Of a stretch of 64,000 nt of DNA, positions 1-64,000 are shown one piece after another. The stretch spans positions 160,001 through 224,000 of the forward strand of contig JABHQW010000003.1 of NCBI GenBank assembly GCA_018696595.1, given 5' to 3'. The notes beneath the pieces were generated by a model. That model worked only from the letters and a program-made list of their open reading frames with translations. It was not told the DNA's origin and did no database searches. Origin of the DNA: Candidatus Woesearchaeota archaeon. Lineage in GTDB: Archaea; Nanobdellota; Nanobdellia; Woesearchaeales; GW2011-AR9. A program made the translations under genes and the position numbers. Numbering within the stretch: the stretch's first letter is position 1; every line of letters starts with the position of its first letter.

Positions 1-945
1 AGTGAACGAGGCTATAAAGGTACAAGAATGTGGGCTAAAGATGGAGAAAAATATAAACTGATAGCAGCTGCAGATTTTCCTAATGTCCTGTTAGAAAAAG
101 AGCCAAGTTTTATACCAAATAATGGTTTATTAGAAAAAATACTTCAACGCGAAGGCAAGTCTACTTATTTTAAAGATGCTACAAAAGAAAATACGTTAAT
201 GACTGGCCCTTTTGATCCACTTAATTCTGTTTTGGCTAGGTATCCTCAAGCAGTTAATATGTTAGCTTTTCCATATTCCAGTTTCTCTAATCTTAAAACA
301 TTAAAAGATTTTAAAGGATTAATGGTAGTAAATTATGATCCTGCAGATCCTAGAGATATTGAACTAGATGAAAATGGGAAAGTATCTTCTAATGAAGATA
401 GATTTTTAGGAAGAATTGCCAAATGGGTAGTAGCAGACAAAGTTGTACGAATGATGGAGCTTAACAGAGAAGGACTAACTGGTTTATACGAAGTAACAAA
501 ATTCCACAGAGATTGGCACAGATATGTTAACCGTTTTCATCTTACTGGCGAAACACAAGGATTGATAACAATTGATATTGATCATTTTAAAGAAATCAAT
601 GATACTTATGGTCATTTAGTTGGAGACGAATTTATTCAAGGTCTTGGAAAAATGTTTAGAGGGATGGAAAGTAAAGATATCCGACTATATCATCCAGGAG
701 GAGATGAATTCGCTGTAATTGTTAGAGGAAATATTGAATATGTTAAACAGTTAGGAGAAGAAATCTTACAAAAAGTTAAAACAGTTTGGGTACCTAAGGG
801 AGCAGAACCGCGAACAGCAAGTATTGGAATAGCGATGACAGAACCTAGTATAATGAATGGTGAGGAGTGGGCCAAAGGAGCAGATGATGCAGTTTATATG
901 GCCAAGGAAAACGGCCGAAACCAAGTTTGTATTTATCAAAAGTAA
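1..945 (+). CDS. GAF-like + GGDEF (diguanylate cyclase-type) protein, 5'-truncated by window edge
   Basis: Frame is open from base 1. Motifs EGLTGLY, IDIDHFKEINDTYGHLVGD, HPGGDEF and ADDAVYMAKENGRNQV; the N-terminal part has GAF-like spacing. Confidence 0.9.
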   Translation, partial: SERGYKGTRMWAKDGEKYKLIAAADFPNVLLEKEPSFIPNNGLLEKILQREGKSTYFKDATKENTLMTGPFDPLNSVLARYPQAVNMLAFPYSSFSNLKTLKDFKGLMVVNYDPADPRDIELDENGKVSSNEDRFLGRIAKWVVADKVVRMMELNREGLTGLYEVTKFHRDWHRYVNRFHLTGETQGLITIDIDHFKEINDTYGHLVGDEFIQGLGKMFRGMESKDIRLYHPGGDEFAVIVRGNIEYVKQLGEEILQKVKTVWVPKGAEPRTASIGIAMTEPSIMNGEEWAKGADDAVYMAKENGRNQVCIYQK

Positions 946-1006
946 TAGAAAGTTATATTAGATAATTCTGTTTTAATAATTAAGTATTGCTAATTATTAA
1001 CTAAAA

Positions 1007-1639
1007 ATGAATCTTAACTACAAACAAATATTCTCAATTCTTGAAAAAGACCATCAAGAAACAATGCTAGAACAGTTTAAACATTATAGCAAATTTCAAA
1101 TGTTAATTGCTACAATGTTAAGTGCTAGAACAAAAGATACAACTACAATCCCGATTGTTGTAAGGATGTTCAGAAAATGGAGAACTCCTGAAGATTTTCT
1201 TAAAGTAAATTTTTTAGAGTTGGAAAAAGAATTATATGGTATTGGATTTTATCGCGTGAAATCTAGGAACATTCAGAAGTTAAGCAAAATGATTATTTCA
1301 GACTTTAATGGAAAAGTTCCAGACACTCTTGAAGGGATGGTTAAACTCCCCGGTGTTGGTCGTAAGACTGCCAACTGTATGTTAAATTATGCTTTTGGTA
1401 AATCAGCAGTAGCGGTTGACATTCACGTACATCGCATTTCTAACAGATTAGGTTGGGTGAAAACTGGAAGTGAGTCTGAAACAGAATTGAAGTTAATGAA
1501 AATTCTTCCAAAAGAATTATGGAACAAAGTTAATATGCTACTTGTTAATCATGGCCAAAATGTTTGTTTTCCTATAAAACCGAATTGTAAAGAGTGTAAA
1601 ATTGTTAAATTATGTAAATTTGAGAAGAAGAATTTATAA
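1007..1639 (+). CDS. nth: Endonuclease III (DNA glycosylase/AP lyase)
   Basis: HhH motif LPGVGRKTA, AVDIHVHRISNRLG, and C-terminal 4Fe-4S motif C-x6-C-x2-C-x5-C. Confidence 0.95.
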   Translation: MNLNYKQIFSILEKDHQETMLEQFKHYSKFQMLIATMLSARTKDTTTIPIVVRMFRKWRTPEDFLKVNFLELEKELYGIGFYRVKSRNIQKLSKMIISDFNGKVPDTLEGMVKLPGVGRKTANCMLNYAFGKSAVAVDIHVHRISNRLGWVKTGSESETELKLMKILPKELWNKVNMLLVNHGQNVCFPIKPNCKECKIVKLCKFEKKNL

Positions 1640-1663
1640 ATTAGAATCACCCTAAATTATTTA

Positions 1664-2593
1664 ATGGTAACAGATAGCCGGATTGAAAAGTTATGTGGTG
1701 TTTATGAAGTTTCTCCAAGATATTTTCCGTTATCAGGAACTAATGAAAATAATAATAAAGAAAATGTTATCAACAATATCTCAAGTTTCTTTAGTAATGG
1801 TTATGTAAGAAAATTATTGTTAGAAGCTAAAGATACAATTTTTTCAAGAATAGACACACCAAATCCGAAATCAAGGTTTCGTGAAACATTAGAAGAAATC
1901 ACTAAGTTCATGTACGGAATATCTACTGAAAAAGATTTTTCAGTTATTAGAAGTTCAGGTGAAATGCGTAAAGAATTAGCTCGTTATAATAGAATTGATA
2001 AAAAGTCTAGTGCCACAGCAAAAAGAATTAAGAAACGTCTTATTGATTTATTTGGGGCTTATCAGGAAGAGTTTGTAAAATATGGCATTAGACCATGCGT
2101 TTTTGGATCATTACGTTACGGTGATGCATCAGAATATTCTGACATTAATTTAATGTTTTTAGTATCATCTCCAAAGAATATGGGAGATAATGAAGAATAT
2201 CAGAATAAAGTAAAAGTAATTGTAGAAGAAGCTGAAGCTAGAATCAATAATTTTTATGGGAATGAAGATAAAAATAAAATAAGAGATGTAGAAAGGGCTG
2301 AACAACTTATTGTAGATTTAAACGATTTAAATTCAGTATTAATTGATGTTGAGGAAGGAGAAACAACCTGTTTTGAAGACTACCAATTTGAGGATAATGA
2401 CTTTTATCCATACAGTTGGATCATTGAAGGAATTCCAATGACTTCAAGGTTGGGCCACATAGAACGTGAAACCAATTATATTAAAAATAAAATGAAAAAA
2501 TGTGCAAGTAAAGATCCAATCTTTGAATTATTATTATGTTTAAGTTACTATTTCTCATTAGAAAAAAGAAAACAAAATTTATGCAGAACGTAA
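1664..2593 (+). CDS. Pol-beta superfamily nucleotidyltransferase-like protein
   Basis: VFGSLRYGDASEYSDINL matches hG[GS]x9-13DxD, except that the second Asp is Asn. Confidence 0.55.
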   Translation: MVTDSRIEKLCGVYEVSPRYFPLSGTNENNNKENVINNISSFFSNGYVRKLLLEAKDTIFSRIDTPNPKSRFRETLEEITKFMYGISTEKDFSVIRSSGEMRKELARYNRIDKKSSATAKRIKKRLIDLFGAYQEEFVKYGIRPCVFGSLRYGDASEYSDINLMFLVSSPKNMGDNEEYQNKVKVIVEEAEARINNFYGNEDKNKIRDVERAEQLIVDLNDLNSVLIDVEEGETTCFEDYQFEDNDFYPYSWIIEGIPMTSRLGHIERETNYIKNKMKKCASKDPIFELLLCLSYYFSLEKRKQNLCRT

Positions 2594-2824
2594 AATCCTT
2601 ACTAACTTAAAACCAGCCACTGTTAACCAAACAACGTTAAGAATTATAAACGGCAAAGAGTTTAATGAAAAAGCGTAATAGATTAATAGGAAAGCACCAA
2701 TGATATTAAGAACATTATATTGAACAGTATCTTGATTAAACTTTCTTACAAATTCGTCAAGAATAAAAGCAGCTAAAATAAATAACATCCCTAAAGTTCC
2801 AATAATTAAATTAATGTTTAACAT
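2579..2824 (-). CDS. Small three-helix membrane protein (CBU_0592-like)
   Basis: 81 aa, three hydrophobic segments, YNVLNIIGA and FIILNVVW motifs. Confidence 0.65.
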   Translation of the reverse strand: MLNINLIIGTLGMLFILAAFILDEFVRKFNQDTVQYNVLNIIGAFLLIYYAFSLNSLPFIILNVVWLTVAGFKLVRILRSA

Positions 2825-2826
2825 TT

Positions 2827-3420
2827 TTATCTTTTCTTTTTTATTTGGGTTTCCTTAATCAAAGCAACCATATGTTTCCCAATATGCCTGGAAATAGTTT
2901 TATGTTTTTTAGATGTTTGTACTAAATTATCAAGATATTTTAAGTGAGGTAAATCCATAAAGAATAAAGTTTCTTCTAATGAAAGCTTCTTATGTAACAA
3001 ATCATTAATTTCATGGTACTGACCAGAGAGGTTGGCGACTTTCTTTTCAAACTGTTGAATATCCGTTAATGTTTGTTTTAAATTCATAAAATCATCGTTA
3101 AGTAAACTGTTAGTGATTACTTTTGACTTATTCTGGTCACCATTAAAGGTAGTAAGTTTTAGTTCAATTAAATATCTGGAATAAGTTTTCAATTTATCAT
3201 TAATCATTTGATCTTGTCCTAAAGAATTAATGTGTTTATGTACTGTATCTAAACGATGTTTAAGTTCTTTTTTAGTATCTTCATCTAAGTTTTTAATGAA
3301 AGACAAATGTTTATTTGAAGTCTTTCTTAACGGTTTAATCCAATTCTTTTTGAAGTTATCAGTAGTTTCAGAAATGTTTGTTAAAGATTCAGTTTCTCGT
3401 CTAATTTCGCGTAAATCCAT
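2827..3420 (-). CDS. Hypothetical helical/coiled-coil protein
   Basis: 197-aa ORF tightly packed in the minus-strand run. Confidence 0.7.
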   Translation of the reverse strand: MDLREIRRETESLTNISETTDNFKKNWIKPLRKTSNKHLSFIKNLDEDTKKELKHRLDTVHKHINSLGQDQMINDKLKTYSRYLIELKLTTFNGDQNKSKVITNSLLNDDFMNLKQTLTDIQQFEKKVANLSGQYHEINDLLHKKLSLEETLFFMDLPHLKYLDNLVQTSKKHKTISRHIGKHMVALIKETQIKKKR

Positions 3421-3452
3421 TTTATATATTAAACAAACTTGATTTATAAAAG

Positions 3453-4271
3453 TTATGTTTTACTCTCCATTGCTTTCAACAAGTAAATTCTAAACCAAGC
3501 CAAGAAAATAAAGCCAACGATAACACTAACAATTGTTAGAATGTTCTGTTGATATTGGAACTTAAGAGTGAGAGGATAAAGTATTACTGCCAAAACAATT
3601 CCTGTTAATAAAGAGAACAAATAAATCATCCCAAACTGGGACCACTTACCTTTCAATGCTTGAAAAGACTTTCTAATTGCTTTAAAGACTTGATACTCTT
3701 CTGTGAAATACTTATAGGTTAAGAAAACCATTGTTAGCCAAATAAGAGTAAACAGTAAAGTTAGTAAACTATCAAATATTGAAACAATGTTAGGGTTATT
3801 AATTAATCCAACTAAACCCACTAAAATTAATTTTATTAATAGTACAACAAACAAATAAACTAAAAAGATCACCAATAAAATTATGTTTAAAGAGTTCCAT
3901 TTCCAAAACCTTTTTTTGTTAAACTTCTTGTTTAGCAATGTATTCCATAACAAACAACGTGAAAAAGAATAAAAGATTAATGTAAAAGCCAAGAAGGCCA
4001 CTATTCCTAAGATTGAATAAATAACAAAGTGTTGTATCAGGTTAGCATAAGATTCTAATTGTTCCTCGGATGCAGTTACTAAAAACTTTTCTAAATCTGC
4101 AGAAGTATCTTGACCTTGCATTAATTCTAAAGCGTTACTTTCAATCGCTTTCGAAGAAAAGAAAAGTACCCCTATAATGATGAGAAGAAAAATAATGTCT
4201 ATTGCTATGCTAATTAAATGGTTCTTCTTAGGTTTAAAAGAGTTCAAGTAAGTTTTAATATTTTTATTCAT
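3453..4271 (-). CDS. Multi-pass membrane protein
   Basis: 272 aa with about 6 hydrophobic segments; starts 3 nt after the stop of the giant ORF. Confidence 0.75.
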   Translation of the reverse strand: MNKNIKTYLNSFKPKKNHLISIAIDIIFLLIIIGVLFFSSKAIESNALELMQGQDTSADLEKFLVTASEEQLESYANLIQHFVIYSILGIVAFLAFTLIFYSFSRCLLWNTLLNKKFNKKRFWKWNSLNIILLVIFLVYLFVVLLIKLILVGLVGLINNPNIVSIFDSLLTLLFTLIWLTMVFLTYKYFTEEYQVFKAIRKSFQALKGKWSQFGMIYLFSLLTGIVLAVILYPLTLKFQYQQNILTIVSVIVGFIFLAWFRIYLLKAMESKT

Positions 4272-4274
4272 TTT

Positions 4275-7200
4275 TTACCAATCCTGTTTTCTTTTCACAT
4301 CTCCACCAGAAACAGAAGTTGATTCTCCTGAACTACCGTAATCATAATCAACAGAACCTTTTGTTGATTTTTTAAATTTCGTACAAACATTTCCAATAGC
4401 ATTTGGCTCAAAGTCAAATCCACTACTTCGAGAAGCAGTTAGTGGTGCTTTAAACCATTTTATACAAATCTTCTCAATTTTATACTCTGTTGCACTATAA
4501 TGATTAATTTTATCACCATCAGTTTCACCGTTATCTAAATGTACAGATTTACTGTATACTGGTTTTTCGCCAATGTAAACATTAAATGATATGGCGCCAT
4601 CCTCATCTGAGTAAGGTGTTAAAGACTCGTCAAACGGTGCAGAGACACCCCAAGTGATTTTATAAAAGTAACCAACGGTTGGTTCTTCTGCATATTCATC
4701 TTCATAACAAAACATGTCTTCTTCATTACAATAAAGTTTACTTGGACAATAAAATCCCCCTTCTTCATTCTCTACACAAAGCATTGGATTTTTTTCTAAA
4801 GTTTTTTCTGCTTGAATACTTGCTACTGCTTGAAAACTTCCACCAGGAGTTTCAATATAAGCATAATCTGTACCTTGTACATCATAACTTTCTAGTGCAT
4901 AGCAAATTGCTGAGGAATAAAATCTTTCATCTAAAACAGTTCCTGCAAACCATTGATCTATTTCGGAAGCTAATTCGGTTGCATAAGAGTCTCCTAATAA
5001 TGCCATTGAAATTGAATTCCAACCACTAAGATCTAACAAATCATAAACTTGTGCTCCTGTTTGTTGCCATTCAGTATCTCCAGCAAAGAATCTGTGTAAA
5101 GTTCTTGAGGAAGCTCTCTTATCAACATCCGCTTTACATTTATCCTCTCCATCACAAAGTTCATCGTATCCTGCTGCATCATTAGAGAACTTTTTTGAAG
5201 TTTGAGCACATTCCTCTCTGGACTTGCCTTTTTCACAATTATAAATTTCATTATTGTCAGGAGTAAAGAAAATATTCTTTTCACAACCAACCATTTTAGG
5301 ATTCTGTTTACCACAATTGCCATAACCTACCCCAGCATCAATATATCTAAATAATCCAACTGTTCGGGTTTCATAAGTTCTTACGTCATCATCACTTACT
5401 TTCTTATCTTCACCATAATTTGTATCTGATAAATAATAACCATCTTCTTCTAACACATCTGATTCAATATTACTTTCATCACATTCTCCTTCTCCACCTT
5501 TACAAAAAGAAGTCCCTTCATATTCGACATTCCCAATCTTAAATAGCCAAGTTTCAGTTCTTTCTCCATCAGAAGATTCAGTAAAGTCCATCGCTCCAAA
5601 TTCATCGGCAAACCAATTTTGTTTAGGATCATAGATTGAAATCCCTTTATAAAAATCATCACCACTCTTAAAACAAGCTTCTTGTTTTTTACAAGTTCCT
5701 GATACTTTATCAACACCATCACTTGTTTCATCTACTTCAAATTGACGATTAGAAGAATCTTTGTAACTTTTACCATCTTCTGTTGAAAGCATAAAATTAT
5801 TACCATTATAATAATCTGCTTTTTCACCTTTATAATCAATTTTGAAAATATTAGTTTCCTCACCATTCACTTCAGGATTAGTAACTTTAGCTAATTCTTC
5901 ATCTCCAATCTTAGAAGTCATAATTCCTTCTTTACTAACAAATAGTTCTCCAGTCTTTCCATCTTCTCCGCCTACTAACTTTTTAACAATGTTAGAAGGC
6001 ACAGTCATTTGTTTATCTGGATCTGGTTGAAATCCTTTCTCTTTATCAATAGGTGCTTCTGCAACAATAGTATAACCATTATCTAACGCAATAAGTGCAG
6101 TTCCTGAAGTTCCGTGTGGTTGATACCCAGAACCCGCTGTTGCGAAACCTGCCCCTTCCGGAATGTTTAAGTTTTCTAATGTTCCTTGAGGTAAAAAGTC
6201 CCCTTTGCCTGAAGTATCTTTTGCAACAAAAACTTGACCATTTTCAATCCAATATTTAGTTTCTTTTCCTGCTTCTGTTTGTATAACACAACCTGGGGGC
6301 TCACAATTATCTGGAATAACAATTTGACCTGTTTCTTCAGTGATTTTAATTTTTTCTTCGTTAAGTGTAACTAAAGATGTTTCCTGAGACGTTCTTTCTT
6401 TTAACAGATTTTGAATCTCTTCTTGTTTACTAATAAACTGAGCAGTTTCTTCTTCAACCTCTTCTTCTAATCTTAATAATTGATCAGCCAACCATTGTTC
6501 TGCTCCCTTTTGAGTTAAACCACCTTCAGTATAAGCACTAATTTCTTCTTCATATATCATCGGATCATCAAGCCAAGTACTATATCTAGCAATGTCACTT
6601 TGTTTATCATTAATATCTTCTTTAAGTTGTGATGTTTGAGTCTGCAATTCTTCAACATCAACACCAATTTGAGTAATAGCATTTTCTGTTTCTGTAATCT
6701 CTTTAGAAACTTTATTAGCCTGTGCACTCTCACTTACAATTGCTCCAAGGTGAGCTTCTTGAACACTATCATCAATTCCAAACACTTCTCCCCAACCACC
6801 AAGTTTTGCAGTCTCAGAAGTTGCGAGAGTAGCAGCTTTCGCAGCAGCAGCTTGAACTGGAGCATCAGAAGTTATTGTTGTTAGTGTAGGCACATCTTTA
6901 CCTTTTGCTATTAATTGATTCTTTGATGTTCCAGTTAATTCAACAACAATACCATCTTCATTCTGTCTGTAATATTTTCCATCTTCACTTTTCCAATATT
7001 TACATTTTTTACAACCAGCACCTTCTCCAAATAATGTCGCGCCAGTAACTGCCTTAGCTGGAACTTGTACATTTACAACAGAGTAAGAAGTTGATCTTTT
7101 CTGTCGTTCAAGTTTAGGAGGTACAGGTTGACCCTTCATCTTAGTAAGATATCCATTAATATTCTGTTGATCCTCAGGTAATCCATCATATTCCAACTTA

Positions 7201-9314
7201 AAAGCCTCCCAATTACCATTAGATGCTTCTATTGCACTAAGAGCATTATCATGATTGCCACTAAATACTTTCAAATATTTTTCTGCAATTTCTGCAGTTG
7301 CTGTCAGTTGTGCCAGTTCAGTTGCTTCACCTGCATTTTGTGTTAAAGACATATAACTCGCCGCAATCTCAGATTCATAATCTGTAGCCTTAGCAAAATC
7401 CATAATACAATCACCATCACACTCATCAGGGGTACCTGACAATAATTGATTATAAGAGGTAACTATTTCAGCAGCAACAAGTTTAGCATCTTTACCTTCA
7501 ATATAATAAGAGTAAATTGTATCTTCACTGATATCTGGAAAATAATTGTTTGTGAATTCATTTTTATATTGATCCCATTTATCTTTAGTCAATGCATCAT
7601 TCTTACTTGGTTTTATGTTGCCTTTTTTTGCCCAGACTAATTCTCCAGAAAAAGGATCATATTCTCTTATCAAATAACTGCCATCTTTTTTACTTTGTGC
7701 AATTGATCCCACTTCAAATGTAGTACCCGGCTCTTGTTCATAAACAAAATTGTCATCTTCAGAACCAACTTCAATCCCATAACCGGAGAGACTACTAATC
7801 CCAAGAGCTCCTCCTAGAAACTCCCCTATGGGATTTACTAATTTTCCATCCTCACCAATTTCTAAATCATATTCTCCATATTTGCACGTTTTTCCTTTTT
7901 CACACCCTGAAGGTATAGTTTCTAGCTCATAATGAATTGCAAGTGCACTAGTATAATCATTATTCTCCTCATACAATTTAATAGCCGTTTTATAAGCCCC
8001 TATATCTTTCATTATTTTCGCGGCAAGACCTGGATCATTATTTTTAATCGCAGTATTTATTAAATTATGCCCATATAATGTTTTATCTTCATCAGACTTT
8101 GCACGACTATATAACTCCTCATAAAGTTTTGTTGCTTCTCCCCAATCACCGTCTTTCTCTGCCTCAGTTGCTTTAGTTTGAAGAACTTTAGGACCATATT
8201 CAGCTAAAGGATTAACTGGAGCAGCAGCCTCACTTGGTTTTTTAGTTTCAGCAACAGGAGCAACTTCTTCGACAACAGCAGTCTTCGCTTTAGCTGCATT
8301 AACAACATCTACTGCTAATTTCTCTTTAGGGTTTAAAGGGGTTTTTCCTTCCGCCGCTTTAGCATTTTTTAAATGTGTAGCTGCTAAATCTGCCTTGCCA
8401 CCAGAACCTTCTATTACTGCTACTGCTAAATCCGGATCTTTACCGGCAGCATCATAAGCAGCTTGCATTTCACTAACCGTATTACCAGCACCAGAAGCAC
8501 CCTCAACTTTTTTTGCATGACCCAAGTTTCCATCAAAGGCCTCATACATATCAAAAAGAGTATCTTCTGTATTCATCCAACTTTTTTGAGAACTATAATA
8601 TGCTGCCCATTGCTTCACCACTTCTTTATTATAACTTGTTTTTTCGTAAAGTTTAAGTGAACCAGCATTACTTAACCCTAAATTTCCCATTTCTTGAACA
8701 AATTGTGCACCAACATCAACATCACCATCAAAAGTATCTTCATAATCAATTGCAGTTTGAGGATTTGTTTTTGCTCCGGGTACATCTTTCCATTTGTCCC
8801 AAGCGTTCATTCCTTCATTGGTACATGTCCCAGTCGACCCACAATTACTCTTTGAAACAAAATCATCAAATCCTTCAGTAGTTGTAGAGCTTTCCCATAA
8901 ATCATTTCCTATGTTGCCACTAAACCAAAAAAAATCCTCTGAAAATTCCATATTACCTTTAGAATTATAACTTACCCCCTTAAACACATTTGGACCAAGT
9001 TGTTTATGAAAAATCCTTGTTTCACCACCCTTTGTAACAGTACAAAAACCCCCGTAACCATCATCACTAGTAACTTTACTACAAGAAGCATATGAACCCA
9101 ATCCAGTAGCCAATGGCAACCCATCATTCCGATCGAACCAAGCAGTTCCAGCTAAAGCTCTAGCTTCAGAATCACCAACAAAAAACTTAACAGTCTTACA
9201 CCACCAGTTACAATCAGGAACATCTTCAGAAACCTCTTCAATTTCTATCTGACCCAAACTAAACGGACTTAGAACTAATAAAAACACTACAAATAACGAC
9301 ATCATTTTATTCAT
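4275..9314 (-). CDS. Giant (1679 aa) exported protein with TPR-like, coiled-coil and Cys-rich segments
   Basis: N-terminal signal peptide, CNWWCK...ALAGTA motif, acidic composition, paired Cys, uninterrupted 5-kb frame. Confidence 0.8.
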   Translation of the reverse strand: MNKMMSLFVVFLLVLSPFSLGQIEIEEVSEDVPDCNWWCKTVKFFVGDSEARALAGTAWFDRNDGLPLATGLGSYASCSKVTSDDGYGGFCTVTKGGETRIFHKQLGPNVFKGVSYNSKGNMEFSEDFFWFSGNIGNDLWESSTTTEGFDDFVSKSNCGSTGTCTNEGMNAWDKWKDVPGAKTNPQTAIDYEDTFDGDVDVGAQFVQEMGNLGLSNAGSLKLYEKTSYNKEVVKQWAAYYSSQKSWMNTEDTLFDMYEAFDGNLGHAKKVEGASGAGNTVSEMQAAYDAAGKDPDLAVAVIEGSGGKADLAATHLKNAKAAEGKTPLNPKEKLAVDVVNAAKAKTAVVEEVAPVAETKKPSEAAAPVNPLAEYGPKVLQTKATEAEKDGDWGEATKLYEELYSRAKSDEDKTLYGHNLINTAIKNNDPGLAAKIMKDIGAYKTAIKLYEENNDYTSALAIHYELETIPSGCEKGKTCKYGEYDLEIGEDGKLVNPIGEFLGGALGISSLSGYGIEVGSEDDNFVYEQEPGTTFEVGSIAQSKKDGSYLIREYDPFSGELVWAKKGNIKPSKNDALTKDKWDQYKNEFTNNYFPDISEDTIYSYYIEGKDAKLVAAEIVTSYNQLLSGTPDECDGDCIMDFAKATDYESEIAASYMSLTQNAGEATELAQLTATAEIAEKYLKVFSGNHDNALSAIEASNGNWEAFKLEYDGLPEDQQNINGYLTKMKGQPVPPKLERQKRSTSYSVVNVQVPAKAVTGATLFGEGAGCKKCKYWKSEDGKYYRQNEDGIVVELTGTSKNQLIAKGKDVPTLTTITSDAPVQAAAAKAATLATSETAKLGGWGEVFGIDDSVQEAHLGAIVSESAQANKVSKEITETENAITQIGVDVEELQTQTSQLKEDINDKQSDIARYSTWLDDPMIYEEEISAYTEGGLTQKGAEQWLADQLLRLEEEVEEETAQFISKQEEIQNLLKERTSQETSLVTLNEEKIKITEETGQIVIPDNCEPPGCVIQTEAGKETKYWIENGQVFVAKDTSGKGDFLPQGTLENLNIPEGAGFATAGSGYQPHGTSGTALIALDNGYTIVAEAPIDKEKGFQPDPDKQMTVPSNIVKKLVGGEDGKTGELFVSKEGIMTSKIGDEELAKVTNPEVNGEETNIFKIDYKGEKADYYNGNNFMLSTEDGKSYKDSSNRQFEVDETSDGVDKVSGTCKKQEACFKSGDDFYKGISIYDPKQNWFADEFGAMDFTESSDGERTETWLFKIGNVEYEGTSFCKGGEGECDESNIESDVLEEDGYYLSDTNYGEDKKVSDDDVRTYETRTVGLFRYIDAGVGYGNCGKQNPKMVGCEKNIFFTPDNNEIYNCEKGKSREECAQTSKKFSNDAAGYDELCDGEDKCKADVDKRASSRTLHRFFAGDTEWQQTGAQVYDLLDLSGWNSISMALLGDSYATELASEIDQWFAGTVLDERFYSSAICYALESYDVQGTDYAYIETPGGSFQAVASIQAEKTLEKNPMLCVENEEGGFYCPSKLYCNEEDMFCYEDEYAEEPTVGYFYKITWGVSAPFDESLTPYSDEDGAISFNVYIGEKPVYSKSVHLDNGETDGDKINHYSATEYKIEKICIKWFKAPLTASRSSGFDFEPNAIGNVCTKFKKSTKGSVDYDYGSSGESTSVSGGDVKRKQDW

Positions 9315-9898
9315 TTTGCGTAATTCCCCATAAATAACTTAATAATTTCTTCTTTGTCACCAAAGATGATATGATCTTTAACAATCTCTACACCTAAGTG
9401 TTCTTTTTTATTAACCAATTTTTTAAACCCAGTTAAAGTAAAGTAAAAAATGTTGACTTCAAAAGGATAACGTTTCAAAATTTCAGTAATCTTCTTACTT
9501 TTTCTTCCAATCATAATTAAATCCACATCAGAATGATCTTTAGCCAATCCTTTAGCATAACTTCCAAAAAGAATTAAAGGATAATCAGCAGACAGTTCTC
9601 TCAGTAAGAAAGCAATTTTAGAATGATGATACAAAAAGTTTATTTCTTTATAACATTCGACCATTTGAATTAGAGGATAAGATTTATTCAAATCTAAAAA
9701 GAAATATTTATTTCTGCCCGCTCGGGTATAATCTAACATATTCAATTTTTTTAAATCTTCTAATTTCCTAGCTACAGTTCTTTGAGGTTGCTTAATTAAT
9801 CTAGCAAGTTCACTAGCATGCATCTTCTTACCATAATCTCTAGTAAAAGGTACCAGTAAAACCATGTTCCCTGTAATTTTTTGGCTAATATTAGTCAT
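9311..9898 (-). CDS. wHTH + minimal nucleotidyltransferase (MNT)
   Basis: LILFGSYAKG...SDVDL; N-terminal HTH (HASELARLIKQPQRTVARKL). Confidence 0.85.
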   Translation of the reverse strand: MTNISQKITGNMVLLVPFTRDYGKKMHASELARLIKQPQRTVARKLEDLKKLNMLDYTRAGRNKYFFLDLNKSYPLIQMVECYKEINFLYHHSKIAFLLRELSADYPLILFGSYAKGLAKDHSDVDLIMIGRKSKKITEILKRYPFEVNIFYFTLTGFKKLVNKKEHLGVEIVKDHIIFGDKEEIIKLFMGNYAK

Positions 9899-10334
9899 TT
9901 TTGGCTAAATCCTTTCGCAATATTTTAATTTTATCAAAATCTAGTTTGTCAGAAAGTTCTTGACACTTATGAACAAAATGTGAAACTAATTCTGAATCAA
10001 TCTCCTTTACATCTTTAAGATAATATTGAACATCAATTCTTAATTTCTTTAAATTCTTAAGGAAAGAAATTTCTTCATCACTAAAATCAAAAAGGTTCAT
10101 CAGTTCAATAGTACAATCATGAATTTCGCATTTAATTCCTGATTTCATTAAAACAGAATAAAAAGCATTATAACAAGCATAATAAGCAGTAACAATCTTC
10201 CAAGTACCTTTGTTAATTTTCATCGCCATTAAAGAATCATTTGCATCTTTTAAGTAAGCACTAGAAAGATTATCATTGGGTTCTACTAATTCAATCCCTT
10301 TATTCTGTTCCAAGCACCACTTTATCTTGTTCAT
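9891..10334 (-). CDS. HEPN-domain protein
   Basis: AYLKDANDSL...AYYACYNA...IHDC...LRIDVQYY pattern; adjacent to MNT; the ATG overlaps the upstream TGA. Confidence 0.85.
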   Translation of the reverse strand: MNKIKWCLEQNKGIELVEPNDNLSSAYLKDANDSLMAMKINKGTWKIVTAYYACYNAFYSVLMKSGIKCEIHDCTIELMNLFDFSDEEISFLKNLKKLRIDVQYYLKDVKEIDSELVSHFVHKCQELSDKLDFDKIKILRKDLAKND

Positions 10335-13300
10335 GACCAACCTCCCTCGCCTACTTGGCTACAATAATCTTGATTCATTGATGGATAACTGTCAACTAAA
10401 CCTAATATGTTATCAACAACATCAATAGCAAATACTAATACTCCAGCGTATGTACAAAACTCATTCCCTTTATTACTTCCAGGACAAAAAGCAATACTAC
10501 ATCCAAGAGAAACTGCTTTCTTAACTAAACCAATCGGGTTTGTCAACAAATTTTTAATAAAGTCTGTAAAAATATTAATAGTTCCAGACGGGATAAACAT
10601 CGTTATCAACTCTCCCCAATAATATTTACATTCTAATAATTCAGATGTCTTTGCACATCCATCAACAGTAGTAATACCCTGGGGAACATAATTCTCTAAA
10701 CAATTAATTTTAACACACTTAATTTGTCTTAACTTTTCCAAGTTATACAAGATTCCGGGGATACATAATCCAATAACTGAAATCCAAATATTATCATACA
10801 GGGAAACAGTCTTCCTCATTCCCGCAGATTTAATTGCGTTAAAGAAATTAATTACCGATTGTTGATGTGCTCCATACCAGTTATTAGAAATAGCACTAGG
10901 ATTACAACTAAATACTTGAACAACTTTTTGTAATGTTCCAATAATTTTGTGTGGCACCTCACGCTCAATAGCACTAGTTCCCGTACAAAATAATGCTGCC
11001 GCTGGAACAGTATAAGTTGGTAAGTCATATCTCCAATCATCTCCAGTACCAGAAACAGATTCAAGGATCGTAGCTATTTTCAATAATAAATTAATGGAAC
11101 CAGACAAGTATCGTACCCATTGAATAATCTTGTTCAACCATTTTAGTTTATCTGGAATTTTATATCCCACATCATCTTTAATATCAGCAATTAACTTGTC
11201 AATATTTTCATCTTTACTTCCGAGAGCAGTAAAAGCAAACGGAACAGACACTTGCACTTCTTGATATTCAGGGAAACGAACAGCTTCTTTACCAACTTTT
11301 GAATATAACTTAAATTTACAAATATACTCTGCATAAACTTCATCAAAATCGCCTTTTGTTTCTCCTAAATTAAACATAGCCTTACCATCAAAAGGAGCAA
11401 ATTCTAAAATCAGAGTTGTTCCTGCTGGACTTCTTTTACCAGAAGCATAATTCTTTTGATATAATAAATTTCGACTAACTTCTGGATAACCAACAACAGG
11501 AGCGGCAACCGCAGTTGCAGCACCGGCCAAAGCTTGAGCAGCTTCTTCCTCAGTCACAGGAGTAGGAACCTCAGTAGCAGGAGCCGCGGAAGCAGAAACT
11601 TCTGCTTGCTCAGCAGCAACAGCATTATAACCAGTATCTGCAGGCACACAATTTCCAGGAGGTAAATCTACTGCTAAAAGTTTAACATTAGGACTACTAC
11701 TTCTAAATCTAACATTAATAGGGATTCTTGTAAAAGTGTATGGAACAGCATCCAAATCAACGAACCTAACTTTAGGATTAACTGAAGAAACTTCCCAATA
11801 ATCTGGACTTTCTTCCGTACTTAAACCAAGCAAATCAAAATCGAACGTTCCCTGTTTTCCGTCTTTACCATCAAAATCTTTAGCATTATTTACCTTCAAG
11901 TCACTAACCCATTTAGCATCATTACCAGCAGTATCTTGAACTTTAATTTCTAACGATACTTCTCCACCATCGCCACTCTTAATCGGGTCAGTATCAAATT
12001 CACAAACCCATTCATTATCATCATTACGATTACAATCATCTTCAGTAAAAGCCATCCAACCAGCACCAACTTCCCGATTCAGTTCATTAAGAGGATATTT
12101 TGTTTCTGCATCCATAACAACTTCATCTAAATTAACTAACACCACTAAACCAGAAACTTCTGCAGCTCTTAACTTAATTCTTAATACGTCTGCACTACTA
12201 AAATAATTTTTATCTTCATTACCATCAAAACCATAAATATTAAAACTTTTTACGGTTGGTCCAGTATTATCAACTATTAATTCAACAGTTTCAAATTCCC
12301 CATCATTACCAACATTATCTTCAAAAGTTTCTAAATTAATAACAGCAATACCATCAGAAGATAATTTAGCAAAAGTTTCCCAATAACAATCAATTCCTTT
12401 AATAGTTTGATTACAAGCAGTAGGCGGTTCAGTGAAACTTTTTTCTAACGCTCCCAAATTTGCCCTAATTCCACTTGAACTAATTCCCGCACCTTGTTCT
12501 TTAACTTTTAAAACAATACGTTGTTCATCAGTCCGAACATAACTCTGGCCCCCATAAGTTCTTTCACTACCAAAGAAATCAATCTTTGGTGGAGAAATAT
12601 CTTTAGTAAATGTTTTAGTGATAGTTTTTTCAATAGAATTACTATATATATCAGTTGCAACAATCTTTACAGAGATTGAACTTTCAGGATCTACATTAAC
12701 ACCATTCCATCTACATTCCCATAATCCTGGTTCATCAGCATCTTCAGTACAATCTCCTTCATCGCCATCAAGATCAACTTGTGAAGAAGAAGCTTCAACC
12801 TTAACTTCATTAGTTTCAATAACCTTAACAACAATATCTGTCTTACCAATAAATTCACCAATAAATTCTCCAAATTGAGTAAAATTCAAACTATCAGCAA
12901 CAATTTCTGGTTTAACAAAATCTCCCCTGAAACTAATAACCGGACTATAAGTAGCATGTCCTAAAAAATCTTCAGCTTTAAGTTTAATTCTTTTCCATCC
13001 TTCGCCTTCAAAAGGTACATCTAACTTATTACTAAAACCAGAATCTAAAGCGTAATGATATTTATCATATTTTCCTAACTCAAAATCTCCTAATGTTTTT
13101 AACAAATCACCAGTTTCAGAGTCAAGAATTTCTATTCTTTTAATACCAATACTAGGAGCATCAACATTCACTTTATCATTAGCAACAAAATCAAATTCTA
13201 CCCAACCTTCATTTACCTGTTTAGCATTTATCCCAGTAATACTTGGAGCAGAACCGTCAGCACTAATAACTTTTTCATCAGAGTATTTGTTCTCGGTCCC

Positions 13301-13711
13301 CAAACTTGATTCTGTATAAACTACTTGGAAATCGTGTTGTGCTTCTTTAATACCATCTGTCAAAGGACTAATATATTTACAGGTAACTCCTAATGGCCCA
13401 TCACTACAAGATCCAAATGGCGCTTCGTGATTACCAATTTTTACAACAACAGAATTAGGATCAACAGCATTACTTGCACCGGAAACATTTCCTTCAGCAT
13501 TTCCAGTTCCAACACCATTAAGTAAAGCTTCAACTGTCCAAACATCACCATCTGCGTCTAAGAATCCTTCTAGTTCTGCTTCTCCCTCATTCTTAGTAAT
13601 TTGAACATTTACTCCCGCATAAACACTAGCAGAATAAAATGGCATACTAATTACTAAAGCGATAACAAATAATCCAGCTAAACTCCATCCTTTTCCTACT
13701 TTATCTACCAT
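10331..13711 (-). CDS. Large (1126 aa) exported protein with Ig-like beta repeats and a helical Cys-rich C-terminus
   Basis: Signal peptide; repeated DxxxP-ending beta units (DGSAP, DFVKP, DISPP, DNTGP); C-terminal amphipathic helices with many Cys. Confidence 0.8.
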   Translation of the reverse strand: MVDKVGKGWSLAGLFVIALVISMPFYSASVYAGVNVQITKNEGEAELEGFLDADGDVWTVEALLNGVGTGNAEGNVSGASNAVDPNSVVVKIGNHEAPFGSCSDGPLGVTCKYISPLTDGIKEAQHDFQVVYTESSLGTENKYSDEKVISADGSAPSITGINAKQVNEGWVEFDFVANDKVNVDAPSIGIKRIEILDSETGDLLKTLGDFELGKYDKYHYALDSGFSNKLDVPFEGEGWKRIKLKAEDFLGHATYSPVISFRGDFVKPEIVADSLNFTQFGEFIGEFIGKTDIVVKVIETNEVKVEASSSQVDLDGDEGDCTEDADEPGLWECRWNGVNVDPESSISVKIVATDIYSNSIEKTITKTFTKDISPPKIDFFGSERTYGGQSYVRTDEQRIVLKVKEQGAGISSSGIRANLGALEKSFTEPPTACNQTIKGIDCYWETFAKLSSDGIAVINLETFEDNVGNDGEFETVELIVDNTGPTVKSFNIYGFDGNEDKNYFSSADVLRIKLRAAEVSGLVVLVNLDEVVMDAETKYPLNELNREVGAGWMAFTEDDCNRNDDNEWVCEFDTDPIKSGDGGEVSLEIKVQDTAGNDAKWVSDLKVNNAKDFDGKDGKQGTFDFDLLGLSTEESPDYWEVSSVNPKVRFVDLDAVPYTFTRIPINVRFRSSSPNVKLLAVDLPPGNCVPADTGYNAVAAEQAEVSASAAPATEVPTPVTEEEAAQALAGAATAVAAPVVGYPEVSRNLLYQKNYASGKRSPAGTTLILEFAPFDGKAMFNLGETKGDFDEVYAEYICKFKLYSKVGKEAVRFPEYQEVQVSVPFAFTALGSKDENIDKLIADIKDDVGYKIPDKLKWLNKIIQWVRYLSGSINLLLKIATILESVSGTGDDWRYDLPTYTVPAAALFCTGTSAIEREVPHKIIGTLQKVVQVFSCNPSAISNNWYGAHQQSVINFFNAIKSAGMRKTVSLYDNIWISVIGLCIPGILYNLEKLRQIKCVKINCLENYVPQGITTVDGCAKTSELLECKYYWGELITMFIPSGTINIFTDFIKNLLTNPIGLVKKAVSLGCSIAFCPGSNKGNEFCTYAGVLVFAIDVVDNILGLVDSYPSMNQDYCSQVGEGGWS

Positions 13712-13730
13712 CTTTTTTGTTAATTTTAAC

Positions 13731-16109
13731 TTATTTATATACTGGTTCTAATAAACCACGAACCAAAGGATTCTTACCAATTTGATCCATTTCTGAAATG
13801 AGCATCATATCTTCTAACACTAATGCAGGAACATTATTGGCAACTTCTCCCCGTAATCCAAGTTTATGTAAATCATAATTGAAAACGTAAAACTCAATTT
13901 CTTGTGCTGAATAAAGATCTTCAGGAGTGATTTCCATATAAAATGTTTCCACATCTAAATTAACCACCCCAGTTACAAAACTAGTAATGTTCATACCACT
14001 AATGGTTGCACAATTACTGTCTTCACATCTATCATTTTTAGGAATGTTAAACGCATTCTCAGTAATAACTGCAGCAGTAACTTCATAAATACCAGGAACT
14101 AGTTGTATGGTGGTTGTTTGATTACCTTCAACTCTGAATGAAGTTGAATATTCTTCACTAATAACATTAGGGTTTAAGTCTGCTCTCCTAATCAGTGTAT
14201 AAGTAACAGTTTCATTCTCACCCAATTGTTGAGGACTATCACTTAAATAAAATTCATGTTTCCAACTCTTGCTACCGTTTGCATAGACTGTTGCCAACGG
14301 ACCAATCAAATTTGGTTCAAACAAAGCATCGCCAAAATTGTAAAGACAATATTTATCATTTCCATTTTCATGAGTAATACATTTACTGAACTCATACTTC
14401 TTTGCAGAAACTGGTACCTCTACAATCTTATGTAATTCTATTACTTCTTGTGGATAACCAGCAACAGCATATCCAATAATTCCGGGATTCTCAGTATATT
14501 CATAAGTGTCAATAGGATAAAAATTAGTAAGATACTCATCTTTAACAAACTCAACCACTCCACCATAAGCAGGAGGATAATTGGTTTCTAACTCACCAGA
14601 ATCATCAGTAACGCCTATGATACAATTGTCCTGACTAGGAACACTAAAACCAATTTGTACTAATTCTAATGGTTCTTGATTATAACTATCAATAACTACT
14701 GTTTTGATTAATTCTGTATCCAAATGTTGTTCATCACAAAGCATTGAATCCTTTAAAGCAGTAAACTCTTCTTTAATTGCAAAATTCTCGTCTGGAACAG
14801 CATTATTAATTATTGTTCCTTCCAAAGCAAAAGATAAAGAATACCCTTCACCAGCAAAAGCGGTTTGATCAGCAACAGTAACCATAACCGGGAAACTCAC
14901 ATCATACTGAGTATAATATCTTTGAAAAGTAAAACTAAACGGAATAACTCCCAAAGGACTAGTTACACTAGTTTGAGCGGGTTTAATTTTTGTTTCTCCC
15001 TCGTTAATATCCACATAAGGTTCCCAACCAAAATAATCAAAAGAAACTTCGGTCCCTTCAGCATTTTCTAAAGGAATTATCATGTTATCGTAAGTTTTCT
15101 GGTACAATCCAGATAAGTCAGTAACAGGATATTCATATCTGTAAAAATTGTTACTGCTTAAGTGCCTCAGCATAGGAACATGAGTTGTTAATAATGACTT
15201 AAATTTCTCTTTAACATCAACATCTGTCCAATAAGTTAAACTAAATTCCTCAAAAGTTACTGCAGAAGTTGGAGGAATCTTTGAAGAATCAACATGACCA
15301 TAAATCTGGATTAATTCCAAAGCCAAATTTTCTAAAAAGGTATGATTTCTTTGTGCATTAGAAATGTCAGTCGCGACTTGATAATAATGTTTCAATTTTA
15401 AAGGAATCTTAACATAAAACTGGTCAATTTGGTGTTCTGATTCTCCCTTTGTGCCTTTAACCCGCATTTTTAACCAAAAATTAACACTTTCTTCACCAAC
15501 ACTAACAATTACCTCTTTAGTGTCCTTATCTAAGTTTTGAACTTCAAATCCTTGCTCGGAAAAAGTTTCATAATCAATTAAACATTCATTCAAACTCTCT
15601 TTAACATATCTTGCTAATTGTGATTCAATACTCATCTCAGAATCCTCTGCAGCATATAATTCTGGTCGAAGAGAAGAAAAAGTAACCGCATTTGCTTCGT
15701 TAGGATTGTTATTATAATACCAATAAGGCACTTTTAGTGGTTCTAAATCAATTCCATCAGCTTCAGTAGGATTAATTGCAGAATATTCTCCCATTAAATC
15801 GGGATGGATATAACCACCTTGCTCACCCAAAATCAATAAACCTTTCTTACCAATTTGATTTAAACAACTATCTGTAAATGTTTGTAATGGTTTAAACTCC
15901 TGAGGAACTTCAGATAAAACAGGTTCTTCAGCAGCAAGAATATCTTGTTTTGTAAAAGTTTTAGTAAAATACATGATTCCAGCAAAGGCAAACAAAATTA
16001 CAATTCCAATAATAATGAAAATGGTAACTTGAGCTCTTTTGTTCTTAAGAAAACCTTGACAGAATGTTCTAGTACTATCTCTACTAACATCACCACTTTT
16101 AATCGTCAT
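13731..16109 (-). CDS. Large exported protein with class III (type IV pilin-like) signal peptide
   Basis: KNKRA/QVTIFIIIGIVIL: basic residues, small residue, Q, then a hydrophobic stretch. Confidence 0.8.
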   Translation of the reverse strand: MTIKSGDVSRDSTRTFCQGFLKNKRAQVTIFIIIGIVILFAFAGIMYFTKTFTKQDILAAEEPVLSEVPQEFKPLQTFTDSCLNQIGKKGLLILGEQGGYIHPDLMGEYSAINPTEADGIDLEPLKVPYWYYNNNPNEANAVTFSSLRPELYAAEDSEMSIESQLARYVKESLNECLIDYETFSEQGFEVQNLDKDTKEVIVSVGEESVNFWLKMRVKGTKGESEHQIDQFYVKIPLKLKHYYQVATDISNAQRNHTFLENLALELIQIYGHVDSSKIPPTSAVTFEEFSLTYWTDVDVKEKFKSLLTTHVPMLRHLSSNNFYRYEYPVTDLSGLYQKTYDNMIIPLENAEGTEVSFDYFGWEPYVDINEGETKIKPAQTSVTSPLGVIPFSFTFQRYYTQYDVSFPVMVTVADQTAFAGEGYSLSFALEGTIINNAVPDENFAIKEEFTALKDSMLCDEQHLDTELIKTVVIDSYNQEPLELVQIGFSVPSQDNCIIGVTDDSGELETNYPPAYGGVVEFVKDEYLTNFYPIDTYEYTENPGIIGYAVAGYPQEVIELHKIVEVPVSAKKYEFSKCITHENGNDKYCLYNFGDALFEPNLIGPLATVYANGSKSWKHEFYLSDSPQQLGENETVTYTLIRRADLNPNVISEEYSTSFRVEGNQTTTIQLVPGIYEVTAAVITENAFNIPKNDRCEDSNCATISGMNITSFVTGVVNLDVETFYMEITPEDLYSAQEIEFYVFNYDLHKLGLRGEVANNVPALVLEDMMLISEMDQIGKNPLVRGLLEPVYK

Positions 16110-16182
16110 TATTTATATTAGAGAATTATTTAACATTTATAAAAGTTTGTATTTAGTTAAAGGGAAATAAAGGTAAAATATA

Positions 16183-16259
16183 GGGGCACTACGGCACGGC
16201 GCCTTAGATTTTTTCTCATTTAGTTCGAAAAAATGCGCCTCCATTGGCGGTAGTGCCCC
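16183..16259 (-). ncRNA. Candidate structured RNA, element A (downstream of metG)
   Basis: GC-rich 77 nt with perfect 10-bp closing stem GGGGCACTAC/GTAGTGCCCC and inner stems GGCGC/GCGCC and ATTTTTTC/GAAAAAAT; architecture shared with 59357-59436. Confidence 0.55.
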
Positions 16260-16278
16260 CGTAATAGGCAATACCAGT

Positions 16279-18351
16279 TCAATGTACTCTACAACCTTCT
16301 TTAACACCAGAAACAGTAACATCTTCAACTTTAGTGCTTAATTTCTTCTCTTTATAGAAAACATTGCCTTCTTTAACCATCATTTTAACTTTCTTGAAAT
16401 CATCAAATGTAATTTCCTTAGTTTCATTCTCCATTCCAGAAAATTGAACAGAATCACCTAGTTTAGACTTCTCAACATCCAAGATAGCCACATTTTCATG
16501 ATCATCAGCAGCAAAAATCATTCCTTCTGAAAGTTCGCCACGTAATTTAGCAGGTTTCATGTTTGCACAAAAGACAGCTTTCCTACCAACAAGTTCGTCA
16601 ACTTCAAACCATTTCTTCAATCCAGCAACAACTTGTCTCTTTCCAAGCTTTTTACCAAAATCAACTTGCATTAAGTAAAGTGAATCCGCATTAGGGTGAT
16701 CTTTAACTTCTTTTATCTGTCCAACTACCATTTGTAAAGGAAATTTTTCTGCAGTTTCAACAATTTCAACTTTCTCAACCAATTTCTCAACTTTTTTCAG
16801 TTTTCCTTTCCAAGTAAAGCCTAAATCTTTCCATAACACTTTTTTCTCTGATAAAGAAACAAATACTTTATCAGAAAATTCAGGAAGAACCGGACTAACA
16901 AGAATTGCTAAGTTCCTAGCAAGGTTCACACAAAAACCAACCTTGGCTTTGCTTTCAACAGAATCTTTATCTTTCCAAACTTCTGATTTTTGGAAGTAAG
17001 CGTTTCCCAAATCTGCAATTTGTAAAATTTTCTTTACAACAATTTTATAATCTTGTTCAGAATATGACCTTTCAATTTCAGCAAACAATTTCTCAGACTT
17101 TTTAATTAATTCTTTCTCTTCTTTACCGTCAGCAACTTCTTTAACAGCACCATAATTCTTTTCAGCAAAAGTTAATACACGATAACAATAATTCCCTAAG
17201 TTTCCCATGAGAACATTATTAGTTACAGCTTTGAAATCGTTAAGATTCAAATCAATATCAACAATTTTACGATCTAAACTTTGAGCATAGTAAAACCGAA
17301 GTGCTTCTGCAGAATAATCTTTCATAAAGTCTTTCGCGGTAAAGAATGTTCCTCTACTCTTTGACATTTTCTTCCCATTAACATTAACAAAACCGTGCAC
17401 AGTTAGTTTTGGTAAGGGAATACCAACCGCCATTAACATTGCTGGCCAAAATAGGAAGTGAAAATAAGCAATGTCTTTGCCAATAAAATGTTGTACGTTT
17501 CCTTTATACCAATAATCTTTCCAATTCTTTTTCAGATTTTTTGTTGAAGAAATGTATCCAATTGGAGCATCTAACCACACATAAAAATACTTTTTCTCAC
17601 CGGTTTCTTTCTTACTATTTGGAATCTCAAAACCATAATAAGGTTCATCACGAGAAACACACCAATCTTCTAACCCTTTTTTGATCCAGTTGTTTAACCA
17701 ATTTCTCATCTCTGGCTGAATTCCTGATTGTTTATCATTAAACCATTTCTCTAAAGTTTTTGAGAATTTTTTCAATTTGAAAAAGTAATGTTCACTTTCT
17801 TTTTGGATTGGCGTTTTACTGCATAAAGAACATTTGGGATTAATTAAATCAATCCCTTTTAGGATGATACCACAACTCTCACAAATGTCTCCATATTGTT
17901 CTGTGGTTGCGCAATGTGGACAAGTTCCCCTAACGTATCTATCAGGGAGAGACCTCTCACAACTGGAACAATAAATAACATTCATTTTCTTTGTATAAAT
18001 CAGATCCTTCTTTCTCAATTCGCTAAAAAAGTATTCAGCTAATTCTTTATTTTCTTCTGAATCAGTATGATAATAATTGTCAAAACCTATTAAAAAAGAG
18101 GCAAAATCTTTTTGGTGTTCTTTTAGAAACTTTGAAGCAAATTTCTTTGGAGACTCTCCTGCTTTTTTAGCGTTAACTTCAATTGGTGTTCCGTGCATAT
18201 CTGAAGCACAAACATATAATGCATCTTTCCCTAACGATTTTAAGAATCTAGTATAAACGTCTGCTTGAATGTATTCTAAGAGATGACCAATATGAATATT
18301 GCCGTTCGCGTAAGGCAAAGCGGCAGTTACAATTATCTTTTCTTTTGCCAT
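16279..18351 (-). CDS. metG: Methionine--tRNA ligase with C-terminal OB-fold tRNA-binding domain
   Basis: PYANGNIHIGH, KMSKS, Zn-knuckle CxxC pairs, C-terminal Trbp111-like domain (HPNADSL, SEGMI). Confidence 0.97.
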   Translation of the reverse strand: MAKEKIIVTAALPYANGNIHIGHLLEYIQADVYTRFLKSLGKDALYVCASDMHGTPIEVNAKKAGESPKKFASKFLKEHQKDFASFLIGFDNYYHTDSEENKELAEYFFSELRKKDLIYTKKMNVIYCSSCERSLPDRYVRGTCPHCATTEQYGDICESCGIILKGIDLINPKCSLCSKTPIQKESEHYFFKLKKFSKTLEKWFNDKQSGIQPEMRNWLNNWIKKGLEDWCVSRDEPYYGFEIPNSKKETGEKKYFYVWLDAPIGYISSTKNLKKNWKDYWYKGNVQHFIGKDIAYFHFLFWPAMLMAVGIPLPKLTVHGFVNVNGKKMSKSRGTFFTAKDFMKDYSAEALRFYYAQSLDRKIVDIDLNLNDFKAVTNNVLMGNLGNYCYRVLTFAEKNYGAVKEVADGKEEKELIKKSEKLFAEIERSYSEQDYKIVVKKILQIADLGNAYFQKSEVWKDKDSVESKAKVGFCVNLARNLAILVSPVLPEFSDKVFVSLSEKKVLWKDLGFTWKGKLKKVEKLVEKVEIVETAEKFPLQMVVGQIKEVKDHPNADSLYLMQVDFGKKLGKRQVVAGLKKWFEVDELVGRKAVFCANMKPAKLRGELSEGMIFAADDHENVAILDVEKSKLGDSVQFSGMENETKEITFDDFKKVKMMVKEGNVFYKEKKLSTKVEDVTVSGVKEGCRVH

Positions 18352-18479
18352 TTCAATTAACTAAGTAAAAATAGATTTATTTAAAGGTTGCTGTATTTTT
18401 AAGGGGGCAGTAATTCACCACCCCTGAGGCAGTACAAAACAAAACATTTATAAAGGCCCCATTAAACTTAAGTTTTAAA

Positions 18480-18710
18480 ATGAAAAGAATACATCCCCTA
18501 ATGGAACAAAAAAAAACAATTGATACACATTGCCGAGGAGCAGAACAAAGCATCCCCACCTCATTTAGTGCAAGATGCCATTTAACTGAACCAAATTGCC
18601 CTCATGCTTCAGGAAATAATTATTTCCCAGTAGAAGGAAAACTGTATCCTGTATGTAGATCAGGAGTGAATTTGGATAAAGAAAGAAAAGCATATGAAAG
18701 AATTGATTAA
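18480..18710 (+). CDS. Small Cys-containing hypothetical protein
   Basis: 76-aa ORF divergent from metG, with an AT-rich TATA-like element upstream. Confidence 0.5.
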   Translation: MKRIHPLMEQKKTIDTHCRGAEQSIPTSFSARCHLTEPNCPHASGNNYFPVEGKLYPVCRSGVNLDKERKAYERID

Positions 18711-18746
18711 CAAATCTTTTAAATACTAACAATTCTTAGAGCATTA

Positions 18747-20021
18747 ATGTTCGATTTCATAAAAAAAATATTCTCCAGTAAAGAACCAGAGCAAGTAGAA
18801 GTTGCCCTAGAAGAATTAGAATCTTGGTTTAACAAAAAAGTTTCTAAATTAAGTTACAATATTTTTCTCAAAAATTATTTTCAAGAGATTAAGAAACTAA
18901 AAAAAGAATTGAAAGAAAAAACAGAAAAACTAAGCATTGCAGAAATTAACGAGAAAGAACACAAAGGCGTTGATGACCGAGTAAGGAATGTTGTTAAAGG
19001 ACACAGAGACAATTATGTTCGAGAAGCAGAAAGGTTTGGTGAAAATATTAATGTTATTGAAAAAGAAAATTTCTCTACAATTGAAGATTATAAACAAGCC
19101 CTTGAATTTAACAAGAGAATAGACAAAAAGATTGAAGAGTTAGCGAAAAGAACTGCTAAAAGCTATCAAGCATCACAACACTTATTCTTTGAACCAGTAG
19201 AAGCAGTTTTCAAAATAATCGGACAAACTAATTTACTTGTTAAGAAGTTTACAAGAAAGATTTCTGAGAAAGAATTAACTGAATTAGAAGAGATTAAACA
19301 GAAAATAAAATCAATATTCTCAGAGAAAGAAAAAGGAAAAGATTTTGAAAAGAAAAGTAAAGAGAAAGCAGAGTTTCTTGAAGGCAAAAGAAAAGAGTTA
19401 GAAGAAAAAGAAAAAGAACTTAATGCCCTGAAAGAAAGCCCAGAACACGAACAATTATTAAAACAAAAACAAGAAATAGAGAAACTAGAAACAGAAATAA
19501 AAAAGAACGAAAACGAGATATTTACTTTCTTTTCTAAATTAAATAAACCGTTAAGAAAATATGAACGGGTTGCCCTGGATAGTAAACTAATTGCCTTGTA
19601 TTTAGAGAATGCAACTAAATCTTTCTTTAACGACGAAGAATTAAAGATTAAAGAAGTGTTACAAGGACTAAAAAGAAGCATAGATTCTTTAAATTTTGAA
19701 GAAAAACAAAAAAATAACTTTATTGAATTAATTGATAAAAGCGAAACGAGTTTCTTGAATGAATTATTATCTTCTGGCAAAAAATTGAAAGAGGACAAAG
19801 AGATTGTTGTTAAAGAGATTAATCAGAGTGAAGTCTCTAAGAAAATTGAGGAAAAAGAAAAAGAGATTGATAATTCTAAAGAAAGAATCGAAAGAATAGA
19901 GAAAGAATTGGAAGAATTAAAATCAAAATTAGAAAAAATTGATTTAGAAAAAGTAAAACAAGAAGTTAAAGAAAAACTTCAAAACTTATTCTTTGTTGAG
20001 ATTACTTTTTCTTCTTCTTAA
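18747..20021 (+). CDS. Coiled-coil hypothetical protein
   Basis: 424 aa, E/K-rich heptads. Confidence 0.75.
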   Translation: MFDFIKKIFSSKEPEQVEVALEELESWFNKKVSKLSYNIFLKNYFQEIKKLKKELKEKTEKLSIAEINEKEHKGVDDRVRNVVKGHRDNYVREAERFGENINVIEKENFSTIEDYKQALEFNKRIDKKIEELAKRTAKSYQASQHLFFEPVEAVFKIIGQTNLLVKKFTRKISEKELTELEEIKQKIKSIFSEKEKGKDFEKKSKEKAEFLEGKRKELEEKEKELNALKESPEHEQLLKQKQEIEKLETEIKKNENEIFTFFSKLNKPLRKYERVALDSKLIALYLENATKSFFNDEELKIKEVLQGLKRSIDSLNFEEKQKNNFIELIDKSETSFLNELLSSGKKLKEDKEIVVKEINQSEVSKKIEEKEKEIDNSKERIERIEKELEELKSKLEKIDLEKVKQEVKEKLQNLFFVEITFSSS

Positions 20022-20412
20022 TTGCCTTAAGTTTCTTAGTTACAGGAATCTTAGCACCACAATGTTCACACTCAATAACATAAGCATCTACGCCTTTGAA
20101 CTTTTTTCTTTTGTAGACACAAGTGCCTTCCCCATCTTTACCACATTCAGGACAAGTATATTGTGCTTCTAATGTTAAAGAGGCTTCGTGTTCAGCTTTT
20201 GGTTCAGTATGGCCACACCCCGGACAAACATATTCCAAAGAACGTGGTTTCGCCCTACCTGTTTTTGGATTCACTGGTTTACCCATTTTAGCTTTTTTAC
20301 ATTTAGGACATTCTTTTCTGTAAACCCAAGCTAGAACATTGCCATTCTCGCCAATACTTCGATTTGTAAAGTATAAACATTCTTCCATTGATTCAGGAGT
20401 TTTTAGTGCCAT
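20002..20412 (-). CDS. Multi-zinc-ribbon protein
   Basis: Four CxxC pairs (CPKC, CPGC, CPEC, CEHC); GGTGA SD-like element before ATG 20412. Confidence 0.8.
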   Translation of the reverse strand: MALKTPESMEECLYFTNRSIGENGNVLAWVYRKECPKCKKAKMGKPVNPKTGRAKPRSLEYVCPGCGHTEPKAEHEASLTLEAQYTCPECGKDGEGTCVYKRKKFKGVDAYVIECEHCGAKIPVTKKLKAIKKKKK

Positions 20413-20451
20413 TTCTTTATTCACCTTTTTCAGTTTTCTGATAATAAAATG

Positions 20452-20712
20452 TTATAAGTAATAAACCTTTCCCCCTAATGAGTTTTTGATTGCTTTAATG
20501 GTATACCCACCAAGATTATCATTGAAAAAATAAACTAATTCTTGCTGACTAGGATTCTCATTACAAGTATCAATAGCCAATAATCTAACATCAAACTTAG
20601 CAACAAATTGTTCTAGATCAGATAAATTAAATGCTAAAGAAGATAGTTGTTCTACCGTTAAAGGATCAATTAATTCTTCGGACAAGATCATCTTATAATC
20701 TCTTAATCTCAA
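20452..20712 (-). CDS. Hypothetical protein
   Basis: 86-aa ORF overlapping the end of the upstream gene. Confidence 0.55.
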   Translation of the reverse strand: MRLRDYKMILSEELIDPLTVEQLSSLAFNLSDLEQFVAKFDVRLLAIDTCNENPSQQELVYFFNDNLGGYTIKAIKNSLGGKVYYL

Positions 20713-21490
20713 TTGAGATTGCTGTTTTATTTATCCGAATGTATCTAGGACATTCAGTAAATTCAAGAGAATTATTCTCGCAGTATTTAATAATCTTTTC
20801 TTTTACATCATCATTATTGAATTCAACAATTACAACAAAACCCAGATGATTTTTGTTGATAACATTGTAATCTTTCAGATCTCCAATAACTTGGGTTCTT
20901 CTTTCTGTTAGAAACTTGATTCTGTTAGGCAAATCATCAATCTTTTCATTAATAGTTTTTAATTTTTCTTCGTCTTCTAAAACTTCAAAAGTATCTTTGA
21001 TTTGGTTGAAGACAGATTCTTCTTTGCAAGAGATGAAACCACCAACTTTTGCTTCAATTAGTTTCCATCTACCAAAAGAAGAAAGCATTACGTCCGCATA
21101 ATCTCCGTTGCATAATTTAGTTCCAATCGCCCCAGAGATGTCTAGAACAACTAAACAATCATTTTCTTTACAGATTTTATAGATTTCTTCCATTTGCTGT
21201 TCAGCGTGATAACCACCAGGATTTTGATATAAGAAAACATCTGCTTCTTTTACTTTCTCTTTTAGATCTTCCAAATCAATGATTGCGTTATTACAAGCAA
21301 CTTTCTCAAAATCAATTCCCATCTTAGCAGGAAACTTCTCATAACTTAACCAACCACCTTCTTCTGGGATTAAAAGTTTCTTTTTCACTAAATGTAACGC
21401 AGACCAGATGGCTTTATCTCCTTTGAGAACTATCTCTATATGATCGTGTTTAGTTAATTCTTTCAGCTTGTTGATTATTTCTTCTTTCAT
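20693..21490 (-). CDS. PLP-dependent fold-type I protein (DegT/DnrJ-like)
   Basis: VVLDISGAIG (PLP Asp) followed by LSSFGRWK (Schiff-base Lys). Confidence 0.65.
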   Translation of the reverse strand: MKEEIINKLKELTKHDHIEIVLKGDKAIWSALHLVKKKLLIPEEGGWLSYEKFPAKMGIDFEKVACNNAIIDLEDLKEKVKEADVFLYQNPGGYHAEQQMEEIYKICKENDCLVVLDISGAIGTKLCNGDYADVMLSSFGRWKLIEAKVGGFISCKEESVFNQIKDTFEVLEDEEKLKTINEKIDDLPNRIKFLTERRTQVIGDLKDYNVINKNHLGFVVIVEFNNDDVKEKIIKYCENNSLEFTECPRYIRINKTAISIEIKRL

Positions 21491-21529
21491 TGAATATAGA
21501 ATTATCTAGTTACTTTATAAAAATAATGG

Positions 21530-21551
21530 AAAAAAAGAAAAGAAAAAAAAA
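21530..21551 (-). terminator. Oligo-T terminator
   Basis: T-tract immediately after the stop of the lipoprotein gene on the minus strand. Confidence 0.55.
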
Positions 21552-22301
21552 CTAACTGGTTTCAGAAGTAGCTAATTCAGTGCAAGTAACCTTTAGCAAT
21601 TCAACATCTATTCCCACTGCAGGAACAATGTTATTACAAAGTTCTGGATTTTTCTTTATCTCTGCTAAACTTACAAAACAAGTAGACGTCGAAAAAGGAT
21701 CATCCATTTTGTTGCAAATAGTTTCGTCTTCCAATAATTCTGCCATTTCCCTGTAACAGTTCTTTTGAGTTACTGCTGAAGCTTCCTCGATAGAAACAGG
21801 CAATTTATCACAAATTGAAATATCTGATTTGGCTTTTGCCAAAGTTAACAAACATTTTTCATTTGTAAACTTAGAAGTAATCTTATCACAAATGGATTCG
21901 TCAAGAGTAACTTCTGCCATTGCTAAGAAACAATTATTCTTATTTAATTCTGAATCAATTAACTCACAAAAACTAGAATCCTTTTTAATAGTGGCTAAAC
22001 AATTATTCTTGATATTATTTTCAGTGATTTGATTACATAGCTTTTCATCGGAAGAGGAAAGGGCAATCTTATTTATACAAGAATTTTTCATTAACTCGTC
22101 TACCTTACCACAAACATCTACATTCCCGGTTGTTTCAGCTAAATCAAAATAACAATTTAAATTGTCTAACTTACCGGTCAACAGATCACATTTTTGGTAT
22201 TCTGATTCTAAATCAACCTCCACAACATCTTCAGCAGGACTACAACCAACAATAAACATTGCAATTACTAATAAACTTAAGAAAACAATTATCTTTTTCA
22301 T
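21552..22301 (-). CDS. Lipoprotein with Cys-rich helical repeats
   Basis: MKKIIVFLSLLVIAMFIVG/C lipobox; repeated C-x9-11-C units. Confidence 0.8.
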   Translation of the reverse strand: MKKIIVFLSLLVIAMFIVGCSPAEDVVEVDLESEYQKCDLLTGKLDNLNCYFDLAETTGNVDVCGKVDELMKNSCINKIALSSSDEKLCNQITENNIKNNCLATIKKDSSFCELIDSELNKNNCFLAMAEVTLDESICDKITSKFTNEKCLLTLAKAKSDISICDKLPVSIEEASAVTQKNCYREMAELLEDETICNKMDDPFSTSTCFVSLAEIKKNPELCNNIVPAVGIDVELLKVTCTELATSETS

Positions 22302-22358
22302 ATATATCAACCCCTATTTTTAAATTAAGTTAAGTTAATATTTTATTATTAATAAAGG

Positions 22359-22988
22359 TTACGTAAACCAACTAATGATAGTATAAAAACGAAACTGTTG
22401 TGCTAAATTCAAAGGTAATGTGGACCGATATAACCATATACCTATTATCGCCAGTATTAAAAAAGTTCCAATGATACTAATAATTAAACCATATCTCCTA
22501 ATGTTCTTAGGTTTAAAATATAAAATAATGCCAGATGCACTAAGCCCCAAACCAAATAATCCAATTACCAAAATAACCAAAGCCCCAAGATAAGATTTCT
22601 TCCAACCAAGAAACCATGAAGTCTGTGCCACCCACAAAAAGAAAGAAAAAATCAAACTTCCAAGCCCGCATAAAAAACTCCAGATTCCAAAATTAATTCT
22701 TTTCTTCTTATTAATCTTTTTAGGTTTCTTAACTAATTTTCCATTCTTTCTATCCTGAACATAACTATAAACATGGTAAACAATGTAAAAAAAAGTATAA
22801 GCTACTAAAAGTGGAAACAAGAAAAACCCAAAATTATCCAAAATCCGGCTAATAACAGTACATTCATTGATAAAACCACATTCAGATCTTTTTGTTGCTT
22901 GTGTATAGATTAAAAATAAATTAATTACATAAAACGAAACTAGAACGTACCATTTCAACGAAAATAATTTCTTAATTTTCGGATTCAT
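22359..22988 (-). CDS. Membrane protein
   Basis: About 5 hydrophobic segments. Confidence 0.65.
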   Translation of the reverse strand: MNPKIKKLFSLKWYVLVSFYVINLFLIYTQATKRSECGFINECTVISRILDNFGFFLFPLLVAYTFFYIVYHVYSYVQDRKNGKLVKKPKKINKKKRINFGIWSFLCGLGSLIFSFFLWVAQTSWFLGWKKSYLGALVILVIGLFGLGLSASGIILYFKPKNIRRYGLIISIIGTFLILAIIGIWLYRSTLPLNLAQQFRFYTIISWFT

Positions 22989-23012
22989 TTATACACCTTT
23001 TTTTAATTTTTA

Positions 23013-23306
23013 TCATGCAGCACTTTTGATAAATATGTTAAGTATGAGTAAAACATCTAAAATAATTCCCAGAATACTAAGTATTAATGCCCATTTCTTT
23101 TTTTCAGAAGAAATACTATACAAAACAATTCCAAGAAATCCCAGAAGTAGACCTAACAATAAACCAAAAATAATTAGATTACCTAAACTATACATCAATC
23201 TTGTTACTCTTAAAACAATAAACAATAACAAAAACAAAAATGGAGCAACAATACTTCCAATACCACACCTCAAACTCCATTTCCCATAATCTTTTTTCTC
23301 AATCAC
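23013..23306 (-). CDS. Small membrane protein
   Basis: Three hydrophobic segments; GTG start overlaps the stop of the site-2 protease gene. Confidence 0.6.
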   Translation of the reverse strand: MIEKKDYGKWSLRCGIGSIVAPFLFLLLFIVLRVTRLMYSLGNLIIFGLLLGLLLGFLGIVLYSISSEKKKWALILSILGIILDVLLILNIFIKSAA

Positions 23307-24442
23307 TTTTGTTTATGTTTCCTCTTCTTAACCTTACCCAACTTGCCAAACTTAAATTCCCACACTAACCGATGCATTACAGATTTCTTAGAAACAACAC
23401 CTAAAACTTTTTTACCATCCATTACAGGAAGAATCTCCAGCCCAGTTTCAGCAAACTTTCTAAAAGCAGTATAAGCACTATCCTTTGAACCTAAAGTCTT
23501 AATCTGATGTAAAGGGATAGAAACTTGTTTCAGTTTAATCATTTCTTGCATTTTTACAGGCATCTTATTGATCTGTTTCAAATCTATTATACCAACAAAC
23601 CCCTTTCCCTTAACAATAAACACTTCTTCATCTTTATTAGCGTACTTCTTAACAAAATCAACGAACTTCATTGAAGGAGAAAGTTTAGCATACTTTTTCT
23701 TAAGTAATTCTTTAACACGAATATCTGCAAGAACTTCTCTCATCGCCACTTGTTCATAACTAGCACCAGCAATAAAGAATAAGAACCCCCCTAAGAAAAC
23801 AAACCATAACCCTGCACCAATCCCATTAAATAATCCAATAACACCTAAAACTATCAAGAATCCAGCAAAGAATTTCCCAATACTAACCGCAATCTTTGTC
23901 GCTTTTCTCAAATCTTTAAAATACCAATAAAGAATTGCTCTGAAAGCTCGACCACCATCTAAAGGAAATGCTGGGATTGAATTGAATACGGCCAAGATCA
24001 AATTTAATTGATACAAATAAAAACTAATCGCAGTAATAAATACACTAAAACCATTCTGGTTAACTAAATAAAATACTCCAGCCAACAATAAAGAAAATAT
24101 GGGCCCAGCAATCGCCATTTGAAATTCTGAACTTGGTTTCATATCTTCACGAGTAATTCCAGCGACACCACCAAAAAAGAATAATGTGATTGATTCAACT
24201 TTAATCCGTTTAGCTTTAGCAACTAATGAATGTGATAACTCATGTAATAAAACTGAAACAAATAATAGTAAAGAAGCAGTTATGCCCATCGACCAATACA
24301 TCTCTTTAGACAGATCTGGAAAGAATTCTGGAAAAAAGCTAGCAGATAAACTCCAAGCTAGTAAAGCAAACACAAACCACCAAGTGAAATGTAATTTTAT
24401 ATCTATCCCAAATATTCTAAACAGCTTAGTCGAACCTCTCAT
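23303..24442 (-). CDS. Site-2 protease (M50 family) with CBS domains
   Basis: HELSH, NSIPAFPLDGGR and a C-terminal CBS pair. Confidence 0.93.
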   Translation of the reverse strand: MRGSTKLFRIFGIDIKLHFTWWFVFALLAWSLSASFFPEFFPDLSKEMYWSMGITASLLLFVSVLLHELSHSLVAKAKRIKVESITLFFFGGVAGITREDMKPSSEFQMAIAGPIFSLLLAGVFYLVNQNGFSVFITAISFYLYQLNLILAVFNSIPAFPLDGGRAFRAILYWYFKDLRKATKIAVSIGKFFAGFLIVLGVIGLFNGIGAGLWFVFLGGFLFFIAGASYEQVAMREVLADIRVKELLKKKYAKLSPSMKFVDFVKKYANKDEEVFIVKGKGFVGIIDLKQINKMPVKMQEMIKLKQVSIPLHQIKTLGSKDSAYTAFRKFAETGLEILPVMDGKKVLGVVSKKSVMHRLVWEFKFGKLGKVKKRKHKQK

Positions 24443-24519
24443 TAAGAAGAATTATTATTTTTAATTATATAAATGTTTGTTTTAAAGAAAAAAAAGAAAA
24501 AAAGAAAAAAAGGTTTATT
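24382..24519. repeat. Direct repeat copy 1 (S2P 5' end + promoter + terminator)
   Basis: Near-identical to 25832-25959 apart from small indels and substitutions. Confidence 0.9.
24484..24511 (-). terminator. Oligo-T terminator
   Basis: T-tracts interrupted by single C residues, 6 nt after the lipoprotein stop. Confidence 0.6.
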
Positions 24520-25750
24520 ATGGACAACCAGCACCAGCAATTTCTCCAACCATCTCCCAACCGGAATTAGTATCACATTTAGGAACTCCGTCAGAAATCC
24601 AACCAAATTTTTTCATTGTACCATTTGCTTCACAGATTGGTATGCCACATTCCTTACATAACGGTTTTTGATAATACGAATTGAAACCTTCTCCAGCCTC
24701 ATAACAGGTCCCGTTATTTTCGTAAAGAGGACGACAATCCTTAGGGATTTCAAACTCTTCCCCAGGGAAACAAGAACTACTAGTAAGATTAACAAAGTTA
24801 TCCCCGTCACAATAAGTATCAATTTGTCCTATATTACAACATCCTGTACCCTCCAAACAATAGTTTTCGGTAGGCCCACAGTATTGATCTGTTTCATAAG
24901 TACTACAACTTTGGTTGTAGTATTCTGTATACGCAAGCCAATAACCATATGGTTTTTTACAAGTAATCTCTCCAGTTGCTTGACCTTGTTCACAATTAGG
25001 TGATTCTACACAAACACTATCTACACAAGTTCCGCTTTCGCAAACCACACCACAAGCACCACAATTATTAGAGTCTGTTGCAATATAATTATCACAAGCT
25101 AAACTACCATCATTATCTTGACAGTTCTTCCAGCCATTATCACAAGCACAGTTGGCCCCATTAGTACTATCAGAATTTACAAGGCAGTATGAATTTATAC
25201 CACAATCTTGCTCAAAACCACCACAATTTTCATTGGTTGTACAATAAGCAGTCACAATCATTTCTATCCCTTGATTAGCATAATTATAATATTCTTCTTC
25301 ATTAAGAACAACTTTGCCATCGACAGTAACAACTGTTTTATCAACCCAACCGTCCCCGTCATTATCTACTCCATCACAAATTTCAGCTTGAACACAAGTG
25401 CCAGCAGCAATATCACACCCATTCTCGCAAGCTAACCAAGATCGAGAAATAGTATTTCCACTTCTACCAGAATTACAATAATATTCTACAATTTTTCCTT
25501 TATAACATCGATCCGTATAAGGACCATAATCTTTTCCATATCTTGTAAAAGTTAAACTTCCTTTTACAAATACGCTAGAGTCAGCATCAGGACTTTTATC
25601 ACAAGAATCTACAGGGGAAAAAGAAGCCTGTCCGGCAAGAGCACCAGAGTCTCCTTCAAAACCTTCCTCTGCAGGAAGTTCTTCAGCACAACCAACAATA
25701 AACATTGCTATAACAAGCAGAATCAACATAATTAAAACATTTCTTTTCAT
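24518..25750 (-). CDS. Cys-rich lipoprotein (paralogue 1) with a MopE-like EICDGxDNDxDG repeat
   Basis: Lipobox VIAMFIVG/C, ALAGQA, AEICDGVDNDGDGWVD, NNCGACGVVC; SD-like GAGTGAT before ATG 25750. Confidence 0.8.
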   Translation of the reverse strand: MKRNVLIMLILLVIAMFIVGCAEELPAEEGFEGDSGALAGQASFSPVDSCDKSPDADSSVFVKGSLTFTRYGKDYGPYTDRCYKGKIVEYYCNSGRSGNTISRSWLACENGCDIAAGTCVQAEICDGVDNDGDGWVDKTVVTVDGKVVLNEEEYYNYANQGIEMIVTAYCTTNENCGGFEQDCGINSYCLVNSDSTNGANCACDNGWKNCQDNDGSLACDNYIATDSNNCGACGVVCESGTCVDSVCVESPNCEQGQATGEITCKKPYGYWLAYTEYYNQSCSTYETDQYCGPTENYCLEGTGCCNIGQIDTYCDGDNFVNLTSSSCFPGEEFEIPKDCRPLYENNGTCYEAGEGFNSYYQKPLCKECGIPICEANGTMKKFGWISDGVPKCDTNSGWEMVGEIAGAGCP

Positions 25751-25808
25751 TTTCACATCACTCCTCATTTTTTACTAAATTAAATTAAATTAAGTAGACT
25801 TTATTCCT

Positions 25809-25883
25809 TTATAACTTTTCCCCTATCATAAAAGTGAAAAGTAATTTTATATCTATCTTAAAAATCTTAGTTGAACCTCTCAC
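25809..25883 (-). pseudogene. Remnant of the site-2 protease 5' end
   Basis: Reads VRGSTKIFKIDIKLLFT versus MRGSTKLFRIFGIDIKLHFT, and stops after 24 codons. Confidence 0.7.
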
Positions 25884-25959
25884 TAAAAAGAATTATTTTT
25901 TTAATTATATAAATGTTTGTTTTAAAGAAAAAAAAGAAAAAAAGAAAAAAAGGTTTATT
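25832..25959. repeat. Direct repeat copy 2
   Basis: Matches 24382-24519. Confidence 0.9.
25924..25951 (-). terminator. Oligo-T terminator
   Basis: Same tract as 24484-24511, after the stop of paralogue 2. Confidence 0.6.
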
Positions 25960-27631
25960 CAATCAGACTACAGTCTCCACCCTCACACAAGTAACCATCT
26001 GGACACCCCTCACCAGGATAATATTGATAACCAAATCCATTTTCATTACAAATTGTAGTGTTATAATTATATGTATTATAATTTGCATAACATTCTATGG
26101 ACGTATCTCCTGGATTACAAGGATCCTGACAACCGGCTTCATTGTTCACGATTTCACAAACGAGAGGTTCTCCACTAATTGGACTGATTTTACTAGAACA
26201 ATCAGTAACAAAAGTTGTATTCACCCCTGGACAATCGTAGATGTTTGTGAAAATGTAATTATCTCCTTCACAACTATACTTATACTCTTTATGTTTACAA
26301 CATCCGAACCCATCTAAACAATTATGTGGTTGAGACCCATAACCACAGAATTTATCTTGTTCATAAGTACTACAATTTTGGTTGTAATATGTAAGAGTCG
26401 CATAAGTTTTTGGCCCTTTTGTCCCACAAGTAATCTCTCCAGTTGCTTGACCTTGTTCACAACCAGGTTTTTCCACAGCAACACAATTATTAGCCTCACA
26501 ACTATAATCTGAAGGACATTCTAAACCCCCCTCATACTGTTGATAATTACAGTTAACTGTTCCACCACAACCATCATCAATAATGCCACATTCTTTGATT
26601 CCCCCTGCATAATCTTGATAAATACATTCTTTTGGAACACACTCAGCACAAACATGTTTAATGTCAAAATCACCAACAAGAGCATTAGAAGCATTAACAA
26701 AGTTGTAAGTGATTCCCCCATGCTTCAAATTAAAAATTACTTCCCAAGAATTGTCATTAAAACTTAATGGCCTTGTATGTGTGTCCCCAGTTTGAAAATC
26801 CTTAAACAGTATATTCTTACCATAAAGGTCATCAACTTCATCTGCACCTTTATACCCAAACACGTTCCCGTCAGCAGTAATAAAGTTTCCTTTATGTTTG
26901 ATTATAGTATTCTCAGTACAATCTCCCAACTCAATTGGAATTTGTTCTACACATTCAACTTCATCAGCTGCACAATCACTTTTACAGGAAGACCACAAAT
27001 CATCACAATTGTTTTCTCCTTCTTCTTCACAGTCATATAAATCTTCACCACAATCTTTCTCACACTTCTGAAGAGCTGCAGTACATTCTGCGGTATTAAC
27101 CTTTGCAACACAAACTCCCTCAGCATTACATTTGTAATCTGATCCACATTGACTATCAGAACTACACTTACAAGCCCAAGCAACATAATTCTTAGTCATC
27201 GGGTTTTTAATGTCTCCGTATTGAAGTTTAAGTGGTACACTAACAAACTCATTACAACCATGATTGCTTACTTTACTATAATCAACAGAAGGTAAATCTC
27301 CAGAGCAACGTCGCTCATAAAATTTATTTTTTCTACCATTGTAATAATCTGTCTTTGAAAAAACTTTTTGAACACCATACTTTTCTTTAAGTACAGTAAT
27401 GTAACCAGGAACATAGATATTACTTCCACCGTCTGAATCTTCACAAGAGACATAAGTGGTGCTTCTTATTTTAGTTGCCTGACCAGCCATTGCTTCGCCT
27501 TCTTCTTCATCAAATCCTTCTGGGAATTCCATGTCATCCGGATCAACTTCTTCATCAACTTCTGAACCACAACCAACAATAAACATTGCCATAACAAGCA
27601 TACTTAATAGAATTAAAAAATTTTTTTTCAT
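25955..27631 (-). CDS. Cys-rich lipoprotein (paralogue 2)
   Basis: Lipobox VMAMFIVG/C, AMAGQA, CEDSDGGSNIYVPG module, and CEQGQATGEITC shared with paralogue 1. Confidence 0.8.
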   Translation of the reverse strand: MKKNFLILLSMLVMAMFIVGCGSEVDEEVDPDDMEFPEGFDEEEGEAMAGQATKIRSTTYVSCEDSDGGSNIYVPGYITVLKEKYGVQKVFSKTDYYNGRKNKFYERRCSGDLPSVDYSKVSNHGCNEFVSVPLKLQYGDIKNPMTKNYVAWACKCSSDSQCGSDYKCNAEGVCVAKVNTAECTAALQKCEKDCGEDLYDCEEEGENNCDDLWSSCKSDCAADEVECVEQIPIELGDCTENTIIKHKGNFITADGNVFGYKGADEVDDLYGKNILFKDFQTGDTHTRPLSFNDNSWEVIFNLKHGGITYNFVNASNALVGDFDIKHVCAECVPKECIYQDYAGGIKECGIIDDGCGGTVNCNYQQYEGGLECPSDYSCEANNCVAVEKPGCEQGQATGEITCGTKGPKTYATLTYYNQNCSTYEQDKFCGYGSQPHNCLDGFGCCKHKEYKYSCEGDNYIFTNIYDCPGVNTTFVTDCSSKISPISGEPLVCEIVNNEAGCQDPCNPGDTSIECYANYNTYNYNTTICNENGFGYQYYPGEGCPDGYLCEGGDCSLIE

Positions 27632-27719
27632 TTTCACATCAACCTCATTTTTTACCAAATTTTAAATTAAATTAAATTAAATTAAATTAAGTAAACTTAA
27701 TTCCTTTATAACTTTTTCC

Positions 27720-28436
27720 TTACCCTATAGTATAAACCATTTCCTGAATGCCACCAGCATAAGCCTGGTAAGTGATTTCAATAATGTTTAATTTAACCCC
27801 ACCATAAGTCAGATTTTCACCCATAGCAACAAAATTACTTTTGTGATCGTCAATGATAATTCTTGCCCCTTCTTCACTCAGAATATAAAGAGTAACATTA
27901 TGTTCAACATCACCAACAGTAATTTGGGTAGTCTCACCAACTTTCAAAAGAAGAGTAGGGTTTTCTGCTTCTTCATCATCATCAACGGGTTCAACAACTT
28001 CAACAGGTTCTGTATAATTCTCTGGCATAGGATTACATTTCCCATCTAAACAACCAAAATCACAATCTTCTTTCTTAATCCAACCACAATCTTCTTTTTT
28101 ATAACCTCTACGAGATTCGTCAATACATTTAAATCCAACATCACAAACTTCTGCTGGCTTACAAACACCATCAACACAAGAAGTTTTACAATCTTTTTTA
28201 TCGCCAAAAGTACAATCAGAATTCCGATAAACCATTTTATCGCTACTTAGACAAACCCAACCAGCTTGACAATCTCCTGCAACTTCAGTTTCAGATTCTT
28301 CATTAGAATCATTAACCGCATCAACATCAACAGAATCATCAGTTTCATTAGTATCATCTTCAACAGAGTCACAAGAAACAAGTAATAAACTAAAAATAAA
28401 AACCATAAATAATAAAATTATTTTTTTAATCATCAT
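27720..28436 (-). CDS. Cys-rich lipoprotein
   Basis: LLLVS/C lipobox; two C-x2-G-x2-C...C-x3-C-x2-G-x-C repeats. Confidence 0.75.
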   Translation of the reverse strand: MMIKKIILLFMVFIFSLLLVSCDSVEDDTNETDDSVDVDAVNDSNEESETEVAGDCQAGWVCLSSDKMVYRNSDCTFGDKKDCKTSCVDGVCKPAEVCDVGFKCIDESRRGYKKEDCGWIKKEDCDFGCLDGKCNPMPENYTEPVEVVEPVDDDEEAENPTLLLKVGETTQITVGDVEHNVTLYILSEEGARIIIDDHKSNFVAMGENLTYGGVKLNIIEITYQAYAGGIQEMVYTIG

Positions 28437-28527
28437 TAAAACACCCCTTTTAATATTTAAAGTAATATTTTGTCATTTATATTTGTTTTGGAAAAGTTAA
28501 TTAAAGAAACCCTTGTTCAAACAATTT

Positions 28528-28854
28528 ATGTTTTGTAAAACCTGCGGCTCTTTACTAAGACCAAAAACTACTCCTTACGGAAAATGGATGGCTTGCCCTA
28601 ATGGGCATTCTCAACCAAAACTAAATCAAGAAGACACTAAACTTCAAACCAAAAACACAAACGAAGGAAAATTATTAGAAGTTAATCTAGGAGAGAACCC
28701 CTTATCTGTGCATGACCATATCTGTCCAAGATGTGGACATAACAAAGCAGAACTGATTGAAATTAGTGCAAACTATTCTGACGAAGATAACATTTACAGA
28801 ATGAAATGTGGCAAATGCAGTTTTGTTGTCCAGTTAGAAGGTAAGACCACTTAA
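28528..28854 (+). CDS. tfs: Transcription factor S / RpoM-like protein
   Basis: N-terminal FCKTCGSLL ribbon; C-terminal CPRCGH...SDE...CGKC ribbon. Confidence 0.8.
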   Translation: MFCKTCGSLLRPKTTPYGKWMACPNGHSQPKLNQEDTKLQTKNTNEGKLLEVNLGENPLSVHDHICPRCGHNKAELIEISANYSDEDNIYRMKCGKCSFVVQLEGKTT

Positions 28855-30332
28855 CCTTTAACATTACCAATTGGAACCAACTTAACAACTTTCTTAGCAA
28901 TACCTAACTGGCTAGATGTTTCCGCAACAATTTCTATATCTTTGTATGCACCACCTGCTTCTTCAGCAAGACCTCTCATGCTAACCCCATGAACATAAAT
29001 TCCTTTCTTCAACATGCTTTCTTGTAACTGAGCACCATCAAATTGTCTTTTAGCAGCAGCACGACTCATAATCCGACCAGCACCATGAGCAGTAGAAGCA
29101 AAAGTTTCTTGATCTGCTTTATCGTTACCAACCAAAATGTAAGATCCAGTTTCCATACTTCCTGGAAGAATTACTGGTTGACCAATTTCTTTATATCTGT
29201 CAGGCAACTCCTCATTCCGAGCAGGACCAAAAGCACGAGTTGCTCCTTTTCTATGTACAACTAACTCTTTCTCTTTACCATCAACAACATGTTTCTCTAA
29301 TTTAGCAATATTATGACAAACGTCATACACTAAATTAATCTCGGTTGATTCTCCAAAAATTTTCTTAAAAACTTCTCTAACTCTGTGCATGATAACTTGA
29401 CGATTAGCAAATGCCATGTTTGCAGCACAAGCCATAGCAGAATAGTAAGCTTTCCCATCAGGAGAATTCATTGGTGCACAAGCTAGTTCCTTATCCAGAA
29501 TATTAATCCCATATTGTTTCATTACTCCTAAAAATTTACGCATGTAATCTGTTCCAACTTGATGCCCTAAGCCCCGAGAACCACAATGAATCATTAAACA
29601 AACTTGCCCATCCCCAGTAATTCCCATAGTTTTAGCAATTTCCGGATCAAGAATATTTTCTTCTTTAACTTCTTGAATTTCTAAAAAATGATTACCCGAA
29701 CCAAGAGTTCCAACTTGATCAAATCCTCTTTTGATTGCTTTATCAGAAACATCTACAGGATTAGCGCCAGGTAATTTACCGCTACTTTCAGTATTAGCAA
29801 CATCATCTTCTGTAGCATAACCATTTTCTAAACACCACTGAGATCCTTTAATTAAAACTTGTTTGAATTCTTCTTTAGTAACTTTTACAAAACCAGTACA
29901 GCCAACACCTGCTGGAACTTCTTTGAAAAGTGTGTCAACTAATTCTTTAATTTTTGGTTTAACTTGATCAACAGTAAGGTTTGTGGTAACTAAACGAACT
30001 CCACAATTAATATCAAATCCAACACCGCCAGGAGAAATCACTCCACCTTCTTCTGGATCAAAAGCAGCTACGCCGCCAATGGGGAAACCGTATCCCCAAT
30101 GTCCGTCTGCCATACAAGCAGCATACTTTTGAATACCTGGAAGAGAAGCAACATTTGCCAGTTGATCAAAAACTCCACGATCCATTGAATCTAAAAGAAC
30201 TTTGTTAGCGTAAACTCTACCTGGAACATTCATCCCTTGTTTATATGAAGTAGGCAATTCCCAAATATTATCTTCAATTTTCTTTATACATTCTGGTGGA
30301 CCCATTTTAATTTCTTTTTTATGACCATTCAT
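28851..30332 (-). CDS. rtcB: tRNA-splicing / RNA 3'-phosphate ligase RtcB
   Basis: ADGHWGYGFPIG, DINCG, GNHFLE, HCGSRG, HRKGA, HGAGR. Confidence 0.97.
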   Translation of the reverse strand: MNGHKKEIKMGPPECIKKIEDNIWELPTSYKQGMNVPGRVYANKVLLDSMDRGVFDQLANVASLPGIQKYAACMADGHWGYGFPIGGVAAFDPEEGGVISPGGVGFDINCGVRLVTTNLTVDQVKPKIKELVDTLFKEVPAGVGCTGFVKVTKEEFKQVLIKGSQWCLENGYATEDDVANTESSGKLPGANPVDVSDKAIKRGFDQVGTLGSGNHFLEIQEVKEENILDPEIAKTMGITGDGQVCLMIHCGSRGLGHQVGTDYMRKFLGVMKQYGINILDKELACAPMNSPDGKAYYSAMACAANMAFANRQVIMHRVREVFKKIFGESTEINLVYDVCHNIAKLEKHVVDGKEKELVVHRKGATRAFGPARNEELPDRYKEIGQPVILPGSMETGSYILVGNDKADQETFASTAHGAGRIMSRAAAKRQFDGAQLQESMLKKGIYVHGVSMRGLAEEAGGAYKDIEIVAETSSQLGIAKKVVKLVPIGNVKG

Positions 30333-30399
30333 TTTAATTACCTCAATATTAGTATAGTATCAATTAACAGAAAATCAGCATAATCTTATTTAAAAGTTT

Positions 30400-30876
30400 C
30401 TAACTAAAAAACATCCCTATCCAAGTACCAACAAAATGAGTAATAACAATAACAATAACAGCAATAAATAAATGTTCAGCAATCATTTTCCAAGGACTTC
30501 TTTTATTTTTCCAAGCCAAGTAATAATTTAACACAACTAACAAAAACATACCCCAAATAATTGCAACAATCATTGCAGTAAACAATTCAAATAACAACAC
30601 AGGAATAATAAAAGTTAACGCAAAAACTAATTTAGTAAAAAAAGTAGCAAAAGTTGATTCCCAGACTTCTTTATGAGTTTTACGATGATCTGATTCCTCA
30701 GACATATGAATACCTAAGGCATCAGAAAAAGCATCAGCAATTGCAATGGTTAAGATTCCACCAAGAACAACTAATTTGGAACTTGTTCCGGCATTTAGGC
30801 CAACCATTAAACCAAGAGTAGTAATAACTCCAGAAGTTAAACCAAAACTAAAACCTGTCCTCATTGAGCTTTTCAT
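30400..30876 (-). CDS. VIT1/CCC1-family transporter-like membrane protein
   Basis: GLTSGVITTLGL, IADAFSDALGIHMSE. Confidence 0.8.
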   Translation of the reverse strand: MKSSMRTGFSFGLTSGVITTLGLMVGLNAGTSSKLVVLGGILTIAIADAFSDALGIHMSEESDHRKTHKEVWESTFATFFTKLVFALTFIIPVLLFELFTAMIVAIIWGMFLLVVLNYYLAWKNKRSPWKMIAEHLFIAVIVIVITHFVGTWIGMFFS

Positions 30877-30973
30877 GAAATAAAAGGAAAATTTTAAGGT
30901 TTATAATATTTTGGTTGTTATTATGCCCACCTAATTCCACAAATCTTTTAAAACCAACCACAAAAAAGCAAAT

Positions 30974-31255
30974 ATGTATAACCCATTAGCAAAAGAGCAT
31001 CCAGCCGAAGTATTTAAGACCTATATCAGCCACAAAGCGGACGAGTTAGGAAGACAGTTAGCAGAACCATTAGCCAAAGCAGTGGGAACAACAGCAACTG
31101 CCTACGCTATGTTAGCATCTCCTTTAATAATTGCTTCTGGATTAATTAATGGTTCAGATAAACCGGTAGAATTATTAGACAAAACAGTAGTCGTTCCTTT
31201 TAATGTACTTGAAAGTTTAGAAGGAAAATTAAGAGATTATTTTACTCGCCCATAA
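30974..31255 (+). CDS. Hypothetical protein
   Basis: 93-aa ORF with TATA-like ctttaaaa about 25 nt upstream. Confidence 0.55.
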   Translation: MYNPLAKEHPAEVFKTYISHKADELGRQLAEPLAKAVGTTATAYAMLASPLIIASGLINGSDKPVELLDKTVVVPFNVLESLEGKLRDYFTRP

Positions 31256-31623
31256 ATATCTTCATAACGAATAATATCATCTTCTTTATACTCACCTTTA
31301 GAAACTTCTAAAACAAAAGCAGAACCTTCACCAGTACTTTTCATTGTGTGCACATGCTTAACAGGAATAAAAATATTATCTCCAGCAGATAAATTAAATG
31401 TTTCTAAGTTCTTTTTAATAACATCAAGACCCTCATGAACCGGTCCACGTAAAACTTCAATTTTACCAGAAATAACGTACCATGATTCTTCACGATAATT
31501 GTGGCTTTGTAAAGAAAGTTGTCCAGAAACTTCAAGAATTTTAACAGAGCATTGTTCATTATCAGCAAATAAAGTATAATTACCCCACGGCCGTTTCTCA
31601 GAATAAAAATCTTTGTCTTTCAT
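31237..31623 (-). CDS. Cupin (type II mannose-6-phosphate isomerase C-terminal-like)
   Basis: RPWGNY, LSLQSHNYREESW, IPVKHVH, DDIIRYEDIYGR. Confidence 0.85.
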   Translation of the reverse strand: MKDKDFYSEKRPWGNYTLFADNEQCSVKILEVSGQLSLQSHNYREESWYVISGKIEVLRGPVHEGLDVIKKNLETFNLSAGDNIFIPVKHVHTMKSTGEGSAFVLEVSKGEYKEDDIIRYEDIYGRVK

Positions 31624-31728
31624 TGATTAAAGAACGTAGTAATCATTTATTAATTTTGTTTAATTGAATTCTCTAATTAAGTACAATATATACATAACTA
31701 TTATAAAACCATCAAGTAAAAACACCCT

Positions 31729-32325
31729 ATGCTTAGTAAAACTGAAATAAAGCGACAATTGTTTCATTTAGCCTTAGGTTTAGCACTAGCGGGATTATAC
31801 TATTTAGACATTATCGGCCCCTTAACCATGTTCTTAGGAATAATTTGCGGTGGCCTATTAAGTTTCATTAGTAAAAGAGTAGATATACCAATCTTCAGCA
31901 CTTTCTTGGATCACTTTGAAAGAAAAGAAGTTAGAAAAAAATTTCCAGGAAAAGGAATGATTTTTTATTTTATTGGAACATTATTTGTAATGCAACTTTT
32001 TGAGAAAGATATTGCTTTAGCAGCAATTATGGTTCTTGCTTTCGGAGATTCAGTAAGTCACATGTTTGGAGCAAAGTTTGGAAAGATAAAAAATATTATT
32101 AGTGGTGACAGTAAAAAACTTTTAGAAGGAACTTTTGCTGGAACTGTTGCAGGAGCTTTATCAGCAGCATTATTTGTGCCATTTCCAGAAGCGTTCCTAG
32201 GAGCTTTAGCAGCAATGATCTTTGAAGTATTCAAAATTGATTTCAATGATAAAACGCTTGACGACAATATTGTTGTACCGCTGATTGCAGGAACAGTAAT
32301 GTTTCTGATTCGAACTTATTTGTAA
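31729..32325 (+). CDS. CTP-dependent polyprenol/dolichol/phytol kinase family protein
   Basis: RQLFHL, LAFGDSVSHMFG, KLLEG, DDNIVVP. Confidence 0.85.
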   Translation: MLSKTEIKRQLFHLALGLALAGLYYLDIIGPLTMFLGIICGGLLSFISKRVDIPIFSTFLDHFERKEVRKKFPGKGMIFYFIGTLFVMQLFEKDIALAAIMVLAFGDSVSHMFGAKFGKIKNIISGDSKKLLEGTFAGTVAGALSAALFVPFPEAFLGALAAMIFEVFKIDFNDKTLDDNIVVPLIAGTVMFLIRTYL

Positions 32326-32418
32326 AAAATTATAACTTAATTATCCCTTAAACCACCACAATTCTTTTAAACAAACAATTCTTACAAACTAACATCATAT
32401 CCAAAGAGGTGTTTTAAA

Positions 32419-32970
32419 ATGTGTAATGATTGTGAAGAACATAAAAAAGATAAAAAGTGTTGTGAAGAAAATAAAGAAGAATGTTGCGAAGAAAAAACAG
32501 AGCAATGTTGTAACGAAAAGAAAGATTGCTGTTCTGAAGAAAATAAAGAATGTTGTGAAGAAAGTCCTTCTGCCGAAGAAATTATTGAAGAAGTAAAAAG
32601 AGAAGACGAACAAGAAGAAGCAAAAGAACAACCTAAAGCTTACCCTGCTGAAGAGCAAGGAATAACAGAAGAAACAACTGAAACAACTGACATCAAAGAA
32701 GAGATGGACATGGGTGAAAGAGATGAAAATCTTGATACAGAAGTAGGCCGAGAAAAACAAGTTGAAGATGATGAAATCAATCCAGAAGAAGCAGGTTTCA
32801 TGCAAGGAGAATCTGGAGCTGGTCAACTTGGAAAAGATGCTCTTACTGGAGAACCTTTAATGGATATTGAAGATGTTGTTGAAACAGAAATTGATGGCCA
32901 GATGTACAGGTTTGTAAATCAAGAAAACGCTGAAGAGTTCCGAAAGAAGAAAGAAAAAGAGAACCAATAG
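32419..32970 (+). CDS. Acidic protein with N-terminal CC repeats and a C-terminal TRASH/YHS-like domain
   Basis: Five CC pairs at 7-8 aa spacing; C-terminal KDALTGE...IDGQMYRFVNQENAEEF. Confidence 0.65.
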   Translation: MCNDCEEHKKDKKCCEENKEECCEEKTEQCCNEKKDCCSEENKECCEESPSAEEIIEEVKREDEQEEAKEQPKAYPAEEQGITEETTETTDIKEEMDMGERDENLDTEVGREKQVEDDEINPEEAGFMQGESGAGQLGKDALTGEPLMDIEDVVETEIDGQMYRFVNQENAEEFRKKKEKENQ

Positions 32971-33045
32971 CTTTCTTATTTTTTTATTTATCTTTATTTC
33001 TATTACATAAACCATTATATACTTCTAAGCTAAAAAGTCATTAAA

Positions 33046-34167
33046 TTGCCAATTTTACAACCATTGTATGAAGATGTACAAGTAGAAACATTTCAAGGAA
33101 AATATCAAGTCCAACTAGAAATTCTTCCAGAATCCACATTAACAAGAGATGACATTCAAAGAGTCTTAGAATTAGCTTCTTGGAGAAAAGACCCAAATAC
33201 AGAACCAGTTAGTTATGAAGGGGGCAGAGGTATATTAGTTCCAAGAAAAGAACCAATAACAATTCAAGATCAAAAATTAGAAACATTGTTAATTAGCGGA
33301 ATTGGTTATCGTAAGATGTTAGTTGATGATTCTGGAAATGCAAGTGTTGAAGAAGATATTTTTTATCCGCCATCAACAGAAAATTTTATGGATGGTCTTC
33401 CAAAAGGATTGATTGGCTATAGTTACGCCAAAGGAGAAGAAATCGTTGATGAATTTGATGGATATTCCCCGTTAGGAACATACACGACAGAAACATTAAA
33501 AGAAAAGATTGAACAAACAAGATTAGCATCGGGCTTAGGGTTAACCAAACTGATTGTCCCCCCAATTGAAGCATATGGAAGATTTGTTAATGAAGAATTA
33601 CAAAATGATTCTGGAAACTTTGGGTTCTTAGTTTTTTCGGTTCCAGAGAATAACAAAAGATTCAGGGAAAGATTAAGGAACATAATTTGTAGTGGTAAAG
33701 AAGATAACACCATATTGAATCACGTTCTTCAATCTATGCAATCATTCATTTCGGTCATTTATCCGGGACTGTATGAATTACATTGGAAGGGTTATGCTCA
33801 TGGATCAACTCATTTATCCAATTGGTATTCAGAAAATAAAGCCATACTCAGCGATTGGGAAACAACACAAAAGTTAGATGGAAATAGAATAGATAATGCA
33901 TTAAACTGTTTAATTGATTTTCACAGACCAATTGTAGAGATGTGCCACCTTATTAAAGACTTTGAAATTGATCAAGAACTATTAGAAAAAATTGAAGAGG
34001 CAATATTTTATGATGCGATTGAAAATTATTGTCCCGAAAGATATCCTGGATTCAATCTTGATCCCAGAAAAATAGATTTAAGAGACAAAGATTCAAAAAC
34101 AAGACCAGAGTTAATTGAATGGATGAAGCAATGTATGGAAACAGAATTATCACTAAAAATTGTATAG
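33046..34167 (+). CDS. Hypothetical protein, possible atypical kinase-like fold
   Basis: HGSTHLSN...LSDWE resembles HxDxxxxN...DFG spacing. Confidence 0.5.
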   Translation: MPILQPLYEDVQVETFQGKYQVQLEILPESTLTRDDIQRVLELASWRKDPNTEPVSYEGGRGILVPRKEPITIQDQKLETLLISGIGYRKMLVDDSGNASVEEDIFYPPSTENFMDGLPKGLIGYSYAKGEEIVDEFDGYSPLGTYTTETLKEKIEQTRLASGLGLTKLIVPPIEAYGRFVNEELQNDSGNFGFLVFSVPENNKRFRERLRNIICSGKEDNTILNHVLQSMQSFISVIYPGLYELHWKGYAHGSTHLSNWYSENKAILSDWETTQKLDGNRIDNALNCLIDFHRPIVEMCHLIKDFEIDQELLEKIEEAIFYDAIENYCPERYPGFNLDPRKIDLRDKDSKTRPELIEWMKQCMETELSLKIV

Positions 34168-34269
34168 CTAAAGCTACTTTAAATATTTATAATAAAAATG
34201 ATTTAACATTAAAACATAGCTAACGCTAAGTATAAATTTCTTTCAATCTAAACAACATAGCTAAAGCTA
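34164..34269. repeat. Three copies of the 13-bp quasi-palindrome ATAGCTAA[A/C]GCTA
   Basis: Copies at 34164, 34216 and 34257. Confidence 0.75.
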
Positions 34270-34279
34270 TTCTAAAATT

Positions 34280-34295
34280 AAAAAAAAGAAAAAAA
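34280..34295 (-). terminator. Oligo-T terminator of the rRNA operon
   Basis: T-tract just beyond the 3' arm of the 23S processing stem. Confidence 0.5.
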
Positions 34296-34320
34296 TGAAA
34301 AGCCATACACAATGACAAAA

Positions 34321-37266
<2,946 letters not shown>

Positions 37267-37428
37267 TCTTGTCTTTGTGTATGGCTCATCAATATGATGT
37301 AATTTCGTGATGGAATTGTGAAACTCTCACTCCATCATATCTTAACCAATAACCGCCAAGAATTAAAATTCTTGAAGATTTATGTTTTGTGCCCTAAAAA
37401 AACTCAATGGATTTTCAGGAACACAAAA

Positions 37429-37504
37429 TGGACCCGTCGGGATTCGAACCCGAGGCCTCCTCCTTGCAAGGGAGGCGCTCTAATCCGGACTGAGCTACGG
37501 GCCC
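37429..37504 (-). tRNA. tRNA-Ala(UGC), CCA not encoded
   Basis: Cloverleaf: acceptor GGGCCCG, anticodon arm CCTCC-CTTGCAA-GGAGG, T-loop TTCGAAT; lies in the 16S-23S spacer. Confidence 0.97.
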
Positions 37505-37546
37505 GGTAATGATTTTACATATGTTCTTTTTTTATAAAAAAAAAAA

Positions 37547-39112
<1,566 letters not shown>

Positions 39113-39274
39113 TATTTTCGTTTTTATTTTACATCCCTAGAATACATTATTGGTCACTTTAAAGCTACTTATTTGGAATTGTCAAAATTTCATCGTCCAA
39201 AATTAATTGGATCACCTATTTCATACTCAATATTAGTTGAGTACACATGTGTTTCTCTTCTAGAAAAGAGGGTG

Positions 39275-39288
39275 TTTATAAAGCTTTC
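39275..39288 (-). promoter_or_regulatory. BRE-TATA promoter of the rRNA operon
   Basis: GAAAGC-TTTATAAA on the minus strand, about 165 nt upstream of the mature 16S 5' end. Confidence 0.6.
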
Positions 39289-39548
39289 TGAAAAAAGCCC
39301 TTAATCTTGCTTAAATGGAGTTAGAAATCACCAAAAATGGTGCTTTTTTCAATAAAAAAATAAAAAATGAGTTACAATAAATTTTTGTTTTTTATCCTCA
39401 TACAATTATCTTTTTCTTTAATCTTCTCGTCGTAAAGTTTAATCCAAACTAATAAAGTTATCCTAAACGACTAAAGAACCAAAGAAAAAAATGACTAAAT
39501 TGTCCCATACCCACAAGATTTAAATACCCCTGAATTTTACTTTTTTCC

Positions 39549-40577
39549 ATGCTAACAAATAAAGAAGTCAAATATTTGAGGGAAGAGTTAGCCAATGCTA
39601 AGAACCCATTATTCTTCTATGATGATGATCCGGATGGTATTTGTTCATTTGTTCTGTTATACAAAATCCATAGAGAAGGAAGAGGAATAATAGTTAAAGC
39701 ATCACCAAAACTAGATTCAAGATTAACCCATAAAGTTCAGGAAAACTCGCCAGATAAAATATTTATTTTAGACATACCTATTACTAGTCAAGAATTTATT
39801 GACCAAGCAAAAACACCAGTCTATTATATAGACCATCACGAACCATTAGAATTAAACAAAGTCAAATATTATAATCCCCGAATTAAAAATCCAAGTGCAT
39901 ACATTCCCACAACAAGAATGTGTTATCAAATTAGTGGAGATAAAAACAATCTTTGGATTGCAACCGTTGGTTGTTTAGCAGATTGGCACATGCCAGATTT
40001 TATTGATGAATTTATTAAAGAATATCCTCAACTATTAGATAAAAACAAAGATTTGAATTATGCTGTGTACCACCAACCTGTTGGAAAATTAGTAAGAATA
40101 TTTTCATTCTTACTGAAAGGGCCAACGTCTGATGTGAGAAAGTCAATAAAAATCCTGACCCGAATTAAAACACCTTTTGAAATACTTAACCAAGAAACTT
40201 CACAAGGAAAATTTCTTTATCGTCGTTTTGAAAAAATTAATCAACAGTATGAAGATTTAGTAGCAGAAGCAAAGAAAAAAGCAACCCGGAGCAAATTGTT
40301 ATTATTTTATTATTCAGAAAACAAATGGTCATTCACAGCAGACTTAGCTAATGAGTTAGTTAACCTCTTTCCAAAAAAAGTTATAATTATTGCCAGAAAT
40401 AAATCAGGAGAGATGAAATGTAGTGTCAGAGCAACAAGAAACATCAGAGACCCCCTCCAAAAAGCTTTAGTTGGAATCCAAGGCCGCGGTGGAGGACACG
40501 AAAACGCTTGCGGCACAGTAATCAAAGAAGAAGATTGGGAACAGTTCTTGAAAAACTTCAAAAGGGAAATTAAATGA
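39549..40577 (+). CDS. DHH/DHHA1 family phosphoesterase
   Basis: YDDDPDG, ILD, IDHH, GCLAD, GGGHENACG. Confidence 0.9.
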   Translation: MLTNKEVKYLREELANAKNPLFFYDDDPDGICSFVLLYKIHREGRGIIVKASPKLDSRLTHKVQENSPDKIFILDIPITSQEFIDQAKTPVYYIDHHEPLELNKVKYYNPRIKNPSAYIPTTRMCYQISGDKNNLWIATVGCLADWHMPDFIDEFIKEYPQLLDKNKDLNYAVYHQPVGKLVRIFSFLLKGPTSDVRKSIKILTRIKTPFEILNQETSQGKFLYRRFEKINQQYEDLVAEAKKKATRSKLLLFYYSENKWSFTADLANELVNLFPKKVIIIARNKSGEMKCSVRATRNIRDPLQKALVGIQGRGGGHENACGTVIKEEDWEQFLKNFKREIK

Positions 40578-40978
40578 ATTTCATTTTGGAAATTTTAATG
40601 TTATTGTTTGCTTGTACTGGAATAATCTTTGGAGTTATATTAGCAATGATCGCGCCCGAAGAGTTGAGTTCTGGAAAAAAGTATTTTTTATTAATGAAAA
40701 GAGTTTTGTTTATAATTCTCTTTTTCTTTGTGAACTATTTATTATACATTGCTGAGAATTATGTTTTAATTATAGTGTTTAGTATATTAGCAATAATCTT
40801 GTTTGTAATTGAATTAACTATTTGGAAAAAAGCTTATGAAATTGCTAATTATGTTATATTCTTAATACCTTACTTTTTTGTTCTTGGAAGCAATAATAAA
40901 ATGATTTTAGCAACAATGATATTTATTTATGGATTACCAACAGGAACACTAATTAAGAGAAAGTTAGAAAATGTCTAA
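40574..40978 (+). CDS. Membrane protein
   Basis: Hydrophobic 134 aa; ATGA overlap with the DHH gene. Confidence 0.7.
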   Translation: MNFILEILMLLFACTGIIFGVILAMIAPEELSSGKKYFLLMKRVLFIILFFFVNYLLYIAENYVLIIVFSILAIILFVIELTIWKKAYEIANYVIFLIPYFFVLGSNNKMILATMIFIYGLPTGTLIKRKLENV

Positions 40979-41618
40979 GACAGATTTAGAAGAAAAGATT
41001 AAAGAAAAAGTTTCCAGTTTGTTAGAAGAAACCATGGAAAAGCATTGGGGTATTACAATTCCCAAAATCGAAGAAGATTTAAGTGGGAAATTAAGCCATC
41101 CTCAACTGAATATTTATGTTCCTTTAAATTTAAGTTTTTCCGCTGCAAAGAAATTCTTCAAAGCAGAGTTTCTAAAAAGAGAATTGAGATTGCATAAAGG
41201 CAACATTTCACAATTAGCTAAAGTATTAGGTATCGATCGAAGAAGCGTACATCGAGTAATTAAAGATTTGGGTGTTGATGTAGAAAAATTGAGGAAAGAA
41301 ATCCAATCAATCGAAGATTCTCAGACTGGTTTTGTTGATCACGCAATTCGTTCAACTCTTGACCAATATAAAGAAGTAATCCAGCCACAAAAAATGGAAA
41401 AGATGTATGAAGAAGTTCATGAACTTTCTAGAAACATTGCCAAGATTCTTCCGCACCAAGAACTAAGTTGGAAAGAAGCTGAGAAAGAGTTTGAGAGACA
41501 GTTTTTGAGTGAAGCACTTAAAGAAAGTAAAGGTGTTGTTACAAAAGCAGCTTCTAAGTTAAAAATTCGGGTAGAGACTTTACATCGGAAGATTAAAAGG
41601 TTAGGATTGGAGAGATGA
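40971..41618 (+). CDS. Protein with two Fis-type HTH domains
   Basis: FLKRELRLHKGNISQLAKVLGIDRRSVHRVI and FLSEALKESKGVVTKAASKLKIRVETLHRKI. Confidence 0.8.
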   Translation: MSKTDLEEKIKEKVSSLLEETMEKHWGITIPKIEEDLSGKLSHPQLNIYVPLNLSFSAAKKFFKAEFLKRELRLHKGNISQLAKVLGIDRRSVHRVIKDLGVDVEKLRKEIQSIEDSQTGFVDHAIRSTLDQYKEVIQPQKMEKMYEEVHELSRNIAKILPHQELSWKEAEKEFERQFLSEALKESKGVVTKAASKLKIRVETLHRKIKRLGLER

Positions 41619-41694
41619 GTAGACTCTATCACCAAAAACTTTAATAAGCATTACAAAATCATAAATTAACATTAAAAGGGGATGAGGTAGCAAG

Positions 41695-42333
41695 ATGGTT
41701 AAAAAATTTTTAAAAAATCTATTCAGTAAGCTTAAATTCAATCCATTTGCAAGAAAAAGCCATGTTAAATTAGGATTATATGGGCCACCGAATGGAGGAA
41801 AATCAACATTAGCTAATCGGGTTTGTCTGGATTGGTTAGGTGAAGAAATGTCTTCTGTTTCACATATTGCTCACGAAACTAGAGAGATCAAGATTAAAGA
41901 GCAAGTAAACATTAAAAATAAGAAAGGGAAAGAATTAACTTTTTCTCTTGTTGACACTCCTGGAATCGCAACAAAGATTGATTATGAAGATTTCTTAAAA
42001 AGAGGGATGAAAAAGAAAGAAGCTAAAGCTCGAGCTAAAGAAGCAACTAAAGGAGTTATTGATTCAATTAAATGGCTTGATGAAATGGAATGTGTAGTTG
42101 TGGTTTTAGATGCAACAAAAGATCCATATTCACAAGTTAACATTACAATCATTGGAAACTTACAAGCAAGAAATATTCCAGTATTAATCGCTGCCAATAA
42201 AATTGATCTTAAAAGAGCTAACATGGATGTCATTAAAGCAGCATTTCCACAATATGAAATTGTTGGAGTTTCTGCAAAATATGGCAAAAATTTAGAAGAG
42301 TTTTATGAACAGCTGTTTAAGGTAGCAAAGTAA
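41695..42333 (+). CDS. oapA: Era-like GTP-binding protein (OapA homologue)
   Basis: GPPNGGKS, DTPG, NKID, SAK; followed by DUF2073- and DUF2072-like genes. Confidence 0.85.
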   Translation: MVKKFLKNLFSKLKFNPFARKSHVKLGLYGPPNGGKSTLANRVCLDWLGEEMSSVSHIAHETREIKIKEQVNIKNKKGKELTFSLVDTPGIATKIDYEDFLKRGMKKKEAKARAKEATKGVIDSIKWLDEMECVVVVLDATKDPYSQVNITIIGNLQARNIPVLIAANKIDLKRANMDVIKAAFPQYEIVGVSAKYGKNLEEFYEQLFKVAK

Positions 42334-42415
42334 AATACATGATAGATTATATATAATAAAAAACAAGATTTAAAAAGTGTAAAGATTTACTAAATAAGAA
42401 AGAGGTTAAGAAAAG

Positions 42416-42829
42416 ATGGTTACATTCCAATTCGTTCCGTACACAGACATTGAAGTTATGAGTTCTGCTAAAAGGATTAATAAGCTTTTAAAAATTGTAA
42501 AAGAAGAGAAAATTGTTTTAATGGAAGGCAGACTTAAGAAACACGAGGAAGCTGATTTAATTGAAATTACTATGGAAGAAATTTCCCCAAAGTTCAAAGG
42601 TATTGAACTAAGCGTAGTATATCCTGATAAAAAGAAACAAGATTTGGGTCAAAAAATGCGTGGTGCCTTTGCTAACGTTTTGTTAGGAGACCGACAAGGC
42701 ATGACAATTATTGGACCTGCTTCTGTGGTTAAAAGAATTGAACAAAATCCTGATAAGATTGAATTGTTTACTAAAGATAGTAAAAGTAAGCCAGTTGGTC
42801 CAAAGAGAAGATACAGAAAAAGAAAATAA
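42416..42829 (+). CDS. oapB: DUF2073-family protein (OapB homologue)
   Basis: KIVLMEGRL...EEADLIEITM...FKGIE...MTIIGPA. Confidence 0.8.
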   Translation: MVTFQFVPYTDIEVMSSAKRINKLLKIVKEEKIVLMEGRLKKHEEADLIEITMEEISPKFKGIELSVVYPDKKKQDLGQKMRGAFANVLLGDRQGMTIIGPASVVKRIEQNPDKIELFTKDSKSKPVGPKRRYRKRK

Positions 42830-42896
42830 AGAATTAGTCTTTATTTACGAAAATAGAATCAAAAGTATTAAAAAACAATAAGTTATTTATTTTAAT

Positions 42897-43277
42897 ATGC
42901 CACATCAATGTGTAAGGTGTAATAAATTATACCAAGACGGAGCTCAAGAAATTCTTAAAGGATGTAGTTGTGGCGCTAGACTGTTCTTTTACATTAAGAA
43001 AAAGCATATTGAAGATGGTAAAACTTTAGTGAGTAACTTTTCTAAAGAAGATAAAGACCAAATTGAAAAAGATGTTACTGAGATTTTGCATATCAAGAAA
43101 GAAGACAAGAATAAGCCAGTAGTTTTAGATTTGGAAAGTATTCGTATTGCTGGTCCTGGAAAGTATGAATTGGATTTAGTCCATATGTTCAAAAAAGATC
43201 CGATGGTAGTTAAGTTAGAAGAAGGAAAGTATGTTATTGATCTTGCTCAAATGTTTAAAGAAGGCAATAAAGAGTGA
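42897..43277 (+). CDS. oapC: DUF2072 zinc-ribbon protein (OapC homologue)
   Basis: MPHQCVRC...ILKGCSCGARLF...ESIRIAGPGKYELDL. Confidence 0.85.
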   Translation: MPHQCVRCNKLYQDGAQEILKGCSCGARLFFYIKKKHIEDGKTLVSNFSKEDKDQIEKDVTEILHIKKEDKNKPVVLDLESIRIAGPGKYELDLVHMFKKDPMVVKLEEGKYVIDLAQMFKEGNKE

Positions 43278-43298
43278 TTGTTAAGTAAGTTTTAAAAT

Positions 43299-44003
43299 AT
43301 GGCAAATAAAAAGCTAGTAGATTATATTAAAAAAGAGGAAGCAAGAGGTTATTCTATTCAACAATTAAGAAAAACTTTACTTGAAAGCAAATATAAAAAG
43401 GAAGAAGTTGAAGAAGCATTTAAATTTTTAAATAAAGATGAAGAACAAAAAAGCTTTCCTTTTTTAGCTTTTACAACATTATTGTTAGGATTTGGAGTAG
43501 TTTCTTTATTGTTAACATTTCTTTTTATTTTAATGATTTCTCTCTTAAGTGTCCATATAACAATTGGTTATTTTCTAATCATTTTATTTGGATTAATTAC
43601 TGGATACTATTTTTATCATGTTACTAATTCATTAAGAATTAAAGATAAGTTAAAAGCGATTATCGGAATAGTTTCTCCTATTTTCTCTTTAGTTCCTATT
43701 ATATTGTTATTTAGATCAATCAGGTTATTACAAGAAGAGCTGAGTTCTTTTGCCGCACAAGGAAAAGACTTAATGTTGGGAGGCGGAGTGCATCAAATTT
43801 TTAGTCAAAGTATTCCCCACCCGTACATTTCAGCAGCAATTTTTTATATTTGTTGTAATGTATTTATAATTACAAAAATCGTTAAAGATAAGAAACAAAA
43901 ACATTTAATGTGGTATCTTTTAGCACCCACTTTACTTTTTCTAATTTGGTTAATTACAGAAGTTGTCACAAAAACAATTATGGCAAACACATTAGGATTA
44001 TAA
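43299..44003 (+). CDS. Membrane protein
   Basis: Short helical N-domain followed by about 5 TM segments. Confidence 0.65.
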   Translation: MANKKLVDYIKKEEARGYSIQQLRKTLLESKYKKEEVEEAFKFLNKDEEQKSFPFLAFTTLLLGFGVVSLLLTFLFILMISLLSVHITIGYFLIILFGLITGYYFYHVTNSLRIKDKLKAIIGIVSPIFSLVPIILLFRSIRLLQEELSSFAAQGKDLMLGGGVHQIFSQSIPHPYISAAIFYICCNVFIITKIVKDKKQKHLMWYLLAPTLLFLIWLITEVVTKTIMANTLGL

Positions 44004-44051
44004 CTTTCCTTTAACATAAGTTTTAAATATTATACACTTTCTGAGAATTTT

Positions 44052-44762
44052 ATGATATTAATTAATGATCTAGCAAAAGAAGATCATCATATGCATACCT
44101 GTACTTTCTCTGATGGAGACAATACTGCTGAAGAGATGATTAGAGTAGCTGGAGAAATTGGTTTAGAAAGGATTGCAATTACAGACCATAGTAAAATGAT
44201 TATAGATTCTTACTGGACAAATTTAAAAAGGGATCTTAGTCCAAAACTCAATAGAGACAAATTTAAAGAAAGATGGCAAGGCCAACAAGATAACGGAGTT
44301 AATGTTATTATTGGATTAGAAGCAGACTTAGTTAATGAAAATGGAGATGTTTGTGATTATAATTGGGATCCGTGTTTTAAAGAAGATTGGTTAATCTTAT
44401 CTGCCCATTTATATGGCTATGATGGTGATGGATCAAAAGTCATGCAAGGATATCTTAAAGCAATACAAAGATTTGGTGAAAGAATTAAAGTGATTGGCCA
44501 CCCTTATTGTTCAAGAGATTTTTCTCCCTATACTGACATGAAAGAATTAGCAAAAGCTGCTAATGACTATGGTATTGCTGGAGAGATAAATGGAAAATGT
44601 TTTTCTAATCCAGAAAGACTTCTTGATTTTAAACAATTGGAGTTAATGTTAGAACACTTCGATAGAATTGTAATTAATAGTGATGCCCATAACACAAGAG
44701 AATTGGAGAATGGAAGACTAAAACCATTTCAGTATCTTAAAGAGAAGGGATTAGTTTTATAA
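44052..44762 (+). CDS. PHP-domain phosphoesterase
   Basis: DHHMHT...SDG, ITDH, GLEAD, IGHP, NSDAH. Confidence 0.9.
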   Translation: MILINDLAKEDHHMHTCTFSDGDNTAEEMIRVAGEIGLERIAITDHSKMIIDSYWTNLKRDLSPKLNRDKFKERWQGQQDNGVNVIIGLEADLVNENGDVCDYNWDPCFKEDWLILSAHLYGYDGDGSKVMQGYLKAIQRFGERIKVIGHPYCSRDFSPYTDMKELAKAANDYGIAGEINGKCFSNPERLLDFKQLELMLEHFDRIVINSDAHNTRELENGRLKPFQYLKEKGLVL

Positions 44763-45269
44763 CTTACCTTTAACGGCTTTATCACTTATTATTGCGCTAT
44801 GGCCAGTAGGATCTTCAATGATAAGTTTTAATTTCTCTCTGCCAACAAGAACTTTGCCCAACTTCTTAACTTGGTTTTTAGCTTTTTTTCTTAAAGAAGC
44901 ATCGTCTTCGCCTTCAACAGAAGCTTCAATGATTTTTTTTACTCTCTCAATTAAACCTTCGACATTAGTTATATATCCGCTAGAAGCAGGACCTGGTTCC
45001 ATAGTAATAACATGTGGGATTTTTACAGTTGCGTCCCCGGACTTAACAACTTTAACATTTAAATCATCATCTGAATTGATTTCAAAAGTATATTTGCAAG
45101 GTTCTTTCTTTTCTGCAGGCTCAATGTCTGACTTTCTATAACCACAATCAGAACATTCCACTGAAAGAATAAATATCCTTCCGAAGTGCGGTATTTCTGC
45201 TTCTTCTTCTCTAAGAGTAGCTTTATTTCCACCACAAATTGAACAATGTTGATTTTTTAACTCAGCCAT
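44757..45269 (-). CDS. ZPR1 zinc-finger protein
   Basis: CSICGG...IPHFG...CSDCGY; ITNVEGL; DPTGHS. Confidence 0.92.
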   Translation of the reverse strand: MAELKNQHCSICGGNKATLREEEAEIPHFGRIFILSVECSDCGYRKSDIEPAEKKEPCKYTFEINSDDDLNVKVVKSGDATVKIPHVITMEPGPASSGYITNVEGLIERVKKIIEASVEGEDDASLRKKAKNQVKKLGKVLVGREKLKLIIEDPTGHSAIISDKAVKGKL

Positions 45270-45386
45270 GTTAATTAGAAAGAGAGATAGGTTTAAAAAG
45301 ATTTCGCCGCGGAGGAATATTAATCTAAAAAAATTGTTTTTTCCATCACAATATTCTTTATATATCCCCCCATATTACAAAGAGCA

Positions 45387-47198
45387 ATGTCAAAGATTAA
45401 CTTATTAAGTGAAGATTTAATCAACAAGATAGCTGCTGGAGAAGTGATTGAAAGGCCAGCTTCTGTTGTTAAAGAACTAGTTGAGAACTCATTAGATGCT
45501 GGCGCGGATATAATTACAGTTGAGATTAAGGATTCTGGAAAGAAACTAATTAAGATTTCTGATAACGGATCTGGAATGAGTGAAGAAGATGCAAAAAAAT
45601 GCATTTTAAGACATGCAACAAGTAAAATAAGTAAAGCAGATGATTTGTTTTCTATTCAGACTCTAGGGTTTCGTGGAGAAGCTTTGGCAAGTATTGCCGC
45701 AGTTTCAAGGTTGTCAATTATAACAAAACAAAAAGATTTAGTTGAAGGATTTAACCTTGTTGTCGAAGGTGGCAAAGAAATCAGTTCAGGGATTATTGGC
45801 ACAAATACAGGAACAACGATCGAAGTGCATGATTTATTCTTCAATGTTCCAGCAAGAAAAAAGTTTCTCAAAACTGATGCTGTAGAATTAAGACATATTG
45901 TTGATACTGTTTTAAAATATGCTTTAATCAATCCTACCGTAAGTTTCAAGTTAGTTCATGAAAAGCATGAATTAGTTAGTTCCCCTGCAGTTAAGGATTT
46001 ACAAGGAAAGATTGCTTCAATTTATGGAATAAATCTAGCAAAAGAACTTTTAGAAGTTAGTTCTGATCAAGAGGCCGTTAAAGTAACAGGATTCATTTGT
46101 AAACCTTATCAGGCAAGGAACGACAAAAACCAACAACAAATTTTTGTTAATAATCGTTGGATTAGAAATGAAACAATCAATAAAGCAGTTTATGAAGCGT
46201 ATCATTCACTTTTATTTGTTGGTAAACATCCAGTTTTTATTTTAAACATTGAAATTAATCCGGAAGAGATTGATGTTAATGTTCACCCAGCAAAAACTGA
46301 GATTAAAATTGAACAGAAAGAACAAGTTTTTTCTGCCGTAATGGAAGCAGTTAGAAAAACTTTGGAAAACCATGACTTAATTCCAGAATTAGATATTGAT
46401 CATGAAGAGCAATTAACTTTTGGAATTGATAAAAAAGAAGTTGAAGTTAAAAAAGAAAAAGCCAAATATTTGTTTGAACCAAGTAAACAAACAATATTAA
46501 AAGATAAAGAAGAAAGTCCCATAATTAGTGTAGATAACTTTGAAGAAGGCTCTTATACAACTCCTGAAGAAGAGGTTTTTGTTTCTGAACAAAAAGAAAA
46601 GAGAGTGTTAGAAAAGAGTTTAAGATTACCAGCAATGAAAATTCTAGGGCAAATACATAAAACATTTTTTATTGCCGAAACTGAAGGTGGTGCTTTATTT
46701 ATTGATCAACATGTTGTTCAAGAAAGAGTTCTTTATGAAAAGTTCATGAAACAATTAATGAACAAAGAAGTTGCTGTGCAAGAATTGTTGCAAGGGGAAG
46801 TTATTGAGTTCTCTGCTGCAGAAAAAGTTTATGTTAACGAAAGTTTGGTAAAAATGAAAGAGTTGGGATTTACGTTAGAAGAGTTTGGAGGAAATAGTTT
46901 TGTTTTAAAAACCGTACCATCATTATTTGGCAGATTGCAAGCAAAAGATTTATTATTCTCTGTTTTAGATAAATTAAAAGAAGGTAAAAACAAGTTAGAA
47001 GAAATTCAAGAAGAAATTATTACTCGAATGGCTTGCCGTGCTTCTGTAAAAGCAGGAGATACAATGACCATTAGAGAAATTGAGAAATTGTTATCTGAAC
47101 TGGCTGAATGTCAGTTGCCTTACACTTGTCCTCATGGCCGTGCTGTGTTGATTAAAGTTCCTGTTAGTGAGTTGGAGAAAAAATTTAAAAGAAAATGA
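45387..47198 (+). CDS. mutL: DNA mismatch repair protein MutL
   Basis: IAAGEVIERPASVVKELVENSLDA, GFRGEAL, DVNVHPAK, DQHVVQERVLYE, ACR, CPHGR. Confidence 0.96.
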   Translation: MSKINLLSEDLINKIAAGEVIERPASVVKELVENSLDAGADIITVEIKDSGKKLIKISDNGSGMSEEDAKKCILRHATSKISKADDLFSIQTLGFRGEALASIAAVSRLSIITKQKDLVEGFNLVVEGGKEISSGIIGTNTGTTIEVHDLFFNVPARKKFLKTDAVELRHIVDTVLKYALINPTVSFKLVHEKHELVSSPAVKDLQGKIASIYGINLAKELLEVSSDQEAVKVTGFICKPYQARNDKNQQQIFVNNRWIRNETINKAVYEAYHSLLFVGKHPVFILNIEINPEEIDVNVHPAKTEIKIEQKEQVFSAVMEAVRKTLENHDLIPELDIDHEEQLTFGIDKKEVEVKKEKAKYLFEPSKQTILKDKEESPIISVDNFEEGSYTTPEEEVFVSEQKEKRVLEKSLRLPAMKILGQIHKTFFIAETEGGALFIDQHVVQERVLYEKFMKQLMNKEVAVQELLQGEVIEFSAAEKVYVNESLVKMKELGFTLEEFGGNSFVLKTVPSLFGRLQAKDLLFSVLDKLKEGKNKLEEIQEEIITRMACRASVKAGDTMTIREIEKLLSELAECQLPYTCPHGRAVLIKVPVSELEKKFKRK

Positions 47199-47506
47199 AA
47201 TGTTCACAATGCGGTGTTTGTTGTAAATTATTTGTAATAAACCTTAATGAAGAAGAGTATCGTTCTGGTAAATTTAAAACTGTCTTTGAAAAGTTTGGTA
47301 ATTTTGATTGGAGAGAAGCAGAATTAATTGGCGCCCATTTACTTGCTCAGAAGGAAGATGGCCAAACTTGTATATATCTTCAAGAAGGAAAATGTTCTAT
47401 CCATGAAGTTCGTCCGCAAGTATGTAGAGATTTCTTTTGTGATTCTAAAGAAGAATGGCACCAAGAGATGATTGAAAGAATAAAAAATTATAAAAAAGAG
47501 AATTAA
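47195..47506 (+). CDS. YkgJ-family (CxxxxCC) cysteine-cluster protein
   Basis: CSQCGVCC...C...CSIHEVRPQVCRDF. Confidence 0.85.
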   Translation: MKCSQCGVCCKLFVINLNEEEYRSGKFKTVFEKFGNFDWREAELIGAHLLAQKEDGQTCIYLQEGKCSIHEVRPQVCRDFFCDSKEEWHQEMIERIKNYKKEN

Positions 47507-48645
47507 CCTCTTCGTTCTACTTTCTGCATCCAATCTTTAGTGTCTTCTACTTCTCCGGTTTGAATTCCTGTTAGTAATGCATACATCTCCGTACTTACTG
47601 ATCCCACTTGACCATCTCCTACAACCATTTCTCTGACTCTAGTTCTTTTTCGTTCGCCAAGATCCATAATAAAGCTACCAACAGGAGCAACAGTTGCTGC
47701 TGTTCCTAATCCACCAGTTTCGGTTATTTCTCCAAGAGCGATGTCAGTAACAAAATCTAAAGCTGAAACTTGTTCTTGTAATACAGGATGTCCTAAACGA
47801 TCACCCAACTCTAAAAATGAACGGCTAGTAATAGATTCTAAAATAGTGTCAGTAAACTGGGGAATAATGATTTCCCCATCCCTAGTCACCATATAAACAT
47901 TCATTGCTCCAGTTTCTTCAATAAATCTATCTGTTGCATCCATATAAAGCACTTGTTTAGCTCCAAATTCTTTTGCTCTTTCAGCTGCTTTTAAGGAAGC
48001 GGCATAATTACCCCCAGTCTTAGCAGTCCCTACACTTTTAGGAGCAACACGTTTATGTTTATCAGTTAACATTAATTTAATAGGACTAAAGCCATCAGGG
48101 AAATAAGCACCACTAGGAGAAAGAAATGTACAGAAAACATAATCTGAACTTGGTTTTACTCCCAAAAAACCACCAGTACCAAACATAAATGGTCTGATAT
48201 AAATAGAAGCATTATCTTGTTGTGGCATCCATAATCGTTCTACATCAAGCAAAGCATTAATTCCTTCTAACTGAACTTCTTCCGGAATTTCTGCCATACA
48301 CATCTCTCTTGCTGAATGATTGAGACGATTAACGTTCTCATCTAACCTAAATGTATAAAGTTCCCCATCAGGATGTTGAAAAGCTTTTACTCCTTCAAAG
48401 ATAGTTTGAGAATAATGTAATGTTGCCATGTTAGGCATTACATTTACTCTATTTACATGATTAGCGGTATCAACCACTTCAAATGGACCGTAAGGAACAA
48501 TTCTTGGCGAATGCCATTCTCCATTAGAATGATCCATTAAAAACATATGGTCGGAAACTAATCCTCCAAACCCTAATGGTTCTTTTTGTTCAAATTGTTG
48601 TTGAAGTCGCTCAGATTTAGGTAGAAGATCGTATTGGATATCCAT
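47503..48645 (-). CDS. ilvE: Branched-chain amino acid aminotransferase
   Basis: LHYSQTIFEGVKA, LYIRP-like IYIRPF, KTGGNYAAS, EETGAMN, ILESIT. Confidence 0.92.
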   Translation of the reverse strand: MDIQYDLLPKSERLQQQFEQKEPLGFGGLVSDHMFLMDHSNGEWHSPRIVPYGPFEVVDTANHVNRVNVMPNMATLHYSQTIFEGVKAFQHPDGELYTFRLDENVNRLNHSAREMCMAEIPEEVQLEGINALLDVERLWMPQQDNASIYIRPFMFGTGGFLGVKPSSDYVFCTFLSPSGAYFPDGFSPIKLMLTDKHKRVAPKSVGTAKTGGNYAASLKAAERAKEFGAKQVLYMDATDRFIEETGAMNVYMVTRDGEIIIPQFTDTILESITSRSFLELGDRLGHPVLQEQVSALDFVTDIALGEITETGGLGTAATVAPVGSFIMDLGERKRTRVREMVVGDGQVGSVSTEMYALLTGIQTGEVEDTKDWMQKVERRG

Positions 48646-48795
48646 TTTGGTTGGAAGTAATGGAACAATCTATTTAAACATTATTAATCAATATTCAATA
48701 GTGTTTATGAGGAAATAAAGAATTGTTTATTGATTATCAAAATTTCTGTCATTTTATGAGAAAAGTTTATATATACTTACTCCTTAGTGGTAAAT

Positions 48796-50544
48796 ATGTC
48801 TCTTGAAGAAGATGAAAATCAATATACTGAAGAAGATTATGGGGGACCCCACTATAGAACTGGAGGCATGGCATATTATGGAGAAGGAGACTTAGAAGAC
48901 AGATTAGGTTTCTTAGTAGCCAAACATGATAAAGATGGTGATGGTTGGGAACTTAGTACATCATGGGCATTATACTCAAAAGATGGTAATAATCGTAGAT
49001 TTGGTGGTTCACATGATAATATTTCAGGAATAAGAACATTTCCAAATGGATTACAATTTCTAAATACTGATAACAAGATACAGCGTAGTTATTTCTCAAT
49101 AGAAGGTATTGAATTTAGTGTTGGTTATCACGGACCCCAATCACATGATAACATAGTGGCTAATTTTGCAAATTGGCAAGAATATTTTAGTTATGATAGA
49201 ATAAATCCAAAAACTTTACAATCAGTTAAAAATTGGTTAATGGATGATAATAATCCAATAGATCAAATAAAAATAGAATTAGTTGCCGAAATTTCGGAAA
49301 AATGTTTATTAGATAAAAGTGAAGCACTCTTTGGGATTAATCCAAGTGAATTTTTAGATATATTCTCTGAAGGTTTAAGAAACCCATTTTATCAGAACTT
49401 ATTTTCCCAAGTCATAGATTATTACTTTGAGCTGGGAGAGACTCAACTTAACCCTCATGAACTTAATGAAGCAATTGTTAAGAATACTGCTCAATGGTAT
49501 TCCGAAGCAAGGCCATATGAAGAGGATCTTCGTAAAAAAGCTGATTCTTTGGCAGAAGGAGCAAATGCAAAGGATTGCTTAGATGCAATATTAAAACAGG
49601 GCCGATTTTCCAGTGTTAAAGAGTTAGGAGAATGTGCAAGTATTCAATTACCACATCATTACGTCATCAAGAAACATGCTTCTGGAGGATGGAGCCAAGT
49701 ATATCTAATTATAGATAAAGGAGAAACAGATGAAGATTTCATTAAAGTACTCAAAGTTCCAAAAAATAATATTGACATGAATAAAGATCCCAACGTTAAG
49801 AAAATAATTGAAAAAAATTCTAGTATAGAAAACACCCTTAAAGCAATTGCGGAGGAGGAAAAGAGAATTAATAGCAAAACATCCAACACATCTAATGATA
49901 ACTTTCCAAATTTTGAATATCGTCCATTGCCACAGTTCCACGAAAGTTACGTAGGGAATAACGGAATCCCATTATTAATTTACGAATTTATTCGTGGGGA
50001 AACCCTAGAAGATCATTTTGAAGAAGAAAGGCCACTTGAAGAAAAGTTAGATGTTTTAACTAGAACCGCATATTCATTAAACTATATTCACCAGAAAGGA
50101 TTTACTCATAATGATATTAAAAAAGATAATTTCATGAGAAGTGAAGTTAATGATAGAGTTTACTTATTAGACTTAGGACTTTCCAGAGTTACTGAATCAG
50201 ATTCAAGTATTCGTGGAAAAAGAGCTTATGCCGCTCCAGAAAGAATAACGGGACAATCTAACCCCTCTGAAGAAGCAGATCAATATAGTTTTGGAGTGAT
50301 GGCTTATGAAATTCTTACAGGAGAATTACCCATTGACTTTGGAGAAACTGAAGAAGAAAAAGCAGAGATGGTTATAAAAGTAAGAGATGGCGAAGTTCTT
50401 CCAGATTACGAATTGCTTAGAGAAAGAGTACCTTCACAACTTGCAGAAATAATTGAAATTTGTTTATCTTACGACCCAAAAGACAGATACGGATCTATGC
50501 AAGAGGTTGAAGATCAATTATGGGCATTGCAGAATCCTGATTAG
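48796..50544 (+). CDS. Hanks-type Ser/Thr protein kinase with an unknown N-terminal region
   Basis: GGWSQVY, VLK, HNDIKKDN, DLG, YAAPE, DQYSFG. Confidence 0.88.
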   Translation: MSLEEDENQYTEEDYGGPHYRTGGMAYYGEGDLEDRLGFLVAKHDKDGDGWELSTSWALYSKDGNNRRFGGSHDNISGIRTFPNGLQFLNTDNKIQRSYFSIEGIEFSVGYHGPQSHDNIVANFANWQEYFSYDRINPKTLQSVKNWLMDDNNPIDQIKIELVAEISEKCLLDKSEALFGINPSEFLDIFSEGLRNPFYQNLFSQVIDYYFELGETQLNPHELNEAIVKNTAQWYSEARPYEEDLRKKADSLAEGANAKDCLDAILKQGRFSSVKELGECASIQLPHHYVIKKHASGGWSQVYLIIDKGETDEDFIKVLKVPKNNIDMNKDPNVKKIIEKNSSIENTLKAIAEEEKRINSKTSNTSNDNFPNFEYRPLPQFHESYVGNNGIPLLIYEFIRGETLEDHFEEERPLEEKLDVLTRTAYSLNYIHQKGFTHNDIKKDNFMRSEVNDRVYLLDLGLSRVTESDSSIRGKRAYAAPERITGQSNPSEEADQYSFGVMAYEILTGELPIDFGETEEEKAEMVIKVRDGEVLPDYELLRERVPSQLAEIIEICLSYDPKDRYGSMQEVEDQLWALQNPD

Positions 50545-50570
50545 TTCTCATCTCATTTAGAAACTATATT

Positions 50571-51482
50571 TTAATAATTTAATCCATAAAATGGCCCGGA
50601 GATATCCCAAAGTTTTCTCATAATATTAACTAAATGAGAAACAATAATATGTTCATCAGGACTTAACTTCTTTCTAAGATCATAATAAGTATGGAAAAGT
50701 AATTGGTCTTTGATTTTAGAAATCTCTTCAATCTTCTTGTTATTTTTTTCATAAAAAGCTTGATAAAACAACAACAATGCTTTATTTACTTCCTCAAAAA
50801 ATTGTAAAGTGGCTTTTGATACTTTTTGAACAGAATGTTTAGAACAAAATTGATAAATATACCTATATTGATTAGAAATCTTTTCTAAGTTCCAAACAAC
50901 CAAATATTCAAAAATCATTGACTCCTGATTATTTCGATGCTTATTTAGAATTCTTTTACAAAAGTCAGTGTACTTGGTAATTACTTTAGCTTTATGGTGA
51001 ATCTCTTCTAATTGGCTAAATTCTTTGTTTTTAAGACTATAAAATATTTCTTCACTAAGTTCCAATAAAAGAATAAAAGAATTTTTAAGAATATCATCAA
51101 ACTCTGATTCTAGTTGCATAGCAATATTTCTAACTTCACATTCTTTTTTTCTTCTAGAAACAACTTCAATTCCCAGAAGCCAATCAACAACACTTTGTAT
51201 TTCCCTCAAAGCAGACTCGTCTTCATAATGGAAAATTATTTTATCGTAACCTTTTTTGTAAATATTACCAATTATTGCCCTTATGTTTGAATCAGTACTT
51301 TTCTTAATCTCAACTTTAGTTTCTCCAACATGAACAGAGTTCCCGCCCCAAAGTTCGAGAATATTTCCTTTCTCATTTAAAGTTACTTCATCGCCTTTCT
51401 TGACGTTATATTTCTTAGTCCACTTAGCTGGTAAACTCACCATTAATGTTGCAGGGCCAACTTGACATACTTTTCTTTTCAT
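50571..51482 (-). CDS. AbrB-type N-domain + PhoU-like regulator
   Basis: RKVCQVGPATLMVSLPAKW...VKKGDEV (AbrB/MazE-like), then helical PhoU-like repeats. Confidence 0.8.
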   Translation of the reverse strand: MKRKVCQVGPATLMVSLPAKWTKKYNVKKGDEVTLNEKGNILELWGGNSVHVGETKVEIKKSTDSNIRAIIGNIYKKGYDKIIFHYEDESALREIQSVVDWLLGIEVVSRRKKECEVRNIAMQLESEFDDILKNSFILLLELSEEIFYSLKNKEFSQLEEIHHKAKVITKYTDFCKRILNKHRNNQESMIFEYLVVWNLEKISNQYRYIYQFCSKHSVQKVSKATLQFFEEVNKALLLFYQAFYEKNNKKIEEISKIKDQLLFHTYYDLRKKLSPDEHIIVSHLVNIMRKLWDISGPFYGLNY

Positions 51483-51594
51483 ATTAAGATAGAAAAGGAG
51501 CAGATATTTAAATATTTCGTTTTATTTAAATATAATTATGCATTATTATAATATAAGGATAATGTTTAAATGTTTAGCCAAATGATAGAATTCT

Positions 51595-51975
51595 ATGAAA
51601 AGCAAAACATATTCCCGTTTCGGGAAATTATTGGAAGATTGTAAACCCTCATTGGGTCAATTGGGAGAAGCATTAATGAATTACGCTGTTAGTAGTGGAA
51701 AACAATTCTTAGTAGAAAGAGAACAAAGAGAAAGCATAAAAGAAAATATTGGAGAAGAATATTTTCAATTAACTGGAAAAGAAACAAATGATCTCTTAAA
51801 AAATTATATCTCAAGTTCAGTAAACCAAGGATGGCAACTTTACCAAGAGCATGGTGAGAAGAGAGCTGAGTTATTTACGATTGATCGGTTAAAGAAAGCC
51901 AAGGATGATTTTACATTAGAAGCTAAAGTTGTTAGTGCAATTGATGCAAAAGTAGAATATTTAGAAAATAAATGA
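51595..51975 (+). CDS. Hypothetical protein
   Basis: 126-aa ORF divergent from the regulator. Confidence 0.6.
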   Translation: MKSKTYSRFGKLLEDCKPSLGQLGEALMNYAVSSGKQFLVEREQRESIKENIGEEYFQLTGKETNDLLKNYISSSVNQGWQLYQEHGEKRAELFTIDRLKKAKDDFTLEAKVVSAIDAKVEYLENK

Positions 51976-51990
51976 TGAGGCAAATAAAAA

Positions 51991-52203
51991 ATGGTGAAAT
52001 ATGAAAAAAACACTTACGAATGGAGTGGTCCAACAGATGGAGTATTAGGAACATCAACATATCGAACTGATGTGTGGGATGATTCTGGATATAAAGTAGC
52101 AGAAGGAATAGGTTCTTCAAGAGAAGAAGCAGAAGACAATGCCAGAGATAATATTATTGAAGAAGGAGTAAACATGGGAGAATTCTATAAAACCATGGAT
52201 TAA
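51991..52203 (+). CDS. Small acidic protein (HicB/dsRBD-like beta-beta-alpha motif)
   Basis: GAGG SD; AEGIGSSREEAEDNAR. Confidence 0.5.
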   Translation: MVKYEKNTYEWSGPTDGVLGTSTYRTDVWDDSGYKVAEGIGSSREEAEDNARDNIIEEGVNMGEFYKTMD

Positions 52204-52235
52204 GAATAACTATTAATTACGGAGGAAAAATAAAA

Positions 52236-52676
52236 ATGGAAATGAGACCCCTTGAACATAAAATCGCCCTCCTAATTGATGGCCCAAATATGTACCCAAT
52301 AGAGTTTAAAGAAATCAAAGAAATAGCAGAAAGATATGGAACAATTGTATTGACAGAAGTTTATCTTAACAAGCATGCTTCGAGAGGGTTAATTGAGGCA
52401 GCAATAAACGGAGGATATCGTCCAGTAATAGAAGCAATTGATGATATTGATACTTCTCTTTGTACTAGAGCCACAGAAATAATCTGTTCTCCACGTTATG
52501 AACAAGTAGATTTAATAGCAATTGCTAGTTGCGATGGAGATTATGTGCCTCTAACGCACAAAACAAAAGAATATGGCAAGAAATGTTTAGCTATTATGAG
52601 TGATACCAATGGCAGATCTATTGCTTTAAAAAATTCTGTGGATTATCTTGAAATCATTAACCCGAGAACAGAATAA
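52236..52676 (+). CDS. NYN-domain (PIN-like) ribonuclease
   Basis: LLIDGPN, DDID, ASCDGDYVPL, S..L..SVD; GGAGG SD. Confidence 0.85.
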   Translation: MEMRPLEHKIALLIDGPNMYPIEFKEIKEIAERYGTIVLTEVYLNKHASRGLIEAAINGGYRPVIEAIDDIDTSLCTRATEIICSPRYEQVDLIAIASCDGDYVPLTHKTKEYGKKCLAIMSDTNGRSIALKNSVDYLEIINPRTE

Positions 52677-52710
52677 AAAAATAAAAAATAAAAGATTTGG
52701 AGGAAAGAAA

Positions 52711-52863
52711 ATGGAACCATTAGAAAAAATGATAGAAGGTTATAGAAGATTAGAAACAGAAATAGAAACAGATATTGGCTATCAAAAATTAGAAGTTAAT
52801 TATGGGAACAAAGATTTAAAGTTAACCCATGAACAATGTCCAAGCCAATGTTCAAATAAGTAA
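52711..52863 (+). CDS. 50-aa putative RiPP precursor peptide
   Basis: GGAGG SD at 52699; MEPLEKMIEGYRRLETEIETDIGYQKLEVNYGNKDLKLTHEQCPSQCSNK; stop lies 8 nt before the radical SAM start. Confidence 0.7.
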   Translation: MEPLEKMIEGYRRLETEIETDIGYQKLEVNYGNKDLKLTHEQCPSQCSNK

Positions 52864-52871
52864 TAACAAAA

Positions 52872-54248
52872 ATGATAATGACTAACCCGAAAACTCGGAT
52901 ATGGGAAATAGGAAATAAAAAAGTAATGTTTAATTCATTACATGGAAAGCCATTAATACCAACCGAGGGGTTAATCAGATTATTAGAAACTTTTAAAGAA
53001 CCAAGAGACCAAGAAGACATCATCAAAACAGTTAGTCAAAAAGAATTAAGAATAATTGAGGACTTGGTCTCAATGGACTTTTTAATAAATCCCCTTAAAG
53101 ATGTTTATGAAAAAGTTAAAGAAAGAGAGAAACAAGAACTTAATAATAACTTAGAGGGATTAAACCTTTATAATCTTAGACTAAACGTAACCTCTTCTTG
53201 CAATCTTGCGTGTCAATATTGTTATGTATATCAAAGAAAAGAAGAAATTTCTTCTTTTAAAAATATGAGTACAGAAATTGCAGAAAAATCAATATCTCTT
53301 TTCTTTAAATTTCTTAAAGAAAAAGAAGAGCAAAGAATACAAACAAAAGCTATTCCCAAAATAAGATATTTTGGAGGGGAACCCTTAATCAATTTCCCAG
53401 TAGTCAAAAGAAGCGTAGAACTAACAAGTCGTTTGGCAGAACAATACAATATTAAGGTCCAATCGATAATCAACACAAATGGTACAATATATGATCAGGA
53501 GATAGAAAAATTTCTTTTAAGTAACCAAGATTTAAATTTAATAATTAGTTGGGATGGATTAGGAGATTACCATGATTTAGTAAGACATTCCAAAAATAAT
53601 GAAAAAAGTAGTAAAAAGATAATGAAGAACTTTGAAAGGATGATGGACCAAGGGATAAGACCCACCATCAGTTGTGTACTATCAGAAAGAAATAAGGACC
53701 ACCTTAAAGAATTCATTGATTATTTAGCAGAAAAAAAATTAAAATATTTTGGCATTAGTGTACAAACAGTCTCACAAACAGGCGACAAAATGAGTTCAGA
53801 AGAAAAAGCAAAAAGATTAATAGAAGTTATGAGTTATGCTAAAGAAAAAGGAATTGAAGTTGATGGGCCGTGGTCTTGGCAATACAGGTTATTTAATGAC
53901 AACACAGAAGTTTCTTATTGTGGAGCAGTAGGAGGAGAAATCCATGTAAGTGAAAATGGAACAGCCCACCCCTGCCATTTAGTTAAACTAAAATATGGTG
54001 ATATCACAAAAATAAAAAAACTAGAAGAATTATTTGTTTCTCAAGAATATAAAACAATAATTAACAGAACAATATCTGCAATGTATGATGATTGTAATTC
54101 TTGCGATTTAGAAGGTTTATGCGCAGGTGGATGCATGGCAGAATCCTATGAAAGAACAGGAGATTATTCGAAAAGAGGAGAAGGGTGTGAATTTAAAGTA
54201 GAAATGACAAAACAGTTATTAGAAAAATATCTAGAAGAGATGGACTAA
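52872..54248 (+). CDS. Radical SAM/SPASM peptide-maturase-type enzyme with an N-terminal RRE-like domain
   Basis: CNLACQYC, YFGGEP, NTNG; SPASM C-x17-C...Cx2Cx5Cx3C...C; about 75-aa wHTH-like N-terminus. Confidence 0.9.
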   Translation: MIMTNPKTRIWEIGNKKVMFNSLHGKPLIPTEGLIRLLETFKEPRDQEDIIKTVSQKELRIIEDLVSMDFLINPLKDVYEKVKEREKQELNNNLEGLNLYNLRLNVTSSCNLACQYCYVYQRKEEISSFKNMSTEIAEKSISLFFKFLKEKEEQRIQTKAIPKIRYFGGEPLINFPVVKRSVELTSRLAEQYNIKVQSIINTNGTIYDQEIEKFLLSNQDLNLIISWDGLGDYHDLVRHSKNNEKSSKKIMKNFERMMDQGIRPTISCVLSERNKDHLKEFIDYLAEKKLKYFGISVQTVSQTGDKMSSEEKAKRLIEVMSYAKEKGIEVDGPWSWQYRLFNDNTEVSYCGAVGGEIHVSENGTAHPCHLVKLKYGDITKIKKLEELFVSQEYKTIINRTISAMYDDCNSCDLEGLCAGGCMAESYERTGDYSKRGEGCEFKVEMTKQLLEKYLEEMD

Positions 54249-54288
54249 TTAAAACAAATTTTACAAAAATAATTAGGTGGTAAAAAAG

Positions 54289-54408
54289 ATGAAACAACAA
54301 TGCCAAGCTAAATGCCGCAATGAGACTGATTGCTTAAATAAAGCTTTACCAGAATCAGATTATTGCTGGTTACATAAAAGAAGAGAAAAAGAGAGTAATA
54401 AACAATGA
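54289..54408 (+). CDS. 39-aa CCCH zinc-finger-like microprotein
   Basis: AGGTGG SD; MKQQCQAKCRNETDCLNKALPESDYCWLHKRREKESNKQ. Confidence 0.6.
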   Translation: MKQQCQAKCRNETDCLNKALPESDYCWLHKRREKESNKQ

Positions 54409-54484
54409 AAAAGTTTAAATATATAGAAAGCACATTATTTAATAGAAAGCTTTTTTCAACCACAACAAAAAAGGTCTTAATTAA

Positions 54485-54613
54485 ATGGAAATAAATAAAC
54501 TCATCTTTTCTTTAATAAAAATAAGTGTCCTTTCATTCACGGTGTGGTATCTTTATAATGATACAAAAAAAAGAATGAACCATAGTACTGTTGTAGAAGA
54601 GAAAGAAAAATAA
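54485..54613 (+). CDS. 42-aa single-TM microprotein
   Basis: MEINKLIFSLIKISVLSFTVWYLYNDTKKRMNHSTVVEEKEK; fills the gap in a co-oriented run. Confidence 0.4.
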   Translation: MEINKLIFSLIKISVLSFTVWYLYNDTKKRMNHSTVVEEKEK

Positions 54614-54641
54614 AGAACAAAGGAAAAGATAACAAATAAAA

Positions 54642-55715
54642 ATGGCAGAAGGAATAGTAGCAATTATTGTAGCAGGGATTATAGGGTTCCGATTATGGTC
54701 CCATTATAACCGCAATGGTCGGAATAAAATAGATCGAAAATCTAGGGAGAATCAACAGACATACCAGAACCATACTTATACAACTGCATATGAGACCGCA
54801 AATTCACATAAACACATACAACAAGAAAATATTAAACTGATCAGAGGAATTAACTTCCAAAGATTTAAAAAAATCAAGTATGTTCCAAAAGAAAGAGATT
54901 ATTTCTCAGATTTAGAAGAATTAATTAAATTAGGAATCACCCCTCACATCTTTGTTGAGTCTTTAATGGCCGTTCATTTAGAAGGGAGAAAAGCCAGTTG
55001 CTGTTTTTCAGATCAGATAAATTTTCAGTCTTCAATCGAACAATTAGAACTAATTGCTAAAAAAATAAAAGAGGACTATAACATTTTCATGGATGCGATT
55101 GCAATTCCCTTTGGTAAAGGATGTATGATGCTTTTCTTTTTCTTCAAAGACATCAAAGAATATAAAAGAATAGAGAAGTTACAAAAAATTAGTGAGAACC
55201 CAGATATATCCCTCGAAAAAATCTTCAAAAACCCAGAATTAGTGAAATTATGGGGAGAAATATTAGATTATCCAAAATGTTGTGTTGATTTCTGTGTTGA
55301 AACAAGGAAAGGCAATAAAGATATAGAAAAAGAATGTTCTGAAATGTTAAAATCCATCCAAGAATATAAGAAAGTTGACAAAAGTAAGATTAAAAAAGAT
55401 GAAAAAGATAACGATAAGAAAGAATTATCTATTCCAGAGAAAGTTTTGACAAATTACTTTGCTTACGAATTTTATCCTTGTAATCCTAACTGTAAAGAAG
55501 CCAAGAGAATTGGAGATGAAATTAAGAAAAGATTTAGTGAAAAAGATAAAAATCTTGCTACAGCATTTCAAATCAACTCAGAATTTAACAGCCGTAAAGT
55601 GCTAAATCTCTGTACTGATCCAAAAATGGAAAAATTCCAGAACATGATGAAAGACAGAATTATTCATCGTTTATTTTCTGTTCATCATGAAGCTAAAAAA
55701 CTTAAAACCAAATAA
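54642..55715 (+). CDS. Membrane-anchored Cys-motif protein (DUF483-like)
   Basis: N-terminal TM; WGEILDYPKCCVDF and FYPCNPNC. Confidence 0.55.
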   Translation: MAEGIVAIIVAGIIGFRLWSHYNRNGRNKIDRKSRENQQTYQNHTYTTAYETANSHKHIQQENIKLIRGINFQRFKKIKYVPKERDYFSDLEELIKLGITPHIFVESLMAVHLEGRKASCCFSDQINFQSSIEQLELIAKKIKEDYNIFMDAIAIPFGKGCMMLFFFFKDIKEYKRIEKLQKISENPDISLEKIFKNPELVKLWGEILDYPKCCVDFCVETRKGNKDIEKECSEMLKSIQEYKKVDKSKIKKDEKDNDKKELSIPEKVLTNYFAYEFYPCNPNCKEAKRIGDEIKKRFSEKDKNLATAFQINSEFNSRKVLNLCTDPKMEKFQNMMKDRIIHRLFSVHHEAKKLKTK

Positions 55716-55837
55716 TTCATTTTTCCAATACATAATAAAAAGCAAAGCTTTTTGGGATGTCCTGGAAAATATTTCTTTTTCCAATAGATTTAAGTAACAG
55801 TAAACATTTCTCAAATTCAGTTAAAAGAGGTCAATAA

Positions 55838-56818
55838 ATGTTAGAAATCTTGTTTGTTGTTTTAATGATTATAGTAAGTTTATTTGTATTAGTCAAAGGA
55901 GCAAATTATTTGGTTGATGGTTCTGCAGACTTAGCCAGGTTGTTAAAAATATCACCAATACTTGTTGGTTTAACAATAGTGGCTTTTGGAACTTCATTGC
56001 CAGAATTCATTGTAAGTTTATTCTCGGTCCTAGCAGGTAAAGCAGATATTTCTATGGGAAATATTATTGGAAGTAACATTGCTAACATTGCTTTAGTTAT
56101 TGGTGTTTGTGCAATCATAACCAAACTTAAAGTAAAATCGAAAACATTAATCAACGAATATCCATTTATGATTATTTCTAGTTTCTTATTATTAATTCTT
56201 GCTAGCGATATGTTTATTTTTGGAAGAAATGAGTTTACACTAGGCAGAATTGATGGAGCAATTCTGTTAACAATATTCTTATTCTTTATGTATTACATTT
56301 TCCGTTCAATGAAGAGCTCTAAAAAAGAAGTTAAAAAAGAATTTAGAGAAGAGTTTCAACACCAAAATCCCACCTGGAAAAATACTTTGATGATAGTTGG
56401 TGGTATTGTTGCTTTAATGGTTGGAGGAAAACTATTTATTCTCTATGCCTCAGAATTATCTGTTATTGCTGGTTTAAGCGACTCTTTTATTGGTTTAGTA
56501 ATTGCCGCCTTAGGAACCTCCTTACCAGAATTAGCCACATCAGGAATAGCAGCCTGGAAAAAACAAGGTGATATTGCTATAGGAAACATCGTAGGTAGCA
56601 ACATATTTAATATTTTGTTTGTATTAGGAACAATAAGTTTGATTAAACCCATCAACGTCAATCCAGCAATATTACAGATTGATGCCATGATTATGTTATT
56701 TGTAATGGGCTTATTTTTAGTATTTTCAACTTACGGCAGGAATATTGTTAGAAAAGAAGGTATTATTTTAATAACAATTTATATACTTTACATCATATCT
56801 TTGATATGGAGAGGATAA
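55838..56818 (+). CDS. Ca2+/Na+ antiporter (YrbG family)
   Basis: Two alpha repeats, GTSLPE...GSN. Confidence 0.93.
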   Translation: MLEILFVVLMIIVSLFVLVKGANYLVDGSADLARLLKISPILVGLTIVAFGTSLPEFIVSLFSVLAGKADISMGNIIGSNIANIALVIGVCAIITKLKVKSKTLINEYPFMIISSFLLLILASDMFIFGRNEFTLGRIDGAILLTIFLFFMYYIFRSMKSSKKEVKKEFREEFQHQNPTWKNTLMIVGGIVALMVGGKLFILYASELSVIAGLSDSFIGLVIAALGTSLPELATSGIAAWKKQGDIAIGNIVGSNIFNILFVLGTISLIKPINVNPAILQIDAMIMLFVMGLFLVFSTYGRNIVRKEGIILITIYILYIISLIWRG

Positions 56819-56825
56819 ATGATAA

Positions 56826-58751
56826 ATGAAATATAAAACATTCACATTAGACAAGTTTCAAGAAGATTCTATTAATGCTATTGAAAACAATTATTCAGTA
56901 GTTGTTTCTGCCCCTACAGGAAGCGGAAAAACCTTAATTGCGGAATATATTATTGATAAACATAAAGATGATGATAAAAGAATAATTTATACAGCACCAA
57001 TTAAAGCGCTTTCTAACCAAAAGTATAGAGATTTTTCTAAAGAGTATGGTGAACAAAAAGTTGGTCTCATGACAGGAGACATAGTAATTAATCCTCATGC
57101 TAAGATTCTAATTATGACTACCGAAGTTTACAGAAATATGGCTGTATCTCAAGATGGAGAATTAGCTAATGTTGCTTATGTAATCTTTGATGAAATCCAT
57201 TATATTAATGACCCAGAAAGAGGTTATGTTTGGGAAGAATCAATAATTTATAGTTTAGAAACTGTTCGGTTCTTATGTTTAAGTGCTACAATTCCTAACG
57301 CGGTAGAGTTTAGTAACTGGATCCAAGCCATTAAGAAACACGAAGTTAAAACTGTTAAAGCAACGAAAAGAAATGTTCCGTTAGAAAAATCATTTTATGA
57401 TTATGAACTTGGGATTACAACACTTGAAAAAATTAGACAAGCCAAACAGATTCCTAATGTTCAGAAAAGTCATGGTAAAAAGAAATGGCGTAGAAAACGT
57501 GAGCCAACACCAAGCCATGTAGAATTAATTAGAGAATTGGGAAAAGATAAAACGCCTTGCTTGTTTTTTCATTTCTCTCGAAGATTATGTCAAGAAAATG
57601 CTTTAGAATTATCTAGAAAGAACTTATTTCAAAAAAATCCTGAAATTATGAGTTTTGTTAATGAAAAATTAAGAACTGCCCCGTTTGAAATCAACAAACT
57701 AAAATCAACGCAGACTTTAAAAGAAACTTTACAGCAAGGGATTGGGTTTCATCATGCTGGATTATTACCAATATTAAAAGAGATTGTTGAAGAGTTATTC
57801 ACAGCAGGAAAGATTAATGTCCTTTACGTCACAGAAACATTTGCAGTAGGAATTAATATGCCCGCTAAAACTGTTTGTTTTTATTCATTGCGAAAATATG
57901 ATGGTAGAAGTTTTCGGAATCTAAACACAAAAGAATATTTCCAGATTGCTGGGCGTGCTGGTCGGCGTGGAATTGATAAGATTGGTTACGTTGTGACAAT
58001 GATTAGCCGTAATGGGTTCAACTATAATGAAATTAGATCTGTAACAGATAAAGACATGGCACCAATCCAATCCCAGTTTAAGTTATCTATCAATAGTGTG
58101 CTTAACCTAATTGAGAGACACACACCAGTAGAAATTGAAAAAATTTTACGTTTAAGTTTTTTCTCTTATCAGAAATTTGGTAGAAAATATGCAGACATAC
58201 CCGCAAAAGTATTAATGGCCAGATATAACAGTGTTGTAAGAAAATTGAATAAATATAAATATATTGTAGATGGAAAGTTAACAGGTAAAGGATACTTCTC
58301 TTCCAAAATTTATGCTGATGAAATTGCTATGGGAGAAATATTTGCAACTGACTTTGTTAAGAATATTGATGAGTATCAAATTTTATTATTGTTAGCTGCT
58401 TTAGTTTATGAACATCGAGAAACAACTGAGTTCAAACGTGAATTTAAGAGTGAGAAACAAAAAGAATTATGGAAACTGCTAATTAATAATGAATTCTTGA
58501 AAAGGGAAAAGAAATTTGACAATCTTAACAAAGTTGGTGTGTTTATTCACCCAGTTTATAATGGTAAGACCTTTTTTGAAGTAATCAATTTAACCAACTT
58601 ACAAGAAGGAGACATTATTAGAATTTATGCCCAGATCCTTGATCGAATTGGACAGATTAAAAAAGCTGCAACAGATTCTGAAGTAATTACAAAAATGGAA
58701 AACTGTCAAGGAATTATCCAGAAAGTCTTAGAAGGCATTTGGCTTGTTTAG
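56826..58751 (+). CDS. Ski2/HelY-like DEIH-box helicase
   Basis: APTGSGKT, PIKALSNQK, DEIH, SAT, TETFAVGINMPA, QIAGRAGRRG. Confidence 0.92.
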   Translation: MKYKTFTLDKFQEDSINAIENNYSVVVSAPTGSGKTLIAEYIIDKHKDDDKRIIYTAPIKALSNQKYRDFSKEYGEQKVGLMTGDIVINPHAKILIMTTEVYRNMAVSQDGELANVAYVIFDEIHYINDPERGYVWEESIIYSLETVRFLCLSATIPNAVEFSNWIQAIKKHEVKTVKATKRNVPLEKSFYDYELGITTLEKIRQAKQIPNVQKSHGKKKWRRKREPTPSHVELIRELGKDKTPCLFFHFSRRLCQENALELSRKNLFQKNPEIMSFVNEKLRTAPFEINKLKSTQTLKETLQQGIGFHHAGLLPILKEIVEELFTAGKINVLYVTETFAVGINMPAKTVCFYSLRKYDGRSFRNLNTKEYFQIAGRAGRRGIDKIGYVVTMISRNGFNYNEIRSVTDKDMAPIQSQFKLSINSVLNLIERHTPVEIEKILRLSFFSYQKFGRKYADIPAKVLMARYNSVVRKLNKYKYIVDGKLTGKGYFSSKIYADEIAMGEIFATDFVKNIDEYQILLLLAALVYEHRETTEFKREFKSEKQKELWKLLINNEFLKREKKFDNLNKVGVFIHPVYNGKTFFEVINLTNLQEGDIIRIYAQILDRIGQIKKAATDSEVITKMENCQGIIQKVLEGIWLV

Positions 58752-58788
58752 AGAAATCTTTATATAACCATAAAAAATAGTTCTTTGT

Positions 58789-59319
58789 ATGGGAGAAAGT
58801 CTTGGAACGCCAAGAGCGATTATTCGTTATAGTGGACTATTTGATTTTGACGGCTTTTATGCTGCCGTAATAGATTGGGGTAAAAACCATGGTTATATGT
58901 GGCACGAAATTGATTACAAACATAAAGTTCCTAGTCCTAGTGGAGCGGAACAAGAATGGAAATGGCGGTTAATGAAAGACGTTAATGACTTTATTAATTA
59001 TGATATACAATTTATCATCCATGCTTATGATTTGCTTGATGTTGAAGTGGAAGTTGAAGGTCGGAAAAAAAACCTTACCAAAGGCAGACTTTATATTTGG
59101 ATTAATGGTACAGTAACTTACGATTGGCAAAGTAAGTTTGGCGGTGGAAAATTTGCCAAATGGTTAGGAGCATTTTATGCCAAGAGAATGAACCCAGAAA
59201 TTGCTGGATATTGGGACACGTTATATTATAGAATCTGGAGTTTACAAACAATCATTAAAAAGTATTTCCAAATGCAAACCACCAAGCATCCATATAAAGA
59301 ATATTTAAAAGAAGATTAA
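58789..59319 (+). CDS. Hypothetical protein
   Basis: 176-aa ORF with TTTATATA about 25 nt upstream (leaderless-type). Confidence 0.7.
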   Translation: MGESLGTPRAIIRYSGLFDFDGFYAAVIDWGKNHGYMWHEIDYKHKVPSPSGAEQEWKWRLMKDVNDFINYDIQFIIHAYDLLDVEVEVEGRKKNLTKGRLYIWINGTVTYDWQSKFGGGKFAKWLGAFYAKRMNPEIAGYWDTLYYRIWSLQTIIKKYFQMQTTKHPYKEYLKED

Positions 59320-59356
59320 TTGTTTCTAAATTTTTTGTCCGAAGTAATTTCTTTTT

Positions 59357-59436
59357 GTATACTAAAGCCCCGGTGTGTAGTTTACACCGAGGTGGGTACT
59401 CTATAAGAGTACGATGTCCGCCGTGCTTTAGTATAC
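59357..59436 (+). ncRNA. Candidate structured RNA, element B
   Basis: 12-bp closing stem GTATACTAAAGC/GCTTTAGTATAC; arms CGGTGT/ACACCG, GGTGG/CCGCC and GTACTCT/AGAGTAC; GC-rich. Confidence 0.6.
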
Positions 59437-59496
59437 TAATAAATTTAATTTTAGATAAAGATCATTTTTAATAATATCAATAAAATAGAAATATTA

Positions 59497-59596
59497 CTAG
59501 ACAAGATCTTACGATCAAAGGAAGTTTAACAGTCCCCGAAGGACTAACCAATTGGATTTTCTAAGCTCAACTCCCGTGTTTTCGTATCTTATCTAG
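59497..59596 (-). ncRNA. Candidate ~100-nt rod-like RNA, element C
   Basis: 11-bp closing stem CTAGATAAGAT/ATCTTGTCTAG; AGTCC-TTCG-GGGACT apical hairpin; TTATATA 24 nt upstream. Confidence 0.5.
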
Positions 59597-59685
59597 CATA
59601 ATCTAAGAAAGTAAGAATCTATATAATATTTTCTTACCACTATACTTCAGTAAATTTTATATAAAATCAACAGAATTAAAGGAAA

Positions 59686-60438
59686 ATGACATTATATTTA
59701 ATTGGGATTGGACTAAGTACAGAAAAAGACATCACAGTTAAAGGATTAGAAATTGTTAAGAAATGTGATAAAGTTTACTTAGAAAGTTATACTTCACTAT
59801 TACAATGTTCTGTTAAGGATTTGGAACAGTTTTATGATCAAGAAATTATTATTGCAAACCGAGAAATGACTGAACAAGGAGATGAAAAAATTATTTCTGA
59901 AGCTAAAAAAAAAGATGTTGCTTTCTTAATTATTGGCGACGTTTTTTCTGCTACAACCCACGTTCAGCTGTTTAAATTGGCTAAAGAAAATAATGTTAAA
60001 GTTGAAGTAATTAATAATGCTTCAGTATTAAATTCTGTAGGGATTACTGGATTAGAATTATACAAATTTGGTAAAATCACTTCTATCCCTTTTATTGAAG
60101 ACCATCCTCAGTTAGAAACACCTTATAACGTTTTGAAGGAGAATGGCGATATGCACACTTTGTTTTTACTTGATTTAAAGCCCGCTGAGAATAAGTTTAT
60201 GACCATTAATGTTGCACTAGAGATTCTGGAAAAAATCGAATCACGGAAGAAAGAAGGGTTAATTAACGATGATTTGTTAGTTGTTGGTTGCGCTCGTCTT
60301 GGATGTGATGGTTTTATTGTTAAAGCAGGTAAGTTATCTGAAATTCGGGCGTTCGATTTTGGTGCACCGTTACATTGTTTAATCATTCCAGGCAAGATGC
60401 ATTTTATTGAAAAAGAAATGTTAGAGTTATGGAAGTAA
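59686..60438 (+). CDS. dph5: Diphthine synthase
   Basis: LYLIGIGL, YLESYTS, GDVFSATTH, GLELYKFGKITSIPF, HTLFLLD. Confidence 0.95.
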   Translation: MTLYLIGIGLSTEKDITVKGLEIVKKCDKVYLESYTSLLQCSVKDLEQFYDQEIIIANREMTEQGDEKIISEAKKKDVAFLIIGDVFSATTHVQLFKLAKENNVKVEVINNASVLNSVGITGLELYKFGKITSIPFIEDHPQLETPYNVLKENGDMHTLFLLDLKPAENKFMTINVALEILEKIESRKKEGLINDDLLVVGCARLGCDGFIVKAGKLSEIRAFDFGAPLHCLIIPGKMHFIEKEMLELWK

Positions 60439-60454
60439 TAAGTAAAGAAAAAAA

Positions 60455-60784
60455 TTAATAAAAAGCACAAGGCCACATAGATGCTTCAGCTTTAATCTGA
60501 TCTTCAATTTGTAAATTTTCATCACCATTTTCTTTTTCTTTTTTAAGCGCATCTTTTATTTTTTCTCTACGATTCACAAAATAATTCATTATCTCGGGTG
60601 TATAACCCATTTTTTTTAACGGGATAATATAAGGTTTATCTCCACGAGCAGCTCTAGATGCATCTAATTCTTCTTGGTTTCTAAAATTTCCTTCTCCAAC
60701 AATATAAATAGTTGATTGCTTTGCAACTTCTTCTAAAACCGGTTTATCTCCATTAACTTTAACATTTTTATCATGATTTGTCAT
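60455..60784 (-). CDS. Hypothetical protein
   Basis: 109-aa ORF convergent with dph5. Confidence 0.55.
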   Translation of the reverse strand: MTNHDKNVKVNGDKPVLEEVAKQSTIYIVGEGNFRNQEELDASRAARGDKPYIIPLKKMGYTPEIMNYFVNRREKIKDALKKEKENGDENLQIEDQIKAEASMWPCAFY

Positions 60785-60924
60785 TTTAAATTATCTCCAA
60801 ACACCAACAAACTACCTAGAACCTCTAATATTAGTACAATTCTGAGAGCTATTTATAAATGTTTTCTAGAAAATATATGTTCTAGTAAATAAAGTAATTA
60901 AAAGTAAGAAATTATTGATTAATT

Positions 60925-61269
60925 GTGCAAGAAAAGACTATCTTAAAAACATCTTTAATCGTTGTTTTAGTAGGTTTAGCATTTCTATTTTTCTATGCAG
61001 AAGAGATTGATTTGAAAGCGATAAATAATGTTGATGAAAGTAATTCAGGAGAATCAATAAAGTTAACGGGCACTATTAGTAAATTAACTACAAGTGATAA
61101 AGTTGCTTTTATTGAATTGGAAGGCCAGCAAACTATTAAAACGGATGTAATTCTATTTAGTAGCGAGAATGTTTATTTGCAAGAGGGAGATTACGTAGAA
61201 ATCTACGGCACTGTTGAAGAATATAATTCTGAAAAAGAGATTATCGCCAGTAAGATAGTTAAGAAATAA
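60925..61269 (+). CDS. Membrane-anchored OB-fold protein
   Basis: N-terminal TM; IKLTGTI...L.EGDYVEIYGTVEEY..EKEIIASKI. Confidence 0.75.
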   Translation: MQEKTILKTSLIVVLVGLAFLFFYAEEIDLKAINNVDESNSGESIKLTGTISKLTTSDKVAFIELEGQQTIKTDVILFSSENVYLQEGDYVEIYGTVEEYNSEKEIIASKIVKK

Positions 61270-61278
61270 AAGAAAAAA

Positions 61279-62268
61279 TTATTGGGCTTTAGATTTCAGC
61301 TCACCAAAAGCCTTATTAATTTCTTGATCTGTCCAACCAGTATTATGTTTAAGAATTTCTCTTACACCTTCGTCAGAAGTACCCATTCTTTTTTCCTCAT
61401 GAATCCAAGTCTTCAATTCATCAAAATTGTAAGCTTTCCTATGCGGATGAACAAAATGTACAACCACTAAGATTAAAACTATGATAAAAGATAGTACTGA
61501 AGGAATCCCAATGATATAAGTTTTATATTGGTTCCAATAATTCCAATAAGATGATGTTGGTTGTTGTATTTGTGGTTCTACTGCTGGAGGAGGTAAATCT
61601 GGTTCGATTTTTTGTGGTTGCGGACCAGGGACAGTAATTTGATTACAATTCTTTTGCAATAATGGTTTCTTGAATGTAGTGCCACAAGAATGGTCGTCTA
61701 CACAAGTTCTTTTCTGTACTCCGTTACTACAATCGTTCCATAACGAACAGAACCAGGATTCTTTACATTCTTCACAAGATTGAACTTCTTTTTTAGGTTT
61801 ATCACAACCGTTTTTATCTGTACAAGTTCTACTTTGTTCTAAAGTTGCATTACACAATGACCAAGTGCCACATTCCCACTTTGAAGAACAATAGTTTATA
61901 TTGCCACCGCCTGGAGATGGTGTTGTTGTAATGGGAGGCACTGTATAACAACCAGGAGAATCTACACAGAAAAATTGTTCAGTATTACCGTTAGCACAAT
62001 TCACTTTAATTTTATATTTTCCTGCGTTTAGATTAGAATTAGTATTATAAGAAGTCACCCAACTATTTTCTCCACTTTTAATATCTACTAACTCATCTGC
62101 AGAATCTAAAAAAACTTTAAGAACAGAATTCCCTGTACATTCAGCAACTGTTAATTGTACATTTTCAGGATGAGAATAATCCGTTTTATCAGTTGTTACA
62201 GTTACTGCTAAAGCTAAACTCATGCAAAGAATAAAAGTTAAAAAGTAGATTATCTTCTTCATTTTCAT
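61279..62268 (-). CDS. Secreted, C-terminally anchored protein with two TSP1-like WxCxxWxxC repeats
   Basis: Signal peptide, WECGTWSLC and WFCSLWNDC, Pro-rich linker, TM, cytoplasmic tail. Confidence 0.75.
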   Translation of the reverse strand: MKMKKIIYFLTFILCMSLALAVTVTTDKTDYSHPENVQLTVAECTGNSVLKVFLDSADELVDIKSGENSWVTSYNTNSNLNAGKYKIKVNCANGNTEQFFCVDSPGCYTVPPITTTPSPGGGNINYCSSKWECGTWSLCNATLEQSRTCTDKNGCDKPKKEVQSCEECKESWFCSLWNDCSNGVQKRTCVDDHSCGTTFKKPLLQKNCNQITVPGPQPQKIEPDLPPPAVEPQIQQPTSSYWNYWNQYKTYIIGIPSVLSFIIVLILVVVHFVHPHRKAYNFDELKTWIHEEKRMGTSDEGVREILKHNTGWTDQEINKAFGELKSKAQ

Positions 62269-64000
62269 TCTCCGTAAGGTGTTTCTAACTCACCTGAAAC
62301 AGTTTGTCCTTGATCTGGAAGTTTGTCGTAAACAATCACAGATTTTTTAGTAACTTCACTATCTTGATAATTTACTGAGACAGTATAAGGATTATCTACT
62401 TCCATACCACCTTCAACCTTTTGTGATTTGATTACTAGAACTTTATCATCTTCACCGTAAAGAACGGTGTAAGCAGTAATCTCTTCAGTGAAATCTTCAA
62501 GTGCAGTGATTAATGTAGCATAGATTCCGTTGTTTGGTTCCACTTCTGTCAAAGTTATTTTTTCTGTTGTTTCTGGAGCTATTGGTTTAGGAAGACAAGC
62601 ACCTTCTTCACAGCCAAATTCGCATTTGTAAAACAAATAAGGTGTAATACTTTCAGCTAAACAGTTCCTTTCTAAAATATAATCCATTTCAGTATCAAAA
62701 GGTTCATCATCAGGATTTAATGGAACATTTCCTCCTTCCCCAGGCGGTAATGCTAAATCAGAACCTACAACACACCCATCATAATCTGTTTTGAATTCTT
62801 CATCATCCCACCATTTAATAGTTCCTTTGGTAAACGGATCACTATCTGGGTCAGTATCTGTACAAATTTTAACACATTCTGCTTCTTCACAAGCTTCTCC
62901 TTCTGCACAATCGGTATTTAACTGACATCCTAGATCTTCAACACAAGCACCGTCTGTATTACAAACATTTCCACCTTCACAAGTACCACAACTTCCACCG
63001 CAACCATCTGAACCGCAAACTTTTCCGCCACATTGTGGTTGACATTCATCACAAACTGGTAAACTTACATCAACACAATCAGCAGATGTATATTGTGAAC
63101 AAAAATCTAACCCAATTAAAGTGCTTAATTGATTGTTTTGATCAATATTAAAACGAACACAACAAGGAAGAACTTCTTCTACGATTAGATTGTCTTGAAG
63201 TTTAAGTGTTTCCAATTTAGTCATACAAGACAGAGCACTAATATCAGTAATATCGTTATCATAAAGATAAAGATTTTTCAAATTGGTCAAACTAGACAAG
63301 GGAGCAATATTAACAATCTCGTTATTATAAATATAAAGATATTCCAAAGCAGTTAGACTAGACAAAGCACTAATATCCACTATCTCGTTATTACTAAGCC
63401 AAAGAGTTCCCAAAGCAGTTAAACTAGACAAAGGATTAATATCAACAATCTCGTTACCACTAAGACTCAGATATGTCAAACCAATTAAACTAGACAATTT
63501 ATCTAAATCCTTGCTAACAAGTCCATTGCCAAAACTTAAAGATTTTAAAGAAGAGAAATATGAATAATCAGACAAAATAGTTAAGTCATCACCATCAAGT
63601 TCATTGCCATTAAGATACAATTTATTTAATTGATTTAAATTAGATAAGGAAGTGATATCAGAAATGTCGTTATTAACAAGATTAAGATATGTCAAACCAA
63701 TTAAATTAGACAAAGGAGCAATATTAATAATATCGTTGTGACCCAGACTAAGAAATGTCAGAAGAGTTAAATCAGACAAATCACTGATATCAACAATTTT
63801 GAAGTTACCATAAAGATTAAGAGATTTCAAACCAGTTAAACTAGATAAGGGAGCAATATTAATAATATCGTTATATTTCAGTATAAGATCTTTCAAATTG
63901 GTCAAACCAGACAAGGGAGCAATATCAACAATGCTGTTATCACCAATATTAAGATCGTTCAAACTAATTAGATTGGATAGGGGAATAATATTAACAATAT
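62265..64000 (-). CDS. Internalin-like leucine-rich repeat surface protein, 5'-truncated by window edge
   Basis: More than 10 repeats of about 22 aa (LSxLTxLxxLxLxxNxIxDIxP); Cys-rich C-terminal modules; frame open to base 64000. Confidence 0.9.
   Translation of the reverse strand, partial: IVNIIPLSNLISLNDLNIGDNSIVDIAPLSGLTNLKDLILKYNDIINIAPLSSLTGLKSLNLYGNFKIVDISDLSDLTLLTFLSLGHNDIINIAPLSNLIGLTYLNLVNNDISDITSLSNLNQLNKLYLNGNELDGDDLTILSDYSYFSSLKSLSFGNGLVSKDLDKLSSLIGLTYLSLSGNEIVDINPLSSLTALGTLWLSNNEIVDISALSSLTALEYLYIYNNEIVNIAPLSSLTNLKNLYLYDNDITDISALSCMTKLETLKLQDNLIVEEVLPCCVRFNIDQNNQLSTLIGLDFCSQYTSADCVDVSLPVCDECQPQCGGKVCGSDGCGGSCGTCEGGNVCNTDGACVEDLGCQLNTDCAEGEACEEAECVKICTDTDPDSDPFTKGTIKWWDDEEFKTDYDGCVVGSDLALPPGEGGNVPLNPDDEPFDTEMDYILERNCLAESITPYLFYKCEFGCEEGACLPKPIAPETTEKITLTEVEPNNGIYATLITALEDFTEEITAYTVLYGEDDKVLVIKSQKVEGGMEVDNPYTVSVNYQDSEVTKKSVIVYDKLPDQGQTVSGELETPYGE

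Follow-up and report, generated by a model that had tools for sequence, protein, structure and literature searches.

Two structured elements of a Woesearchaeota-type archaeon as probable copies of a hairpin-forming mobile element family

Downstream of metG in a DPANN archaeon of Woesearchaeota type lies a short, GC-rich and strongly folding sequence (element A), and a second one with the same core (element B) stands 43 kb away within the same stretch of 64,000 nt that was analysed here (the window), which raises the question of what a shared, structured, non-coding core is doing behind two genes. We propose that A and B most probably belong to a MITE family, a non-coding and hairpin-forming kind of mobile DNA that is restricted to a single lineage, one GTDB family of Woesearchaeota type. 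On this view A would be a minimal copy, or one without ends, and B a worn one, and the place of both after stop codons is likely incidental. The genome of the window (G000) measures 1.19 Mb, with 32% GC and 97% completeness.

The fold of elements A and B

Element A occupies 16183-16259 on the minus strand, where it comprises a complete core and a 10-bp closing stem, as judged from its sequence, its fold and its match to covariance model R1 (79.7 bits, E 7e-25). The predicted structure has an MFE of -33.5 kcal/mol (z -5.21), equalled by none of 200 shuffles, and takes the shape of a nested hairpin. Inside the closing stem come a mismatched C/C, then the GC/GC step and a 7-nt 5' loop that faces GU; further inwards stands the 5-bp helix GGCGC/GCGCC, topped by an A/U hairpin of 8 bp, with a bulge of 5 nt on the 3' side. 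Along the folding strand, the 5' strand of the closing stem (16250-16259) pairs with 16183-16192 in both the MFE and the centroid structures, and its columns covary across 81 copies. It leads into 16240-16249, which hold the mismatch C, one GC of the GC/GC step and a 5' loop, CAAUGGA, that is conserved by column counts, and from there into the 5' strand of the GGCRC helix (16235-16239, partner 16198-16202). Beyond these come a variable, A/U-rich apical hairpin with a predicted 8-bp stem and 11-nt loop (16208-16234), the 3' bulge CUAAG (16203-16207; columns 135-139 of alignment A2) and finally the 3' strand of the GYGCC helix with the invariant GU, the GC and the mismatch C (16193-16202, again from column counts). 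The element starts 19 nt beyond the stop codon of metG (ORF 16279-18351; Pfam tRNA-synt_1g, E 6e-140).

Element B (59357-59436, plus strand) is a GTATAC-ended variant of the core of A, with an R1 score of 30.3 bits (E 1e-7) and an MFE of -38.5 kcal/mol (z -6.84), and starts 37 nt beyond the stop of a 176-aa ORF that has no Pfam match. Its G-U pairs identify the plus strand as the one that folds, and a 7-bp side hairpin (59371-59389, predicted) replaces most of the 5' loop, turning the nested hairpin into a three-way junction; in two other GTATAC-type copies of this genome (C4:22676-22745 and C5:71032-71108) the side hairpin is shorter and carries a G:C to A:U change. The GGUGG/CCGCC helix of B (59391-59424), which includes one G-U pair, encloses a 7-bp hairpin and the bulge GAUGU, and the invariant GU comes after it. 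The earlier note had written out the minus-strand sequence of A correctly, and folding both elements bore out the common order of parts that it described, asymmetric core included; A and B stand in sense orientation at 19 and 37 nt past their upstream stop codons. Its picture of two elements 43 kb apart is incomplete, these being two of 26 copies in the genome.

Separately, a non-coding stretch of ~135 nt downstream of B (59506-59642) has matches of 73-80% identity in genomes G002, G004 and G018, those in the latter two lying on contigs different from the ones that match the flanking genes. Its minus strand folds better (z -2.6), with a long closing stem, and gives no Rfam match at the gathering cut-off; it is a possible candidate RNA gene.

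The same note had taken the outer and apical stems, unrelated in sequence and still paired, as the sign of a conserved fold, and the family at large supplies abundant compensatory changes. Seventeen copies from G000 aligned well, and RNAalifold returned the structure drawn in that note, with compensatory change at 19/24 pairs. Alignment A2 brings together 81 copies drawn from nine genomes. Its cells are paired in 95.4% of cases, a figure that drops to 34-55% once the partners are shifted by 1-3 columns, and both partners have changed in 519 compensated cells. The GGCRC/GYGCC helix is paired in 100% of cells, its R:Y position being occupied by G:C in 42 copies and by A:U in the other 39, and the apical hairpin shows two-sided changes at all 7 modelled pairs. 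Loop and junction bases are nearly invariant (5' side, GC-C-A-A ... G-A-G-G; 3' side, C-C-G-U-G-C): the final GA of the 5' loop is invariant (G31 in 81/81 copies, A32 in 80/81), C17, A18 and A19 recur in 63-73/81, and C143, C144, G145, U146, G147 and C148 are each found in 80-81/81, while the 3' bulge is mostly constant in length and variable in sequence. Across the 81 copies G-U pairs exceed A-C mismatches by 45:20, which places selection for the fold on a single strand.

This strong covariation, together with the invariant asymmetric loops and the one-strand G-U excess, is what a host small-RNA gene family would be expected to leave, or a cis-acting 3'-UTR or processing element, made as RNA in the service of the cell, for instance to bind a protein or to protect the 3' end of an mRNA. 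Three further observations point the same way: the cores form GC-rich islands in a genome of 32% GC, those of A and B have lasted without recognisable transposon ends, and neither orphan half-cores nor decayed copies occur beyond chance. We nevertheless hold a host RNA or 3'-UTR element to be improbable, given the distribution, turnover and ends of the family described below; inspection of the sequence also showed no promoter-like box at a fixed distance upstream of A.

Two further identities were tried and rejected. T runs of at least 5 on both strands accompany 36/81 copies (44%, against a background of 6%), an enrichment that is not general enough for a bidirectional oligo-T terminator, and the loop ATG from which a small ORF might start is missing in 31/81 copies.

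The compact conserved junction, with its invariant GU opposite a 7-nt loop, also calls to mind a self-cleaving ribozyme, a riboswitch, a K-turn/L7Ae RNA, a tRNA-like RNA or a BHB-spliced intron, but we give this group of readings hardly any credence. A search of the window against Rfam (4227 families) at the gathering cut-off returned rRNAs and tRNA-Ala only, and nine copies searched at E up to 10 gave just two chance-level matches. The earlier note could place the element in no RNA class it knew, and the tRNA, K-turn and BHB readings fail here as well. ARAGORN, run with and without introns, and the tRNA model RF00005 were silent; a T arm is lacking, and the apical loops vary from 3 to 11 nt. 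The 5' loop is similar to the strand that carries the bulge in the K-turn of U4 snRNA. In a K-turn, a bulge of 3 nt precedes sheared G-A and A-G pairs in tandem, but here the A required on the non-bulged strand is U in 80/81 copies, this strand being invariantly GU, and the bulge is 5 nt long or a hairpin. The succession of 5' bulge, helix and 3' bulge is slightly BHB-like; a BHB motif, however, has two 3-nt bulges on opposite strands 4 bp apart, whereas the bulges of the element are of ~5 nt and lie 5-7 pairs apart (5 Watson-Crick and 2 non-canonical). Hammerhead- and pistol-type cores and an ORB-like dyad fail on invariant positions, and the copies are tied to no gene class.

Some observations concern the genome itself. 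The rRNA operon of the window lies on the minus strand at 34325-39112, in the order 16S - tRNA-Ala - 23S, with tRNA-Ala at 37429-37504 and no 5S rRNA called nearby; the GC skew changes sign at ~32-40 kb. Although the genome is 97% complete, only 14-17 tRNA genes were found by ARAGORN or the Rfam tRNA model, and most of its tRNAs must have forms that both tools miss, for example with non-canonical introns or split genes.

Distribution, turnover and placement of the copies

Simple pattern searches of the whole genome turned up about two dozen copies, and the R1 covariance-model search found 26, with relatives elsewhere, confirming that the core of A and B has further homologues. Within the same GTDB family (f1), the core is present in 12 of the 24 genomes searched, at 43, 19, 9, 8, 7, 4, 3, 2, 1, 1, 1 and 1 copies per positive genome. 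R1 found none in the same-genus genome G001 (84% complete), none in 16 other families of the same order and none in ~148 genomes from other families of the class, which makes none in about 165 genomes for all families other than f1 together. So patchy and family-restricted a distribution, ranging from 0 to 43 copies and including a same-genus genome with none, speaks against a host RNA gene. A literature search found no published description of these elements, which would form an undescribed and probably active MITE family of DPANN archaea.

Copies are 70-300 bp long and fall into type 1 (A-like), GTATAC-ended three-way-junction forms (B-like), long forms with an extra inner module, and composites, in which one copy sits within the apex of another, sometimes in opposite orientation. 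The composites of G000 (C3:284075-284210, C4:80700-80835, C5:44845-44978 and C3:349815-349965) and of G002 (L067, L070 and L074) consist of an outer, GTATAC-ended shell whose apex holds an inner type-1 element, and the shell appears as a weak opposite-strand match to the model. Some intact elements of G018 (L061 at C9:5780-6150, L062 and L063) carry 2-4 extra hairpins at the junctions of the same scaffold; such hairpin-laden elements, of 297 and 243 bp, fold at about -100 to -140 kcal/mol, and the extra hairpins represent modular growth via hairpin insertion.

Comparison with the same-genus genomes G001 and G002 reveals turnover of sites. Among 28 copies of G002 whose two flanks are both syntenic to G000, 23 correspond to a spacer that is empty in G000, a degree of non-sharing within one genus that argues against a resident host gene, as does the history of the A and B spacers themselves. 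The spacer downstream of metG is plain, AT-rich and element-free in G001, although it is too diverged to give a base-by-base empty site for A; in G002 it holds a long-type copy on the opposite strand together with 1.2 kb of extra DNA, and the spacer of B is occupied in G002 by two other family members. Four spacers shared by G000 and G002 hold different members, and spacers are therefore re-used by different copies. Chance would, on a rough estimate, produce less than one shared spacer, and the re-use suggests either that some targets are preferred or that copies integrate next to those already resident. At one of the four spacers, the copies at C8:61296-61369 of G000 and C19:924-998 of G002, which belong to different species within the genus and run in the same direction, have nearly identical cores and wholly different closing stems, each fully paired.

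All 26 copies of G000 are intergenic and lie in tandem, convergent and divergent spacers, without association with any class of gene. Of those in tandem spacers, 11/17 are on the strand of the genes and 6/17 on the opposite one. Copies on the strand of the upstream gene start within 60 nt of its stop codon in 12/13 cases, a closeness that a host RNA or 3'-end element would readily account for; the absence of an orientation bias over the whole set counts against such a role. The proposal that A is a 3'-UTR or processing signal is not supported by these comparisons, since spacer types are mixed, orientation is unbiased, the metG site is not conserved, and relatives are bounded by TIRs and TSDs. 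The position just past a stop codon would instead mark where insertions are tolerated and not a link to metG.

Transposon ends and candidate transposases

The ends of the mobile unit are best seen in other genomes of the family. In G018, G014 and G022 the core stands between perfect 14-15 bp TIRs and, at six or more sites, between 8-bp direct repeats whose sequences are unrelated from site to site, and several of the G018 copies share an identical model score of 61.1 bits. G021 has different TIRs, with duplications of 9 and of 10-11 bp in two types, and further TIR types occur in G004 and G012. An intact member consists of TIRs, a short spacer and the central GC-rich fold, and its targets are AT-rich spacers; at least four different shells share the one central fold, which is the best-kept part of the whole. 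TIR- and TSD-bounded cores of this kind are at odds with a host RNA gene. In G000 itself, two copies retain both TIR and TSD. Flank scans recognised neither an outer TIR shell nor a TSD for A, and no TSD was detectable for B; a possible worn left end of the original shell of B (TGTCC..GAAG.TAA, 59326-59356, plus strand) is suggested weakly, by eye, through comparison with intact G018 copies. Its spacing is that of the TIR of intact relatives, while the flanks of B match the TIR at ~9/15 positions on each side, which is not statistically secure.

These features bear equally on an origin as REP/REPIN-like sequences, that is, as single-stranded DNA hairpins copied by an HUH transposase (Y1, of RAYT/IS200 type) that recognises the asymmetric core. 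As in bacterial REPs and REPINs, the hairpins are strand-specific, imperfect and confined to spacers, with conserved extrahelical bases, variable stems, doublets and copy-in-copy nesting, and the re-use of spacers by different members would suit the same mechanism. REP/REPIN sequences, however, have no TIR or TSD and require a RAYT (Y1) transposase, and HUH transposition makes no TSD, whereas the present family has clear TIRs and TSDs of 8-11 bp. Nor is there a GC-skew bias of orientation, agreement with the local skew reaching just 10/26 copies, on which count a replication-linked orientation was also rejected. We regard a REP-like origin as very improbable.

The features found in the family are, by comparison, those of a MITE: its members are shorter than ~500 bp, non-coding and multi-copy, they have TIRs and TSDs, and their insertions are polymorphic. 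Insertion in AT-rich spacers goes with duplication of 8-11 bp of target, and we infer that the family would be moved in trans by a DDE transposase. From its sequence, the GGTCTGTCC-type shell, with an 8-bp TSD, GG tips, CTGT and CA(C)AAA motifs and 14-15 bp IR, looks IS6-like: for the ends of the IS6 family, PMC7986276 gives an 8-bp TSD and an IR of 15-20 bp that is tipped with GG and contains the motifs cTGTt and caaa. The other shells, with TSDs of 9-11 bp and unrelated TIRs, do not fit the IS6/IS26 family. ISfinder lists only two IS6 MITEs, and a structured core is not mentioned for them (PMC7986276).

A transposase with matching ends was not found among the genes searched. No long TIR pairs were detected in G018 and no IS5-type DDE_Tnp_1 (PF01609) genes in five genomes; one IS6-type transposase gene (DDE_Tnp_IS240, PF13610, 300 aa) is present in G021 at L226 (G021:C10:5958-9365), a genome with seven family copies, but it has no clear inverted repeats around it and its ends could not be matched to those of the MITEs. 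MAGs frequently lack assembled IS copies. An exact 15-mer scan of genome contigs for the TIRs gave mostly chance matches in unrelated bacteria.

One core in several shells

Hairpin-forming MITEs are known in prokaryotes, as Correia/NEMIS in Neisseria, ERIC/IRU in enterobacteria, RUP/BOX in pneumococci and, among archaea, SM1-SM4 in Sulfolobus. The present family resembles them in being short, non-coding, multi-copy and intergenic, in its TIRs and TSDs, in its presence or absence between close relatives, in the potential of its whole length to form a hairpin and in its compensatory changes. It differs in that the best-conserved part is not the ends but an asymmetric, strand-specific centre with invariant loop bases, and in that one such centre occurs in at least four shells, in nested copies and in cores that outlast their ends. 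Invariant strand-specific loops and intact end-less cores go beyond the needs of a purely DNA-level DDE transposon; a core that is better kept than the ends, without decayed copies, likewise goes beyond those of a DDE-type MITE; and MITEs do not usually share one core between shells that differ in their TIRs and TSD lengths.

Retaining the MITE family as the preferred reading, we suggest, with low confidence, that the central fold acts in cis, as a module for the element's own benefit. It might, quite tentatively, offer a protein of the host or the transposon a sequence-specific docking site on single-stranded nucleic acid, or, just as tentatively, form a read-through RNA hairpin that would limit damage to neighbouring genes. 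A stronger claim seems rather unlikely to us, namely that the core is a new fold of RNA or single-stranded DNA which binds protein or organises itself, carried as cargo by unrelated MITE shells and selected after loss of the ends, with A and B as functional RNAs that the host may have co-opted.

For the biology of the lineage, a false lead is removed, in that a metG-linked 3'-UTR signal is not supported, and the family adds a record to the little-studied mobile elements of DPANN archaea. The wider puzzle is how one asymmetric, compensatorily maintained fold comes to stand in several different transposon shells. Should the fold prove to bind a protein or to work as RNA, MITEs would be seen to carry a new kind of cargo, and the fold would give access to transposition or RNA biology in uncultivated archaea.

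Follow-up and report, generated by a model that had tools for sequence, protein, structure and literature searches.

Among the described systems closest to the locus analyzed here, PapA, the precursor of the ranthipeptide freyrasin, carries six repeated C-x3-D motifs. CteB and CteA of the SCIFF type likewise come from a cassette of two genes, which has no protease or exporter of its own and a product of unknown function; SCIFF peptides are supposed to stay in the cell or to use general factors. TigE acts on repeated aliphatic motifs, not on Cys. QhpD introduces Cys-Asp/Glu thioethers and relies on RRE-guided recognition (PMC13692751). CrpC of Methanococcus voltae is an archaeal RRE-radical SAM-SPASM enzyme shown to install ranthionine links in which the acceptor lies after the Cys; the authors regarded a C-x-x-Q/D motif in CrpA/CrpB as suggestive of thioether formation (PMC13692751). 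In a literature search no characterized short radical-SAM-modified peptide from an archaeon was found; the nearest case is CrpC/CrpA (2026), in which a large protein is modified.

The window, a stretch of 64,000 nt from contig JABHQW010000003.1 of a Candidatus Woesearchaeota archaeon, harbors a gene for a short Cys-containing peptide followed by a gene for an enzyme of this kind. The archaeal host assumed from the start is confirmed by an rRNA operon in the window; the genome is 97% complete, and its size of 1.19 Mb is one basis for regarding the organism as a putative DPANN member. The peptide and the enzyme lineage are undescribed; the design of the cassette is familiar. It appears fairly likely that the locus is a self-contained RiPP-type cassette of two genes, specifying a precursor and a leader-guided maturase that would form thioethers, either ranthionine or sactionine.

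The precursor gene is located at 52711-52863 on the forward strand and specifies 50 aa, with the ATG at 52711 and the stop codon at 52861-52863. A GGAGG Shine-Dalgarno-like motif can be read directly at 52699-52703 on the same strand, 7 nt 5' of the ATG. Such motifs precede 10 out of 35 large ORFs of the window, so that the GGAGG constitutes a distinct signal. Residues 1-38 (52711-52824, forward strand) are acidic, contain two G-Y-x-x-L-E motifs (residues 10-15 and 23-28) and a Y-G-N, and are regarded as the putative leader by analogy to RRE-dependent systems. The final 12 residues, 39-50 (52825-52860, forward strand), make up the putative core; C43 and C47 are arranged as C-P-S-Q-C, and the peptide ends in C-P-S-Q-C-S-N-K.

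Public annotation already calls this ORF as a gene, and its exact sequence is found on 41 contigs, while it is present in single copy in its own genome. No sequence relatives of the peptide were detected, the database search yielding only a 98% identical copy. The sole variant, on contig L112, has one base changed (P44Q); this contig has 2.7x coverage and adapter-like sequence at its start. No model in NCBIfam or Pfam matched the peptide, and BLASTP gave no alignment to the peptides of the related loci L011 and L010. The start M-E-P-L-E, which is common to the window peptide and that of locus L014, was not accepted as evidence for homology, since no peptide sequence relatives were found.

The maturase gene (52872-54248, forward strand) begins 8 nt after the stop codon of the peptide gene and specifies 458 aa; an alternative in-frame ATG at 52878 would produce the 456-aa form held in databases. 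It has no Shine-Dalgarno motif of its own. Its assignment as an RRE-radical SAM-SPASM maturase is derived from Pfam, NCBIfam, an AF2 model with a pLDDT of 93.9, and Foldseek, in which TigE, CteB, and SuiB align over the full length (470-480 columns). Pfam detected Radical_SAM (65 bits), Fer4_12, and SPASM (24.2 bits versus a cut-off of 21.5, residues 350-412). The radical SAM cluster motif C110-x3-C114-x2-C117 is encoded at 53199-53222, and the SPASM domain, with seven conserved Cys assigned to two auxiliary 4Fe-4S clusters (C350, C368, C408, C411, C417, C421, and C439), at 53919-54188, both on the forward strand. In an alignment of 65 sequences, the three Cys of the radical SAM motif and all seven SPASM Cys show either no variation or a conservation of at least 90%. 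The first-pass annotation had described the 50-aa ORF with its GGAGG, the repeated G-Y-x-x-L-E motif, the 8-nt distance to a 458-aa enzyme, the CxxxCxxC motif, and a full SPASM Cys set, and all of these are present.

A winged-helix, PqqD-like N-terminus had also been proposed, and here fold and sequence have to be separated. In the model, the N-terminal part (approximately residues 1-95 including a linker helix, 52872-53156, forward strand) consists of three or four strands followed by three helices; residues 1-98 modeled with a pLDDT of 89.5. The best PDB matches of this domain are nearly all RREs (the TigE N-terminus, the PbtF RRE, LynD/TruD, TbiB1, McbB, and MccB) with probabilities of 0.9-1.0 and TMq values of 0.44-0.65, but with E-values of only 0.02-0.5. 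Pfam PqqD did not match residues 1-100 at E-values up to 10. By its predicted fold the N-terminus is an RRE, as had been proposed, and it is on the fold that the assignment is based; the likeness to PqqD at the sequence level was not recovered.

Placement of the enzyme among known families gave a graded picture. The best NCBIfam model is PapB (NF047865) with 156.4 bits over residues 101-433, which is below its cut-off of 340, and the enzyme is therefore a member of no curated family. PapB was also the best model for four close stand-alone homologues and one fusion protein that were scanned. It is followed by DynA (112 bits), QhpD (110 bits), FibroRumin, SCIFF, and further peptide maturases. 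The SCIFF maturase model TIGR03974 reached 103 bits with a cut-off of 425, and the six-Cys SCIFF precursor is absent, the peptide having two Cys. The CrpC-type model TIGR04463 reached 92.7 bits with a cut-off of 525, and the neighbor is a 50-aa peptide, not a large Cys-rich protein. In a quick tree the enzyme occupies a long branch (1.55) by itself and is not enclosed by any starred clade. A word-index search retrieved only two relatives with about 30% identity, and an exhaustive search gave about 110 homologues with E-values below 1e-30. When the genome collection was scanned with the subfamily alignment, relatives 21-28% identical, nearly all of them bacterial, were among the matches listed; no new subfamily members were found among these, and the patterns were generic radical SAM motifs.

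The first-pass annotation had named clustering with anaerobic sulfatase maturases as evidence against its proposal, and no such clustering was seen. The idea that the enzyme is a maturase of this type, or some other SPASM enzyme with a housekeeping role and a folded protein as substrate, is close to refuted. Its core is matched by TIGR03942 (85.8 bits) and by structure 4k37 (E 3e-15), but 86 bits are far under the cut-off of 349 and compare with 156 bits for PapB, and the Foldseek alignment of about 380 columns leaves out the RRE. No sulfatase scored above cut-off in the 97%-complete genome, and the peptide core lacks the sulfatase motif C/S-x-P/A-x-R.

If peptide and enzyme belong together, similar peptides should be encoded at homologous loci, a check already suggested on first reading. 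At least twelve other loci with enzymes 22-33% identical to that of the window possess an adjacent same-strand short ORF with C-x(1-3)-C, usually at the C-terminus. As background, 344 small ORFs (30-80 aa) from all six frames of the window were used; C-x(1-3)-C is found within the last 14 residues in eight of them and anywhere in 31, corresponding to 2-9%. In the starred clade P0002/P0003/P0020/P0024, the same-strand short neighbors end in C-x-C (L002, 1783-1899; L004, 3891-4004; L018, 986-1108; L111, 1615-1728), and in L018 the peptide-enzyme gap is also 8 nt. In archaeal genomes of the same class, peptides with Cys motifs lie next to enzymes 26-30% identical at L010, L011, L012, L013, L014, L009, and L118. 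No clear Cys peptide was seen at L015, L019, L116, and L117, some of which are cut by contig ends. The cassette itself was not found in two genomes of the same genus and is rare in the class.

Comparisons of these peptides revealed that the C-terminal Cys pair is the only feature the window peptide has in common with peptides adjoining related enzymes. The G-Y-x-x-L-E repeat is present in none of them, neither an aromatic triplet nor an Ile/Val-Gly repeat recurs across the related loci, and no acceptor residue following the Cys is conserved. The L011 peptide has repeats, the unit of which itself carries a Cys pair, and in an alignment with the window peptide the L010 peptide shows a similar Y-G-K-x-D-L stretch.

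The recurrent pairing bears on the question whether the small ORF is a substrate at all. It could be untranslated or not a substrate, with the enzyme acting on another protein, a peptide, or a non-peptide and the adjacency being incidental. The lack of sequence relatives of the peptide would fit such a situation, as would the enzyme gene without its own Shine-Dalgarno motif and the four loci without a clear Cys peptide. However, the presence of an RRE domain implies that the ligand is a peptide leader, GGAGG stands at the right distance, the 8-nt gap is shared with L018, and Cys peptides adjoin the enzyme at the twelve or more loci compared with 2-9% in the background. Incidental adjacency is accordingly judged quite improbable, and the complex prediction described below, weak as its support is, points in the same direction with its flat controls.

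For this prediction the enzyme, three 4Fe-4S clusters, SAM, and the peptide were used as input. The complex reached a score of 0.54 (runs of 0.44, 0.54, and 0.77) and the best control 0.01, a pass which may reflect likeness only because CteB and SuiB have already been solved with their peptides. In the calibration, 58 of 80 solved complexes reached the mark, as did two of 110 mismatched pairs; scores of 0.60 or lower were obtained among these for seven of the 80 solved complexes and for both mismatches. At least 30% of the contacts agreed between runs, and the pLDDT of the partner was at least 42. The model thus lends weak support to docking of the leader on the enzyme.

Another potential substrate is specified downstream. 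A 43-aa Cys/His ORF (54277-54408), located on the same strand 29 nt 3' of the enzyme gene, begins with a Q-C-x3-C-x-N stretch similar to the core, and AGGTGG precedes an internal ATG. Its C-x3-C resembles the core, but the Cys/His spacing leads to weak matches to models of the zinc-finger type (zf-C3Hc3H, HGGxSTG), homologues occur in three genomes of the same family (G129, G132, and G201) in which the enzyme has no match, and no similar ORF is located 3' of the enzyme at the related loci. That this ORF is the second or the true substrate is very unlikely.

With the 50-aa product as precursor, the leader of about 38 residues would dock on the N-terminal RRE and thereby place the core, residues 39-50, into the radical SAM active site. 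SAM would be cleaved at the cluster bound by C110, C114, and C117, and the resulting 5'-deoxyadenosyl radical would take a hydrogen from a carbon of the acceptor residue. The carbon radical could then form a bond with a cysteine sulfur, that of C43 or that of C47, held at the first SPASM auxiliary cluster, leading to one or two intramolecular thioether bridges with a change of -2 Da each. Similarity to PapB, QhpD, CteB, and CrpC-like enzymes, in this ranking, would favor ranthionine, with sulfur bound to a beta or gamma carbon, over sactionine; the ranking of models is the one ground on which a chemistry can be transferred to this enzyme. The acceptors are probably placed just after each Cys, in C43-x-x-Q46 and C47-x-N49.

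The cassette and its leader-guided recognition could also serve a chemistry other than thioether formation, such as a cyclopropane as with TigE/TvgB, a three-residue cyclophane at Y-G-N, a change in the G-Y-x-x-L-E repeats, or epimerization. The cysteines would then only be cluster ligands or remain free. The cyclopropyl synthase TigE is the best PDB match both by sequence (E 7e-24 compared with 2e-18 for CteB) and by fold (Foldseek E 5e-26, TMq 0.74, and 473 columns; CteB 6e-22 and 483 columns), and DynA and the cyclophane-forming families YhhB (88 bits), GrrM/OscB (67 bits), and FxsB (64 bits) are among the NCBIfam matches. The repeated motif and Y-G-N in the peptide, as well as the Y-G-K-x-D-L stretch in L010, are in line with such a modification. 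PapB, on the other hand, scores well above those models, and the features recurring at the related loci are Cys motifs, as in the repeat unit of L011, not aromatic triplets, Ile/Val-Gly repeats, or G-Y-x-x-L-E. Another chemistry is on balance unlikely.

There is also a small chance that this orphan enzyme lineage makes an undescribed type of cross-link and that the peptide, still bearing its leader, acts in the cell or where the organism touches its host archaeon rather than as a secreted antibiotic. Examples may be Cys-to-Gln or Cys-to-Asn side-chain thioethers, which would produce two very small C-terminal rings, or a modification other than a thioether within the G-Y-x-x-L-E repeats; possible roles may include metal or redox handling and signaling within a DPANN symbiosis.

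The first-pass annotation had seen no protease or exporter in the window, and none, nor an immunity gene, is present in cis. The contig is devoid of ABC ATPases, and a trans-encoded C39 or MA-type peptidase was considered as well, but none scored above cut-off in the genome. As neither function is encoded in cis, the product may remain intracellular or rely on general factors. The neighbors in the window encode a NYN protein, a DUF483 protein, a Ca/Na antiporter, and a Ser/Thr kinase. These genes do not recur next to the homologues, where tRNA synthetases, methyltransferases, and others are found, and a larger operon was therefore discarded. Composition gave no signal for horizontal transfer (30.4% GC for the cassette, 33.3% for the window).

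Clusters of this kind had been predicted for DPANN archaea by genome mining, and archaeal RiPP work to date has given lanthipeptides (PMC12144867). Having two genes within 1.5 kb and a core of 12 residues with two cysteines, the cassette is about a minimal test case and therefore a cheap target for heterologous co-expression. A result would tell why a reduced genome of 1.19 Mb without dedicated protease or exporter keeps a peptide-modifying enzyme, and it would add an anchor for the prediction of sactionine versus ranthionine in a branch of the SPASM family that has been poorly sampled. The gain would be incremental should the peptide turn out to be an ordinary ranthipeptide.

Compared with the known systems, the closest solved structure is that of TigE of the TigE/TigB system (PDB 8VPO), which matches residues 15-452 with the RRE included; identity is 21%, and the window core has no repeated aliphatic motif. 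QhpD/QhpC (TIGR03906) provides the third-best NCBIfam model, covering residues 62-455, but the enzyme is below the cut-off of 453, and the substrate of QhpD is an enzyme subunit; no gene for a dehydrogenase subunit is apparent beside the cassette. CteB (PDB 5WGG/5WHY) shares the three-domain build of RRE, radical SAM, and SPASM over the full length at an identity of 20%, while SCIFF peptides, which are conserved in sequence and carry six Cys in some 45 residues, differ from the window peptide with two Cys and no relatives. As in PapB/PapA, a short Cys-bearing precursor adjoins the enzyme, the PapB model covers the whole radical SAM-SPASM core, and a thioether involving a side-chain carbon would be expected. 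Unlike PapA, the window peptide has two Cys, neither of which is followed by Asp or Glu; the score amounts to less than half of the PapB cut-off, the host is an archaeon, and protease and exporter are missing. CrpA is a large repeat protein of about 29 kDa and the substrate candidate of the window a 50-aa peptide, but the C-x-x-Q/D motif of CrpA/CrpB has a counterpart in the window core, C43-x-x-Q46.

The cassette is made up of two ORFs that can be read from the sequence on the forward strand. A putative precursor peptide of 50 codons (52711-52863, +) is preceded by GGAGG (52699-52703, +), 7 nt ahead of its ATG, and is followed after a gap of 8 nt by an enzyme ORF of 458 codons (52872-54248, +). 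The two G-Y-x-x-L-E motifs and the Y-G-N triplet described in the first-pass annotation are present in the peptide, which ends in a 12-residue stretch containing C43 and C47 in C-x3-C spacing. The peptide gene occurs once in its own genome, and the identical 50-aa sequence has already been called as a gene on 41 public contigs. When relatives of the peptide were sought among 5.8 billion clusters, only one copy, 98% identical, came up. The sole strain variant of the cassette differs by one base and is found on a public metagenome contig (L112); given the 2.7x coverage of this contig, the difference may be a sequencing error. The start of the same contig (L112 1-35) resembles a sequencing adapter and is absent from the window.

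In the enzyme, Pfam detected Radical_SAM, Fer4_12 and SPASM domains. Across an alignment of 65 homologues, C110, C114 and C117 show complete or almost complete conservation, as do the SPASM cysteines C350, C368, C408, C411, C417, C421 and C439. This set of seven is consistent with two auxiliary clusters in which a single iron site is left open; in the structure of the SCIFF maturase CteB, that site takes the substrate cysteine. The AlphaFold2 model (pLDDT 93.9) was matched by Foldseek over its whole length to TigE (E 5e-26, TMq 0.74), CteB (6e-22) and SuiB, all of which are RRE-radical SAM-SPASM peptide maturases. Modelled separately, residues 1-98 (pLDDT 89.5) form three strands followed by three helices, and the best PDB matches were the TigE N-terminus, the PbtF RRE, LynD/TruD, TbiB1, McbB and MccB. 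The proposed wHTH/PqqD-like N-terminus, an RRE, is thus upheld by fold, nearly all of these matches being RREs with probabilities of 0.9-1.0 but weak E-values (0.02-0.5), while Pfam PqqD gave no sequence match to this region.

The top NCBIfam model was the ranthipeptide maturase PapB with 156 bits (cut-off 340), followed by DynA, QhpD, FibroRumin, the SCIFF maturase and many more peptide maturases; since all curated cut-offs were missed, the enzyme falls outside every one of these families. PapB was likewise the top model for four stand-alone homologues (457-461 aa) and a single fusion protein that were scanned. An anaerobic sulfatase maturase, the alternative raised initially, fared poorly: its model scored 86 bits versus 156 for PapB, Foldseek aligned the core alone (~380 columns), and no sulfatase above cut-off was detected in the genome. 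By sequence, TigE (7e-24) and CteB (2e-18) are the nearest solved structures. An exhaustive HMMER search revealed 110 representatives under 1e-30. A quick maximum-likelihood tree placed the window enzyme by itself on a long branch (1.55). This branch falls inside a group of 27 rows that the tree left unresolved; a fusion clade belongs to the group, as does a clade with good support formed by P0002, P0003, P0020 and P0024. The top HMMER matches were the fusions of ~1,130 aa (P0008-P0013; for example L110 1821-5228), combining a second radical SAM domain, a Peptidase_MA_2 domain and the RRE-radical SAM-SPASM module. Such a fusion may be an all-in-one maturase with its own leader peptidase built in. 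Two acetyltransferase genes adjoin the fusion genes in L110 and L016; in addition, a 111-aa Cys-rich ORF is located downstream in L110 and an Rce1-like protease gene in L016.

Short ORFs with Cys motifs were indeed detected next to related enzymes. In the P0002/P0003/P0020/P0024 clade, peptides with a C-x-C motif at the end are encoded in L002 (1783-1899, 38 aa, upstream on the same strand), L004 (3891-4004, 37 aa), L018 (986-1108, 40 aa, with the 8-nt gap to the enzyme seen in the window) and L111 (1615-1728, 37 aa). Within the same archaeal class, short ORFs adjacent to enzymes of 26-30% identity carry a C-terminal C-C-x-C-C (L010), a C-x3-C-H-D unit present once or twice (L011, L014) or several C-x(1-3)-C motifs (L012), and one from the window's taxonomic family has a Cys-rich C-terminus (L013). 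Cys-rich ORFs lie downstream in L009 and L118, from the same class, and in L105 from a same-genus genome (G402, enzyme 22% identical). Five loci (L015, L019, L116, L117, L119) were ambiguous or interrupted by contig ends. Among 344 small ORFs of the window, only 8 have C-x(1-3)-C in the last 14 residues and 31 have it anywhere; therefore, enzyme and Cys peptide are paired far more often than chance would allow, and this pairing is the chief support for the small ORF as the putative substrate. BLASTP of the window peptide against peptides of the neighbouring families gave no match; what they have in common is design, a short acidic N-terminal part and a Cys pair near the end, not sequence. Two of these related cassettes, L014 (G085:C1) and L012 (G085:C5), reside in one archaeal genome of 0.7 Mb. 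In L014 an 82-aa ORF of its own encodes the RRE and overlaps the beginning of the catalytic ORF (387 aa), as the result of either a split or a frameshift. The C-x3-C-H-D unit is common to the L014 and L011 peptides and doubled in the latter (G290).

A complex of enzyme, three 4Fe-4S clusters, SAM and peptide was also predicted. It scored 0.54 (runs 0.44, 0.54 and 0.77) versus 0.01 for the best control, with runs agreeing in at least 30% of contacts and a partner pLDDT of at least 42. Of 80 solved complexes, 58 attained the mark, as did 2 of 110 mismatched pairs; those that did so at scores of 0.60 or less were just 7 of the solved complexes and both mismatched pairs. The prediction lends weak support to the pairing and may mirror likeness only, because CteB and SuiB complexes with their own peptides are solved.

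The genome measures 1.19 Mb (8 contigs, 97% completeness), and the window contains a complete archaeal 16S-tRNA-23S operon (34325-39112, -), 13.6 kb upstream of the cassette; the organism was thus confirmed as an archaeon with a small genome. That no protease or exporter lies near the cassette was borne out: no MA-type or C39 peptidase above cut-off was found genome-wide, and the five ABC ATPase matches are all on other contigs. The neighbours, an NYN-domain gene, a 43-aa Cys/His ORF, a DUF483 protein, a Ca/Na antiporter and a Ser/Thr kinase, are not repeated beside homologues, so that the conserved unit is the two-gene pair. The 43-aa ORF (54277-54408, +; likely start ATG 54289, after AGGTGG) resembles the peptide core at its start. 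It is unlikely to be part of the cassette, its homologues in three same-family genomes (G129, G132, G201) occurring without an enzyme match; judged by weak zinc-finger-type matches, its product looks like a small zinc-finger protein. The kinase domain forms the C-terminal end of a 585-aa protein (48787-50544, +) with weak generic matches to PknB-type, defence-system and lanthionine-synthetase kinase domains, and was not seen beside homologues in the loci checked. The genome encodes one more radical SAM/SPASM protein (G000:C8, ~61.7-63.2 kb; L114 1366-2472, -; 368 aa), which has no RRE; its best matches, to WgkB, NirJ and AhbD-type models, are weak. It adjoins a 211-aa protein that contains several Cys and is hydrophobic in a segment at its N-terminus. 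Two same-genus genomes (81-84% complete) yielded no copy of the cassette. Enzymes at E <1e-20 are present in 6 genomes of a phylum-wide sample of 401 and in 9 of a class-wide sample of 401, the window's genome included in both counts. GC content gave no sign of recent transfer.

Most likely, the cassette works by leader-guided thioether formation. The leader would bind the RRE, a core cysteine would ligate the first auxiliary cluster at its open iron, a hydrogen would be taken off an acceptor carbon by the 5'-deoxyadenosyl radical, and coupling of carbon radical and sulfur would result in -2 Da for each bridge. The chief alternative, less likely but plausible since TigE is the closest structure to the enzyme, keeps the cassette and assigns it a different radical chemistry: TigE-like cyclopropyl synthesis, or the cross-linking of an aromatic residue, be it in the Y-G-N triplet or within the repeats. 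The ranking of families favours side-chain (ranthionine) bridges. In the characterised archaeal case, CrpA of Methanococcus voltae, the Cys stands ahead of the acceptor, and its C-x-x-Q/D motif was read as suggestive of thioether formation (PMC13692751). The window core contains C43-x-x-Q46, plus C47-x-N49. Q46 and N49 are candidate acceptors of low confidence, since the related peptides share no conserved acceptor. Genome mining has already reported clusters predicted to make ranthipeptides and sactipeptides across archaea, the DPANN superphylum among them (PMC12144867). The design of the cassette is of a well-known kind; new are the particular orphan peptide, the divergent enzyme lineage and the minimal cassette in a reduced genome.
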